Assembly: GCF_038025025.1 (NCBI RefSeq) | Contig: NW_027117350.1 | Span: 682,001 to 746,000, forward strand | Reading direction: 5' to 3' | Origin: Phyllosticta citribraziliensis | Taxonomy: Eukaryota | Length of the DNA: 64,000 nt | Shown here: in pieces, positions 1-64,000 of the stretch | How positions within the stretch are numbered: the stretch's first letter is position 1 | Layout: each line of letters opens with the position of its first letter | Notes under the pieces: generated by a model | Told to the model about the DNA's origin: nothing | Databases searched by the model: none | The model's input: the letters and a program-made list of their open reading frames with translations, nothing else | Program-made: the position numbers and the translations under genes

Positions 1-2166
1 AGCCACTGGCGAACTGGACCCCAAACGGCAAGCTGCCTTCGGCGTCTGGCTTGCCTAAATAGTCGCTCAAGGGGAAAGTTCCTACAGGAACTGAAATTGC
101 ACAGAGGTCTAGCACGTTTGCGCAGTGCGTGTATTCGCCCAAGACGCTGTTCTTGCGGATTGGATCTGCGACAACCTCTTCAATGGTCCAGTGAATCGGC
201 GCCGTTGGTGTAACAACCACATCCACTCCGCTGGAATCTGCGCTGAAAACTTGAGCAGCCTGGCGCGTGTAAAGTTCCCTCGCCTGCAAGTCGCGGAAGA
301 GTTCAACTGCCGTGCCCTGCCGGGCGACAACCTTGTCCATCAGCTCTACGATTGTTGGGTGGAGATGCGAACGATTCCTGTCCAGCCAGTCATCTGGTAA
401 GTTTGCTAGGCGCTCGTTGACAAGTGTGCCATCATATAGAAGCTTCCCTGCCTTGTCGAATGGTGCCCAGTCAATCGGACGAAGGATCCCGCCGATGGAC
501 ATCAGCTTTCGAATGACGTGGGAGAATATCTTGCGATAGAGAGGGTGACATGCCCCGAGAGCCTCTGGAGGCGGTACTCCAAACCGGAACGATTTTTGTC
601 GGGGGCCACTGGCTTCAACGTGCCGCTCATGAGTACAAGGAGGCTTCGAGTACCGGTCTTGCGGGTCGTAGCCTTCGAGGACCTGCCATACAGTTCGTGC
701 TTCACTGACCGTTCGCGCAAAGACGGCGATACAATCAAGAGACAGGCAGGCCGGCGTTATGCCGCGCATGGACACAAGTCCTCGAGTGGGCTTGTAACCA
801 ACGACATCGTTGTACAAGGCAGGCACTCTTCCAGATCCTGCAGTATCTGTGCCAATTGAGAAGGACACTAGCCCTGCCCCGACACTGACAGCACTGCCAC
901 TGCTGGAGCCACCGGACGTGTAGTCTTTGCTATAAGTCGAATGCGGTATTCCGTAGGGACTACGGCATCCCGTCAGGCCCGTCGCTATTTGATCCATGTT
1001 GGTCTTGCCGATAAAGATACCTCCGCTATCAATGATCTTGTCGTATACCGGGGCGGAAGTTGATGGCACGTGAGCCATTGGAGGACACGCTGTTGTCGTT
1101 GGGAGTCCAGCAACATCGATCGAGTCCTTGACGCTGAAAGGAATTCCGAACAGAGGTGGTCGTTCCTTGGGGTTTGGCCATTTGGCTTGCACCGCTTGGG
1201 CTTGTCTGAGTACGGAATCCTTGCTCACAAGATGGATCCAAACTGCCGACGAATGCTCCTTGTATTCCTCAATTTTGCAATACAATTGTTCCATGACGGT
1301 CTCTGGTGATACCCCTGAGCGGTATGCGGCTTGCAAACGCCGGATGCGACAGCCTGAAATTTGGCGATATCTCTCATCGCGACCCTTGAGAGAAAGTGCA
1401 TCCTGCACTAGTGCTGGCAACAGACTGCCCATTTCGGTCACAACTCCACACAATCCGTAGTATCGGATGACGTCCAAAGCTGACTGCTTCAGCTGCGCAT
1501 CATAGCTTGCCGTGCAATCGACGATGGTGCCTGCAAGGTCTTAGTATCTTCATCTCAAGCTAGGGCCCAGGGAGTATTCATACAGCATTCAAAGCCCCGG
1601 TCACTAGCTTCTCGAAGAGTAGTAGTCAAAGATCCCTCAGTCGTGATTCCAGCCAACAAGAGGCGCGTGATGCCATTGGCTTTGAGCTTGTGGAGGAGCT
1701 CAGTGTTCCAAAATGCCCCGGCTCCTTTTTTCTCTATGATGATCTCGCCTGGAATAGGCCGCAACTCATTGACAAAGTCCGACATGGGCTCGCCTCTGAT
1801 CAAGAACCGCCCTAGAGGACCAGTGTCGCCAACAGTCCGCGCTGATGATTTTGAAAGAACGATGCTGCTGCCATACACATTCAATTTCGAGGAGGGGCAG
1901 TCGGAGAGATCCGGCGCGTAGCACTCTTTTGCGTGAACAATGGTCAAGCCTGCGTCTCGGCATTGTCTAAGAAGCATTCGCAACGACTTGATGGCGGATT
2001 CGACCGCAGACACATCTGCGTTTAGGGTGCGCGCGTATCCATCTTCGTAGACAAAATCTTTTTGCGTGTTTAGGAGAAGCAGAGCAGTGTGACGATACAA
2101 GAACGTAAAGGAGCGAGGCCTTCCTTCTATATTGTGGCCAGGCGAAGCACTTCCAGTGGTGGCCAT
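1..2166 (-). CDS. Fusion of an isochorismatase-family (biuret/triuret hydrolase-like) domain and an amidase-signature allophanate hydrolase-like domain; 3' end lies outside the window
   Basis: Exon 1 is 2166-1584 (MATTGSASPG...REASDRGFEC). Intron 1583-1531 reads GTATGA..CTAAG..CAG. Exon 2 runs open from 1530 to base 1 and is missing from the ORF track because it has no stop in the window. It encodes PLFGIPFSVKDSIDVAGLPTTTAC, GKTNMDQIATG, SGGSSSGSAVSV, GTDTAGSGRVPA (Lys/Ser/Ser amidase triad) and LLYDGTLVNERLA, typical of allophanate hydrolases. Confidence 0.9.
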
Positions 2167-2677
2167 TGAAGAGGGGAGCGTCCAGTCCGGATTGGCGGCT
2201 TTCAAGAATGTCGAAGACGGTGGGAATGGCGGTTGATAAAGGCTACAGCTGGGGTCAAATAGCAGATAGACTCATGGATGCGGCCCCAATAACGTTGGCC
2301 GTCGGCGCACAGCTGCTGGCGTCTTCCTGGCTACCTTACGGGGGCAAGCGTGACCGGGAACAAACCAGACAACCAAGCCACCACTGACATGATTGCGGGG
2401 CCCGGGAGCGACAGGCATGAGGCTGACAAAACGGCTGTTATGGCTTGCCCCGTGGAGAGGTGGGGTTGGACCATGAAGATGTCGAGGGAGCGGTCGTCGG
2501 TAGTCCGTCGCAAGCTCGGGCCAAGGTACATGATTCCTTGTCGCCCGCGGCGCCTGGGCTTGCGGTGCGCTACCACTCCACATGCATGTTCGTCCTGCCT
2601 ACCTAAACTTTCCGAGGCGCTACTTCACCAAAACACCCCACTCCCTCACATCATCCATTCTCGAGTAACCGCACATC

Positions 2678-5520
2678 ATGGTCGGCAAGAAGTCTGGCCG
2701 CACCCTCATGAGGGAGGAAGGTTTGTCCTCCAAGCTTGCCCTCATCAATGCTGAAGCTCTAGCAAGCGCACCGCTGACACTCAGTCACAGGCCTGGAGCG
2801 GACGGACAACAACCTCGACCTCACGACATGGCCTCAGGTCAACATGATCAATCAGAAAAACTACTACACGTCCGTAATCCCCCTTCCATAGTTCTGCCCC
2901 GACTGCGCTCCATCCATCGCCTCCCTGGCCTCCTCCGAGCGGTGGGACCGACGTCCGGAACAATTCATGGTGTGAAGTCATGCCAGGACAACATCGTGGT
3001 AGAGCGCTTGCGAATGTCCTACCCCAAGAGGCGTAACAAGGCTCGCATGAGACGACCGAGTGGCCTCGGGACATCATCGCGAGATGTCGCTTGGTGGGAT
3101 TCGGACGGCGGTTCGTTAGCCATGCCATGCCAATCTGGGGACTGGCGGGCAATAGTCTCGTCTCGCTTTACAGAGTCATGCTCAATCAGTGGAGCTTGGG
3201 ACCAGAGCAAGGATTCAGAATCCAGTTGCTTGGCGGCAAACTGGTTCAGTGCAATGGCTCAAGCGACATCATCTTTGCTCAGAATGCGCCAACCCGATCT
3301 TGCCAGGTCCTCGAGGTCGCCATGTCAGAACACTATGCTCCGAAACCATAGCGACTTGATAATGTTTCCTGGCTACTGTTTTGCGTTTCTTCCGGGATCC
3401 TTACTGACGGCTTTGTCGAACAGAGAATATCTCAAGCGCGATGACCAATTTCTTGCGTATCGAACTCAGAACGAGGAGGCTACAAATCGCATGGTCCAGC
3501 AAGCTCGTGACAAAGACCGTGCACTTGCGCAAGGCGTTGAAGTACCCGAGGACGAGAACGCGGATGAGAACGGTCAGACTGTGGCAACACAGGAGGCATT
3601 CGGCTCGAAGATTGTTGTCATACATCCCGGCAGTCAAAACCTGAGGATAGGCTTGGCCAGTGACATTCTACCAAAGACTGTCCCGATGGTGATTGCTCGT
3701 AAATGGGCACAAAACGAGGCAGAGGAAGCGGGGGAGCCCAAGCCTAAGCGCGTCAAGGTCGATGGCCAAGAACCTGAAGAACCCGACCAGTTATTTGGAC
3801 CCGAGTTCTCATCTCAATTCAGTGCCATGTCTACGGAGCTGAAATTGCGCATGAGAGCGAATAAGCGGCGTGTTCTTCCAAATTCCAAGGAACTCGTCGT
3901 TAACTACAACAAGCGCTCATCCCCTGAGATAATTAAGGAGCACAACGATCCTCACCGCATCGAATGGACGGAGCTTCCTCCTAATTCACGAGATGCGCCA
4001 GACTACCTCCTCGGCCAAGCTGCTCTTCGGATACCAGAAGAATCGAATCCGCGCTACAAACTATTCTGGCCAATCAAGCATGGCTGGTTCAACGAGCAAG
4101 ACTACTCGACCAAGACGATGCTTTTCCAGGACATTGCGCTCATCATCGAGCATGCCGTCATCTCTGAGCTGGGCCTAAAGCACAAAAAGGACTGGTCTCA
4201 GTACGGATGCGTCTGTGTCATTCCAGATCTCTACGAAAAACGCTACGTCTGCCAAATGCTTGACATCTTGCTGAGGGACATTGGTTTTGGACGTGTGTGC
4301 TTTCAGCAAGAAAGTCTTTCAGCGACGTTCGGAGCCGGGTATTCGAGCTCCTGCATTGTTGACATTGGAGCACAAAAGACATCGATATGCTGTGTCGAGG
4401 AAGGCCTGTGCATTGAAGACTCTCGCGTCAACTTGAAATACGGCGATGTGGATGTCATGGACACATTTATACGAATGATGCTGCATGACTACTTCCCGTA
4501 CTCCGACATCAACCTCAGGAGGAGGTACGATTTCCTACTCGCTGAGGAGCTCATGCACAAGTTTTGCACGATGAACGAAGGCGACATTAGCGTTCAGCAT
4601 TACGATTTCCACTTGAGGGCGTTCGGTAAAGATACCAAAAAGTACTTTTTCAAGACGTACGACGAGACTATGCTTGCACCCATGGTAAGTCAATCCATCC
4701 CAGGACCTGGGCTTCTTCCATCTAACTCTTCTAGGGCTATTTCGTCCCAACGATATTTGACCACTCCGAGAAACTCAAGGGTCGGAGGAAGCTCATCCCA
4801 CCGTCATTCGATCTCTACGATGGATCACCAAACGACCCGCAGTCAGCAGCACAATCAGCAATCTTGCAAATAGCTGCACAAAGTCAGCCCGGGGTCAACG
4901 GGGAAGCTCCTACCGAACCTCCCTCACGACCTCCTCCAGTAGCCTCCACACCAAGTCGGTCCAATCCAGTAGGACTTGTCGGTCGCTTCAATGAGGAACA
5001 AGGCACGCCTCGATCTTCAGTGGCTGGTTCGCCTGGGCCAGAGGGCACTCCTCAGCCTCCGAGAGAAACCCCCATGGGAGGAGAACCCGGGGCAGCCACT
5101 TCGGGAATCTTTGAGCACCCGACTCTTGATAAAATCAAGGCTGCGGAAGCGCGCGACAGGATTCTACCCTTTGCACCTCTTGACACGGCAATAATGACTT
5201 CAATCCAAAACGGCGCCCGTGGAGATGACCGCAAGGCCCGCGACTTTTACGGTGGCATCATGATCACTGGCGGAGGCAGCAAAATCCCGCTTTTGATGGC
5301 GTTCCTGGAATCAAAGCTCAAAGAGCGCTTACCCGGCATCAGCCAGGACATCTTGATCGGGACCCCGCCTAGGGACCTCGATCCCCAGGTTTTGGTTTGG
5401 AAGGGAGGCAGCGTCTTTGGCAAGCTGAGTCCTAGTGGGAATGACAGCTGGATCAGCCAGAAGGAGTATGACGTCTTGGGGAGCAGGTTGCTGATTAGCA
5501 AGTGCATGTTTCCTTGGTAG
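2678..5520 (+). CDS. ARP8: Actin-related protein 8, INO80 complex subunit (~722 aa)
   Basis: Exons 2678-2720, 2791-2869, 3424-4684, 4735-5520. Spliced N-terminus MVGKKSGRTLMREEGLERTDNN...QKNYYTEYLKRDDQ. Arp8/actin-fold motifs IVVIHPGSQNLRIG, LFWPIKHG, CIVDIGAQKTSICCVEEG, ITGGGSKI and LVWKGGSV. Confidence 0.93.
2870..3423 (+). other. 554-nt ARP8 intron 2 with nested inverted repeats (predicted long hairpin)
   Basis: GTCCGT donor, ACTGAC branch point, CAG acceptor. Complementary segments: 2954-2960/3390-3396, 2982-2994/3362-3373, 3060-3072/3307-3320, 3083-3093/3260-3270 (11 perfect bp), 3118-3123/3254-3259 and 3129-3133/3230-3234. Confidence 0.7.
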
Positions 5521-5783
5521 ATTGGGCGGATCAATTTTGCGGCAGTCTGCGGTCCAAAAACCTCAGCATCTGTACTCATGACACGAATATTCCCTTCACC
5601 TTATTCTTCGCTGGAAATCGTGAACGTGGCACGCCTCCGAAAGCCCGCACGCCCGCGGGCACTCATGGTCTGCGCACGGACCTTGCCGTCGACGCGCCGC
5701 AGCTTCAACTTGACCTTTGACCCAAAATCTACCAAACCACTCTTCTTTCCACCACCCAGAGCCTCCACAAACAATCCGTCAAT

Positions 5784-7199
5784 ATGGCGAGCGGTGCGCG
5801 CGCCTACCACCAGGACTACATTGCCCGTGTACGATACTCGAATGCGCTTCCTCCTCCGCCGATCCCCCCCAAGCTCCTCGAGATCCCAAACACCGGCCTT
5901 GCCAGCGGAGAGTACACATCAGCTGGATATGCTTCGAGACTTGCGCGAGAGCAGCCGCTCAACATTGAGGCTGATGCAGAGCTTGGAATGCCCATAGACC
6001 TCATCGGTCTCCCCGGCGTGTTTGAAGGCGATGACGCTGGTACGTTGCAGGCGGATTCATTGCCGATGCGCAGCTTCAGCGCGACATTGCTGACACTTTG
6101 AATAGCCATTATGGCATCCGAGAGCCCTGATCAAGTCGACATAAAAGATAGGCCGCTTCTGCGTCCACTGTCAACCCTCGGCAAGCCGACCACCGCGAGC
6201 GGCGGTTCCACCTTCTTGCGCAGAACAGAGTACATCACGGCGTCGGGCGGAGGCGGTCAGGGCGTGTTCCGGGATAGCAACCGTGTGCGCAAACCGAAGA
6301 GGCGTGTGCAGACGGACGAGGAGAAGAACGAGCCCATCAACATCCTGCGTAATATCATGAAGGGCTTCGACATTCAATACCCAGAAGATGCCTACAAGGG
6401 CCACGATACGACGTCAAACCTGCGCGCCGAGGAGATCACGGCGGAAGAGAAGCGCGCCTGGCAGACGCCCCGGCACCCAAGCAAACCTGGCCTCAAGCTT
6501 CTCGACAGCTACCCTCTGCTTCCCGACCTGGACGCCCTCCCCGAGCCCGGCAGCTACATCGTGACGAAATTCCAAACCAACCCCGTCAGCCAAAGCGACA
6601 AGTACGACGAGCGCGTCAACGTGGGCATCTTCCGCATCCTGGAGCCGGACCTGGAAGCACAAGCAGAGTACCAGCGCAAAGCAGCCGAAGCCGAGGCGGA
6701 TGCCACCAAGGACGCGCCCATGCCCGAGTTCGACTACGAGTTCTTCCTGCCCGGCGCGGCCGACAGCGTGCGCGGCATCAAGCGCAAGTTCGACGTGCTG
6801 CACCCCCAGCGCGACGAGCCCGACCTGTACGACAGCGAAAACCCCGAGACGGGCAAGCGCTTCTTCCGCTACGACCGCCTCCGCGCCTACGAGACGTATC
6901 AGCAGACGGGCAACGCCAAGGACCCGTACGACGATACTGTCGCGTTGGCTCTGCACGACGCGAACGACAAGAGCGGCAGCAATCTGACAAAGGCGGCGTA
7001 CTTCTACCCGGTCATGCAGCGCACGTTCATCCGCCCTAAGAGGAAGCAGACGCGCGGCGCCATGGCCATGGCGAGGCCGGACGAGGAAGAAGACAATAGG
7101 GTCGACGCGTTGGAGGTTGAGGTGCGCGATCTGGATGAGGGCGAGTTGGAGTTGAGGAGAGACGTCAAGGCTAGACTGGTGGCGGAGGACGAGGTCTGA
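5784..7199 (+). CDS. PAF1: RNA polymerase II-associated factor Paf1 (~449 aa)
   Basis: Exons 5784-6039 and 6106-7199; intron GTACGT..GCTGAC..TAG. Paf1 motifs QDYIARVRYSNALPPPPIPPKLL, ELGMPIDL, FLRRTEYIT and HPSKPGLKLLDSYPLLPD. Confidence 0.93.
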
Positions 7200-7961
7200 G
7201 GCGCAACTGAGCACGGCGATTGTTGAGACACGGGCCTTGGTGGGGTTGGGTTGTCTCTTTCCCTTTTTCATCTTTGTCGCCTTTCCGATGCTGCGGATTG
7301 GATTGGATGGACGCCATGGGCATGACGGCCGTTCTGTGGCTGCTCTTTCTCCGGGGAGGCACGCTGTCGTCGTTTTCTAGTTGATCTGCTTCGGCACCAG
7401 CCACCACAGCCTCCCCACCCCGTTGCCATGGTGGGTGGTGCTCCTTGTACTCTATCACAAACAAAACAACGACACTCGATGCGGATGATGGGTAGTTAGT
7501 ACGTCCCTCTTGCCGGGGCTTGGATTGGCAACGGACGGAAGGCTATCAAACTTCAAGAACTTTCTAACTCCACGTACTGTCTCTCCTTCGAATGTTCTCA
7601 GTGATTACACGCCTCGGGACTCTACTTTCACCGGTTCATGACACGGACATGGGCTTCTGGTAGGTACTGTACTCGTTCTGGTCCTCCTTCCCCGTCGAGA
7701 GCTAGCTAATTGACATATTCCACGCTATTCATTTCCCTCTCCCCTGAGACTGAGCGAAGACGGAGCGACAAACGAAGTAGCTCTGAAGACTCGTCCCCAG
7801 CTACGCTTTCCACGCGTCAAATAGCAACATCTCCTGAAAGCAAGCGACCATACATGGCCAAGCAAAAGACGCGCCATCCGTCAACCGGCAACACATGTCT
7901 CTGGAACCACATAAAATGGGATGACACACACCCACGACTATCCAGCCCGTCTGTGATCTCT

Positions 7962-10923
7962 TCACAGCTCCATTTCGTCATCATCTGGATTGACACTCGC
8001 CACAACACTAGCAGGAGAGGTCAGGTAGGTGGCCTTGATGAAGCCGGCGCTGACGCTACTCTTGCAGGCACGCTTCGGAGTGACTCGGCGGCCCACTTCC
8101 TCCAACCACGATTCCTGGCTTCGCCTCTTCCGACTTGGTGTCTGGAGACTTGCGACAGGGGCCTTGGCGCGCGTCAAGGAAGACTGTTGATTGGATGCCG
8201 AAGAGAATCCTTGCTCGGTGGCAGTCGCCGTCGCCCGTTGTTTGCCCTTGCGCAAGCTGGACGTTGCTAGGGTAGGCTGTGAAGAAGGTCCTGCTGCAAA
8301 ATGTGAGCAAGAACCCCCTTTTATGACATTGGGAAGGGCTGGTGTCTTACCCTGAGTGAGTGTCTTCGGTGCCTCTGACCTTGAAGGTGCTGCCGAAATG
8401 GGAGCCTCAATTTCGTTGGCTTTTTCTTGGGGGACATACTTCGAAACGATTAGTCGGAGCTTCTGTTGTTCTGGAATGTCTCGATTTACCAGATGCTCGA
8501 TCCACTTGAAGGGTGCAAAGCATTCGTCAATCATCCTCTGGTAGGCTGGTCCACTTTTGACAATGTGGTGAGCTCTTGAGTGCTTCTTCTGTCCTGTAAC
8601 TGGCACAAGGTACCCCTTCTCTCGAAGATGGCCTGACAGTCTCGAGGCAGTCTGCCTGTCGATTTCTGCGCCAAATTGTTAGATGATACGATCAAACAGC
8701 GACTGATGTCATACCGAGGCCTGCTGCAAATTTCGAGTCATCAATGAAGCCGAACCGCTCAATGTAGCGTATGCCACATCGCATAAGGGCTAGGCTCCGC
8801 AACGCAGGAAACATCTTGGGGTCTTCTTTGACCGTGAGACACCTGTAGCAAATACGGTCTTTCGGTACCCGCCTGTCGGAGCGACCTCGATATCCGTAAC
8901 AGTAAGAATGCTGCCAATTCTCGCATAGATGGCATTGAAGCTGTTCTTGTCAATCCTGGTCCAGAATGTAAAGGGGCCGTCCATACCATCTGTTCGGGGT
9001 CTTCTCTACTCCAATCACATTCACATCTGATGCGATCAACACTGCCCAGTCCTTGGAGATCAAGACCGGTGCTGTGTCGCTTCAGAGGACTTGAGGTCAT
9101 TCCCCGTTGACTTTCACGCACGAGCGCGGAAAGTTTCTCCTCTGACAGCTGCAAGCCAATTTCGCGATGCGCTGAGGTTGCTTGTGGTTCCAATTCTTCA
9201 GGAGTAAGCATGATAGGCTGTGTATCCAAGGAACCTTCATCTGCGGGCGTATCTTGGAGCTTTAGGGAAGTTAGTAGGTTCCAGAGGAGGGAATTCTGGG
9301 CGAAGATTACCATATTCCTCAAGAAGTTTCTCTCGGATACGTCTGGAGACTCATGGTCTATCGTAGAAGATGACCGCACCCGCGTCTCGCTTTGGTTCCG
9401 AGCGCCCACTTGCTGCGGAAGATCATCTTGAACGCTGGATCGATCTGCTTTGTCGACTTTGCCGGAATGCGCCGAAGGCTCCAACGATCCACCAGCATGT
9501 TCTGTGTCTTTGGACGGTTGGACTCCAGGTTGTTCCCGTCGAAGCGATCGGGAATCCAAGCTTTGCAGGTTTTCGCGCCTGTTGTGACTCCTCTCTGGGT
9601 TGCCAGTCTTTGATGCCTCACCCGAGGATTGAGGCGCATCGCTCGGTTGGTTTGCAACCTCGCTGCTCGAACCTTTCTTGGCCTCCTTCTTGGCCTCCGT
9701 TGTCGTCTCCTCAAGCTCGAAGAACTCGCCGTCGGCGTTGTCTATGATGGAGGCAACGTCGGTGTAGTTTAGGTTTGATGGAATTTTGGCCTCCATTGAA
9801 GGGTCTTCGTGTTCCAGGTGATTGACGCTCAAAGCCAGGCTTGTTGAGGGTGCCATTAGTGAGAGAAACTTGTTGATGTGTTCAACGACTCACCTGTGGT
9901 ATCCGGTATCCATCTCTCCCATAGAAACGGTCTTCCTAGTCCATCCATCGCCGCTCGGGAAAGCAAGGCTATCACTTCCTCCTGTCATGAATCCAGGAGG
10001 TTCGTAATCGTTCGGGCATGTGGCGTTGTAAGAGAGTTGAATCTTTAGCGACCGTTGCTCTGAGAAATGAGTCAGTAAATAGTGCTGAGACTCTGAACAT
10101 GGAAACTCTGACTTGGTAAGTCTGCAAGATTTGGACAATACATGCACAGCTTCTTTATCATCTGTGTGAAGCCGACACGCGCATTCCAGATGGAGGTGGG
10201 CTTCAAACCCGGCATGCTGATTTGCACCAGCTCAGCACCTAGGGATTCCGTGTACCGGACCCTGAAGTCGTATGTCTCCAGGACTTCGGAAGGCCGACCC
10301 TCGTTCTCGATGATGATGAATTGGAAGGTTTCCAGATAACGCTTCTTGAGAGCGTGGAAGACGCCTTTCTCCTGCAAGTTCAACTTGTGAGCTCAAATCG
10401 AGATGAATGGGATGGAAGTCCTACCAGCCAGTCGAGCAGGTGGTCGACACCTTTGTCTTCCCCACGCTTCAAAATGGACACAGCAGCACCAGGACGCTGC
10501 TGCTTTGAGCTTTGGAGGCCTTTCTTGCCAGAAGCCCATTCATCATAATCCCAGTGATCATGACGATTCTCGTACGTGCGTCTTGTGAAACAATTGTCTG
10601 GGAAAAGTTGCCTGTAGCAGTGAGTCTCGCGATTGCGTGCATGCCATGTGACGGTCTGACCTGAGAAAGGCAACGCAGCTGATCTACATCAGGTTAGCCA
10701 AAAAATGCTGTGAATTGGTAGATGTGAAGCTCACCCCGGCATGAAACAACGACTGCACAAGCTGGGTGCTCTGGTCAAGCTTTATCGGCTGGCTGACGTT
10801 CGAGGCCGCCGACGTCTCTGGTCGCTGCTCTGACGAAGACGCGGTTGATTCGTTCGCATTCTGCAAAGCCGGCTTCGCGGCCGCAGCAGCCTGCTTGGAG
10901 CGGTGCCGTGTTTTCGCAGGCAT
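7962..10923 (-). CDS. HOP1: Meiotic HORMA-domain axis protein Hop1: HORMA domain, PHD finger, winged-helix-like region and C-terminal closure-motif-like segment (~868 aa)
   Basis: Eight exons. Introns 10734-10684, 10660-10612, 10424-10372, 10112-10060, 9893-9840 (AAG acceptor), 8986-8941 and 8714-8666. HORMA motifs ISCVAFLRQLFPDNCF, WLEKGVFHAL, ETYDF, YEPPGF and MDTGYH. PHD finger IRCECD..QCHLCENWQHSYCYGY..ICYRCL. C-terminal PKRACKSSVS. Confidence 0.88.
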
Positions 10924-11331
10924 GGAATGGGTGGGGTGCTTCACCCTCGATGAGAAGACAAGTGCTGCTCTCTGAGATGAGAGTTGAGGTGTAGGAGTGA
11001 TGAAGCGATGGTGAAGTGGGAGAAGTGGATGTGGCAGAAAAAGGCTGTGGGTGGTGTCGGGGCTGTGGAGGAAGGCGCGACGCAAATGGCAAGAGCAACC
11101 CGACATGCGGTGCCTTGAGAGGCTCCCCCACCAGACGCAACATCTTCAGCCTGGCTCAGGTCCTATTCCCACAATTGAAGACAATCTAAACTGAGAAGTC
11201 CCCATGCCGGACGTAGAAATCACTGCCCTTGTTACCAAGTGCCGTCCAACCAGCCCCGCGCAAATGAAAGAACATTCTGTCTCCCGAATTCCAACTCCCC
11301 TGCTTTTTGACCGTGTTCCCGGCATTCAGAA

Positions 11332-11807
11332 TCAGCACCGCTTCCTCCAAATCGAGCCCATGACTGCTTTGAAGGCTCTGAATGATTCAATCACGGTGGG
11401 TACTTCGCCGTCAATGGATTGAGCACTGTCCAGTTAGCAGCTTGGTATGGGAACAATGTTTGACAGACTTACTAAACGATTGCTGAGGATCTGATGGCAA
11501 GTAGGAGGATACAAGTGGCGTACAGGGCCCATTTGCATCTCCGCTGACAGTTTATCCGGCCCAGCATGTTCCCAACGAGCATTATCCAGGAGGCGACCAC
11601 CTGTCTGTTCAAGGTTTGGATATGCGTCCTGCAAAAGTCTCTTCTATTTTCCGACGTGTCTTGGAGCAAGGACCACAGGATGCCGACGATGAACAGCCAA
11701 AGCGTGGCCGTCGTGGACCAAACGAAAGAGCATTCGCGGACATGCTCGATAGCGTCTGATACACGTTGGGCCCATTCTCGGCGGTGCCGTTCAACGAAGG
11801 GATTCAT
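11332..11807 (-). CDS. Putative orphan two-exon membrane protein (~142 aa)
   Basis: ATG in CAAGATG context after a pyrimidine-rich leader. A consensus 47-nt intron at 11472-11426 (GTAAGT..GCTAAC..CAG) removes the TAG and restores the frame (..SSAIVY AQSIDGEV..WRKRC*). Hydrophobic stretches TLWLFIVGILWSLL and WALYATCILLLAI. No recognisable family. Confidence 0.5.
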
Positions 11808-13673
11808 CTTGGGAAGCGAATTGTGCGGTGAGCGAATCCGATGCCGTTTATTTCAAGTCGAATGCGGACCAGTGGGCGTTTGATGTTGACGATAGAAAAA
11901 ATGTTTCAAAAGCGATGCTTGGAATGGTGTTCTTGGACTGGTTTGAGGAAATGGGTTGGATGAGAGAAACGGACAGACAAGCTACCTAGCGGATGGGTGG
12001 AATTGAGCAGCGTTCATGTATAGCAGCTTCCAATCGAAGCGCAGCACCAGCAGGAGCCCCCATCACGCGTGATTTCTAGCAAGAGCTTCTGTACTGTCAC
12101 CTGAAGGAGCTCGCACGAGGACCTTGACGATTTGCGGTACAAAAGACTCCCTACCTACTTCCCGGCCATCAGGCGGATCAGGACTCTCGAAGAAAGCGTG
12201 CCACAAACCGTACAGGACTTGCAGTCGCCCCTTCCTAGCCTCAAAGCCCGTCGACTGTCGGACAGTTGTCGGCGTGGTAACCTGTGGGAGAAGGATCTCT
12301 CAACCGCACCATCTCACTTGTACCAACTCCCGGAGCTTTTCGTCGCAATGCAACTGCGATGTGCCAGATGCCAAACCCCTCTGCCAGATTCTGAACGTTG
12401 CTCGAAATTCGCACAAGGCTTCGTGACTGGAAGGGGGCCTTGACGTGGACCAAAGAGCACTTGAGCAGGGATAGCACTTGGAGACGATTGCCAAGGGGGA
12501 GACGGAATGACTAAATACCCGATGAAAAGTGATGGCAAAAGGGGCGATGGCAGGAAACTCGAGTCTAAGAGAGCGCACAGACTCCAAGGCGGTTAGTTTC
12601 AAGGGCCGTCAGGCTGCTCAGGCACAGCCGCGACGTCGGGAGAGGATTACATTATTCCGTCATCAGCGAGAATGGATGGTCAGGTCGCTTTTGGCCGACG
12701 TCATGTCAAAGTGGCGTTGGTTGTGTTTGTCGTCGGACGCGAAGGGGTTGACAACGGGCAGCGGCTGACATAAACACGGGAGCCGTCGTGTTGCCAAAGC
12801 CGAAGGCGGGCTAGCGTGTCTCCCAGCTCGCAGTCTTGTCCGCAGCTGGCACTCCAACACTGGTCTTCTGGCCGCTGGGTTTCGTCTCATGCCTCGCTAC
12901 ATATACCTGTGCAAGACGAAGGATGCTTCTCAAACAAATCCAACGCTGCGTCGACCGAAGCTTGCCCTGGCCCAGAGTGCATTCTTTTTGCTTTTGCTTC
13001 ATCCATTTTTCGCAGGCTGGAGTGACATGGACATTGTGGAGCGACAGAGTTGTGCGGAGGAGCAGATGACACATGGCGGCATTGTTGTGATGCACAATGT
13101 TGTTTTGCGTTTTCCTCGACGGGAATGGCCTTGGCCAAAGAGGGGACGACTCCTGACTAAGAGAGGTGCAGGGACAGGATGGCCTGCGAGGCCAAAGTAG
13201 CTTTGGGGGGAATGGGGTATAGCTGCCGCGCTCAACCGGGGAGCGGACAGGATAGGTACCGTGTATATTTTCTTGAAACCGGACGAGACGAAGCTGAGCC
13301 TCGCAGCGGAGCAGACGACATGTGACGGGCACCTGCGTGCAGTCGGAATGGCAGAGGTAGAGACAGGCGACGGGATGGACGAGGGTGAGGCGGGGAGTGG
13401 AGTGGACGGGAGTGGAGAGGTGGGAGGGACGTGGACGTGGAGCTCTCACTGTTGTCGGGGGCTCGGGGTGGTGGAAGCTTGCCGCCCTCTCTCGCTCGCA
13501 TCCTACCGATCACCTACCAACCCCTCTCCACCATCTCTGCCATTCTGCTTGCACTCCAACGCCTCCGTCGCCTCGTCTCGTCTCTCTTCGGTCTCCGTCC
13601 ACGCCTGTCTCGACGTGCCCGAGTTGCTGCAGCTTTTTGTGCGTTGCCTGCGTGCCCCGGCTGCGTTGGCGCC

Positions 13674-13885
13674 ATGACCTCTTAATTTGCTGCACCTCTC
13701 TCGCTCGTTCCTCGACGATACGCCGCACCCCATCGCCTTGGCCTATTTCCCTTCGCACTCGACGGCTGGCCGCATCTCTCTTGGTCCACCCATTTCGCCC
13801 GACGACGTCCTGCACCCGCACACGCTCCTCGAAGGGGTCCGGGTCGATGATCAGTGCGGGCCCATCACCGAGCGTGCGGCCCTGA
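13674..13885 (+). promoter_or_regulatory. Two candidate uORFs in the presumed CDC4 5' leader (MTS*, 13674-13685; MISAGPSPSVRP*, 13847-13885)
   Basis: GCCATGACCTCTTAA and a second ATG-initiated short ORF lie within the long CT-rich tract upstream of the ATG at 13974. The transcription start is unknown. Confidence 0.35.
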
Positions 13886-13973
13886 CTTTGGTTGAGCCCT
13901 CCTCGCCGCGCTTCCGCCGTGTCACCCTCGCGTCGCCGCTACCACCCTCCATTTCTCCTCCCACGCCCACACC

Positions 13974-16900
13974 ATGGACCGCTCGTCCACTGCGAGCGGC
14001 TCTGCTTCCTCACACGACCTCTCGACACATCCCTCCTTTGCCTCGACAAACACCACTGCTCCTCCGCCAGTTCCGCCCTCCAAAACCTCGAACCCTGCCT
14101 CGTCCACAAACACCATGCCGGATCAACGTGACGTCTCCCAAACTGTCAAGACCCAAGTCTTGGACCCCTACACATCCCTGGGCCAATTATCCTACGGCCC
14201 TGCAACTCAGACCACGGTCGTGACGACCACAACCACAACTACGACCTCTTTTCCGCCTTTGATCCTCAATCCCCCTCGCCACTTGCATCAACGTGATCCC
14301 AAGCAGTACCCCTTGGCCGCCTCACCTACACCTCAATCCATCAAAGACTTCAGCTTCACCATCAGCGGCCGTGAGGCTCGCTTCCGGGAAGCAAATGACG
14401 CCGAGCAGACTTTTAACGAGGTGCGTCCAAATCAGGCCTCGACTGCGTCATGCAAGGGCATCATCGCCTGTCTTCTCGCTTCTTTGAGGCCCATAGCTGA
14501 CAAAGTCTAGTATAAAAAGCAGCAAGCTGGTTTGCGAGCCTCGAGTGGCACCATCATCAAGTCGGCAGACGCGATACCGCAACTCGAAGCTCCGAAAAGA
14601 TTCCAAAAGGCGTTTGACACCTCTGTCCAGGCAGCAAAGAATCCAAAGAAGAGATCTGCGTCACCCGTGTCTATCGCTGAAGCTGCCGAGCGTGCGAGCT
14701 ACCAACGCAAGCGACCACGTCCGAGTGTGAATACGCTTGCTGCTGGCTCGGCGTATCCCCCCTCTCTTACTCGGAACAGCTCCTTCCAAGCATCACGATA
14801 CCTCGACACTACTGCCCCAGCCACTCCGGATACAGATGCTGGAAGCACAGGGCAAACCAAGATACAAAAGGTGCGGAGGGCGTCGAAAAGGCCTGGTTCG
14901 AGGGCAGGCGTGCAGAACGTTCAAGGCGAGAAGAGATTGTCGAATCTAAAGCACGTCTCTGAAGAGGGAACGACTCAAGATGATGGCGACAGTCAATCTA
15001 CGGAGCCTCAGGAGACTGGGAACCTGACGAGTACTGGAAGATCTGCTGGTTCAAGAGAATCTCAATTTTCCGTCATTGGCATTGACAACCAAGCAAGCGG
15101 AGTGTCCGCAACCCCACCGATTGCCGAGACAGATCTGGAGCCGATTTTGCCCGTGGAAGATGAGAACGAAACACGCCCCCGAATCGCACATCCAAACTCG
15201 CTACAGAGTATCGCCAACCAGGACGCGAGTCTCCCGAGTCCCAGCCTTTCGCCCATCACTGCCGCTGCAAACTTGGCACAACACGCTGCTCTCCCTGGAC
15301 TGTTGGGTGTTGAGGAAGAAGATGACGAGAACGATGTGTCCAGCCTGGATATTGAAAGGGAAAAGGATGATGAAGCCATCGGCAGGAAAACTCGGGACTT
15401 GATACCTGGTCATCGGGCTTCCGAAGGCGCTGGGAGTGTCACAAAATCCACTGCTGACTCTCAGCCCCCCGCCCCCACTTTGAGAGATCTCCCCGTGATG
15501 GTTGATGCTTTCGATGCCATGCCTGACGATCTCAAAACCTACGTTATGTACCAGTTCCTTCGACGATGCGCCAAGTCGACTTTGCACTTCGTTGCAGACG
15601 TGGTCAATCCGGCCTTGAAAATTGACTTTCTGGCACATCTTCCGATGGAGTTGAGCTTGAACATTACTTCCAACCTAGACGCGCAAAGCATGTGCAGATC
15701 CGCGCAAGTGTCGAGGAAGTGGAGGGATGTCATCAACCGAGACGAGAGGGCCTGGAAAAACCTATTGGACAAGGATGGTTACCAGCTTCCCGAGGGGGAG
15801 TTAGACCGCGCGATCAGGGAGGGCTGGGGCTGGCAGTTTGGGCAAGATAGCCATGAGAAGGACCTCAGCGGCAGTTCGGCAACCATTTCCGACAGCGAGG
15901 CGTCGTCGCCGCTGACAGCCCCACTTGCAGCTACCGGTTCCACGCGGGGGAAGCGCAAGGCTACGACCAAATACGCAAGCACCAACAAAAGGCAGAAGAG
16001 AAAAGGCCCTACTGCCTCGCCCTCCAGGGCTCATGGTCGGATCCTGGGAGCGCTGCACTCCACAGGCCCAAGCACGTACGCCAGCCTTGCGGCTGCAGCG
16101 GTTCCACAACCCAATATTGGCTTGCCCGACTTACGACAGCTCCACCTGTACAAGTCGCTCTACCAACGCCATCACCTGATCCGCAAGTCCTGGATGGACG
16201 TCCACGCCAAGCCAAAACACATTGCCTTTCGAGCGCATCAACGTCATGTCGTCACTTGTTTGCAATTCGACACGGACAAAATCCTTACCGGCAGCGATGA
16301 CACCAACATCAATGTCTACGATACAAAGACCGGCGTGTTGCGGAACAGACTGATCGGTCACGAAGGTGGCGTTTGGGCATTGCAGTACTGGGGCAACACT
16401 CTCGTATCTGGATCCACAGACCGTTCTGTCCGGGTGTGGGATATCGAGCGAGGCAGGTGTCTGCAGGTCTTCCAGGGTCACACCTCAACCGTGAGGTGTC
16501 TTGTGATTCTTCAGCCGACCGAAATTGGCACAGATGCTGATGGAAAGCCCATTGTGATGCCGGAACGTCCTCTGATCATCACTGGCTCACGGGACTCGAC
16601 ATTGCGCGTCTGGAAGCTTCCAAGTCTTGACGATCCTTCTGTCTTCCAAACCGGGGCACCGGCTAACGACAGGGAAAATCCATACTTCATTCGCGCCCTC
16701 AGCGGACACCACCATTCTGTTCGCGCAATCGCCGCTCACGGAGACACGCTTGTTAGCGGCTCCTACGATACTAGCGTGCGCGTCTGGAAGATTTCTACGG
16801 GTGAAGTCGTGCACCGGCTCAACGGCCACACTCAAAAGGTCTACAGCGTGGTTTTGGATCACGAGCGCAACCGGTGCATCTCGGGCTCAATGGACAATCT

Positions 16901-17476
16901 GGTCAAGGTCTGGTCTCTCGACACAGGAGCGTGTCTGTTCAACCTCGAAGGACACACCTCTCTCGTAGGTCTTTTGGACCTCTCGCATGAACGCCTAGTC
17001 TCTGCAGCCGCCGACTCCACCCTTAGGATTTGGGATCCCGAGAACGGTCAGTGTAAAGCGACGCTCACCGCTCACACGGGCGCCATCACCTGCTTTCAGC
17101 ACGATTCCCAAAAGGTCATCAGCGGCAGCGACCGAACGCTTAAAATGTGGAACGTCAAGACGGGCGAGTGCATCAAGGACCTTTTGACCGATCTTAGTGG
17201 AGTCTGGCAGGTCAAGTTCGACCAAAGACGCTGCGTTGCTGCGGTCCAGAGGAATAGCATGACTTACATCGAGGTCAGTGCCCCTTCCATTCGATTAACG
17301 TTTGATTCCGGCATGAAACTGACTGTATAACGTAGGTCCTCGACTTTGGCGCTTGCCGAGACGGCTTTGTTGATGAGCAACTCGGCCGCCGCATCGTGGT
17401 CGATCAACGTGGACGAGAGATTGAAGACGTAGACGACACGCCCGAAATATTGGCGGCCGAGGCTGATCAGTTGTGA
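13974..17476 (+). CDS. CDC4: F-box/WD40 SCF substrate receptor Cdc4 (~1116 aa)
   Basis: Exons 13974-14420, 14511-17273, 17336-17476. D-domain and F-box (KIDFLAHLPMELSLNI..SAQVSRKW). WD40 repeats starting HVVTCLQFD, GHEGGVWAL, GHTSTVRCL and GHTSLVGLL. Spliced C-terminus TYIE/VLDFG. Confidence 0.93.
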
Positions 17477-18974
17477 TTCTAGGGCTCGTCATCTTCGCGA
17501 GTACCGACATGACGGCGTTATTGGAACCCCATTGGTCGACTTTTCTTTTTCGAGGAATGAGCCTCAAAACGCTTCTCGCTTTGCGCTTCTTGAGTCGTCG
17601 TCGTCGTCTCAACAGTGTTTTATTTTCCCTTCAAAGTTTTTTGGGGCAATACCCTTTATACCCAACATGCTTATGTTCAGCCTCAGTCACACTTGCGCTG
17701 TTTTCAAATCTTTTCTGTTTTTCCTTGTTGCTGCCTCACTGGTGGCACTCTCCTCTTTTTCAGGAGTTGGGCAACAAACGAGGCTTTCTTTTCCTTTTTG
17801 TTTCTCAAGGCGACAAGGAATTTGTACGGCACAACAAGCGGGCGATGAAGCGGATGCGGCTGGATTGGCGAAAAGCTCTGCGTTGCACGTCTTCACCACG
17901 GTTTCGAGGAAAGCCTTGCCTTGTCATGACTGTCTAGGGGCGAGTCGCTCAGACAGGCAGGCAGGCAGAGTGGATTTTCTCATCAGCGGAGAGGTCGAGC
18001 GGATGTCGAATCATTCGACATGCTCGATGGGCGGCTTGCGGTTAAGCGGAATGAGGGTCGTTCGATTGGTTGGGTTTCTGCTTTTTCTCCATCCGGGCTG
18101 AACTAAAGACTTGACGAATACATTGCGTTGCATTTTGCTTTGATGCTGTCCTTGAATTTTGCCTCTGTGACGGTGCGAGTTCGTAGAAACGTCACAAGTG
18201 TGTGTTGTTGTGTGTTTGCCACGACTTTCGCTCTCGAGCCTTGGTACGGTTCCTTGATGAATGGTGGTTGGTTGCCGGCGACGGAGTACATGGTCTTTGT
18301 TGTCCATGGTGCAAATATTTGGCTTGTCTCGTTCACAGACTTGCAAACGGCCAGCCAAGGATTATCGAGTATTGTTCATTAGGCAGGACTCGCTTCGTTA
18401 CGTCTGACTCTATGCTGCCGTTTGTTGTTGGTGTGTACAACCACCTACTTTTTTCCCTTTGCCATATTGGCGCACCATCATGTGCATGCATGGCTCTCTA
18501 GACAAGGAAGGAAAGTCTCGGGTGGGCGGCCAAGCAAGCGACTAGACCCGAGTATGTATGGAAGCAAGTGTGACTATCGTCTGACCGTATTCCCGTATTC
18601 CCGTATTTCCGTCCGTCCATCCATTCCTCCACCTGATTCTGCAACGACTCCGTCCGTCTTCAATGGTCAACTTCGATTGACCCTCGCAGCAGCGTTGAGA
18701 AAAGCAACCCAGCAATGTGTATAATACACCTTTATGTCCACGAGCAACCCATCTCTCCCTCCCGCCTACCTTTCCTCTCGTGTATCTCTCGATCTGCCAT
18801 GTCAACATTAACGGCTCTGCCAAACCGTTCATACTCTCTCCTCATCTTCCCAGTGGCGTCAAGGTCATGCTGGTGCCCTCAGCACCAGCACAAACAGCAC
18901 GACCAACGCGTTGAACAAAGCCAACCGCGTTGGTGCGGAAGCCATAGCCCCACTTCCTCTCCTCATGCACATCC

Positions 18975-21900
18975 TCACGACACACGACTCGGCGCCCTAC
19001 CGCCACCAGCACCTGCGCCACCAGCATCCGGCGACTGATTCTCCCGCTTCTGCTCTTTCCACGTCTTCTTCAATTCCTTGAGCATGCCAGGCAGTTCCAT
19101 CGATTTCTTCTTCTTTCTCTTCGTTTCCTTGCCGGTCTGCTGTGGGCTGCTCGCTGCACTGGCGGTCGAGCCCGCCCGCGATGATGTTTTCGCCGCATTC
19201 AACGGTGGCGGCGGGGCAGGGAAGCGGGAGCGCACGGTCGCTGGAGCCGTGGTGGTCTTGTTCATAGGAGTGCTGTTGGTGTTGGCAGTCTTATTGATGT
19301 TGGGAGTGCTGCTGCCGGTGGCGACACGTGGGGAGGCCGTCGTGGTGGTCGACTTTGCAGTTTGTTTTGCTTGTTGAACTCCTGCGAGGGTGGCATCGAC
19401 GCGGGCGTTGACAGCAGCCTGGACATCGGCCGTCTTGTGGCCAAAGACGCTTCTGGGACGATCACCACCACCACCACCGCCGCCGCCGCCGCCGCCACCG
19501 CGTCTAGCATCTCCTCCGCTTCCTGATCCTCCGCGACTACTGGCGAAGCTACCCCGACCGCGTTCTGCCCCACTGCTGCGACCATGACCGCCGGGATTCT
19601 TTGGGGGTGAGCTCGTCAAGTCTACGAAGGGTGTTGCGGATTTCGTGGTTGCTGGGGCTGCAGGTGGGTTGGTGTCAGACGCTCTGCTGGCGTCAGAGAA
19701 GGTCTGTATGGTCGACGCGTCGGCTGCGGCACCACGATGGCTGGGACGGTTGAATCCGCCTCGTCCTCGGCCTCCTCCTCCACCGCCGCCGCCGCCGCCG
19801 CCGCCGCCGCTGCGACGAACGAGATTCTTCGTAAGAGTGCCGGCTGGTGTGTTTGAGCCAGATGCCGGGGTGGAGGTGTCAAACGAAGACCTTTCAACTC
19901 TCGTGGCTGTGGCGACCGGTGCCTTGCTTTGCCCAACACTGGCAGAAGGGACGGGCTTTGCATTCGTCTTGTCGAGCGCGACGGATGGCTTTGATGGGCC
20001 GGGAGCAGAGAGCTTGGTGGTAGTTGGTTGGGGTCGATGTTGCGACGAGGACGACGCCTGTGCCTCGGGAACCCTCTGGAACGAGGCCGAGGATGGCGAA
20101 CGGCCACTGGGAGACGGATCGGGGTCAGGAAGACGCTGGACTTCCGGGGTCGATTCTTCGGGAAGTCGCTTGTGGACTTGCGGCTGCTGCTGGCGCTCGT
20201 CCGGCAAAGCCTGCGATGGCCGTGCCGGCAGACTTTGCTCCAGCGTTGCGTCATATTCAGAACGAGGCGGCGGTCGGTAGCTGTCTCCGCGAAAGCGATG
20301 GTTGTCTCCAGAGTCCCTCGCACGGACGGGCATGGACTGTCTGCGGTTTGGGGCGCCATAATCTGCGGAAATTGGGATACTAGGGCGGCCAAAGGGCGAC
20401 CTTTCGCGATACTCGCTCACGTGTCCTCCCAGCGAAACTCTGCTCTGTCTTTTCTCGGCCTCTGGGAAGCGCTGGCTACGCTCAGAGCCCCACGGACGGA
20501 CGGCCACAGAGCCTGGCTGCCTTGCAGTTGGGCTGGTGGAACGACTAGGTACGGGCGACCTTTCGCGATAGGCACTGGACGGCGCTCCGAGAGCCTTGCT
20601 TTGGCGTCTTTGTTCAAACACTGGGGAGCGGCTGCGATTTCTTGCTTGTCGGTTGCTCGTCTGATTGTTGAGACGGTCGAAAATCGGGGCTAGAGACGAT
20701 TTGTTGAGAATCCGTTTCGTGTGCTTGACCTCGTCAACTTTGTTGATGTAGAACTCCGAGTAGGGCAAAGGGTCCAGTCCCTTGTGTGCGCAGTTTCCCA
20801 TGTACGGAATGTAGTCTGTTTTGTGTCTTCCGACGTAATCGTCCCACACAGACAAGGGAAAGCTCTGGGATAAGCAGTACAGGTGGTGGCAAAGGTTTTC
20901 AAAATGTTCGCGGTCGCCGTTGTACTCAGGATATGCCGCCCTGAACTGAGCAAACACGTCGTCGGAGTCCTCAAGGGATGTTTGGTCAAACGATCGCGAC
21001 ATTTCTGAATGCGCCGCCTCAGTCGACTGCATTGGCAAGGTTTGAAGGTTGAGGTCAGGAGCCTGGTGTTGGGTCGGAGTGCTCGGTGCGTCGAGTCCGC
21101 CCTCTTGCTTAATCATTGTTGTGCCGCTGTAGGTGCCTGCATCGGATCCGGCCAAATTGCCGAGCCTGTCGTGGGGTTTGGTCGGTGTGTGTGAATGAAT
21201 GTCAAGCGGCTCTTCCGGGAGTTCTGCCACGATGCCTTCATCGGACATTTTAGACATCGACGGACTAGCCCGAGCGTTTGCAGTTTGATTGGGAGGCGCG
21301 CTTAGTCCTGTGTTTGCATCTTGTGCATCCAATTTTTTTCTTTGTTGCCTCATGAACTCTCGTTTCTGATTCAAACCGTTCTCCTTTGGATCTCGAGTGA
21401 CAGGGCTCTCCTGACTGAACCCATAACTGGTGTGGAGCGACTTTGGCTTCTTGCTAGACGGCTCCTTGGGAGAAGGTGAGTGCCTTCCTCTCTTCGATGA
21501 TGTCCTAAGCTCGACATCACTAGAGGGGGTGCGTCGACGGTTGTCACTACGTTCTCTCGTATCATTCTTCATGCTCTGATGTGACGCTTGACGTTCCATC
21601 TCATTCAGGAGTTGTCTCTGAGCCATAGAATCTTCATTGTCTGAGGAATAAGGACGAGATTCGGCAACTCCGTCAAAGCGGAACCCCATTTTGCTTGCGC
21701 CTACTTTGCGATCAACTCGATTTTGCCGAGTCGACGAGCTTTGGGCACGGGAAGACAAGGGTGATGTAGAAGACACCTTTGGAAGGGTAGACGCTGAGGG
21801 TTGCAGTAAAGTCGACCGAGGTGGTGGATGGGAAGATGATACCTGGTGATTGTCCATGAAGTTTCGACCCAAACTTCTCGTGCCACTCACAGGTCGTTCT

Positions 21901-24323
21901 TTTCTCATGTAAGGCGTCTCCTCTACCCGTGAGACATCATCTTTTTCAAGCGGTGTTACAGCACTAGGCTTCAAGGGCCTCGATGTTTCTGAACGGAGGG
22001 ACGGCGATGGAGACTTCGTCACTTCCATATCATCATCATCATCATCGTGATCATATGTATGGTTGACTGCAGCCAAATTTTGACGCGATTCTGGGGGCGA
22101 GGAGCGCACGTCGGCACTCTCTTCATCCAGAGCATTTTCCATAGGTCGAGCAGATGTGGTCTGATTTTGACTGCCTTTTGTTTTCATCGACTCTGGGGGC
22201 CCAGATCCGGCGACGTTTGCCTTCTTGTGTATTCGTGAAGAGGGCGGCCGTGGGGTCGATTGATGTTCAGCACTGCTGTGGACAGAAAAGTCTCCAAAGT
22301 CAGGAGCGCGCCCAGTTGCTCGTTCTGGTGACTGTTGATTAGCGCTGCTGTTAAGAGGGAGCTCATAGTCCGCTACGCGCCCATGGTGGTCCGCTGGCGA
22401 TGAGGACCACGATATTCCAGCACTTGACGCAGGTTCCGCAGTGCTAGGGTCGTCCTCATTTTCAGCGTCGCCATCTTCGTCGTCTGCTGTGGAGACAGAC
22501 GTTGTTTGAGAATCGCTGCCTTCTACAGCGGTAGGGTTGCTGCTTGACGATTGCCCTTCCTGGCGAGCTTTGGTAGCTTCCTCAGTTCGAGTGCTCATCG
22601 AAGTGAGGACAGATGCTGGCAATCTCGCTACAGGAAATGTCCTTCCAGAAGTTGGAGGCAGCCAGGCTGCTCAGAGCGCGTGTCAGCACCGAGAAAATGT
22701 CATGAACATGCCTCACAATTTGCTTACATTGGAATTCGTTCAAAATCTTTTCCTGATCTTCCGGGACGCGGCATATTGCTCGTGAGACTAGCAGCGTCTC
22801 CTATTTGGGAGTCAGCGATATTCCAAACGTCAGGTATCCTCACGTCATTCGCTTACCTTCCATGGACCAGCGCTCGCGATGGATTTGGAAGCTTTGGAAT
22901 TTGCACTTTGCGCGTTGCTTCCACTACTTTGCGCTGGGCCGCTCGTCGAACTTGGAATACTTGGATTTACTAGTTGAGAGCCATCTGTTTGAAGTACGCG
23001 ATCCAAACCGTCATGTGGAGCAAGATTGGTGGAAGCCGACGAGGTAGTTTGTGTACTCTTTTCGGGCAAGGGTGCCTGGAACGAGGTTGGGGCGTAATCT
23101 GTTTCGATCATTGACGGGAGTGATTGGGGTGGTCTAGCAGCATCTACTGGAGGTGACTCTCGGAAAGATGCCACTGCATCAGAAGGCTGATCAAGCATTC
23201 TGTATTGCGGACTAGGACCACTCGCAACCGGCGTGTTTTCCTTCGTCTTCCGAGAACCACCTGGCAGCTCGACGCTTGGGACTGCGGCAGGGGCACTGAG
23301 ACCATCCTTGACAATGTTCGAGTGCGAGCCCACGTTGGCATTTTCATCCGTTGCCTCTCGCTCTCGAGGTGGAACTGGATCAGTCGGTTCCTTTTTTATC
23401 TTCTTTGCGATTGCAGGAGCTTGAGCGGGCGCTCCGTTTCGGTTTGGAGGCTCCACGGGCTTGCCAGATTGTCGACGTGGGTCGTTTGTCGTTCTCAGCC
23501 GTTGCAATAAGACAACAGGGCCTACGTTTCCGGGGACCGCAGTACCATGACCAGGATGACTGTCTCTGGACATGCCCATAGCCGGGTTCTTCCTCGGTCG
23601 TATTGCACTCGTAACCACCTGTGTCCCAAATTGTGTGCCTGTCATGGCTGAAGCCTCTTCCTCGGGATCATGGTCGCTGAGAGGAGTCTTCCGACTTGGG
23701 GAACCTGCGCACTGACTCTCCATGTCTTCGTCGGCGGGATCTTGATTCAGCCTGGTGAGGAGATGTTGTATTCTGGGGCGTTTATGGATCGGTTTGGGCT
23801 TCCCGAGCATACCCAGTCCACTTTGGCCATTATATTTCGCTTCTTTAACAAGTAGCCAGACTATGTCTACTCCTAGAGCGCCGACGTAGGCTACAACAAT
23901 TTCAAATTGTTTGAGGAGGAATACTGCGCCCCCTAAATTGTCGAGGATACGTTCGTTCTCTTTGCGCAGACTTTGAATGTACTCCGAAGAGAATCGGATC
24001 TTGATGGAGGTGTGGGTATCCGAGACAAGAGCATCGACGAATTTCTGGTTGCGATCGCGGTGGTCCTGAAGGAGCTACTGGAGTCAGGTTTGGAATATGC
24101 AGATGGTGTCTCCGAGTCTGACCTTGAAGATTTGAACTGCAGTTTTGCTGTGGTCCGGCTCGTGGGTGAAACGTAGGTTGCTCCCGTCATTGCTGTACAT
24201 CTGTTCGAGGGTCTGCGAGTGCTCGACCTTGCTTTTGGACTCGGGGGTTTCATTGCACCACGTGATACCTTCTTCGATCTCATTCTCCAATTCGGGCCCC
24301 AGCCAGTCACTGAACAGGTTCAT
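18975..24323 (-). CDS. Putative shelterin TPP1/Tpz1/Est3-like protein with an N-terminal OB fold and long disordered regions (~1727 aa)
   Basis: Exons 24323-24123, 24074-22857, 22800-22728, 22666-18975. N-terminus MNLFSDWLG..VQIFK/LLQ..ALVSDTHTSIKIRFS..GAVFLLKQFEI resembles TPP1/Est3 OB folds. Central motif RVPEDQEKIL..SWLP..FPVARLP and a helical block FAQFRAAYPEYNGD..WDDYVGRH..PLPYSEFY. Family assignment is from recalled motif resemblance only. Confidence 0.62.
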
Positions 24324-24789
24324 GGCTATGTTGTGCGAGGGTGAGTTGGAGGTGCATGTCCGGGTGGGGAAGAATGATGGAAGCGGATGAAGCTGCGCGT
24401 CTCGGGTGAACGCGTCCACACGTGGTCGCGGAGAAGTCGGGCCGAACGGGAGTCCCGCCCGCCCGCGGCGTCGACCAAACAAGGCAGTCGGAGATCGTCC
24501 TTGGACCGGACTGGACTCTTGTCTTCCGCACCGACCTGCATCTTGCTGGAGCTTCTGTCCCGTCCACCTCAACTCCTCCGCTCTCCATGACCGTGTCCGC
24601 GCTTCCTCTACTCAGGCCGAACCATGTGAGCTGCAACCTCGTGCTCTCCGGCCTTCCATTCCTCTCTGCGCTGCCTCCCAGCCCGTCTTCAGCTGCACAC
24701 AACCAGCCAGTCCGCATCTCGACTCACTTCAGGCCCTCCCAGCGCTCCGATCGCTCTCTGATGCCCTCACCGTAACTCTGCCAACAGCC

Positions 24790-27700
24790 ATGGCCGCTCC
24801 CCAACCTCAGGAAATGTCCTCGAGCCCCTCGACCTCGACTCTCCGTCTTTCTCTCGGTCCCCTTGGTCGGACAGCTTCTCGACGAGGCTCCATAGCCTCG
24901 CTTTCTTCGCGTGGTCCCGTCGACAGAGAGGTCCTCCGCGAAGCCTTGGACCAGATCCACACATCTGCCTCGCGCTCAGAGTCGCTGACGACCTTTGACC
25001 AATTTGCTACCCCGCCGCCGGCAGCAGTACACGAGAGCAAGGGCATAGCAGGAGATTTGGTACAAGGGGGCCTGAGTGGGTTATATAATAGGTTCAAAAC
25101 GTCGGTGGGAAGACGGAGGGATAGTGGCGGCGGTCCACCGAGTTCAACAGGCTACGATAGCGACGGCTCCATCTCCAGCACGAGGACTGATGGGAAAAGG
25201 AAATCAACCAAGAGCGCAGCAGGGACGGCCGTGTCCTCGCCGGTGCTTCTGTCGACACCAACCTCTCATCTGCAGTCTCCTCTTGTGCCCTCTTTCAAAG
25301 ATGCCCCAACCTCTCATCCCTCTGAGAACCTGAATACTCCCAAAGCGGCTGCGTCTTCCTCCACGTCTGCAAACACACCTCAGTCTCCGTTGATGTTTCA
25401 AACCAAGGCTAAGCCTCTCTCTGCTCTCGCTCCTGTAGAACATGTGGCCGCGCAATCGCGTACTGGTTCGAGGTCCGAGTCGACTTCAGATCTACACCAC
25501 AACAGGCGTGCGAGCAACTCTACAACGTCATCGCAACTGGACCGGCATGCACATTCCCCTGCTGATCTCCGCCGGAGCATTCCCCGGAGCCATGCACCCG
25601 AGTCGTTGGATCCTTCACGGCCAAGCCTCATACACCGCGTCTCGGAAGATGACAGCTCGAGCGTATTTGGGGAGGACGACATCCTGCTCGTCGACGAGCC
25701 GCTGCCGACCGAACCAGGAGCTACGTGGTCCAATCGCCTGGACGTAACACAGGGCCAGCCGCCCCCAGCCGTCCACAGTGCACCTCTCACAAGGAAAAAC
25801 AGTCAAGTCGCACAGACAGCGCTGCTGAATCAGCCCAATGAAGCCCCTCCGAAGCTGCCAAACACTCCTAACGACTCCCTCGACGAGACTGTCGCCTCTG
25901 GTCCGATCGAAATCCCTTCGTCTGCTCAGCAGAGCGCCCAGCGGCCACCAATGGTGTCGATAGGTCCATCCCACCTCCCGGGATATCGTCCCTCGCGTGC
26001 TTCTTCTTCGGATGGAATTAGCTCTGTGACTACCCAAGTTCCGGCGCGAAATGCTTCAGCACAGCTTTCCGAGGAAGCGCTTCGCTCGGCTCCTCAGAGC
26101 AAGCAGCCTGAATTCCGGAGCGGTACCACTCTCGCCCAGATGAAGCGCAGGGTGTTGGGCAAAGAATTTTGGATGCGAGATGAAAATGCCAAGGACTGTT
26201 TCTACTGTGGCGAGGTCTTTTCAACATTTAGGCGCAAGCATCATTGCCGTGAGTTTTGTTGGAGTCTTGCGGGTGCAAGCTTGCTGACGATCAACAGGGA
26301 CGTGTGGTCAGATCTTTGATTCCAAGTGCACTTCGCTAGTTTCAGGTAAAGTCTTTGGGCAGTCTGGGAACATTCGCGTGTGCAAGCCTTGCGAGGCCAT
26401 TATCAATGGCAACGACGATGATTCCTCAGACTACTCGGAAGATGCAGACCAGAGTTCACTTTTCGAAAGCGAGGCAATATCAAGACAAATTGACCGCAGG
26501 GATTCGATAGAAACGGATGCTCTCAAAGGTGCTCAACCCGGCAACGAGAATTATAAGGGACGAGATCACACCAAAATTGGTGCCCCGACCATGGGGATAC
26601 CCACCTCTCGGAAGCCTGGAGAAAAGCGCATGCGTTCGGCCGTTATCGAGTTTAACGCAGGACAAACGATGCTGCCACGTCCCAGCTCGTCCAGATCTTT
26701 GCGGTCTCTGAGTATGAGGCCGCTTTCCTCGTCTGGCCACAGGCGCCATCACTCCAAACACCAACATATGCGCATGAAAGATGATCGGGCGCCGTTCCAT
26801 CGCCACCAGACGGAGGAGCTTGACAAGCGTTCGTTGCCAGCGTTCCACAACGACAGCATCATTGACCCGGATTTGGCCGCTTTCATGTCAGACGAGGAAT
26901 CAAGCGAAGAGGAGCACCCCAACATTTTTGCAACCTTGAGTCACGACCACCACGATGCTGGCCACAGCGAGACGGGTTTAGGTGGTTTGCTCGCCGCAAT
27001 CAAGAAAGGAAAGTCACGTGCAGGTGACCGGAGCATCGCAAGCCAGTTGGCTGCGCCCGCACGCGATTCGGACTCGCTCAGCATCTCCAGTCGACACGCA
27101 ACCCGCTTCAACCGACGGCGCAATCTCAGCGTGAGCAGTGTCACACATCGGCCGTCACCCAGGAGAGCCAAGAGCAACAGCCTGCTAAAGCCGTTCAGCA
27201 TCAGCCTCGGAAACTTTGTTGGGGGCCAATCTGGAGCTCTCCAAACGCTTGCCCAGGTCAGTGGTGGCGGGTCCAAGATGGTTCGCAGCGCTTCCATGCA
27301 TGGCCAACACGCCCCTGCAGTGGAACTGAACCGAGCCAGCCTGCAGCATGTCCGCAAGCTGCTGCGACAGATGGTCCAAGATGCCAAGATTGCAAATGTC
27401 TCTAGCTGGGAAAAGGCTCTCATGCCCATTCTCTTGAGGTGCACCGACGATGTCAATCCCGACGTTCAACGCAGCGACGACATTGATATCCGACACTACA
27501 TCAAACTCAAGAAAATCCCCGGGGGCAGACCTGGCGATACCTCGTACATTTCGGGCGTCGTCTTCACGAAGAATGTTGCTCTCAAGAGCATGCCCCGGAG
27601 CATACCTCAGCCTCGTGTGCTCATTGTTACCTTTGCTATAGAGTATGCACGTCATCAGCAACACTTTATGAGCCTGGAGCCCGTGATTGCTCAGGAAAGA

Positions 27701-30700
27701 GAGTTCCTGCGTAACCTCGTAGGCAGGATCGCAGCTCTCAACCCTCAGGTCTTATTGGTCCAACGCAACGTTTCTGGACTCGCTCTTCAGTACCTGGAAG
27801 AAAACAACATAACCGTCGTCTACAACGTCAAGCCTTCAGTCTTGAACGCCGTCGCCCGTTGCCTACAGATTCGCATGATTTCGTCAATCGACAAGCTTGC
27901 CACAGATCCGTCACACCTAGGACAGTGTCAGAGCTTCGACGTCAAGACTTACGTCCACGGTCGTGTCAAGAAGACGTACATTTATCTGTCAGGATGCAAA
28001 AAGGAGCTGGGCTGTACAATTGCACTCCGCGGGGCCGAAGTTGCGACGCTCAGGAAGCTCAAAGGAATCACAGAGTTCTTGTGCTACGTTGTCTACAACC
28101 TCAAGTTGGAGACTTGTCTGATGCGGGATGAATTTGTCCTCATTCCTTCGACGATTCACACCGAACTCAAGGCCCGCGAGCAGGTTACCGGCGCCGGTGC
28201 CCAAGTCAAGCAGCCCGCTGCATTGGAAAAGAAACAAGACCTTCTCCAAGTTCCTGGCGTCAACGAAGGGAGGAACATGGTTGCGTCTACTGATAGCGAG
28301 ACAGATCCGGAAAAGGCTGCGCTGCAAGCTGATGTGCCGCATGCGTCAGCTGGTGAGGCGATTTCCGTCCCGGAAGATGTACCCATGCCCTCATTTTACG
28401 GCGACATGGTCGAAAAGCACAAAACCAAAATTCTCTCCGCCTCGCCCTTCATCCAGTTCTCTCAGCCTTATCTCTTGACGCAAGCGCGTGAACAAGAGCG
28501 GCGTTTAGAGTATCTGAAGCGTCTGCGGGACCGTTATGGCGAAGAAGACGACCCAGAAGACGAGAAGCGAGAGATTGAGCCCAATCAAGTCTTTGAGCTT
28601 GTCCAGCCAGAGATGGTGCACTCTCTCGTTGACAAGGCTTCCAGACAAGTGCGGGACTTTTTGCATGCAGTGCACGATGCCGAATACGACAAGGCCATGC
28701 ACAACTACCTGACACAGAAGCGACAGTGGGAAATGTATCTCGCGGCAAATAACGACCTGTTCGACCCATACACGCACCAGAAGATTGCCGTTCTGTACAG
28801 CGTCGTCAATTCGATGACGTCGACTCCTTGCGTTGGCCCTGAAATCATCTCTCTCGAATTCTACAAGGAGCATGATCTCGAACCCGGGTTTGCTGCAGAT
28901 TGCACACTCGGCCAGTATGTCGAGGATCTATGCTACACGGCGACTCAAATATGCACTGCCAACGGGTGCGGGAAGAAAATGGTCGACCACCACCGACATT
29001 ACATTCACGGCGATGGCCAGATGAGTGTCGTGGTTGAGAAGTATCCATCCAAGATTCGCGGCCTTCACAACACCATCCTCATGTGGAGTAGCTGCCGAAT
29101 CTGCGGCCAGGAAACTCAGACGATTCCCATGTCTGAGAGCACGTGGAAATACTCGTTCGCCAAGTACCTTGAGCTGACTTATTGGAGCACCAACTTGCAT
29201 CCTCGGGCAGATATATGCCCTCACGACATTCATCGCAATCACGTGCGCTACTTTGGCTTTGCCAACACGGCGCTTCGCATTCAATATGACCCTATCCAAC
29301 TCTACGAGGTCATTGTGCCGCGACCGACAGTCACATGGAAAGTCGACCGTGATCTCAAATTGAAGAACGAGCAATTTCTCAAGATTGAGGAGCGTTTGGA
29401 TCGCTTCATGACTTCGGTCAAAGCTCGCATCCGCAGCATCCGCGTTGAAAGTGTGGTGCCTGAGAAAGCCGAGGCGTGCAAAGCTGAAGTCGAAAAGTTG
29501 ATCAAGCGTGCGAATGAAGAGCAGGATTTCTTGAGGAGTAAGCTCCAAGACAAGTACATGGGAAGCAGGTACTACGAAATAATCCCCTTGAACAGAGCGA
29601 TCCGAGCAATCCACGAAAAAGCACTGGCGTGGGATGATACCTTTGTCAAGTTCGAAAAGACATTCTTCCCAAGCGAGAAGGATATTCAGAGGCTTGCCGT
29701 GTTGCAGCTCAAGAAGATTTTCCTGGACCGCGACGAAAGCCAGACGACGGTGAACTCCATTGAAGAGGGCGTTGAGGAGGCCCCGGTTGTGCTCGACGGC
29801 GGCGAGAAGATTGACGACGAGAAGCTCAAAATCCAACCCACGCCAAGCAGCATGAGTCCGGAAGAAACAACGGACATGTTAAAAGAGGTGGTCGAGCAGG
29901 AAAACGCCGCTGAAAAGAGGGATGCCGACTCGCCTCCCGAAGCCGAGCAACAGCCAGAGACGCCATCTGAAAAGGTGCACGAAGCACCCAACATGGATCC
30001 AACTTTTGGGTTCCAGTCTCAAGCCGTGGATAGAGAAGACGTACGTCATCTAGACCTGGCTGTGTCTGCCGGCTCTCCGGGTTCGCCAAAAGGTGGTCAA
30101 GGGCAACCCACGCCGGCTCATCCCGAGTTACAAGCTTCTGCCGCGGCAGGCGACCTGTCACGGAGTTCAGGAACATCAGCTACTGCGTCGACCGTCATTC
30201 CGCCGATACCGCTATCGCGTGGCATTTCCGACATTGTCGAGCAGATGCGAGGGCATTCCGATATTCAGGATTCGTCAGACACGACGCCTGAATCTCGCAT
30301 ACCCAGACTGTCGGACATTCCCAAGCGTGACGTGGGGTCAACTCTTCTGAACCGGACCCAATCAGCAACAGGCATGGCCCGAATCCAGCAGCAAGGCCTA
30401 GCTGCGCCTTCAAGCAATGGAGCCAACTCTTCGGATGGCAAGTCGGACACGGGAAAGCCAAGCTTTGTAGAGACTGCCCGCACACTCGAGGAACGCATGT
30501 CGAAGCGACTCAGTAGTCTCGGTGGTACCTTGAGAGCCAACAAGTCATCAATGATTCCGCGGTCGATTCCCAGCAAGCAGCAAAACACCAAGGTTTCGAC
30601 TCTTGCGAAGCATTTTGAGCAGCTGAGCAAAGAGTTTGAAAGACAACGGCTGCGGGAACGCCACCAAAGAGCGGCAAAAAGTCGTCAGGCACGGGCGTAT

Positions 30701-32465
30701 CCTCTTGCATCGTCGAAACCCATTGTCGAAGTGTATAGAGATGCCCGCGATGCCGCTCAAGAAAGGGAGACTGATGAAGACTTGTCCGGCACCAGTCCAC
30801 CACAGAGATCCAGTGCTGATACCAGTGCTCTCGACGAGAGTGGCTACACTTCAGCAACAGAGCCCACGAATGAATCACGATCCTCGGCTGAAGAGCATCC
30901 TGCTGACTCAACCGAAATTGTGAGGCCTGTTGATGGTGGTGAGAGTGTCACCGACTCTGCAAGTCTTCATCTCACTTCTGACGCCGAGGCCGAGGCAAGT
31001 GATGTTGATCACAGCCTCCTCGAAGACATTGGCATTCCGGATATCGGCGATGATTCACAGAGTCTGCCCACCATGGACTCCTCCATGGATCTCAGTGTGG
31101 ATCTTCCCAAGCACGAAAAGAGTTTTATGATGAAGATGCTCAACAACTTTTGGTCGGAACGCTCTGCTAGCGGCTGGACCCCTCTCGACTATCCATTCGC
31201 TCCCATCGAGCACGTATGGGAAGATTCAGACATTATCGTGCGTGAGGACGAACCCAGCTCCATCATAGCACTGGCCCTTTCGAGTGCAGACTACCAGGCC
31301 AAGCTCAAAGAATTTCGGTTTGAGCCAAGTTTGAGCGAAGCTAGCGAGTACGATCCGGCTATCATCGAAGACGAGAACATTGAGCGGAACCTCCGACACA
31401 AGTCCAACACCAACATCAAGTACGTCTTTCAAAATAGGGGCGTACGGGCGACGTGCAAAATCTTCTATGCTCAGTCGTTTGACGCTCTGCGCCGCAAGTG
31501 TGGCGTTGCCGACCGGTTTGTCGAGTCTCTGTCTCGCTGCTTGAAATGGGATTCCAAGGGCGGCAAGACCAAGTCCCTCTTCCTCAAGACCCTAGACGAC
31601 CGATTTGTGCTCAAGTCGCTGTCATCGGTGGAGGTCAATGCCTTTTTCAAGTTTGCCCCGGACTACTTTTCTTTCACCCATCAAAACCTATTCAACAACC
31701 TGCCGTCGGTGATTGCCAAAATGTTTGGCCTATTCCAAGTCACCATTAAGAATCCAGCATCAGGCCGCGACTTTGACTGCTTCATGTTGGTCATGGAGAA
31801 TTTATTTTACGACCGTGGCAATGATCTCCGGCGGTTTGATCTGAAGGGCTCGATGCGCAACAGAAAGATCCAGAGCACGGGCGAGCAAGATGAGGTGCTT
31901 CTTGACGAAAATTTGGTTGACATCATCTTCGAGAAGCCAATTTTCGTTCGAGAACACACCAAGAAGACGCTCTCTTTGAGTGTCTACAACGACACGCTTT
32001 TCTTGTCTAAGCAGAACGTCATGGACTACAGTCTGATGGCTGGATTCAACGATGCAGATAGGGAGATTGTTGTTGGCATCATAGGTAAGCCCTTCCAAGC
32101 TAACTCAGGTGTTTGGTACTAACATTTGGACAGACTGCATCCGCACCTACACCTGGGACAAGAAACTGGAGACGTGGATCAAAGATCGCGGCAAGAATAA
32201 GCCGACAGTCACCAGTCCCAAGGACTACAGGCAGAGATTCCGTGTCGCCATGTCAACATATATCCTGCAGGCCCCAGATTTTTGGCATGCGTTCAACACG
32301 ACGGCTGTTCAAGCCCAGGCGCAGGCCCACGAACAGAGCAAGTCGAATCTGCTGCACGGAGGTGGAAGTCATCTGGAGCCCGTCGACTCCAACAAGGGAA
32401 GGGACCAAACTGGTGGCGAGGAACTTTTGCAGGCGCAAGATGGCTCGACAGTCCAAGTTGAGTGA
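24790..32465 (+). CDS. FAB1: 1-phosphatidylinositol-3-phosphate 5-kinase Fab1/PIKfyve (~2525 aa)
   Basis: Exons 24790-26248, 26298-32084, 32134-32465. FYVE domain (FWMRDE..CFYC..RRKHHCRTCG), CCT/Cpn60-like domain ([10 protein letters not shown]) and PIPK domain ([38 protein letters not shown]). Confidence 0.96.
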
Positions 32466-33096
32466 GTGAAGACTGCAGCGTAGACGATTTCTTTTGCTCT
32501 TTCTTTCCTGTCTTTCACGATGCAACGTAGATGGCGGCCTTTTGACGAGCACATTCGGCCTTTTGTGCCCTGGATTTATCACGGGATCAGGCATAGCGAG
32601 GCGCATCATTTGGGAGGATTGACTTGTCTGCTAGCTCTTTTGCTCGAGATATGATAATGGTTTTAGGGGAGTGAATAATGCACGACTTTTTTCTTGCCCC
32701 AAGAGCGGATTCCCTAATTAGGAAGGCAAACCACGTCAAGCTGCGACGCGAAACTTTATCCAAACTCTGGTCAGTCGTGCTTGCAGCATCCCACCTTTGG
32801 ATCCTGCCAATTAGCGGGTTTAGCGGGGCGTACCGGTATCTGCGAGTGACAGGCGTTCGTTGCTGTCTGCTCCGCAACTTGCGATGGTGCAAGCGGTCAC
32901 GTGTGTTTCGTCATCACGACCAACCGTAGACGGCTTAAGAACACCTCATGGCTTTTGATTTGAAGAACAATCAATTGTTGGCGTGTTACAGACTCAGGGA
33001 ATCGGGTGGTATTTTCTTCGAGAATTGCAAACTTCGACTAGTCGTGGAAGCTTGTCTTGCTGCCAGTAAACTCTTATCTGGAACCGCCTCACGACA

Positions 33097-35095
33097 ATGG
33101 TCACGCCAACAACAAATGGCTCTTACGGGACTGCCAATGGCAGCGCGAAGCCCAAAAAGAAGATGATTCTCAACGCCTTTGTCGAAATGTGTAAGTTTGC
33201 ACTCCAAACAGAAGGACTATTCCCAACACCACAAACCAGGCAGCGGACATCAATCGCCGGGGCTCTGGAAGCACCCAGACGACGAGTCGATGAATTTCAA
33301 CAGTGTGCAGCACTGGATCAAGCTGGCGCAGCTGCTCGACGAAGGTGGGTTCCACGCCATGTTCATCGCCGACGTGCTGGGCGGATACGACGTGTACCGC
33401 GGGCCACGCAACCTCGACCCGGCCATTGCGTCTGGCGCCCAGTGGCCCGTCAACGAGCCCGTCCAGGTCATTCCGGCCATGGCGGCGGCGACCAAGAATT
33501 TGGGCTTTGGCGTCACCGTGGCGACGACGTATGAGCAGCCGTATCATCTGGCGAGGAGGTTGAGTACGTTGGATCATCTGACCGGGGGAAGGTGAGTCGG
33601 CTTTTTCTTTTACAATGGCTCTTCTTGAGTCGTTGTCGTTTTTAAATTCTTACTGCGGATTCCGGAATGCGGTTCCACGGAATGGACACATGTCTGACGT
33701 GAATCAGAGTTGGCTGGAACGTGGTAACCGGCTACCTGGATGCCGCAGCACGCAATCTGGGAATGACGTCGCAGCCCGACCACGACGACCGCTATGCCCT
33801 GGCAGAAGAGTTTATGGAAGTTGTGTACAAGCTGTGGCAGTCGTCATGGCGCGAAGACGCCGTCGTGCTCGACCGCAAGACGGGCATCTACACCGAGCCC
33901 AGCCGCGTCCGCGAAATCAACCATGAGGGTAAGCACTTTACGGTCCCAGGGCCGCACATCTGCCAGCCGTCGCCACAGCGCGTGCCCGTCATCATGCAGG
34001 CGGGCACGTCCAAAGCCGGCACGGCCTTTTCCAGCAAGCACGCCGAAATGGTGTTTGTGTCAGGACACAGCCCAGCGGCCTGCGCCAACTTTGTCAAGAC
34101 GATCCGCGAGGGGGCCAAAAAGTCAGGCCGCGACCCGCAGAGCATCAAGGTGCTGAGCAAGATTGTCATCGTGGTGGGGCGGACGCAAGAAGAGGCCGAG
34201 GCCAAGTACGCCGAGTACGCGTCGTATGGCGACACGGAAGGCGCGCTGGCCCTGTTTGGCGGTTGGACCGGCTACGACATGGCCCAGTATCAGGACGACG
34301 AGGAGCTGCGCGTCGTCGAGACCAACGCTATCCGCAGCTACATGGAGGCGCTCGGCAAGCACCAGCCCAAGGTTGGCAAGTGGACCAAGAAGGCGCTTGC
34401 TGAGAACGTCTCGGTTGGTGGACTGGGTGGCACCATAGTCGGCTCGCCCGAGCACGTCGCTGACGAGCTGGAGCGCTGGATCGAGGAGTCGGATTTGGAT
34501 GGCTTCAACATTGTGGGTCTCCTATCAAGAAGAGTTTCGTGGAAGTTGCAACTGACCATTGACACAGGCGTACGCCATTCTGCCGCAATCCTTTATCGAC
34601 ATTGCCGAGCTCCTGATTCCCGAGCTCCGCAGACGAGGCATCTTCCATGAAGGCCCTCAGGGCGGCACTCTTCGCGAATTCATTTCCGGCAAAAAGGGTC
34701 AGAACCTGCCAGCGGCAGACCACCCAGCATCAAACTATCTCTGGAGGGCGCCGTCGAGTCAAGAGAATGCCTCGAAGCCCTTTTCTTCCGTTGGAGCCGC
34801 ATCGCCTACAAGAAGCTCGAAACCGTTCTCGAGCCTGGCTCAAGGTTTGGCCGGCGGCAGTCACCCATCTGGCAGTGCCAGCAGCTCATATGTGAATGGT
34901 GCCTCTCACGGTTCTGCAGCTTTCAGCGGTTTATCGAACGGGGTCAACGGGGTCGGCGCAGTAAACGGAGTTAATGGGGTCAAACCTGCTGCACCGACGC
35001 AGTCGACGAATCAAACCAACGGCATTGGAGGGAAGAAGAGCTTCAACAATGTGTTTGACTTTGGCTTTGATTCTCTTTCTCTCCGGATCGACTGA
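33097..35095 (+). CDS. NtaA/DszA/LadA-family flavin-dependent (luciferase-like) monooxygenase (~592 aa)
   Basis: Exons 33097-33190, 33240-33591, 33708-34512, 34568-35095. Motifs [68 protein letters not shown] and DGFNI. Confidence 0.9.
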
Positions 35096-35789
35096 GTGGA
35101 ACGGAAGTCACGTAGTCAGTCTTGTAGTAATGATTAGAGCAAGGCTTGGTAGCAAAAAAAGATAGTTTGCCAGAAAGCACCACTACATACGGGAGTTATT
35201 GTGATTTTGATGCTTCTACCCTGTCTGCTGTGGTACATTTTGTCTGTGCACGTATGCAACAGCCCACTGTAAGCGAGAGCGAAATAACGGTTCAACCGGG
35301 TCTGCTTATACCTCGAGCTTTTGCATCTTGTCTGAATCTTGCCCCGCATCCTAGAATATGCTCTTTCTTCTTGAAGTGACAATGGATGTAAGTGGCAATA
35401 GTCGTGGAGTACTTCTGTATCGTTCCTCTGCCCCGTGCGCACTGTAGCCACGGCGGCCCCAGCTTACTTGTGGGTCAACATATCACTTGTTGACTTGTTC
35501 AAGGCGTGGATTAAGTGTAATAGAGTGGTTAAATAGTGTGAGGCAACTTTGGAGTGCAAACTGCCCCCAGTAAAAAGAAGTGTTTGTAGGATGGAAAACA
35601 TGCCAAAGCTTCAACCAAAGCTCATCCAAGCTTTCCTACAGATAAATCAGGGTTCCCAGGGGTACTTTCCAGCCTGGAGAAGCGCCAGGGGTCCAAAAAG
35701 TTCCGCTTCTCTGCACCCAGCCCACATGACTGACAAAACACCAACCAAAAACAAAAGAAACTTCTCGTCTGAGACGAGGCATGGTTGTA

Positions 35790-35878
35790 CTCTCCGACGG
35801 GGAATCGAACCCCGGTCTCCCGCGCTTGCACTACGCTGTAATGACAAGCGGAAATCATCACCACTAGACCATCGAAGA
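35790..35878 (-). tRNA. tRNA-Asp(GTC) with a 17-nt intron (35841-35825)
   Basis: Acceptor stem TCTTCGA/TCGGAGA with G discriminator, D arm GGTCTAGTGG, anticodon arm TCCGC-TT-GTC-A[intron]C-GCGGG and T arm CGGGGTTCGATTCCCCG. Spliced length is 72 nt, and T-runs about 30-45 nt downstream fit a Pol III terminator. Confidence 0.95.
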
Positions 35879-36950
35879 TGTTGTTGAGAAAGACCTCGAT
35901 AGATTTTATTATAATTTGCAAAATTCTGACGTTTCGGGAAGGAACAACTGTCCGCTGACCATACAGAAAGAATGCTAGAACTCCAAAGAATATAGGAAAC
36001 TTATTTTGAGCACTTATAGAGAGATTTGATTTATTGGGTACTCTGTGTGGACATATCTGACTTCACAAAATCTGGTGTGGGCTAGGTTTCGAATCAGGAA
36101 ACTGCGTGGTCTCCGCGTGATCCCGAATCTGCATGCGCACCTTCTACTGATGCAAACGACCAAGGTCTTCCTCTGCTTTCTTCTACTGCTCACTTCCACA
36201 GCCTTATTCTAGCGTTATTAAATTTACTAAACATCCAGACCTTCTTTATGGTAGCAGCAGCCTGTCGGCTTTCTTGTTTTCTTTGTAACCTAGACACCTC
36301 ATGTAATCCCTCTTTTGCAACTTGTGCGCGATGGACAGTTTACAGTCTTCGACCAGCTTCACTAATTCCGCCTCCCAGAGCAGACGATATACTCAGTGCG
36401 TCCGCAATCTAGACGGTGAGATCACTTTGCGCGTTAGCCAAATTGTTTTTACTATTGAGAAGGATCGATCAACGAGAATTAGTACAAAAACTAAAGCAGA
36501 GGGCGGGCCTCGCGCCTGAAAGTCTCGCACGCAAAGCGCAACTCAGAATAGCAAATTGGTCCAGCAGAGCCATCTTGGAATGAATGAACTAGAAAAGGTC
36601 TGGGGAATCTCTCAATGACCCGATGGATCACTCACGTCTCTTTGGAGGATCCGGATCGGAATCACACAGTAGGGAAGATAGAGTGAGACCAGGTATTTGA
36701 AGTCATGGCACCAAAAAATGCAGAAGATAGGTAACTAGAGGAAATTCGCGTCACCATAGGAGCTTTGTCAGGAAGCATACAACTCTTGAGCAGACTAGGG
36801 GATCAGGAGCATTCAATTCCCTGAAGCGATGAACATCAGAAAGAGCAGTCAAGCGGCCCATGTAATTACTTATTTACTGTTCAATGAGTAGAGATGCAAC
36901 CTGAAAATATCGCCAAGCGCATGCATGATTTTGAGAGAAAGCCAAATGAT

Positions 36951-38545
36951 CTAGGGAATGCCTGGCTCCCCCTTCTCGCCAACTTTTCCTTCAACACCAC
37001 TGTACGTGAATCCCGCTTCGACAACTGGCTCCGTCTGGGCCGTTTCGCTTCGACTTTGCAGTTCCGCTTGTCTCTCCCATTCCATCTCCTGGGTATATTG
37101 CGTTCCAAGGGCCGACAGAAATCCCTCGGCGTTCCCCAACCCGCCGAACCTGTTCATGCTCCTTTCAAACACTTCTTCATTTCGGAAAATCTTATCGTAT
37201 GGATTTGGATGAGCTTGGACATAATATGCGGCACCGAGAATCCCAACGGCAACTGAAGCCAGGAACGTTGAAAAGCCGTGAATCAGTGGCTCTGAAGGTG
37301 CGTACAACTTCTTGCCTGGTGGTGGAATGATCGGAGAGGGGAGAATCCAGCGATTCAATCCAGGAATCATCGCCGTGATGTTATGGGCAATGTTGGAGAT
37401 TGCACCAGTTGCCGTGACTGGCGCAGACGGTGCCCATGGAAGCAGCAAGCCAAGCTCCCTGCGGCCTTGAGTGATGAGTTCGGGGCTACGGCGAAGGTCG
37501 TTCAGCGCCATAAAGTCCGAGGGCTTTGGACTTTCTGCCCCGACTGTCAGCGAGCGCATGCGATTGATGTACTCCTCAAGGTGCAGATAACGGGTCCTGA
37601 TGTGATCTGACAGCCACGGAGATGGCATGTCGGGATACAGCATTAGTGCAAGGTATCCGAACGCCAGACAATCTAGGGTGGTTGGGTGGTCGCTCTTGAC
37701 CAAAAACTCCTTTTCCTCGAGAAGGGCGTCGAGCGGTGCCAAACAGTCATCAGCAACTGCTGCGAGCTTGAAGCGCTCCGCGTACTCTGGCTGACGCAGA
37801 AACCCCCTCAGACCTCTACCCTTGCCAAAGATCAGACTGTTGCGATATGGTGCCGGTCCCTGCTCCTGGATGCCAGCATTTCTTTTGGCAGCCGAGAAGC
37901 TGTCTTCCACCACACCCTCATTGTCCGCGAAAGTATCCAAGTCAAGGTCGTTCAGTCCCAAATGCTGTGTTCGCAACCGCGCAGCCTCCCGACGAGCCCC
38001 AGGGACAGTATAATTCAAATGTGCCGGAAGGAGGGTTGTGAATGCGGGGGAGGTTGCCGAGTAGTAGTTGGCAGATGAGACGTAGAGGTTTAGGTCGACA
38101 AGAGGCAGCGCGTTGGCGCGAAGGAACGAGGTGTATCTAGCAAAGACAGCGTGTTAATAATATCCCCTGGTCAGAGAAAGCACTCCGATACGTACGCGAT
38201 GATGTCGGCGCGTCTCCTCTCGCTGAGCTCTTCATCAAGTTTGCGCTCGATGGCGCTGTGCTTTTGAAGGTATTGCACAATGGCATGAAATCCACTGATC
38301 CAGGTTGGTCCGTTACGTAGCGCAGGGAAGGCTTCTAGTTTCTTGCATTAGCATTGGGCTCTCTGGCAAAGCAAGTCTCCTGAGACGCACGCACTGTTCG
38401 GGCTCAGCGAAACATCGTGAGCGGCAACAACTGCCCAGGCTCCATCGCGCAGAGTCTGCTGCGCATACGCGATGGCGGCGATGCACTCTGGGTCCACTGA
38501 AGGCAGACCAAAGCCCGGACCCCAGACGTGCAGCTCCAGAACCAT
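36951..38545 (-). CDS. SAM37: Mitochondrial outer-membrane SAM complex subunit Sam37/metaxin-like protein (~491 aa)
   Basis: Exons 38545-38395, 38334-38196, 38136-36951. Metaxin N-terminus LELHVWGPGFGLPSVDPECIAAIAY, GST-C-like segment PTTLDCLAFGYLALML and a C-terminal TM segment FLASVAVGILGAAYY. Confidence 0.85.
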
Positions 38546-38802
38546 AATGTCGGTGGATGCGGGATGTGGTGTTGAAGCAAGAGTGCTGTTGCAGGGGCGG
38601 GAGCTTCCATTTTGCGGGACGCTCAGATCCTCCGCGAAACCTCCGAACGTCATCGCAGCTCCGCAACTACCACTCGCCTTCATCAACTCCGCAACTCAAC
38701 GAATCCAAACACAGAGAGCCTCGTCAATTTCTCTCTTCCTCGAGCTAAACAGTTCAAAGCCTTTCATCCCGCATCTTACGTTGTCCCGGCCCGCAAGTCG
38801 GC

Positions 38803-39770
38803 ATGGCGCCTATCCGCCGCTACCTCCGAATCACAAGGCACTCTGCCCTGGAAGTGCGCATATACCTGGACAACCCTGCCTACGGCGATACTTGGTTGCT
38901 TCGCCAAACCGATCCAGCCTTGCCACGCATAATCGATGCCGTAAGGCCTCTGGTACTCCCCAAGTTGTGGGAGGAAAAGGAACGAGCCAAAGGCAGAGGT
39001 AAAGGCAAAAAAGGTGTCAAGGACGTGGTAACTGGAGGTAAGCATAAAACAATACCATGACAAATGACATCATATCCCAGGTGGGCGGCAATGCTTGGAG
39101 GTTCATGACTGGCAACTTTTTTTCCGAATACTGACAAAGTCTTGCAGATGACTTTGAAGTTTCCATATTCCTCACAGATAATTCCACGCCTCATTCATTG
39201 CTCACGAAGAACAAGAAATTCAACGACAAGCCTCGACTCAAGAGCAACTCTGGCAAGTTGACCGGCTGGCTCGTTACTGGCAAGACGGTTGAAAATCCGG
39301 TTGATTTGGATGTCGAGAAACCACAGGAGACAATTACGATCATGGACGAGGAAGAAGGTCAGCCGCTCTCACTCTCCGAGATACCAGAAGCACCAACCAA
39401 AGGAAGCGATGGGCAACCCATAGGCAGCCCTGAGGGGCTCTTTGTAAACGAAAATTCCAGCGAATCCGAGGATGCCTCAGGACCCTCATCTCGTCGAGGA
39501 AAGAGAAAGCAATCTGCATTGGCCGATGATGATGAAATAGAGGGCGCCAAAGAAGACAAGAAAAAGCTTTTGCTCAATACATCATACGACGGATTCAGTA
39601 TCTATGGCCGCATCCTGTGCTTGGTCGTCAAACGTAAAGGCGCTGCAGCAAAGGGATCTGGCACCGCCGGATCGACGGCACAGGCTCCCAGCAGCCAACA
39701 GATGATGGAGAATTGGGTTTCCACGCAAGCCGCCGCCAACATCGGAGCCGAAGAAGATGGCGATGATTGA
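38803..39770 (+). CDS. Conserved-looking fungal hypothetical protein (~285 aa), divergent from SAM37
   Basis: Exons 38803-39037 and 39148-39770; the intron GTAAGC..ACTGAC..CAG joins the two ORFs in frame. Globular-looking blocks RYLRITRHSALEVRIYL, DDFEVSIFL and SYDGFSIYGRILCLVVK. Confidence 0.8.
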
Positions 39771-42700
39771 GAATCGAAGATCTCGAAAAACATGCTTTCA
39801 ATCAGAGCCTGACCGGTTTCTGGGCCAGATTGCGAACCCTGGCCTCGTAAATCAGCAGGTTCAGGTACACCAGAAGCGAAATGACCACGCTTGTGTCTTC
39901 GTGCTGAAGAAAGACATCCCTTGCGATACGAATGTCCAAGAGCACAGCCGGCCTCAAGGGTAGGCGATCCTTGCCAGGCATTAGGACCAAGTTCTTCAGG
40001 CCAGAGAAGCCTTTGGGAAATGGATCTCATTTCACATTTCCTGGCGCCGCGCTGAGAGCACAACGTTTTCGATCCGATGCCACGAATCGCTTCCGATATG
40101 CAGGTACAGAGCGCCGAACTCGTGCTAAGCCTTGAAAACCTCGTCTCACATCAACAACGGGCGAGATTATAGGGGGATGCCTTGAGCAGCTGTTGGGATC
40201 CCATGTCTTCCACCAGGCACATCCCTGTCCAAACATGCCCTCTGTTGCCCGTCAGGCAATACTGTCCGTGCGGCTTGGCCCTACGCATCTCATCTGGAGA
40301 TTCTTCGCTTGACACGCCTGTGGGACGAGGCGATGCGCGCTCATCCTTGCTTCGAGAAGTTTTCTGGAAGGCTTCCTCTCCCATCAACGCCAATCCTTTC
40401 GTCACCTCTCATCTCTTCCGCCACCAGCGGGTCAACGGCCAACGATCAGTGGGTCTCGTGATTGTGTTCGCCTTGCGAGGCTCTACCGCTCGGCGTCTCT
40501 TGTTGTTGCAACGCCCACACGTGGTCAGTTCCTGTGCCTCGTGTCTTCACCGAAACAGATGAACGGGCAAAAAAGGGCATCAAATTCCTCTCACCGAGTA
40601 ACGACACCGTGTCTCAACCAAACGCTCAAGACGCCTGTGCCGATCAATCCGGCCGCGCGGTAGAAGAATTTTCTGGAAGGCAGACTCAGGGTCGCTAGGC
40701 GACTCCACGCGTGTAGCCATTATATGAGACGCGCACACGCGTTGGCCAACTCGAACTGTTTGGTCCTTACCCCCTTTGTATCTCACTTTGAATGCCCTGG
40801 ACGCCGACGAACGTCCTTTGAAAGGCATCCTTGACTCGTTTGCGGCAAAGCTTCGCCGGAGTTCGAATGAGCTCTGGAAGGGCCACGGAAGCGGTCTGTT
40901 TGTGACTCATCGTGGCCTACGTAGCAGTTGCACACCGCTCGAAAAGTGAGGCCGCTATCTGTGTGCGCGGTCCAATCATTTCATGATTATTCTCGGCGTC
41001 GGCAGGACTCGTTCGAGCAAAGGGAGCGGTGAAGCTGGAGCATGTGCAGAACCTTGCTCAAGCTGCAACTCAACAAGTTTTTTGATGTTTGGAGTTGTCT
41101 CGGAAACTCGCTGCCCTGTCAATAAACATTGACGTTGGTGTGACGGCAGGTCGACTGACCGCCTGTCCGCGAGATCCGGATCGTGTGCCTGGTGTCGTGG
41201 CAATAACGCGGTGCGGACAAACATCGGTCGAGATGCCTTATTCGCAAGGCGCCGGTACGTCCTTGTCTGTGGGAAGCTGAAACCCACGACTGAGAGAATG
41301 CCTTGTGAGGCATCTCAAGAATGCCCATCAAACTGGATGCCTAAGGACTGTCGTCAATCTGACATGAATCCTCAGAGTCGTCGGCAAGGCTGCTCTGGCG
41401 ACGCGTGCTCTTGATGACTTGCATGCCTTCACACAGACGAAGGCGATCATACGCGTCTGAACAGGAAAGCAGATCGACAATCGAACGACGCTCGAACGAT
41501 GATTCTGCGCGAAATTGCGTCTCTGTCCTCTTGGCGCGGCAGTTTTCTCTCTGCGGCTGAGATGAATGCGGAGAAGTGGAGTCTTCTATGCGGGTGAAGT
41601 GGCTGGTGCGGTGCATGCTGATCAGTCAGCTCCAACGTCAACCACACTCCATTCCAACGGCAAAATTGCACGATGGCTTTGAGTTTGGCAGAACCAACGA
41701 AAAGTCTGGAAGTTATCTCGCGAAACCGGTTTCTCAGGCGTTCGTGGAAGCACCAAAGTGTAAAGGACGGAGCAACATAAGCATGTCTAAAGTCAAAGTC
41801 AAGACTGACTTCAGCAACATTCAGTAAGCAGCTTCAGAGTCAGAATGTGAAGCAAGAGCAGTTGAATAAGCGTATGGTCCAATCAGAAAATGCGGAAGAT
41901 AATTAGCATGGGAAATTCAAGTCTATCATCACTCACCGCACTTTCCGAGCAGCAGACGAGATAGCGTTCTGACTGGATGCGTTTTTGAGCGACTATCTTC
42001 TCGTCTTCGCTCCCTGTCATTGAGCGACCCCTCTTCTTTGAGTTACCTGGGCCGGTGGCTCACCACTCAAACACATGCAAGCGAGCCTGTTGCGACGAGG
42101 ACGACCGGACCGAGCAGAGACAGTATCATGAGACCAGGCAGTTCCCGAGAATCCACGCACCCGGATACGCGCGGACACGACGGGCCAGCCTGCCCAGCCA
42201 GCCAACCACTGCAAGGTACGAGTAGCGCGAAGGTTTTCCACCCACCTTCTCTGCATGTGGTGCCGCGAGCCGACTGCCAGCCAACCAACCAGTCAGCCTT
42301 GCCAACCGTTGGTTCCCCTCTCATGACGACAGTATGTGCCTGAGCCGTTCTACCTAGCTGCCAAGCATCACACCTTACTACCGCCAGTGAACCTACACAC
42401 ACCCAGCCGAGCCGAGCTGTGACTACCCACCCACCCATCCATCACGAACCGAACAACCAACCAATCAACCAGCCTCCCTCACGCCCCCGGACAGTGGCGG
42501 GCAACCGAGTCAAGCTCGGTACTGACGTTGACGTCTATGTCGTCGTGTCGGTTTTGTCACCTCACGCATGCCGTCTGTTTCGCCAAACCCAAACTTTCCC
42601 GCTACCGCACCTCAAACAGGGCAGTGCAGCGGTGCAGCCGTGTCAGTGGGCAAAACGAAACGAAACGAAACCACCAGTCTGTCTCGGCCGTTGCGGCGGC

Positions 42701-45700
42701 GGTTGTCGCACCGAACGAACAGTAGCAAGCTGAACTGAATCCAGTGTCGCGGTTTCGATCCTCTCTCAAATCATTGCGAGCATTGCGAAACATGTTGGAT
42801 TGAAAGATGCTGTGGAATTGCGTATGTAGCAACAGCAGGCGGACAGGCTGGCAAGAACAAACGCGTCACGCCCGGCGCGCGCCTGCAAGTGAGGCATCCG
42901 CAGGCAGGCAGCACAGCCTCTCTCTAGCTCGTGTGGTTGTCCCTCGGCGTTGTCCCTCCACCTCGTCGTCGTCTTTGCCGCATCGTGCCGCATCGCATCG
43001 TATCGCAGCAGCGCATCGTATGGCATCACCCCTCAAGCTTCCCCAAGCGTCGCCATGGCCGCCGCGGCAGTGGCAGTGACGGTGACGTTATCATCGAAAC
43101 CCGGTTCTCCTCGTTACAGATGGACCCGACGAACCTGCGAAGATGTATAGACCTACGTCAGCATCATCTGACTTGATTTGATTTAATCCCGCCTCGCGTT
43201 TGCTCTACCGTACCGTACCGTGCGTAGCCTCTGCCGCGGTGAAACGAGGAAATCAGACGACACCAAACGACAACGTCGCCGGAGGCAGGACGAAACAGGG
43301 CGGCGGGTCGAAACAATGCAGCAGCAGTTGCGGCGGCGGCGGGAGGCTGTGGCGCCGGCGGGGCGGGAAGGCTGGGCTGTGCTAGGCTGGACAGCGCTGC
43401 GCTGGGCATGGATGACTCTTGATTCTGTGACAAGTTACAGAGTGGATGGAGCAGTGGTGTGTGTGTGGCTGGGCGAGGTGAGCTGCTGGTGCTGTTGCTG
43501 CTCTGCGTCAACAACTTGCTCAGCCAGTTTGGGACTACGATTAGACAGCACGCACGTTGCTTTGCAAAGCTGGAGGTGAAGGCAATCGAGACATGTCGTT
43601 GTGCCTGTGCTGTCAGGGGGTGGGGGTTGCAGTGTAGCAGAGGCCACAACACCTTCCGCTCACCACGGACATGCTCACCAAACCCGCCTGCTCGCCCGCC
43701 TCCGGCAACAGAAGCAACAATAGAAACAAATCCATCAGCTCCGGCCGTGCAGACAACCAAACAAAATAAACAGCCGAAACAAAAACGTCGTCAGGCACCA
43801 CCAGCACCAGCATGTGGCAGCGACAGGCAAAACAGGGCAAACAACCAGGCCGGGCAGGCAGGCAGGGCCAAACAGGCGGGCGGGCAGGCGGGCGGGCGAT
43901 TGAAACGCCGTTTCAGCTAAAAAGAGCAGCAACCGACGAGCAAATGACTAAACGGAGCGGAGCGGTAGTGGCTGTTCCTGGCCACTTACCACCCGACAAG
44001 CTACGTTACGGTAGCCACCACATGGGCAAGCTGGGTAGGCACTGTAGGCGGTGTGCAAGGAAGCTTCTTCTCCTTCTCGCCCGTGGCAAGCTCGTACCCG
44101 CCGCTGTGGGCGTGGCGGGCAGGGAAGATGGCTGGAAGTGGGGAGGGATGGGTGGCATGGAGCGAGGGGAGGGGTTAAGAGCAAGAGCATGAGGTTACGT
44201 ATGCTCTTGCCTGTTCGTCGATTTTTGGCTTTGGTGTCTGCGTGTTTCTTGCCGGGCGATGACAACGATGGCAGCGCAGTCACTACCACTACGTCAAGTG
44301 CAACTGCGGCAGCGTACTGTATACTGACCATATAGCCAGCAAACACGCGGCGAGCGATGACGAGAACGACAAAAAGGAGAAGGGATGAAGAAGCAGAAGG
44401 CGACGACAGAGAAAAAAGTTCACGTCCAGAAAAGCTTAACCCTGCTCGCCGCCAAAGGATAGCCCATGAGCAGCCCGAGGAAAGCAAGCTGACAGCGCCA
44501 GACGAAACTCCGCGGCAAGGTAGGGATGAGCTCAGGAGAGGTGATGAAGATGGTATGAGGATTTTACCTCCTTGCCATTGTTTATCTGTCCTTCTATCCG
44601 TTGTTTTGATGAGAGTGAGATTGAGCGTCGGGGAATCAGAGTGTTGTCGTCTGTTTACATGCTCGTCGAGACGGCGGTCCAGCCAAAGTGAAATTGTTGT
44701 CATATCGGCGGCTGTTTACTTCATGTGGGTGCACTTTATCTGTCAACGGCGATCTACCGCAGACAGGGGCAGCTCAGGAGTTTCTGGGGTTTATGAAGCG
44801 TTGTAAAGGGAAGCAAACACACGGAAAGAGCAGGCAAGGAAAACAGCAGAGCCAAACGTGATGAAAGGCATTCAGTCAGCGTTTGGGACGCGACAAAAAG
44901 CATAGGGCGAAAGGGCCAACTGGTGTCCGAGCTGACCCCGGATTTGCATTCACCTGCCAGAGTAAGCGAGCATGGAGACGGCAGCGGGCGAGCTAGCTCA
45001 TGATTCCCCGGTTTGCGAGGACGTCCGCCGGTTCGCGCTTGCTCAGACTTTTTGTTTGACTGACCGTCCATGGTGGGCTTTTCCTTCTCCTCCTGACCGA
45101 CTGGGGGCGATACTCGAACATCACCCGACAGAACCTCTCAAATAGGATTTTCGCGCTGCTGGGACCGACAACTGACGAAAGGCCCGGGTGAAGCCGCCGC
45201 AGGCACGCGGTACGTACTGGTCGTACAGAGCTGCTCAGCTCAGAACCCCATTGGCAGCGGTTGGGCGGCTGGCATCAGACGGAACGGCAAACCCAGCTTG
45301 CCCAACCGAGGAGAGAGCACGTTTCAGACTGACGATGATGCGCAAAATTTTTTTGCTGCATGTTTAGTTGGCCGCTGCAGTCTGTGTACACACACCTGTT
45401 CCTACCACACCTTTTGCGTGCATGACGCTGGAGCGCTGTCTGATTTGTCGCGACGGACAAAAGACGTCAAGTGCAAAGCTTACCGCTCAGATGACCCCCT
45501 CTGCTCCACTCGACTTATCTCTCGACGCGTCGTTGTCGTCTTTCTCGGCGAAGAAACTTTCTTTAGCATTTGGCGACACGGTTACGGGTTAAGGCCACCT
45601 GACTGTGCCCGAAAGGGGTTGGGCGCAGAAACGGAAAGGAGTCATTGGAATGGTGTTGCAGAACCAAGCCGACGGGACTCGTTGATGACAGCAGCCGACG

Positions 45701-46667
45701 GGACGAGAGCATGGATGAACGAAAAGGCAACGGGCGGAGACGAGGTGAAATCCCCGGACATGCTCGAGGCGGACGGGACAAGGAGAGATGGGAGATAGCC
45801 GCACATGCGGACCCGAGAAGATCTGGAAGTCAAACGGCCCCCGCAAGCAACCGCTCTTCGGCGCCGCCGACTGGACATGAGCGGAAGCGAACAGCGATCC
45901 TGTCGAAGATTCACGAGGCCACGAATAGGACAGCAAGGCGCGCCACATGCCCCGTGACGCCAGGCAGCAGCTGCGGTCGAAGTCGATGGCAGCATGGCGA
46001 ACAAAGCCACAAGCCCACGTGGTGGGGAGAGCGCTCGAGAAGTATGCAGGGGTGATGGCCTGTGGGGATGCTGATGAAGTCGGCCACAGATAAGACAAGA
46101 CGGTTCTGGTGGGCTGGGCCAGAGACGAAGAGTCATGAAAGCATTGATCCTAGAGCAGATGATCCGTACCGTGCCGCAACTCCTATCGACAGTCAATGCG
46201 CGCAGTGGCCTGTTGGCTTCAAGGTAACCAAGGTCGGGTTTGGGATAAGGTGCATTTTGCGGATGCCGAGCTGGGCGGGCACGCTGAAACACTGCAGCAT
46301 CCGGGCAACAGAGCAGCAGCAGAGAAGCCGAGTCGGCGGAGAGGGTTGGCAGACGGATGGTGCCTGGCGGACCCTGAGGGGAGCGGCTGGAGTCAAGACC
46401 CGAGTGCCCAAGAATGCCCAAGAGGGCTCGTGTGCCGCGTTCCTGCAGCAGCGTCGACGGGCTGAGCTGGAGAGCGGTTTCGAACATGGCATTGCGACGT
46501 TCTTGGGACGTCTCACGGCCTGGAGACGGGCTTTTCGTAGCGGCTTCCTTGGAAGGGCCAGGGTCCAGGGCGTAGTGCTAGTCAGGAACAGCCGTCCAAG
46601 GCGCTGGGCAGGCGTCGTCTCGGTCGAGCCACGCAATTCTACGAAACGGAGGGCAGCGGTTTCTGCA

Positions 46668-46922
46668 TCAACAATGGAGTCGGCTGTGCCCGCAGACGTG
46701 AGTGACCTGTTGTAGAAGCGCGTGGAGAGATGGCTGGGGCTTGAAACGGTAGTCCAGGTGGGGCCTGGAGGGGAGACCGACCAGGGTCTTGAGGTGTTCG
46801 TCCCAAAACGGCATGGGCGGCGGCCCAATGTGGTTTAGAGCCCCTTCTGGGGTACCCGATCGGGCGGAGGGTGAAGCTTGACCGAGATATTGGTTATGCG
46901 GCCCATGTCCTGACGACTGCAT
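46668..46922 (-). CDS. Candidate small protein (84 aa, or 48 aa from the ATG at 46814)
   Basis: MQSSGHG..PPPMPFWDEHLKTLVGLPSRPHLDYRFKPQPSLHALLQQ..LHC*. In the 36 codons from 46814, G+C is 27/36 at position 3 versus 13/36 at position 2, which is coding-like periodicity. No recognised family. Confidence 0.4.
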   Translation of the reverse strand: MQSSGHGPHNQYLGQASPSARSGTPEGALNHIGPPPMPFWDEHLKTLVGLPSRPHLDYRFKPQPSLHALLQQVTHVCGHSRLHC

Positions 46923-47937
46923 GTCCACTAATAGCGACGTGTTGCAGAGGCACAGCCCAGGGCCTTGGATTGGATTGAAGTGGATCGAACGACGGAGATG
47001 AGCACAGTTGGACGAAAGCGTTGATCGAGTATCGAGTTGGAAGTAGCTGAGGCAGGCTGATGTGCTGTACGTGGAAATGCCTTGTGCTCATCCCCCAGAA
47101 TCGAATCGGGGCACATGGCCTGTGAGGGTGACATGGCGATCTTGGAGTTGCATGTCAGATTGCTGGAGGCGGCGCTACCGGACGGCGGTGGTTGAGGCTA
47201 GTAGCCGTTCACGCGGGGCCAAGGAACAGAGTGCCGTGGGGGCGCAGGAGGAAAGGAAGGCGACCCCTGAAGGACCGTTTAGCGACGAGATGCAATCCAG
47301 GTCGAAAGCATTTTTGGACGTGTAAAGATGATGTTGTAGTTGATGCAATGACGACGGCTCTGCAGGGAGCTTATCTGCTCTGGGCAGTGCAGGGCAGGGC
47401 AGGGCAGGGGCAAGCATGACGTGAGCGACATGTCGCCAAAGTATGCAAGGTAGGTCATGTACAAACAGGCTGTGTGGGAAGAATGCGACGATGAGTCAAG
47501 AGTCGAATCGAACAAGACTTGGAGTTGATGGCAGCTTGTCGGCCGACGCGTCACAGAGAGGTCGTCGACGTGTGGCGGTCACGTCAGATGGTTGAGAGGA
47601 ACATGAACCAACCTGAGCTGAGCTGAGCTTGGCCCGAAGTAGGGGCCGACAGCGAGTAGCGGTCTCAATCTCCGGGCATGCCCAGTGCGCGAAGATCTCG
47701 AACCTGCAGAAGGGCGGGAGAAGGAGAGCACGAGCAGTGTGGAGAGGACAACCTCTCGAAGCTGACTGCCCTCGGCGCCAGCCATGAAGCCACTAGAGTC
47801 GGTCCGACGAGTATCCAAATCATTCTCGCCCGGTCGTGGTGAAACCTGATGTCACTGGCTTTGGAGTCGATTCTACGGTGCATGCATGTGGACGACCCAT
47901 CTGCAGCTGAAACATGCAGTCGAATGTTTGATTGTTT

Positions 47938-48010
47938 GCAGCGCAGCGCAGCGCAGCGCAGCGCAGCACTGGACAGGGACCCCGACAAGGACCCCGACAA
48001 GGACCCCGGC
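47938..48010. repeat. (GCGCA)5 microsatellite followed by a 12-bp tandem repeat GGACCCCGACAA (2 full copies and 1 partial)
   Basis: Directly visible at 47941-47965 and 47977-48010. Confidence 0.85.
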
Positions 48011-48218
48011 CACGGGCACGGTTCAGGCACTGCGGTGCCGGTCAGCCCGACAACTGACCTCCGCTGAAGGAACTAAGTGCCCGTGTCGTGCCTTGCGCAA
48101 GCCCTTGGCCGCCTCACCAGCATGGCCCCAGTAGTCGCCCAGCAGGGGCCCCCAAGAGCTTATTACACCACTGTCCGAAACGGCATGCCTGCCTCACACC
48201 ATTCCAAGCCCAAAAAGC

Positions 48219-48372
48219 CATAAATACCATCTGTCCGCCCTGCCGCTTACGGTTGAAACATCTCCATCATCACCACCATCACTCTTCACTCCACTCGTCC
48301 ACACAAGACTCAATCTTCTGCTCCACTCCACACTCTTCCTCTACCAACAACCACCAACACTCCTCCTCCACA
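48219..48372 (+). promoter_or_regulatory. TATA-like box and C/A-rich, ATG-free leader of the micropeptide ORF
   Basis: CATAAATA at 48219-48226, then about 145 nt of G-poor sequence with no ATG, ending in the start context CCACAATG. Confidence 0.55.
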
Positions 48373-48450
48373 ATGCCGGCCACCGCTCACCTGCCTCCCT
48401 GCCCCGGCCCTCCTCCTACCAGGCCTCTGCCTCCTCTCCCCAAGAACTAA
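48373..48450 (+). CDS. 25-aa proline-rich micropeptide MPATAHLPPCPGPPPTRPLPPLPKN
   Basis: Strong fungal start context, TAA stop, no A-ending sense codon among 25, and an upstream TATA-like element. Contains the class I SH3-ligand motif RPLPPLP. Confidence 0.7.
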   Translation: MPATAHLPPCPGPPPTRPLPPLPKN

Positions 48451-51400
48451 GCCAACGTCTCAATCCGGCTTCGACCAACCTCTCTCCTCCGTCTCGGCTT
48501 CTCTCGCTATCCACATGACCGCCTTTTGACATTCGGATCTCCTTGTCACCCTAATGGACATTACACGACCCCACATCTGGTGTTTCAGCGACCATCATCT
48601 ACCAACGCCGACCCCGGCCAATCATTCTTATCACGTTGGCTCATTCAATGGCCTTCGGTAATATCAAAACGGCCATGACCGCCCTGCGCGGCCTCTGCGG
48701 GACCTCGCATGCCTGATACCCGCAACTGCAAGGGTCCCAGGCGCGAGTTCGCTACTCCACGCCATGCGCCTCGCCGCAAGAGTGCCTCTCGCCGATATCA
48801 TATGGGCCTGCAACCGCAACCCCTCCGTCACATGGCCGGCCTCTCTTGGCGCCTCCCAGACGTTTGCGTCGGGCATGCTCTGCGCTGCCCTGGCCCGTCT
48901 GCTCCAAGACTCTACCCTCAACCTTGTTCTCCATCGAAGTTCGACTTCGCTGCAGGTCCGGCATTGTCGACCTCGGGCGACCCTGGACGCCTTCGCCACA
49001 CCTCTCTCTCTTTTCTAATTAACGAGCGCCATTGGCGACTGTAATGCATCATCGGCGCCGGTTGGGTGGGGGGTTTTCTGTCATGCTGCATCATTCCATC
49101 ATGGCTTGTTCACGCGCTTCATGCGCCTTGGGGGGTTATGTGGTTTTCATTTTCATAGCAACACTCTCGTGAGGAGGATCATACCCGGGCAGATTGTACG
49201 CGCCCACTCCTAGTAACTGAATATCAATCGTTCCAAACAGATACTTCATGTACAGAACTGTGCCTCGTGACGATCATCTTGATCAAGTTTCTGTGGCACC
49301 CCGGCGCCGTCGTTTCACAAAAACTGCTCCTCACGGCCGACGCGAAAAAAGTATCCACTCTCCAGACCAGGGTCTTTTGCTCAATCCGTACCGAGCTGCG
49401 TGCCAATTGTTAATGCGCGCACCTCACGAGCGCGATAGCCGCATTCCAATGGCAAGGCAGGCTGAGGCGGCTCGATGCAGTTATTCAGTCATGCAGCTGC
49501 ATGCCGCGGGGATCTGATCTGGTGGGGGAGAGGGGCCACGGCCGACTGACTCTGAGATGGGCTGCAGGGCTGCAAGAAGATGATGGAATGCTCGTCCACC
49601 GTCCGAGTCAGAGCATTGCCTTGACTTTGTGAAGATGGATCGCCATTGGATTGTCTGTGGGGAAAGGACGTGGGCTGCCTCTCTTCATGTCCAAACCTGC
49701 TGCACCCCTGCCCTAAGGAACCAAGTCGACCGGCCTTCCGTCTGCCTCTCCTCGTGACTGCATCTCCGCGGTTGCCGCACCTTTTTTCCCTTCTTCATCG
49801 TCTCACCGCTCGTCCGGCAACCTCATGGCCCGAGGCACAATGACCTACCTATCCATCAATCACGCGCCCGCGCAAACAATCGTCTCCGAACGGCTCCGGC
49901 TGCCAAGGGTCGGTACAGTACGCACGACGGCAGAACAGTGGGCGCTGCCACGTTGCTGCGAAGACGAGGCCAGTCGTCCGACGCGCGCTGCATCATGCAT
50001 CACATCAGCTCGCCGTGAACCTAACCCACGTGTTGGCCACTGTCGTCAGCACCTCACATGGACGACGGCGGAAATTCCTCGCAACGACCCATTCTGAAAC
50101 GCGGACAGGCCAAACATGATGCAAGCTGATCATCCTCGCCACAGCCGTCTATCATTAGCAGCAAAAGGCAAGGTAACGTAGGAGGCTGGCCGCAATGGAT
50201 GAAACGGCGCGTTCGTCTCGCGAGCGCCAGGCCGCGTCTCATGCTGCTGCTCCCTTGGCTCCTCTCGTCCAACTGCTTCAGGACCCTGGAAACCTCACCC
50301 GCTGCTCATCAAACCCCCGGGCATCCCGCCCAGCTTGCATCATGGCCAATTCTCATTTGCGACTTGCGCTTCGCTGCCCTGCGTGTGCCTGATTGCGCAG
50401 CGCCTCTTGGGGCGCGTTCCTGGCTGCTCTCCACTAGCTCATCCTTGCCGCCGACCCTTGTTTTAGCAACCGTTTTACGCCTCCCACCAAACAGGTGCCG
50501 TTGCTTCAGCGCCCCCAAATCTGACCCGCCGCCCTCTGAGGCTCTGCCGCGCGCTACGTCCAGGCGTTTGCTTCCTCGCCATCAACAAAGACTGCCAAGC
50601 TCGCTGCCTGGACAAGTCCGTGATTGGAGTGTGTTGCGCTGCGGCACAGTCGTGGCCGTCGGCTGCAGGGATAAGGGGATTGCCAGTGGGGAGCGTACGA
50701 TTTGACACCAACACCACGACCAGTCCAACGCCACCTGCCACCGCCAGCCGCAGCGCAGCGCAGCGCAGCGGCCACGTCTCCTGAAGGAGCAATATTCCAG
50801 AATGTTCCTGCCAAGACGCTAGAAGGACGCTCTGACGGAGCAAACACGTCTCTACGAGACCCTTTTGACGCACTGCAAAACGTCTCACGCGTTGGGGCTC
50901 TTTGGAGGCACGTTCGGGTGGCGACCACCGACGCGGGCCGATGAATGTTGACATTTTACCCTTTGAGCAATGTCATCTCGGCATGTCAGGGGCCGAAAAC
51001 TCTGGGGAGGGGGCTAGGGGCGGTGAAGAGGTGGCGTGGTCTGTGTTTGAAAGAGCGAGAAAAGAGCACTTGGACCTCCCGAGCTCGATGAGCTGCAGAA
51101 AAACACCTCCTCCTCAGAGAGATCTGTGGCCAAAGTGGAGAGAGGGAAAGCGGCGCGGTTGAACCCTGGGCGGACGAGGGCACACAAAGTCAACACCACG
51201 GCCGACCGAAGCTCCTGCCTCCTGCCGCGCTTTGAGCAGCTTCAAAGACGTCCATCCGCATTGATTCGCCGGCGCTCTGCTCCAGGAGACGTGGCGATCC
51301 ATGTCGTCACAGGGTCGCTGCCACGGAGCGCGAAGCGCTTTCCTCCTTGTCCGTGTCGCTTTGCTCGACATCAAGACGTGGACCAGAGGATCTTGCACGT

Positions 51401-54400
51401 CAATCGGCACTGCGGTGCCAGATTCATGCAGCAGGACATGCACCGGACATCGGGCACGCCCGGACTTATTCGCTGTGCGTGTCCGGCTCTTTGTGCGCTC
51501 GAACCAAGTCAACAGTACGGAATTAAGATACGAGCGGGGCTTTGGACGGATAAGTTCGGTTGCTTCCGTCCTCTCAGTCGCTTTTTCTGCCATTGCTGCG
51601 CGCACAGCCACACCGTGTATCGTCTATTCGCGACTGTTTGGGCTTCGTCTGGAGCCATGGTTTATTCCCGGAAGACCATGACCGCTACAGACGTCGCTAG
51701 CCCCGGGTGTTGGACGTGAGAGGGTCGAATTTGACAAATTCGATGACTTCATACATCGTGGGATCTGACGCTTGGCAACGGTTCACGCGGATGGCAGGTG
51801 TTGAAAGTGAAGCTGGATCGTCAACCCCAACGGGCCAATGAACGACTCCGGCGGCCTCATGCTCGCTCGCTTCGCTCCGTTTTGCTCCGCAAAAACAAGC
51901 CCCCAGCAAATAAGGCTGATATGGCCGGGGACGCCGACAACCAACGACGTCACGGGCAGCAGCAGCGCTGTCGAAGGAGCGGTGTTTGCGGTGTCTCGCT
52001 CGGCAAGCGAGCGAAAGGATGAATTGGGAGCTTCGTCCATGCCTGCCGACGATCATTGTTGGGACCGGACGGCAGCAATTTTCTTGTCGTCGGTCGGTCA
52101 AGCGTGAAGAAAAGCAAGCGCCGGCCGGGGCGAGAAAAAAAATGTTTCGATATTACTGCTTTGCCCGCCGGGCATCGCAACCACGCGCCCAATGTGGACG
52201 ACACCGAGAGCAGAGAAGAATGTCAACACGAGAGCCAATGGTATAATCACTATCATCATCAGCGTCATCGTGGACTGGCGCGTCGCTCGCCAGTCTTCTC
52301 CACACCGTCGGCGTGTCAAGAGCCATCGGCTGGCAAAGCTAAGCAAAGGAGCAAAACTCTTCGCATCATCATCGTCGTCGGTTTTGTTATCATCGTCGTT
52401 GTCTGTGCCAAGTGCCAGCCGAAAGCGCCATGACGGAGATCTTCATCGCGCTGCAAGCATCAACGCTGCACCCGTCAGCCCTGCGCAGACAACACCAAAC
52501 TCACCCTTCTTCGATTCTTTTCTAGCTGCAGCCATGGGCGTCCCAACAAGCTCGCCTTGGACTTTTTGTTTCTGTACACCGCGACTACCTCTGACTTGCT
52601 CCTCGCTACACGCATCGCTTCGGGTCAAACGTGTTGATCCAGTCTCCACACGCATCATGGAGGATTCCGGATTGGCGGCCAAACTTGCTGACTTGAGTCG
52701 TCTACCGAGCATCGCTTATCTCGGCGTGCGCTTCTCCAACAGACGAGCTTTGCTGCTGCCTCTTTCTCATCGTCATTATTCCCAGGCCTTGCTCAACTGC
52801 GCCTACGGCAGACGGTGCCCAAGTGCGTTGTCCGGTCCGTCTTTCGTTCTTTATGCCCATGGACCTGACCGCAGCATTTGCTCACCGCTGGACTGCGACC
52901 AGGCAGGCTGTGTCCTGTTGTGTCGCAAGTCCGTTACCCTCGCTACCGCCAGACAAGATTTTTTATCCCGGGTGCACGCAGCAGACGGAGGCTGAATTGG
53001 CACTGGCGGGACGCCTGATGCAAAGGACGTCGGGCAAGCAAAGCCTCACTTGACGACACCACCACCAAGGCACAGACAGACCACACGCACACAGACAGCA
53101 GAAGATGCACAGCACACGCACGGGGTTTTGCTTCTTGCTCATCAAACTCCCGCGTAGAACCACGGGTTGACTCGTCCCAGGCCAACCGCTTTGCTTTTTG
53201 AACGAAGATCAAACGCGTCTTTGCGGCGCCGCAAGAGCCCTTCAATCCCACCTACCCGGTTCACACCGCCCCGGGTCGTCGATCGATTGACGGCGCATTG
53301 CATGTATGCCGTCATACTGTGGCGTCTCTGGTGGTGGTTGTGGTGGTTGCTCAGCCGCAGGTTTGGCACCACCACCACCATTTCCGCATGCATCCAGTAT
53401 CCCGGAAGCGAGCAGAAAAAGAAACGACAAAAGTTTAAACGACCCTCTTTCCTTGCTTTTTGGACTCACCGGTCGTCCCGAGCGAAGAGAAACTCACCGC
53501 GCCACGTCCCTTCTCTTTCGTTCCATTCCACGACAGCCCACTAGGGCTGCACCTCGATAACCTGGCTGTCGGTGCCCGCCTCGCTTGCCCATCCGCGGGT
53601 CAGCTGGGGAAACTAAGAGATGCGCGCTTGGGACACGGCGGCTTTTGTACGACATGCCATCGCGATCCGTTGTTGACAGACGGGCACGCAGGAGTCCGCT
53701 GCGTCGTTGGTGAGCGGTTTGGTGTCGCCAGTCGTAACACTGTGTTCTTTGTCTGTCAACAAATACCGCGCATCAGTCTCGGAATGCAATGGCAGTCTCG
53801 ACGGAGTGGCATCGCCTGTCTGCGCCTTCCCTCCCCGCGCGCCCCGACAGTCATCGTTCACCACCAGCCCGGGTTTGCAAATATACTGTACGCCGCCACC
53901 ACGACCACGACCGAAAGCTCGATGCCGCTACCATGGCGTCGTATCCCACCCTGGCCTTTTGAGGCTTGTCGAGTGCAGCACCCGGGCACGCGGTGGGCGG
54001 AGTATTTTTGTCCTTGAAGTACGGGGGGCGTCTGTTGATGGCGGGCGCTGGCGCTGCCGGCTGTGGCGTCTGTCTTCTTTTTTTGGGAGCAGAGGCGGGA
54101 GGGAGGACGAGGGAGAGCGGAGGCAACGAAGTACTTGCCTGCTGGTGTGGTGTGCGTGCGTGGATGCCACGCCGGGTTGGGTTGGTATTGGCAAGCCAGC
54201 CTTCGACCACCAGGAGAGCCTGACTGCCTACCTGACGGCATGTACCTTGGACTTTGCCTTGGACCTTGGGCCCAGTCTAGCTGGTAGGCAGGCAGGCTGG
54301 ATTCGTGGTCATTGGCACGCCTGTCTGCCTGCCTGTCGTTTTTTCTTTGCCTGCCCTGCCCTGCCATCCCTTTCTCTGGTACCCTTCCGCGACGGGCTCG

Positions 54401-56279
54401 ACGCCACGCCCACACTCTAGAGGCTCTCTTCTCCGAAGGCTTTCGATCTCTTCGATACTCACTGACTGCCCGTCCGCCAGCCATCACGGCGTAACAGACT
54501 GACGCCGCTGCTCCACCGCCACCACCATCATTACTAACGCGTCCTCGACAGCACGATTTCGTCGGCGAACACGTCGTGTCGTGTCGTCTCCATGGCTGCC
54601 AAAGACTTCCGTCGCTCGATGCTGGCCTTTCGTCGTCCTCAGCTCAGCGTCGTCTTCTTCGCTGCCCTGCGTCATGTACGCGCGCACGCGTGCGTCGTCG
54701 TCCGCTCCTTGAACACGCCGCCAACAACGCGGCGCAATGCCCTGCGATGCGATGCGATGCGATGCAATGCATGAAATTCCAGGCGCGCTGCCGCGGGTTT
54801 TTTCACCAATCGATGATGAAAAAAATGGCTGCCGCTGCTGCGCACCAAGCAAATGATTGAACAGGGCAGGGCGGAACACGCCAGGCCAGGCCTCCCATTA
54901 CTTTCCCAGTGGGCATTTATGCCTGCCTGCCTTGGAGGTATTGGTGTCTTGGATTGAATCTTTTTCTCCCTCCCTCCCCCTGCGTGCACCGCGCATCCTT
55001 TTTCTATTTTTGACGGTGCCTTCACTGTTGCGCGGACTGGTACAGGTAGGTGAGGTGTGAGTGGTGGGTGGCATGTCCGGTACAAGCGTGGCCCGTAGAC
55101 GTTTGCGTCATGCATGCGCGGCGTGGTCGTTTTGTCTGCCCTCTTTGGTACGCTGACAGCCCGCCGTCCCATGGTTTTGTTCCGTCGTCGTGCTCGGTCG
55201 GGAAGCGAACGCGGCCGCCGGCTGTCACAGCACTCAAACCGCTTCCCGCTGCCTGACAGGGGCGCTGGCTGTCTCTTGAAGCCCCTCCCGCGGCGGCCGC
55301 TAGGCGTGAATGCTTCGCTGCCCAGAATGCGGTGCCGTTGATGTCATGGAATCGCGATCGATGGGTTGGCGAGTGCGGGCGTCCGCTGGCAGATGGCGTC
55401 GTTTTTAAGTTTTGCTGGATACCTAGGGAGCTAGCTTGGTCTGGACGCGATCTGCCACTTGCCGCAACAACTCATTCATCCGGCGTACTGGGACATCGAG
55501 AAAGTCGACAACGAATCCGCCAACCGATCAGAAGAATTGACAGACACTAAGTACCTTAGACAAGTAGGCAACGCTCCAAGGGCCTATACCTGCATTCCAG
55601 TTAATTGCCGTTCGTCTATCGCACTCCTAAAAGGTGAGCGTGTATCGTTATCGGGCTCGTAAAGCTTGTTTGATTTATACTCGGCTACATTGCGTTCTTC
55701 TCGACCCTACCTAGGGAGGCTTTTACGGCGGGGCTGCTGTAAGGTGTGGCGTGCTTGTCCTGTTCAAGCACCGTCGTCCTCTACCGTATACTGTTTAGTT
55801 TACGGGGTGTGGTGCAACGGCAACGGCGATGGCGATGGCCAAGTGGCAAGGATTTACGCGCAGCAAGTGGAATCATCAGGCAGAGTATTTCGCAATAGGG
55901 GAGGGGGGAAGAGGAGCGAGCCTGCCTCTTGATCCTTGCTGTCAAACTCCCATTTTCTTCGACAATGGTGCGCTTCCAATATCTCTCCCCCCCCCTTTTT
56001 CACTTTCGACGCGCCGATGTCACCACTTTCGAAATCAAGGTTCCTACTTACGCGCGCGGCAACAAGCTTTACTCTTGATCCAAACCCAAAACCCAAACTC
56101 AGTCTTCAACTAACCAGCCAACCTAACAAGCCCACTCACTCACCTAATTCTCGTACCAGCCCAGCAGCCATCCAAACCACCAGCGGGCGCGGACGCTCGT
56201 CCGCTGACTACCTTACGTGTACGTATGCGGCAAATGCCTACGCCGCCGCCAGGTCCTCGGGCGTTTTTGCTCGCGAGGC

Positions 56280-56280
<1 letters not shown>

Positions 56281-56311
<31 letters not shown>

Positions 56312-56312
56312 G
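56281..56312. repeat. (TCTG)8 microsatellite; one of several simple repeats in the gene-poor region
   Basis: Directly visible. Others include (GATGC)n at about 54746-54770 and (GAG)n at about 56516-56545. Confidence 0.85.
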
Positions 56313-57040
56313 GCTCATATCGTAGGAGTGTGCTTTACTGTTTGTCAGCCAGCCAGCCGGCCAGCCAGCCAGTCTAGCCATGTGTCGTCGCCCTCTGAAT
56401 CGGACGGACGGACGGGGGATAATGTTTTCTTTGCCAGCCAGCGAGCGAATGATTAAAGTTCTGAGCGGCCAAGCGTTTGCCGTGTACTGCGACGAACAAC
56501 GAAAGATGGGCGACTGAGGAGGAGGAGGAGGAGGATGAGGATGAGGCAGACACTGGACGAAGGGGGAGAAGGGAGATGCTGCTGATTTTGAACATAGGCT
56601 CACGCCTTATACACGAATACGAAGACTGCGTGTGTATACATGCTTGCTTGCTTGCTTTCTCCTCGTATGCTTTCGGCGTTTGGCATGATACGAGCTGAGA
56701 TGTCATTGCCTACATACTGACCTGTACATCTACCTAGGTACTCGAGCTGAACCTTATTCACGCAATCTTTATCGTCGCCTGCAACATGGCTAGAACACGA
56801 AGGTGGCATGTTCGGTACTTGCACGCCAGTTCCAACGACTGCTTGCTGTGTTCTGCACCTGCAGTCTTTCGCAGTTCACTTGCTTGCTGCGGCCCTTGAG
56901 ATTGAACGATCGCGCTCTGCTTTCCATGGTATATATTGTCGGCCGAGGCGCCACTGCGAACTGTCTCCATTGAGAGTCAGTCCTCAAATAAATCTCTCTT
57001 GAACGTCGTAGCCTGCGCGCGCAGAAAGAGTGCCGCCAAA

Positions 57041-57713
57041 ATGTGGCCAGCCAGCATCAACTCGGCTTTGTTCCTTCTCGTCTTCTTCCACTTGTTCCGT
57101 CCCGCAGCAGCCGTAAGTCTTCCATCCCATGGTTTCCGACACTGCAACTCTCCCATTGTGTAGCCCCTCGGCTTTCTCAGGCGCGTCCCGACGTCCAGCA
57201 ACTCACCGCGCGTGTGTTACTGTAGGACGAGGTAGGACCTTTCTACTTCGCAATCGACTCGCCAGACCCGCCCGGCGACCCATATCTACTGCCGTGCTGC
57301 GGCGACAAGATCAAGGGCGGCGACATGTGCGCCGTGGTCAACATCGTGCAAAACTTCAAAATCATGTACGTCGTTCTCCTCGCACACGGATTCTTCTTGC
57401 TGGATGGATGCAGTCGTTCTTGCAGAGAGGAAGGACATCGATCTGTTCTGGTGTTTTTGTGGCTGATGTGCTGCAGCGAGCAACCACACCTGTGCCTCCA
57501 GCGCACCGACGGCAAGAGGAACAATAACGCCTGCCCTGACCAGAATTGCCGCAAGCTGTTGAACAAGTACGAGGGCTTTTTGATTTTGGGGCCGGGAAAA
57601 TGGTAAGTCACATCTCTGTACCACTTGTCTCGACAATCAAGCCATGCCAAATGTGAACACCAGTTAACTGACGGACGTTGCTTGCTAGGAAGGGAAGCTG
57701 TGCCTGTGGTTAG
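57041..57713 (+). CDS. Small secreted cysteine-rich protein, effector candidate (120 aa, 8 Cys)
   Basis: Exons 57041-57112, 57226-57365, 57477-57602, 57689-57713. Donors GTAAGT/GTACGT/GTAAGT, branch points CTCAC/GCTGAT/ACTGAC, all phases compatible. Start context GCCAAAATG; exon 1 is a signal-peptide-like MWPASINSALFLLVFFHLFRPAAA. Confidence 0.78.
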
Positions 57714-60626
57714 CTTGGTTCGAATAAATCAGACCGAATTGGTCGAAAACGACTCCGCCATCCCCCTCAGTCGCAATTCTCGTCGTCTCCGCGCCTTCCG
57801 TGTCCATGAGCTGCTCTTTGGCGAAAAGACAAGGAGCCACCTGCCTCGCTCTGTTCCCACGTGGTGTACACAACACCAACTCCACGTCGTCAAACTTGAC
57901 AGAGAATGGCGTCACGAAACGACTTGGCCAACTTTACAGTACCTTGCATGCTCCACTCCATCGACACTCCCCCGCCCCCCTCTTCCCTACCTTTCTCTCC
58001 CCCTGCCCCTCTTCCTCCCCTCGTCGTTGTCGTCGTTGTACGTCGAAGGAATATACGGCCACCCAGCCTGCCACAATGCCCGCGCCCCGCTCCGCCCGCC
58101 GGCGCGCCTGCTCGCGTCGTGACGTATGCATGAAGAACGACTTACTTTCTGGTTACGGCCACCCGCCCAACCCACAAACTTCACAAACTTAGCACACCAT
58201 CCCAGCTCTTCGTGATCCCCAGGTTTTTCGCCACCAGGTCTCCCATCTGCACAGCCAAGCCGCTGGGCACCAGACAGGCGGAGAGACAGAACATCGTCAT
58301 CGACAAGGCAGGCGGTTGATTGCCCACTCCACTGAGCGCTCCACCAGCAAGCTTTCCACCTCGTCATCCCGCTACCTACCTTAGCCGAGACGGGCACGCA
58401 CGCACTCGTATACGAACGACGGCGACAACAGGGCAGGGCAGGGCAGCTTCGCATGGAACCGAATGCATCCGCCTGACCAAGGCAACCCCCGATCAATCAA
58501 TCCGCCAACGTCGACCGGTGTGGATCAGCGACGCAGCAGCAGCTCGCCTGCCAACCGCCTCGGTTCGCTCCTTGCCACATACGAGGGTTTGGCTTGCTTG
58601 CGCTGCACACCATGGCGTGGCATTGCGTATGTAGCTCAGCCAGAGACAAGGGAACCGCAGGGCATGGACGGAGCTCTCCACCGTCGTGATAAGGCTGCGC
58701 GAGGAGCGACGGTGGGTGGCGGTGGTGGAGTGAGGTGGGGTTCGTTGATTGCCCCTTGCACGAACAGCCAGACAGAAAGCTCCCTATGTGCCATGCGGCA
58801 GCCGTGGCACGGATAATGGTCGACCAGACGTTTCCTCGCGCCCGGCGTGGGTGGCTGGCGTCGCGCGCGCAGAGAGAGGCGCGTACAATAGCCGTACGCA
58901 ACTACGGCCGCATGCAAGCAAGCAAGCGTGAGCGTGCGCAAGGTATCAGTCGAGGCGATCGTCATGGGCGGACGATCATCTTGTGCGGCGGGCAGCCATA
59001 TGACGCAAAGGTGCAATCTAAAAGCCTTCGCATTTTTTCCCCCTGGCACTTTGATCGTACAACTGCCGCCGAGCCGTGCCTAGCGGGGGCGGCGGTTCCG
59101 TTTGGCATCGCAGAGAGAGACGGAGGGCAGCGAAGATGGAGCAAATGCTGGCTGGGATCGTCAGGGACTGCGCACGAAAATGGGGGCGCGGGAGCCAGAG
59201 GGGCCGCTGACGTTGATGATGGTGGTGTTTGGGTTTGGTTGGTGACGGTGTGGCGGCGGGTTCCCGCTGTCTGCGGTGTGGCGTCGCTTGACGGTGGCGT
59301 CTGTCCAAGCGACGACCAGGAAAGAGAAACAGGGGAGACCCAGCCACCACCACTGCGAAGACTACTCCTACCCCTTCCGCGAACCTAACCACCCACCACC
59401 ACCGCAACGCCAGGTACTGGTGATCATGACGTGAGGAGCTGCGCAGCTGAAACAACGTCTCATGGCGATCAGCATACACGGCGAAAGCTTCAACCACAGC
59501 GACCAACAGACAGACAGACAGGGAGGGAGACGGAGCCATGTTTCATGTTTTCCGTCGGTCCCTGGCTGATGAGGAGCGTCTTGATATCTGTAGATAGTTA
59601 CTCTTTTGGGGAGGTAGCCTCCGTGGGCGTCGATGCTTGTCTTTCTTGGGTTGCGCTGCGGGGGAGTGTGCGTGCGGGGAGCGGAGAGGACCGGGCAGTG
59701 GAGCTGGCTGACCATCGTGATATGGAAAATTTTCTGGCGCTCCTTGTTGGTTTGACCGATGGCCCGACGGATGGACGTGGGTGGATGGGGATGCAGGTAC
59801 CGTGTCTCTCGTGCCTGGATTGGCCGTGACACTGCTGGAGAGTCTTTGTGTGACTTGGATGTGTGACGGGGGATAACGATACTGGTTGGAGCTGCGATGA
59901 TGTCTTGGAATTATGCAAGCTTCACCGTGGACAGAGTGCTCTTTTGCAAAACACGAATCCAATTCAGGAATCCATTCATACTTCACAAAGTTCACGAAAC
60001 CCCTTCACACCACAACCAACTCCCACCTCAAACAAAAACACAGGTACAGATCCCAAACAAGCAGCTCCGGGCAGCCAGCGAGCGCCATTCTGTCTTCCAT
60101 CCTCTTTCTCTTTCTAGAATGTTGAATTACATTAGTTCGACTGACGGACAGGTGAGAGAGGTGCGTATGTAGGTGGCCGAATCGATTGCCGGTGGATGTA
60201 GAGTCAAGTAGGTAGTTAGGTAGGTAGTTGGGTTGGGTATGTGAACGAATTTGGGATGCAATGGGTCGCGAGCGATGCAGGCAGTGAGTTGAGGCACTGC
60301 CCGTCTATCCGCCTGTCTCATCTACCTCTTCTAGCTCCGGCGCTCTACTCTTTCTTCTCCTGCTTGCTCCATTTCATCCCTTGCCCGTGCTGCTACTGCT
60401 GCTGTTGCGCAATGCCGATGCCCCTTTCCCCGCGAATCAGTCATGCTTTAACCAGAGACGCGCCATCTCTGTCTTTCTTATTACTCGTGTTTTGCTTCGT
60501 CTTCCTCCGCGTACTGAGAACAGCGACCCATGGTTGAATCATGAGTCTCGGGGTATGATTAAGTCGTCGTTGTTGAAGTCCACACAATCACTCATCCAAA
60601 AGCAATTCTTCCGCTCTCTTCTCCTT

Positions 60627-63600
60627 CTACGTCGGCTGCGGTGCCGCAGCTCCCGTAATGTCTCCCGTACTGTCGTCGTTGATCGATTGGACGGGCGCGC
60701 AGGTGCAAAAGAGGTTGACGTCGCCGTAGGCTGTGCGCATCGGCGTTAGTACGTAGTCAAAACGAGGGCAAAAAGCAAGACTCACCATCATCCAGCCTCG
60801 CCACGCTGGGCCAGAACTTCTTTTCCTTGAGATACGGCAGGGGGAACGCCGCCGTCTCGCGCTCATACTCGCGCTCCCACTTGGACGACAGCAGATCGCG
60901 CACCGTGTGCGGCGCCATCTTGAGCACATTGCCGTCGCGGGCCCATTCGCCGTTTTCGACCTTGGCAATCTCGGCGCGGATGCTGACGAGCGCGTCGCAG
61001 AAGCGGTCGAGCTCCTCCTTGCTCTCGCTCTCCGTCGGCTCGATCATGAGCGTGTTGGCGACGGGCCAGCTCATGGTCGGCGCGTGGAAGCCGTAGTCCT
61101 GCAGACGCTTGGCAATGTCGATGGCCTCGACGCCCGCGCTCTCCTTGAAGCCCCGCACGTCGAGGATGAACTCGTGCGCGCACCGTCCCGCCTCGTTGGT
61201 GTAGAGGATAGGGTAGTGCGGCCGCAGCCGCGACAGGATGTAGTTGGCGTTGAGCAGCGTCATCTTGGTTGCGTGCGTCAGACCGCGGGCTCCCATCATC
61301 TTGATGTATGACCAGGAAATGGGCAGGATCGAAGCGGAGCCCCATGGAGCTCCTGATACTGGGTACGTTGCCTGTTCGCCGCCAGTGGCAACGAGCGGGT
61401 GGCCGGGCAAGAAAGGCGCAAGGTGTTTGGCAACGCCAATAGGTCCTACACCTGGTCCACCGCCGCCGTGGGGAATACAGAAAGTCTTGTGCAGGTTGAG
61501 ATGACAGACGTCGGCGCCGATTTCACCAGGAGAGCAGAGGCCGATTTGAGCGTTCATGTTGGCGCCGTCCATGTAGACCTGGCCGCCGTGCTGGTGGACC
61601 AGAGAGCACACCTCCTTAATCTTGGGCTCAAAGACACCAAACGTACTGGGGTAGGTAACCATGATGGCACCGAGTTCGTCGCTATACTTCTCGCACTTGG
61701 CCTTGAGGTCTTCCATGTCGAGGTTGCCCGTGCCCATGTCGCACTTGATGGTAACGACACGCATGCCCGCCATGGCAGCACTGGCCGGGTTGGTGCCGTG
61801 CGCGGAGACGGGAATCAGGCAAATGTCGCGCTTCTTGCCCGGCTGTTGCTCGTGGAACTTGCGAATGACGCGAAGGCCGGTAAACTCACCCTGAGCGCCA
61901 GAGTTTGGCTGCAGAGAGACTGCGGAGAAGCCAGTGATTTCCGCCAGGTCCTTTTCCAGTTCCGTAATCAAAGTCTCGTAGCCCTTGGCTTGGTCCTTGG
62001 GCACAAAGGGATGCAAAGAGGAAAATTCGGGCCACGAAATGGGAGTCATCTCGGTCGTGGAGTTCAGCTTCATGGTGCACGAGCCGAGGGGTATCATGGA
62101 ATGAACAAGAGAAAGGTCCTTGGACTGGAGGTGGTGCATGTAGCGGAGCAGCTCCGTCTCAGAGTGGTGCGTGTTGAAAACAGGGTGGGTGAGGTAGGAT
62201 GACGACCTCTTGAAGACTTCAGGAATCGACTGTTTGGTCACCTTTTCGGCAAGCGCTTCGACATTGGGGATGTCGTTGATTCCAGCAAAAGACCGGAAGA
62301 CGTCCAAAACGTCTTCAACGTCCTCCTTCGAGACGGTCTCGTCAACGGTGATGCCGACGAAGCTGTCGTCAATCTTTCTCAAGTTGATCTGCTTCTTGTC
62401 GAGCGCTTGAGCGAGGATGTTGTCCGAGTTGGCTTCGGTGTCGACGACGACAGTGTCGAACAGGACATCCCCCTTCTTCTGCCGTGTTTCGAAACCAAGC
62501 TGCGCCAGGCCCTCTCGCACAACACCAGCCGTCACCATGACCTTGTCCGCAATGGCCCTCAAGCCTTCGGGGCCGTGGTACACAGCAAACATGGCGCTCA
62601 TGTTGGCAAGCAGGGCCTGCGCCGTGCAAATGTTGCTGGTCGCCTTTTCTCTCCGAATGTGCTGCTCTCTAGTTTGGAGCGCCAACCGCACTGCCGGGTT
62701 GCCCAGCCTGTCCTTGGACAAACCAACCAGACGACCCGGGATCTTGCGCTTGTGCTTGTCGCTGCACGCGAAAAAGGCCGCGTGAGGACCGCCGTAGCCA
62801 AACGGCACACCAAAACGCTGCGCGTTTCCAAACGCAACGTCGGCTCCAAACTCTCCAGGGGGCTTGAGCACCGTCAGAGCAAGCAGGTCCGTTGCGACGC
62901 TGACAGTGCCGCCAAGCTTGTGGACCGTGTCTGACAGGCCCTTGTAGTCCTCGATTACGCCCTCGGTGGTTGGGTACTGGACCAAGACACCAATGAGATC
63001 CTGTCCAATTTCTTGAACGCGCTTGCTGCCGTCTTGGAGCACATCGCCAACCTCGATTGTGATACCGAATCCTTCGGCGCGGGAGCGCAAGACGGCGAGG
63101 GTTTGCGGGTGGCAGTGCTCGTCGACAAAGTATACCTTGTTTGGTCTCTTCTGGCGGCTAATTGGGAGCGCGTTTACGCTTAGGGTCATGGCTTCGGCAG
63201 CCGCCGTGGGCTCGTCCAGCAAGGACGCGTTCGATACGGGCAGCGCCGTGAGGTCGGAGACCATGGTCTGGAAGTTCAAGAGCGACTCAAGCCTGCCCTG
63301 GCTGATTTCCGGTTGGTAGGGCGTGTAGCTCGTGTACCAGGCTGGGTTTTCGAGAATGTTTCTCTTGATGACCTCGGGTACTCGTGTGCCAGCATATCCG
63401 CAACCAATGTAGCTTCTGTAAACGCTGTTTTGGCCCGCAATCTCCCTCAAGCGCGCGAGGAGCCCGCTTTCAGTGTATCCTTCGTCGCTGAGCTTCGTCT
63501 TGTCCCCATTCTTGGCGATAGGTCCTGCAATGGAGAGGTTCCGATCAGAAAGGACGTCCGCAGGCACGACCTGCTTCACAAAGTCGTCGAGCGTGTTTGC

Positions 63601-63903
63601 CGGTGGGTCGAGGGCCTTGAGCATCTGCTCCGTCTCGCTGCTCGAAGGTCCAATGTGGCGACGCGCAAAGGTGTCGAGCGGCGCAAAGGCAGAGCCGCGC
63701 TTGACACTGCTGCCGTTCGAGTCGGCCACGGTGCTCGAGTGATATGTCCGGTTGGCGTAGGTTCTTGTTCCCTGGAGCGACACCAGAGATTGTCCGCCTC
63801 GAGAGCTCCAGACGCGCGTGCTTCGCGGCACCCGGACAGCTGCATCTTGCACTAGCTTGAGCCGAGATGCGCGGAAACCTATTTTGGCGCATTGAGACTG
63901 CAT
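60627..63903 (-). CDS. GCV2: Glycine dehydrogenase (decarboxylating), glycine cleavage P protein, mitochondrial (~1073 aa)
   Basis: Exons 63903-60786 and 60730-60627. Motifs FARRHIGP, YTPYQPEISQGRLE, REKATSNICTAQ, PLGSCTMKLN, the PLP-lysine motif HLNLHKTF and DDAYGDVNLFCTC. Arg/Ser-rich presequence. Confidence 0.97.
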
Positions 63904-64000
63904 TTTGGCAAATGTCGCACCGAGAAAAGACGTGAAGCCCTATCGGGCAGGCAGAAACAGCAGATCGGTTCGAAAGCGCAGAAGAGAGGACGTGTCGGAG

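What the first reader, a model, noticed from the sequence alone, without database searches (positions are those of the whole stretch)
48219..49240. Stand-alone 25-aa micropeptide ORF consisting largely of an SH3-ligand motif, inside a long gene-poor region
Seen: a TATA-like CATAAATA, an ATG-free C/A-rich leader of about 145 nt, the start context CCACAATG, then MPATAHLPPCPGPPPTRPLPPLPKN*. The ORF has 11 Pro, one Cys and no A-ending codons, a bias typical of highly expressed genes in filamentous ascomycetes. About 0.8 kb of UTR-like sequence follows, with a possible 3'-end signal near 49210-49235. The nearest well-supported genes are more than 8 kb away on each side. Established: RxxPxxP is the class I SH3-ligand pattern, and RPLPPLP is the consensus selected for Src-family SH3 domains. 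Inference: a regulated micropeptide acting as a competitive SH3 decoy or adaptor, for example against Sho1, Bem1, Myo5, Abp1 or Sla1-type domains, with the Cys available for lipidation or dimerisation. It is below normal gene-calling size limits.
Basis: partly seen in the sequence, partly recalled or inferred. Interest (0 to 1): 0.85.

Follow-up and report, generated by a model that had tools for sequence, protein, structure and literature searches.

The report
Conserved unannotated proline-rich micropeptide gene
The 25-codon reading frame is a real gene kept by selection on its peptide in at least five diverged, probably fungal, lineages; it encodes little more than a textbook docking motif for SH3 signalling domains and has no match in the protein databases or papers searched.

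Summary
The ORF at 48373-48450 (+), MPATAHLPPCPGPPPTRPLPPLPKN*, is there exactly as described.

A degenerate back-translation of CPGPPPTRPLPPLP found 15 metagenome loci. It found 0 in 596 Gb of prokaryote genomes and 0 in viral contigs.

- **Same gene shape.** All 14 complete loci have one in-frame ATG with a purine at -3, 8-19 variable codons, [L/F]PP, the core, then a stop 1-2 codons later.
- **Only the ORF aligns.** DNA similarity to the window is confined to 48355-48443.
- **Selection on the peptide.** Third codon positions differ at up to 12 of 14 sites, and Arg is AGG, AGA or CGT.
- **No larger gene.** I found no conserved neighbouring or downstream ORF.
- **Unannotated.** No protein in the collections searched matches, and no paper holds the sequence.

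It is therefore a real, stand-alone, unannotated micropeptide gene. The SH3-ligand mechanism (RPLPPLP against Pbs2's Sho1-binding KPLPPLP) is plausible but untested. The core's identity across hits is forced by the search pattern.

The parts
48219..48226 (+). TATA-like CATAAATA, 147 nt upstream of the ATG; a putative core promoter element (inferred)
   Evidence: Present in the sequence. The regex matched a TATA-like element within 500 nt of the ATG only in some relatives, and at other distances (L004/L012 at -299, L007 at -277, L011 at -401 to -496). Conservation is therefore not shown.
48227..48372 (+). C/A-rich, G-poor, ATG-free leader; a putative 5' UTR
   Evidence: There is no ATG in any frame from 48188 to 48372. 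Composition is 44% C and 6.5% G. Relatives also have ATG-free tracts of 98-406 nt before their start codon. This is partly a by-product of G-poverty.
48373..48450 (+). Micro-ORF of 25 codons plus TAA: MPATAHLPPCPGPPPTRPLPPLPKN*
   Evidence: It is the only part of the window with DNA similarity to the 15 metagenome loci (HSPs confined to 48355-48443). The start context is cacaATG, with A at -3.
48391..48444 (+). Conserved block LPPCPGPPPTRPLPPLPK, 18 codons. Fourteen of these were forced by the search pattern. The three before ([L/F]PP) and the one after (K/T) were not forced.
   Evidence: The amino acids are identical or conservative in all lineages, while third codon positions differ at 4-12 of 14 core codons.
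48421..48441 (+). RPLPPLP, a class I SH3-ligand consensus (+xxPxxP with Leu at both hydrophobic positions)
   Evidence: Read directly from the sequence. The class I definition comes from passages in PMC5823434. KPLPPLP is the Sho1-binding motif of Pbs2 (PMC12505296).
48451..49240 (+). Presumed 3' UTR or non-coding tail; its extent is unverified
   Evidence: There is no coding signal. None of the ATG ORFs in it that I looked up is in the protein collection. It has no similarity to the downstream DNA of relatives by blastn, nhmmer, tblastx or short-peptide blastp.

Best explanation
This is a real, independently initiated protein-coding gene of 23-34 codons in the loci seen, and it is missing from the protein collections searched. 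I put about 0.9 on that part.

Its product has a variable N-terminal stub followed by an 18-residue polyproline block, [L/F]PPCPGPPPTRPLPPLP[K/T]. That block is held at the amino-acid level.

The most likely mechanism is action in trans. The free peptide adopts a polyproline-II conformation and occupies the binding groove of a proline-recognition domain. The most probable target is an SH3 domain of class I specificity.
- RPLPPLP would fill the canonical pocket.
- The conserved stretch N-terminal to the Arg (PPCPGPPPT) would make the extended specificity contacts. That is the side on which class I ligands extend.
- The ORF ends 1-2 residues after the last Pro, where a class I ligand needs nothing more.

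By occupying the domain, the peptide would compete with or replace that domain's motif-bearing partners, acting as a dosage-controlled plug or adaptor.

Shown: the ORF, its conservation, peptide-level selection, its stand-alone status, and the motif match. Inferred: transcription, translation, binding and the identity of the partner.
For: 1. **Homologues exist and are specific.** The pattern found 15 metagenome loci. It found 0 in 596 Gb of prokaryote genomes, 0 in viral contigs and 0 of 100 window shuffles.

2. **Features the pattern did not force recur.**
- 14 of 14 complete loci have exactly one in-frame ATG between the preceding in-frame stop and the core (L003 is cut by its contig end).
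- The ATG has a purine at -3.
- The stop follows 1 codon after the core in 14 of 15 loci and 2 codons after in L007 and in the window.
- Pro-Pro precedes the Cys in all of them.

3. **Only the ORF is conserved between lineages.**
- blastn HSPs to the window (13 of 15 loci) lie within 48355-48443.
- nhmmer profiles of the A/B flanks find nothing at or near the locus (best E 0.52, at an unrelated site in the window).
- tblastx with the ORF masked gives 0 cross-lineage hits.

4. **Selection acts on the peptide, not the nucleotides.**
- Group A against group B shows 0 of 256 differences at unforced first and second codon positions.
- The same comparison shows 102 of 224 (0.455) differences at core third positions, 0.35 per site in the 5' UTR and 0.64 in the 3' flank.
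- The window against L011 differs at 12 of 14 core third positions.
- Arg is encoded by AGG, AGA or CGT.

5. **It stands alone.**
- The ORF contains no GT.
- No second conserved small ORF lies downstream (best cross-lineage E 0.023).
- No fused form turned up among proteins of 71-2000 aa.

6. **The motif logic fits a class I ligand.**
- +xxPxxP is class I, and flanking specificity residues lie N-terminal in class I peptides (PMC5823434 passages).
- The Pbs2 canonical motif KPLPPLP plus 8 N-terminal residues forms the extended Sho1 ligand (PMC12505296 passages).
- RPLPPLP co-occurs with SH3 in 25 papers (listing only).
Against: - There is no evidence of transcription or translation.
- No binding test was possible.
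- The identity of the 14 core residues across hits is forced by the search pattern. Which residues are truly invariant, including the Cys and the Arg, is not established, and variants with a changed core would have been missed.
- The pattern of a conserved C-terminal block with a variable N-terminus is also what a nascent-peptide ribosome-arrest element looks like.
- PPLP is also a WW-domain ligand type (recalled, not from a call), so the partner class is uncertain.
- The taxa of the window and of the metagenome contigs were not determined by any search.
- Groups A and B could be paralogues rather than separate lineages.
Confidence: 0.48

Rival explanations
1. The peptide acts in cis as a nascent chain. 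The polyproline stretch (PPC, PGP, PPP, LPP) stalls the ribosome in an eIF5A- or polyamine-dependent way, or at termination. The stall controls the stability, localisation or downstream use of its own RNA. This would resemble conserved arrest peptides such as the fungal arginine attenuator peptide.
For: - The conserved C-terminal block with a variable N-terminal stub fits a peptide read inside the exit tunnel.
- The run of Pro codons is of a kind known to need eIF5A (established knowledge, recalled).
- A 25-codon ORF followed by a long tail would make the RNA a candidate for translation-coupled decay (inference).
- Groups A and B share non-coding downstream blocks at about +255..+530 and +650..+830. 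These contain no ATG-initiated ORF, which suggests the RNA tail matters.
Against: - No conserved main ORF lies downstream in any lineage. tblastx gave 0 cross-lineage hits, short-ORF blastp gave only noise, and the window has no coding signal for 12 kb downstream.
- Non-proline residues (C, G, T, R, L, L) are kept as well as the prolines, which simple polyproline stalling does not require.
- The spacing and identity of the residues between the core and the stop vary (K*, KN*, TA*). That argues against a termination-stall mechanism dependent on the last residues.
Confidence: 0.17
2. The peptide acts in trans but binds a proline-recognition module other than SH3. Candidates are a group II WW domain (PPLP ligands, Prp40/FBP11 type), profilin, or another polyproline binder.
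For: PPLP is present (residues 20-23). The PGPPP run resembles profilin-type ligands. Both motif classes are recalled from established knowledge, not from a call. The evidence for peptide-level selection is the same as for the main explanation.
Against: The full RPLPPLP, with the basic residue three positions before the first Pro of PxxP, matches the class I SH3 definition more completely than any other class. It is one conservative substitution from a proven fungal SH3 ligand.
Confidence: 0.15
3. The ORF is a precursor of a processed, modified or exported peptide, such as a pheromone-like or RiPP-like product.
For: - The size (23-34 aa), the MP(A/S) start and a presumed long 3' tail recall the a-factor-type pheromone precursor genes of filamentous ascomycetes (recalled).
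- A single conserved Cys is present.
- One relative (L013) lies next to a weak Methyltransf_23-like ORF (E 2.4e-4, below the cut-off).
Against: - There is no C-terminal CaaX. The peptides end in PLPPLPK, KN or TA.
- There is no signal peptide and there are no repeated core peptides.
- No biosynthetic genes lie within the held flanks.
- The L013 neighbour includes a perfect 98-nt inverted repeat at the contig end, which may be an assembly artefact.
Confidence: 0.06
4. It is a chance ORF in a C-rich promoter or lncRNA. Alternatively, the conservation reflects a DNA or RNA element rather than a peptide.
For: Inside this window alone, composition (53% C) explains the Pro-richness, the open upstream frame (105 codons) and the lack of ATGs. 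None of the 10 ATG ORFs looked up here, including this one, is in the protein collection.
Against: - The pattern found 15 hits in metagenomes and 0 in 596 Gb of prokaryote DNA.
- Variation is codon-periodic: third positions reach 12 of 14 differences, while unforced first and second positions show 0 of 256.
- The Arg codon switches between AGG and CGT.
- Start and stop are conserved in all complete loci.
Confidence: 0.04

Closest known systems
Pbs2 proline-rich motif (KPLPPLP, residues 93-99) that binds the Sho1 SH3 domain in the yeast HOG pathway
   Same: Six of seven residues are identical, with Arg in place of Lys at the basic position. Both are class I in orientation. Pbs2's functional 'extended motif' adds 8 residues N-terminal to the canonical 7 (PMC12505296 passages). 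Here 9-10 conserved residues precede the Arg.
   Different: In Pbs2 the motif is a short segment of a large MAPKK scaffold. Here the motif is essentially the whole gene product. The N-terminal extension is unrelated in sequence. Binding to Sho1 or to any SH3 domain is untested.
RPLPPLP-type peptides used as Src-family SH3 ligands
   Same: The heptad is identical. RPLPPLP and SH3 co-occur in 25 papers, most of those listed being on Src-family SH3 domains (search listing only).
   Different: Those are selected or engineered peptides for animal tyrosine-kinase SH3 domains. This one is a natural gene in what looks like a fungal genome, a group I recall as lacking Src-family kinases.
sORF-encoded micropeptides and 'microProteins' that regulate larger proteins by binding them
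   Same: Both are tiny, independently translated products kept by purifying selection. They are overlooked by annotation and are proposed to act by occupying a partner's interaction surface.
   Different: Known examples are mostly transmembrane helices or single folded domains, and they are mostly from animals and plants (recalled; a listing of 15 of 348 papers showed no such fungal family). This one would be a bare short linear motif.
Fungal arginine attenuator peptide and other conserved-peptide uORFs
   Same: Both are ORFs of about 24 codons conserved at the peptide level, and each is the first AUG of its transcript.
   Different: Those sit upstream of a conserved main ORF (arg-2/CPA1) and act in cis. 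No conserved downstream ORF exists here.
a-factor-type lipopeptide pheromone precursor genes of filamentous ascomycetes (for example mfa-1; recalled)
   Same: Both have a 21-26 codon ORF starting MP-, and both are stand-alone small genes with a long non-coding tail.
   Different: These peptides have no C-terminal CaaX box. The single Cys is internal and followed by 14-15 residues.

Membership tests
Class I SH3 ligand (+xxPxxP) | A basic residue three positions before the first Pro of a PxxP core | tested here: met
   In R17-P-L-P20-P-L-P23 the Arg lies three positions before P20, and P20..P23 form PxxP. The definition comes from passages in PMC5823434.
Class I SH3 ligand (+xxPxxP) | Physical binding to an SH3 domain that depends on the Arg and the PxxP prolines | not testable with these tools
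The window peptide, at 25 aa, is below the 30-residue chain length that complex prediction asks for, so no job was sent.
Conserved sORF-encoded micropeptide gene | Start and stop codons and the reading frame are kept in diverged relatives | tested here: met
   14 of 14 complete loci plus the window have a single in-frame ATG and a stop 1-2 codons after the core.
Conserved sORF-encoded micropeptide gene | Purifying selection on the amino-acid sequence, with synonymous changes far exceeding non-synonymous ones | tested here: met
   Unforced first and second codon positions show 0 of 256 differences, against 0.455 at core third positions and 0.35-0.64 in the flanks. Between lineages, up to 12 of 14 third positions differ. 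Caveat: first and second positions of the core were forced by the pattern.
Conserved sORF-encoded micropeptide gene | Evidence of transcription and translation | not testable with these tools
Conserved-peptide uORF / ribosome arrest peptide | A conserved main ORF downstream on the same transcript | tested here: not met
   tblastx with the micro-ORF masked gave 0 cross-lineage hits. No conserved downstream small ORF was found. There is no coding signal from 48.5 to 60.5 kb. Only 0.5-1.5 kb of downstream DNA is held for the relatives.
a-factor-type pheromone precursor | A C-terminal CaaX prenylation box | tested here: not met
   The C-termini are ...PPLPK...PPLPKN and ...PPLPTA.
Any annotated protein family | Detectable similarity to a protein in the collections searched, or to a solved structure | tested here: not met
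   - Exact look-up: the sequence is not in the collection.
- Proteins of 22-70 aa: no candidate shares three words.
- Proteins of 71-228 aa: 79 candidates, none with E <= 1.
- Proteins of 71-2000 aa: 97 candidates, none with E <= 10.
- phmmer against 1.84 billion representatives: 0 hits at E <= 0.001 (this search has little power for a 30-aa query).
- PDB: 0 hits at E <= 10.
- Pfam: no hit for the containing frames.

The most novel reading that the evidence does not exclude
This is an unrecognised, widely conserved fungal gene whose whole product is one extended short linear motif. It would be the native ligand of the Sho1 SH3 domain in filamentous ascomycetes.

In those fungi the SH3 domain still recognises the yeast KPLPPLP motif, yet the native Pbs2 orthologue is not engaged by Sho1. 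This is reported for Aspergillus nidulans and Hortaea werneckii, as cited in PMC4904012 (passages read).

The micropeptide would set, by its own expression level, how much of the SH3 scaffold is free for signalling. That would make it a genetically encoded, titratable SH3 plug.
Probability: 0.12. Interest if true: 0.92.

Novelty: new variant of a known kind. Interest (0 to 1): 0.8.

Why it matters
Very few conserved micropeptide genes have been described in fungi, as far as I know. Gene callers discard ORFs of this size, and this family is absent from 5.8 billion protein clusters and from the papers searched.

If the peptide is made, it would be a gene that encodes nothing but a docking motif. 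That is a simple way for a cell to tune a modular signalling domain by competition.

It gives a concrete, cheap experimental handle: a 23-25-residue synthetic peptide, with a point mutant at the Arg or at the PxxP prolines. It also opens a directly testable question about what fungal class I SH3 domains, Sho1 among them, bind in filamentous species.

It also shows that a degenerate-codon scan of public DNA can validate a candidate micro-ORF without any expression data.

Tried and rejected
**Calls that could not be answered**
- The whole genome is not held.
- Extending the metagenome loci through the genome search handles failed because the records are not held.

**Searches that returned nothing**
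- Six look-ups of earlier findings of this scan, by place, sequence and words.
- Protein searches.
- PDB and the ESM Atlas with the 34-aa L013 peptide (after a busy error).
- Rfam over 38,000-61,000.
- Pfam on 9 flank ORFs of the loci gave only one sub-threshold Methyltransf_23 hit.

**Tests on the flanks that were negative**
- Shared promoter words among lineages: one 7-mer in 4 of 5 lineages and no 8-mers or 9-mers.
- Profile nhmmer of the A/B flanks against the window, L007, L011 and L013: nothing.
- A second conserved downstream small ORF: none.

**Readings rejected**
- *Terminal exon or spliced ORF.* The ORF contains no GT. The upstream frame is not conserved, and in-frame stops lie 7-21 codons before the ATG in L011, L013 and L007.
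- *Codon bias as a sign of high expression.* Codon choice follows local GC.
- *Pheromone precursor.* There is no CaaX box.

**Not run**
- Complex prediction was not used, because no partner sequence was available.
Full report
**1. The observation**

The ORF is in the sequence as described. ATG at 48373 to TAA at 48448-48450 on the + strand encodes MPATAHLPPCPGPPPTRPLPPLPKN.
- CATAAATA lies at 48219-48226.
- The start context is ccacaATG.
- No ATG in any frame occurs between 48188 and 48372.
- The leader is 44% C and 6.5% G, and the ORF is 52.6% C.
- The ORF has 11 Pro, 1 Cys and no A-ending sense codon.
- It holds no GT dinucleotide, so no canonical GT splice donor can lie inside it.

Taken alone in this window, much of this is what composition gives. 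A C-rich, G-poor tract reads as proline in several frames, lacks ATG and lacks stops. The frame is open for 105 codons upstream.
- RxxPxxP occurs 71 times in the six-frame translation of the window.
- The fuller R.LPP.P occurs once.
- The degenerate DNA pattern for the 14-residue core matches only here, even with three mismatches allowed. It matches in 0 of 100 dinucleotide-preserving shuffles.

**2. The setting**

The window looks like a compact eukaryotic, probably fungal, genome. This is inferred from gene content, and no call named a taxon.
- Upstream genes include an amidase, an isochorismatase-family protein, an actin-related protein, Paf1, an F-box/WD40 protein, Fab1-type PIP kinase and a luciferase-like monooxygenase.
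- A SAM37/Tom37-like gene lies at 36954-38153 (-), and glycine dehydrogenase GCV2 lies at 60760-63939 (-).

Between those two genes the region is gene-poor.
- Of 80 stop-to-stop frames of at least 110 aa overlapping about 38.0-60.8 kb, only those two pass Pfam cut-offs. Three others have sub-threshold hits.
- I trained a codon-usage log-odds score on 11 recognised genes of the window. Bins inside most of those genes score about 10-37 per 90-codon window, and a few score 6-8.
- A likely small gene at about 38.8-39.8 kb (+) scores 17-22.
- Every bin from 40.0 to 60.0 kb scores only -6.2 to 7.3.
- Rfam finds nothing at gathering thresholds in 38,000-61,000.

**3. The decisive test**

I back-translated CPGPPPTRPLPPLP into a degenerate 42-nt pattern and scanned three collections.
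- The JGI metagenome collection gave 15 loci on contigs of 1 to 140 kb, with GC 0.43-0.58.
- 596 Gb of bacterial and archaeal genomes gave 0.
- IMG/VR gave 0.

The pattern forces the 14 core residues, so their identity across hits is no evidence by itself. What the pattern does not force is what matters.
- All 14 loci not cut by a contig end have exactly one in-frame ATG between the previous in-frame stop and the core.
- That ATG lies 8 to 19 codons upstream of the core and has a purine at -3.
- It is preceded by 98 to 406 nt free of ATG in any frame.
- The stop follows one codon after the core in 14 of 15 loci, and two codons after in L007 and in the window.
- Pro-Pro precedes the Cys everywhere.

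The peptides are:
- MPAASFPPCPGPPPTRPLPPLPK in 11 loci;
- MAPRPWTVLPPCPGPPPTRPLPPLPTA in L007;
- MSTKRIFLRTSSAAAQLPPCPGPPPTRPLPPLPK in L011;
- MSTNRIIQRTSSSAPQLPPCPGPPPTRPLPPLPK in L013.

**4. Lineages**

All-against-all blastn sorts the loci into four groups.
- Group A: L001 and L002 (nearly identical to each other), L003, L005, L006 and L008.
- Group B: L004 and L012 (nearly identical), L009 and L014 (nearly identical), L010 and L015.
- Group C: L011 and L013.
- L007 stands alone.

Within A and within B the whole locus aligns at about 75-89% identity, setting aside the near-identical pairs. Between A and B, the ORF, the 5' UTR, a promoter block and two downstream blocks align.

Between every other pair of lineages, and between each of them and the window, only the ORF aligns.
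- The window's HSPs (13 of 15 loci; none for L011 or L013) all lie within 48355-48443.
- nhmmer profiles of the A/B upstream and downstream flanks find nothing in the window, L007, L011 or L013. The best E-value is 0.52, and it is at an unrelated site.
- tblastx of 20.7 kb of the window against the loci with the micro-ORF masked gives 0 cross-lineage hits at E <= 1e-3.

Counting the near-identical pairs once, there are 12 distinct loci plus the window.

**5. Selection is on the peptide**

Between A and B:
- unforced first and second codon positions (codons 2-8 and the Lys) show 0 of 256 differences;
- third positions of the core differ at 102 of 224 (0.455 per site);
- that rate is as fast as the 5' UTR (0.35) and approaches the 3' flank (0.64).

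Between lineages:
- core third positions differ at 4-6 of 14 for the window against A and B;
- 6 of 14 for the window against L007;
- 11-12 of 14 for the window against group C, which is effectively saturated;
- the Arg codon is AGG, AGA or CGT.

The alignment shows a strict three-base periodicity of conservation that starts and stops with the ORF. A DNA or RNA element would not give this pattern.

The low-GC lineage C uses CCA, ACA, AGA and CTA. The window's lack of A-ending codons therefore reflects local composition, not expression-linked bias.

**6. It stands alone and is unannotated**

No second conserved small ORF lies downstream in any lineage. The best cross-lineage blastp-short E-value is 0.023, among about 70 short ORFs compared all against all. 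The frames through the A/B downstream blocks lack an ATG and shift between species.

In the protein collections:
- the exact 25-mer and nine neighbouring ATG ORFs are absent;
- no protein of 22-70 aa shares even three 5-residue words with a 40-codon query holding the peptide;
- among proteins of 71-228 aa, 79 candidates share words and none scores E <= 1;
- among proteins of 71-2000 aa, 97 candidates share words and none scores E <= 10;
- phmmer over 1.84 billion representatives gives nothing at E <= 0.001, though such a short query has little power there;
- PDB and the ESM Atlas give nothing.

Full-text searches for two substrings of the peptide find 0 papers. A search on small ORFs and micropeptides in filamentous fungi listed no such family among the 15 of 348 papers shown (listing only).

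**7. Mechanism**

The kept block is 18 residues, [L/F]PPCPGPPPTRPLPPLP[K/T].
- RPLPPLP satisfies the class I SH3 definition +xxPxxP (passages of PMC5823434).
- In class I ligands the specificity-giving flank lies N-terminal of the PxxP core (same passages). That is where this peptide carries its extra conserved residues, while the ORF ends directly after the core.
- The closest proven fungal ligand is KPLPPLP, residues 93-99 of the yeast MAPKK Pbs2, which binds the Sho1 SH3 domain. Deep mutational scanning extends the functional motif to residues 85-99, eight residues N-terminal of the core (passages of PMC12505296).
- RPLPPLP and SH3 co-occur in 25 papers, most of those listed being on Src-family SH3 domains (listing only).

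I therefore favour a free cytosolic peptide that occupies a class I SH3 groove and competes with, or substitutes for, motif-bearing partners. My confidence in that mechanism is about 0.5. My confidence that the gene is real and selected as a peptide is about 0.9.

Nothing here shows transcription, translation or binding.

**8. Rivals**

- *A cis-acting arrest peptide.* It would show the same pattern of conserved C-terminus and variable N-terminus, and the proline run should need eIF5A. But there is no conserved downstream ORF, the non-proline residues are kept too, and the residues between the core and the stop vary.
- *A different proline-binding module.* PPLP is also a WW ligand type (recalled, not from a call).
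- *A pheromone or RiPP precursor.* This is unlikely, because there is no CaaX box, no signal peptide and there are no cluster genes.
- *Chance or a nucleotide-level element.* In my view searches exclude this.

**9. A bolder reading**

Passages of PMC4904012 report, citing earlier work, two relevant findings.
- Aspergillus nidulans Sho1 works in yeast, whereas its Pbs2 orthologue is not activated through yeast Sho1.
- Hortaea werneckii Sho1 binds yeast Pbs2, while the reverse pairing was not confirmed.

If filamentous ascomycete Sho1 SH3 domains keep a taste for KPLPPLP-type motifs that their own Pbs2 no longer offers, this micropeptide is a candidate native ligand. This rests on motif likeness only, and I give it about 0.12.

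**10. Limits**

- Only 1.5 kb of flank is held per locus.
- The taxa of the window and of the contigs are undetermined.
- A and B may be paralogues.
- Expression data could not be obtained.

Noticed in passing
window 40200-60700: About 20 kb has no Pfam-supported frame, no codon-usage signal and no Rfam family. It lies between a small gene at about 38.8-39.8 kb and GCV2. That is unusually long for an otherwise compact genome. The micro-ORF relatives in groups A and B also sit in at least 3 kb without recognisable genes.
   Followed up: partly
window 38803-39770 (+): A probable small two-exon gene (MAPIRRYLRITRHSALEV... then MDEEEGQPLSLSEIPE...). It has a clear codon-usage signal (scores 17-22) but no Pfam hit.
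   Followed up: no
window 47380-48010: GC skew switches sign near 47.6 kb, from G-rich on the + strand upstream to C-rich downstream. Just upstream of the micro-ORF promoter region lie short tandem arrays: (GGGCA)5.6 at 47382-47409, (GCAGC)6 at 47938-47967 and (GACAAGGACCCC)3.1 at 47972-48008. The skew switch could mark divergent transcription.
   Followed up: no
L002, L005, L008, L009, L010, L015: about +255..+530 and +650..+830 from the core: Groups A and B share two non-coding downstream blocks at 55-76% identity. The frames through them lack an ATG and shift between species. They may be conserved 3' UTR elements of the micro-ORF transcript. They are not detectable in the window, L007, L011 or L013.
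   Followed up: partly
Groups A and B, first 8 codons of the ORF: The first 24 nt (ATGCCTGCCGCCAGCTTCCCTCCT) are almost invariant even at synonymous sites, with 4 of 128 A-B differences. Core third positions differ at 0.455 per site. This hints at an added nucleotide-level constraint near the start codon.
   Followed up: no
L013:1-98 and 2518-2615: A perfect 98-nt inverted repeat involves the contig's first bases. It duplicates the start of a weak methyltransferase-like ORF on both sides of the micro-ORF. It may be an assembly artefact.
   Followed up: partly
window 60760-60800 (-): The long GCV2 frame ends in ...RLDDGESCFLPSF. This looks like read-through into an intron before a short last exon (inference from recalled GCV2 C-termini).
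   Followed up: no
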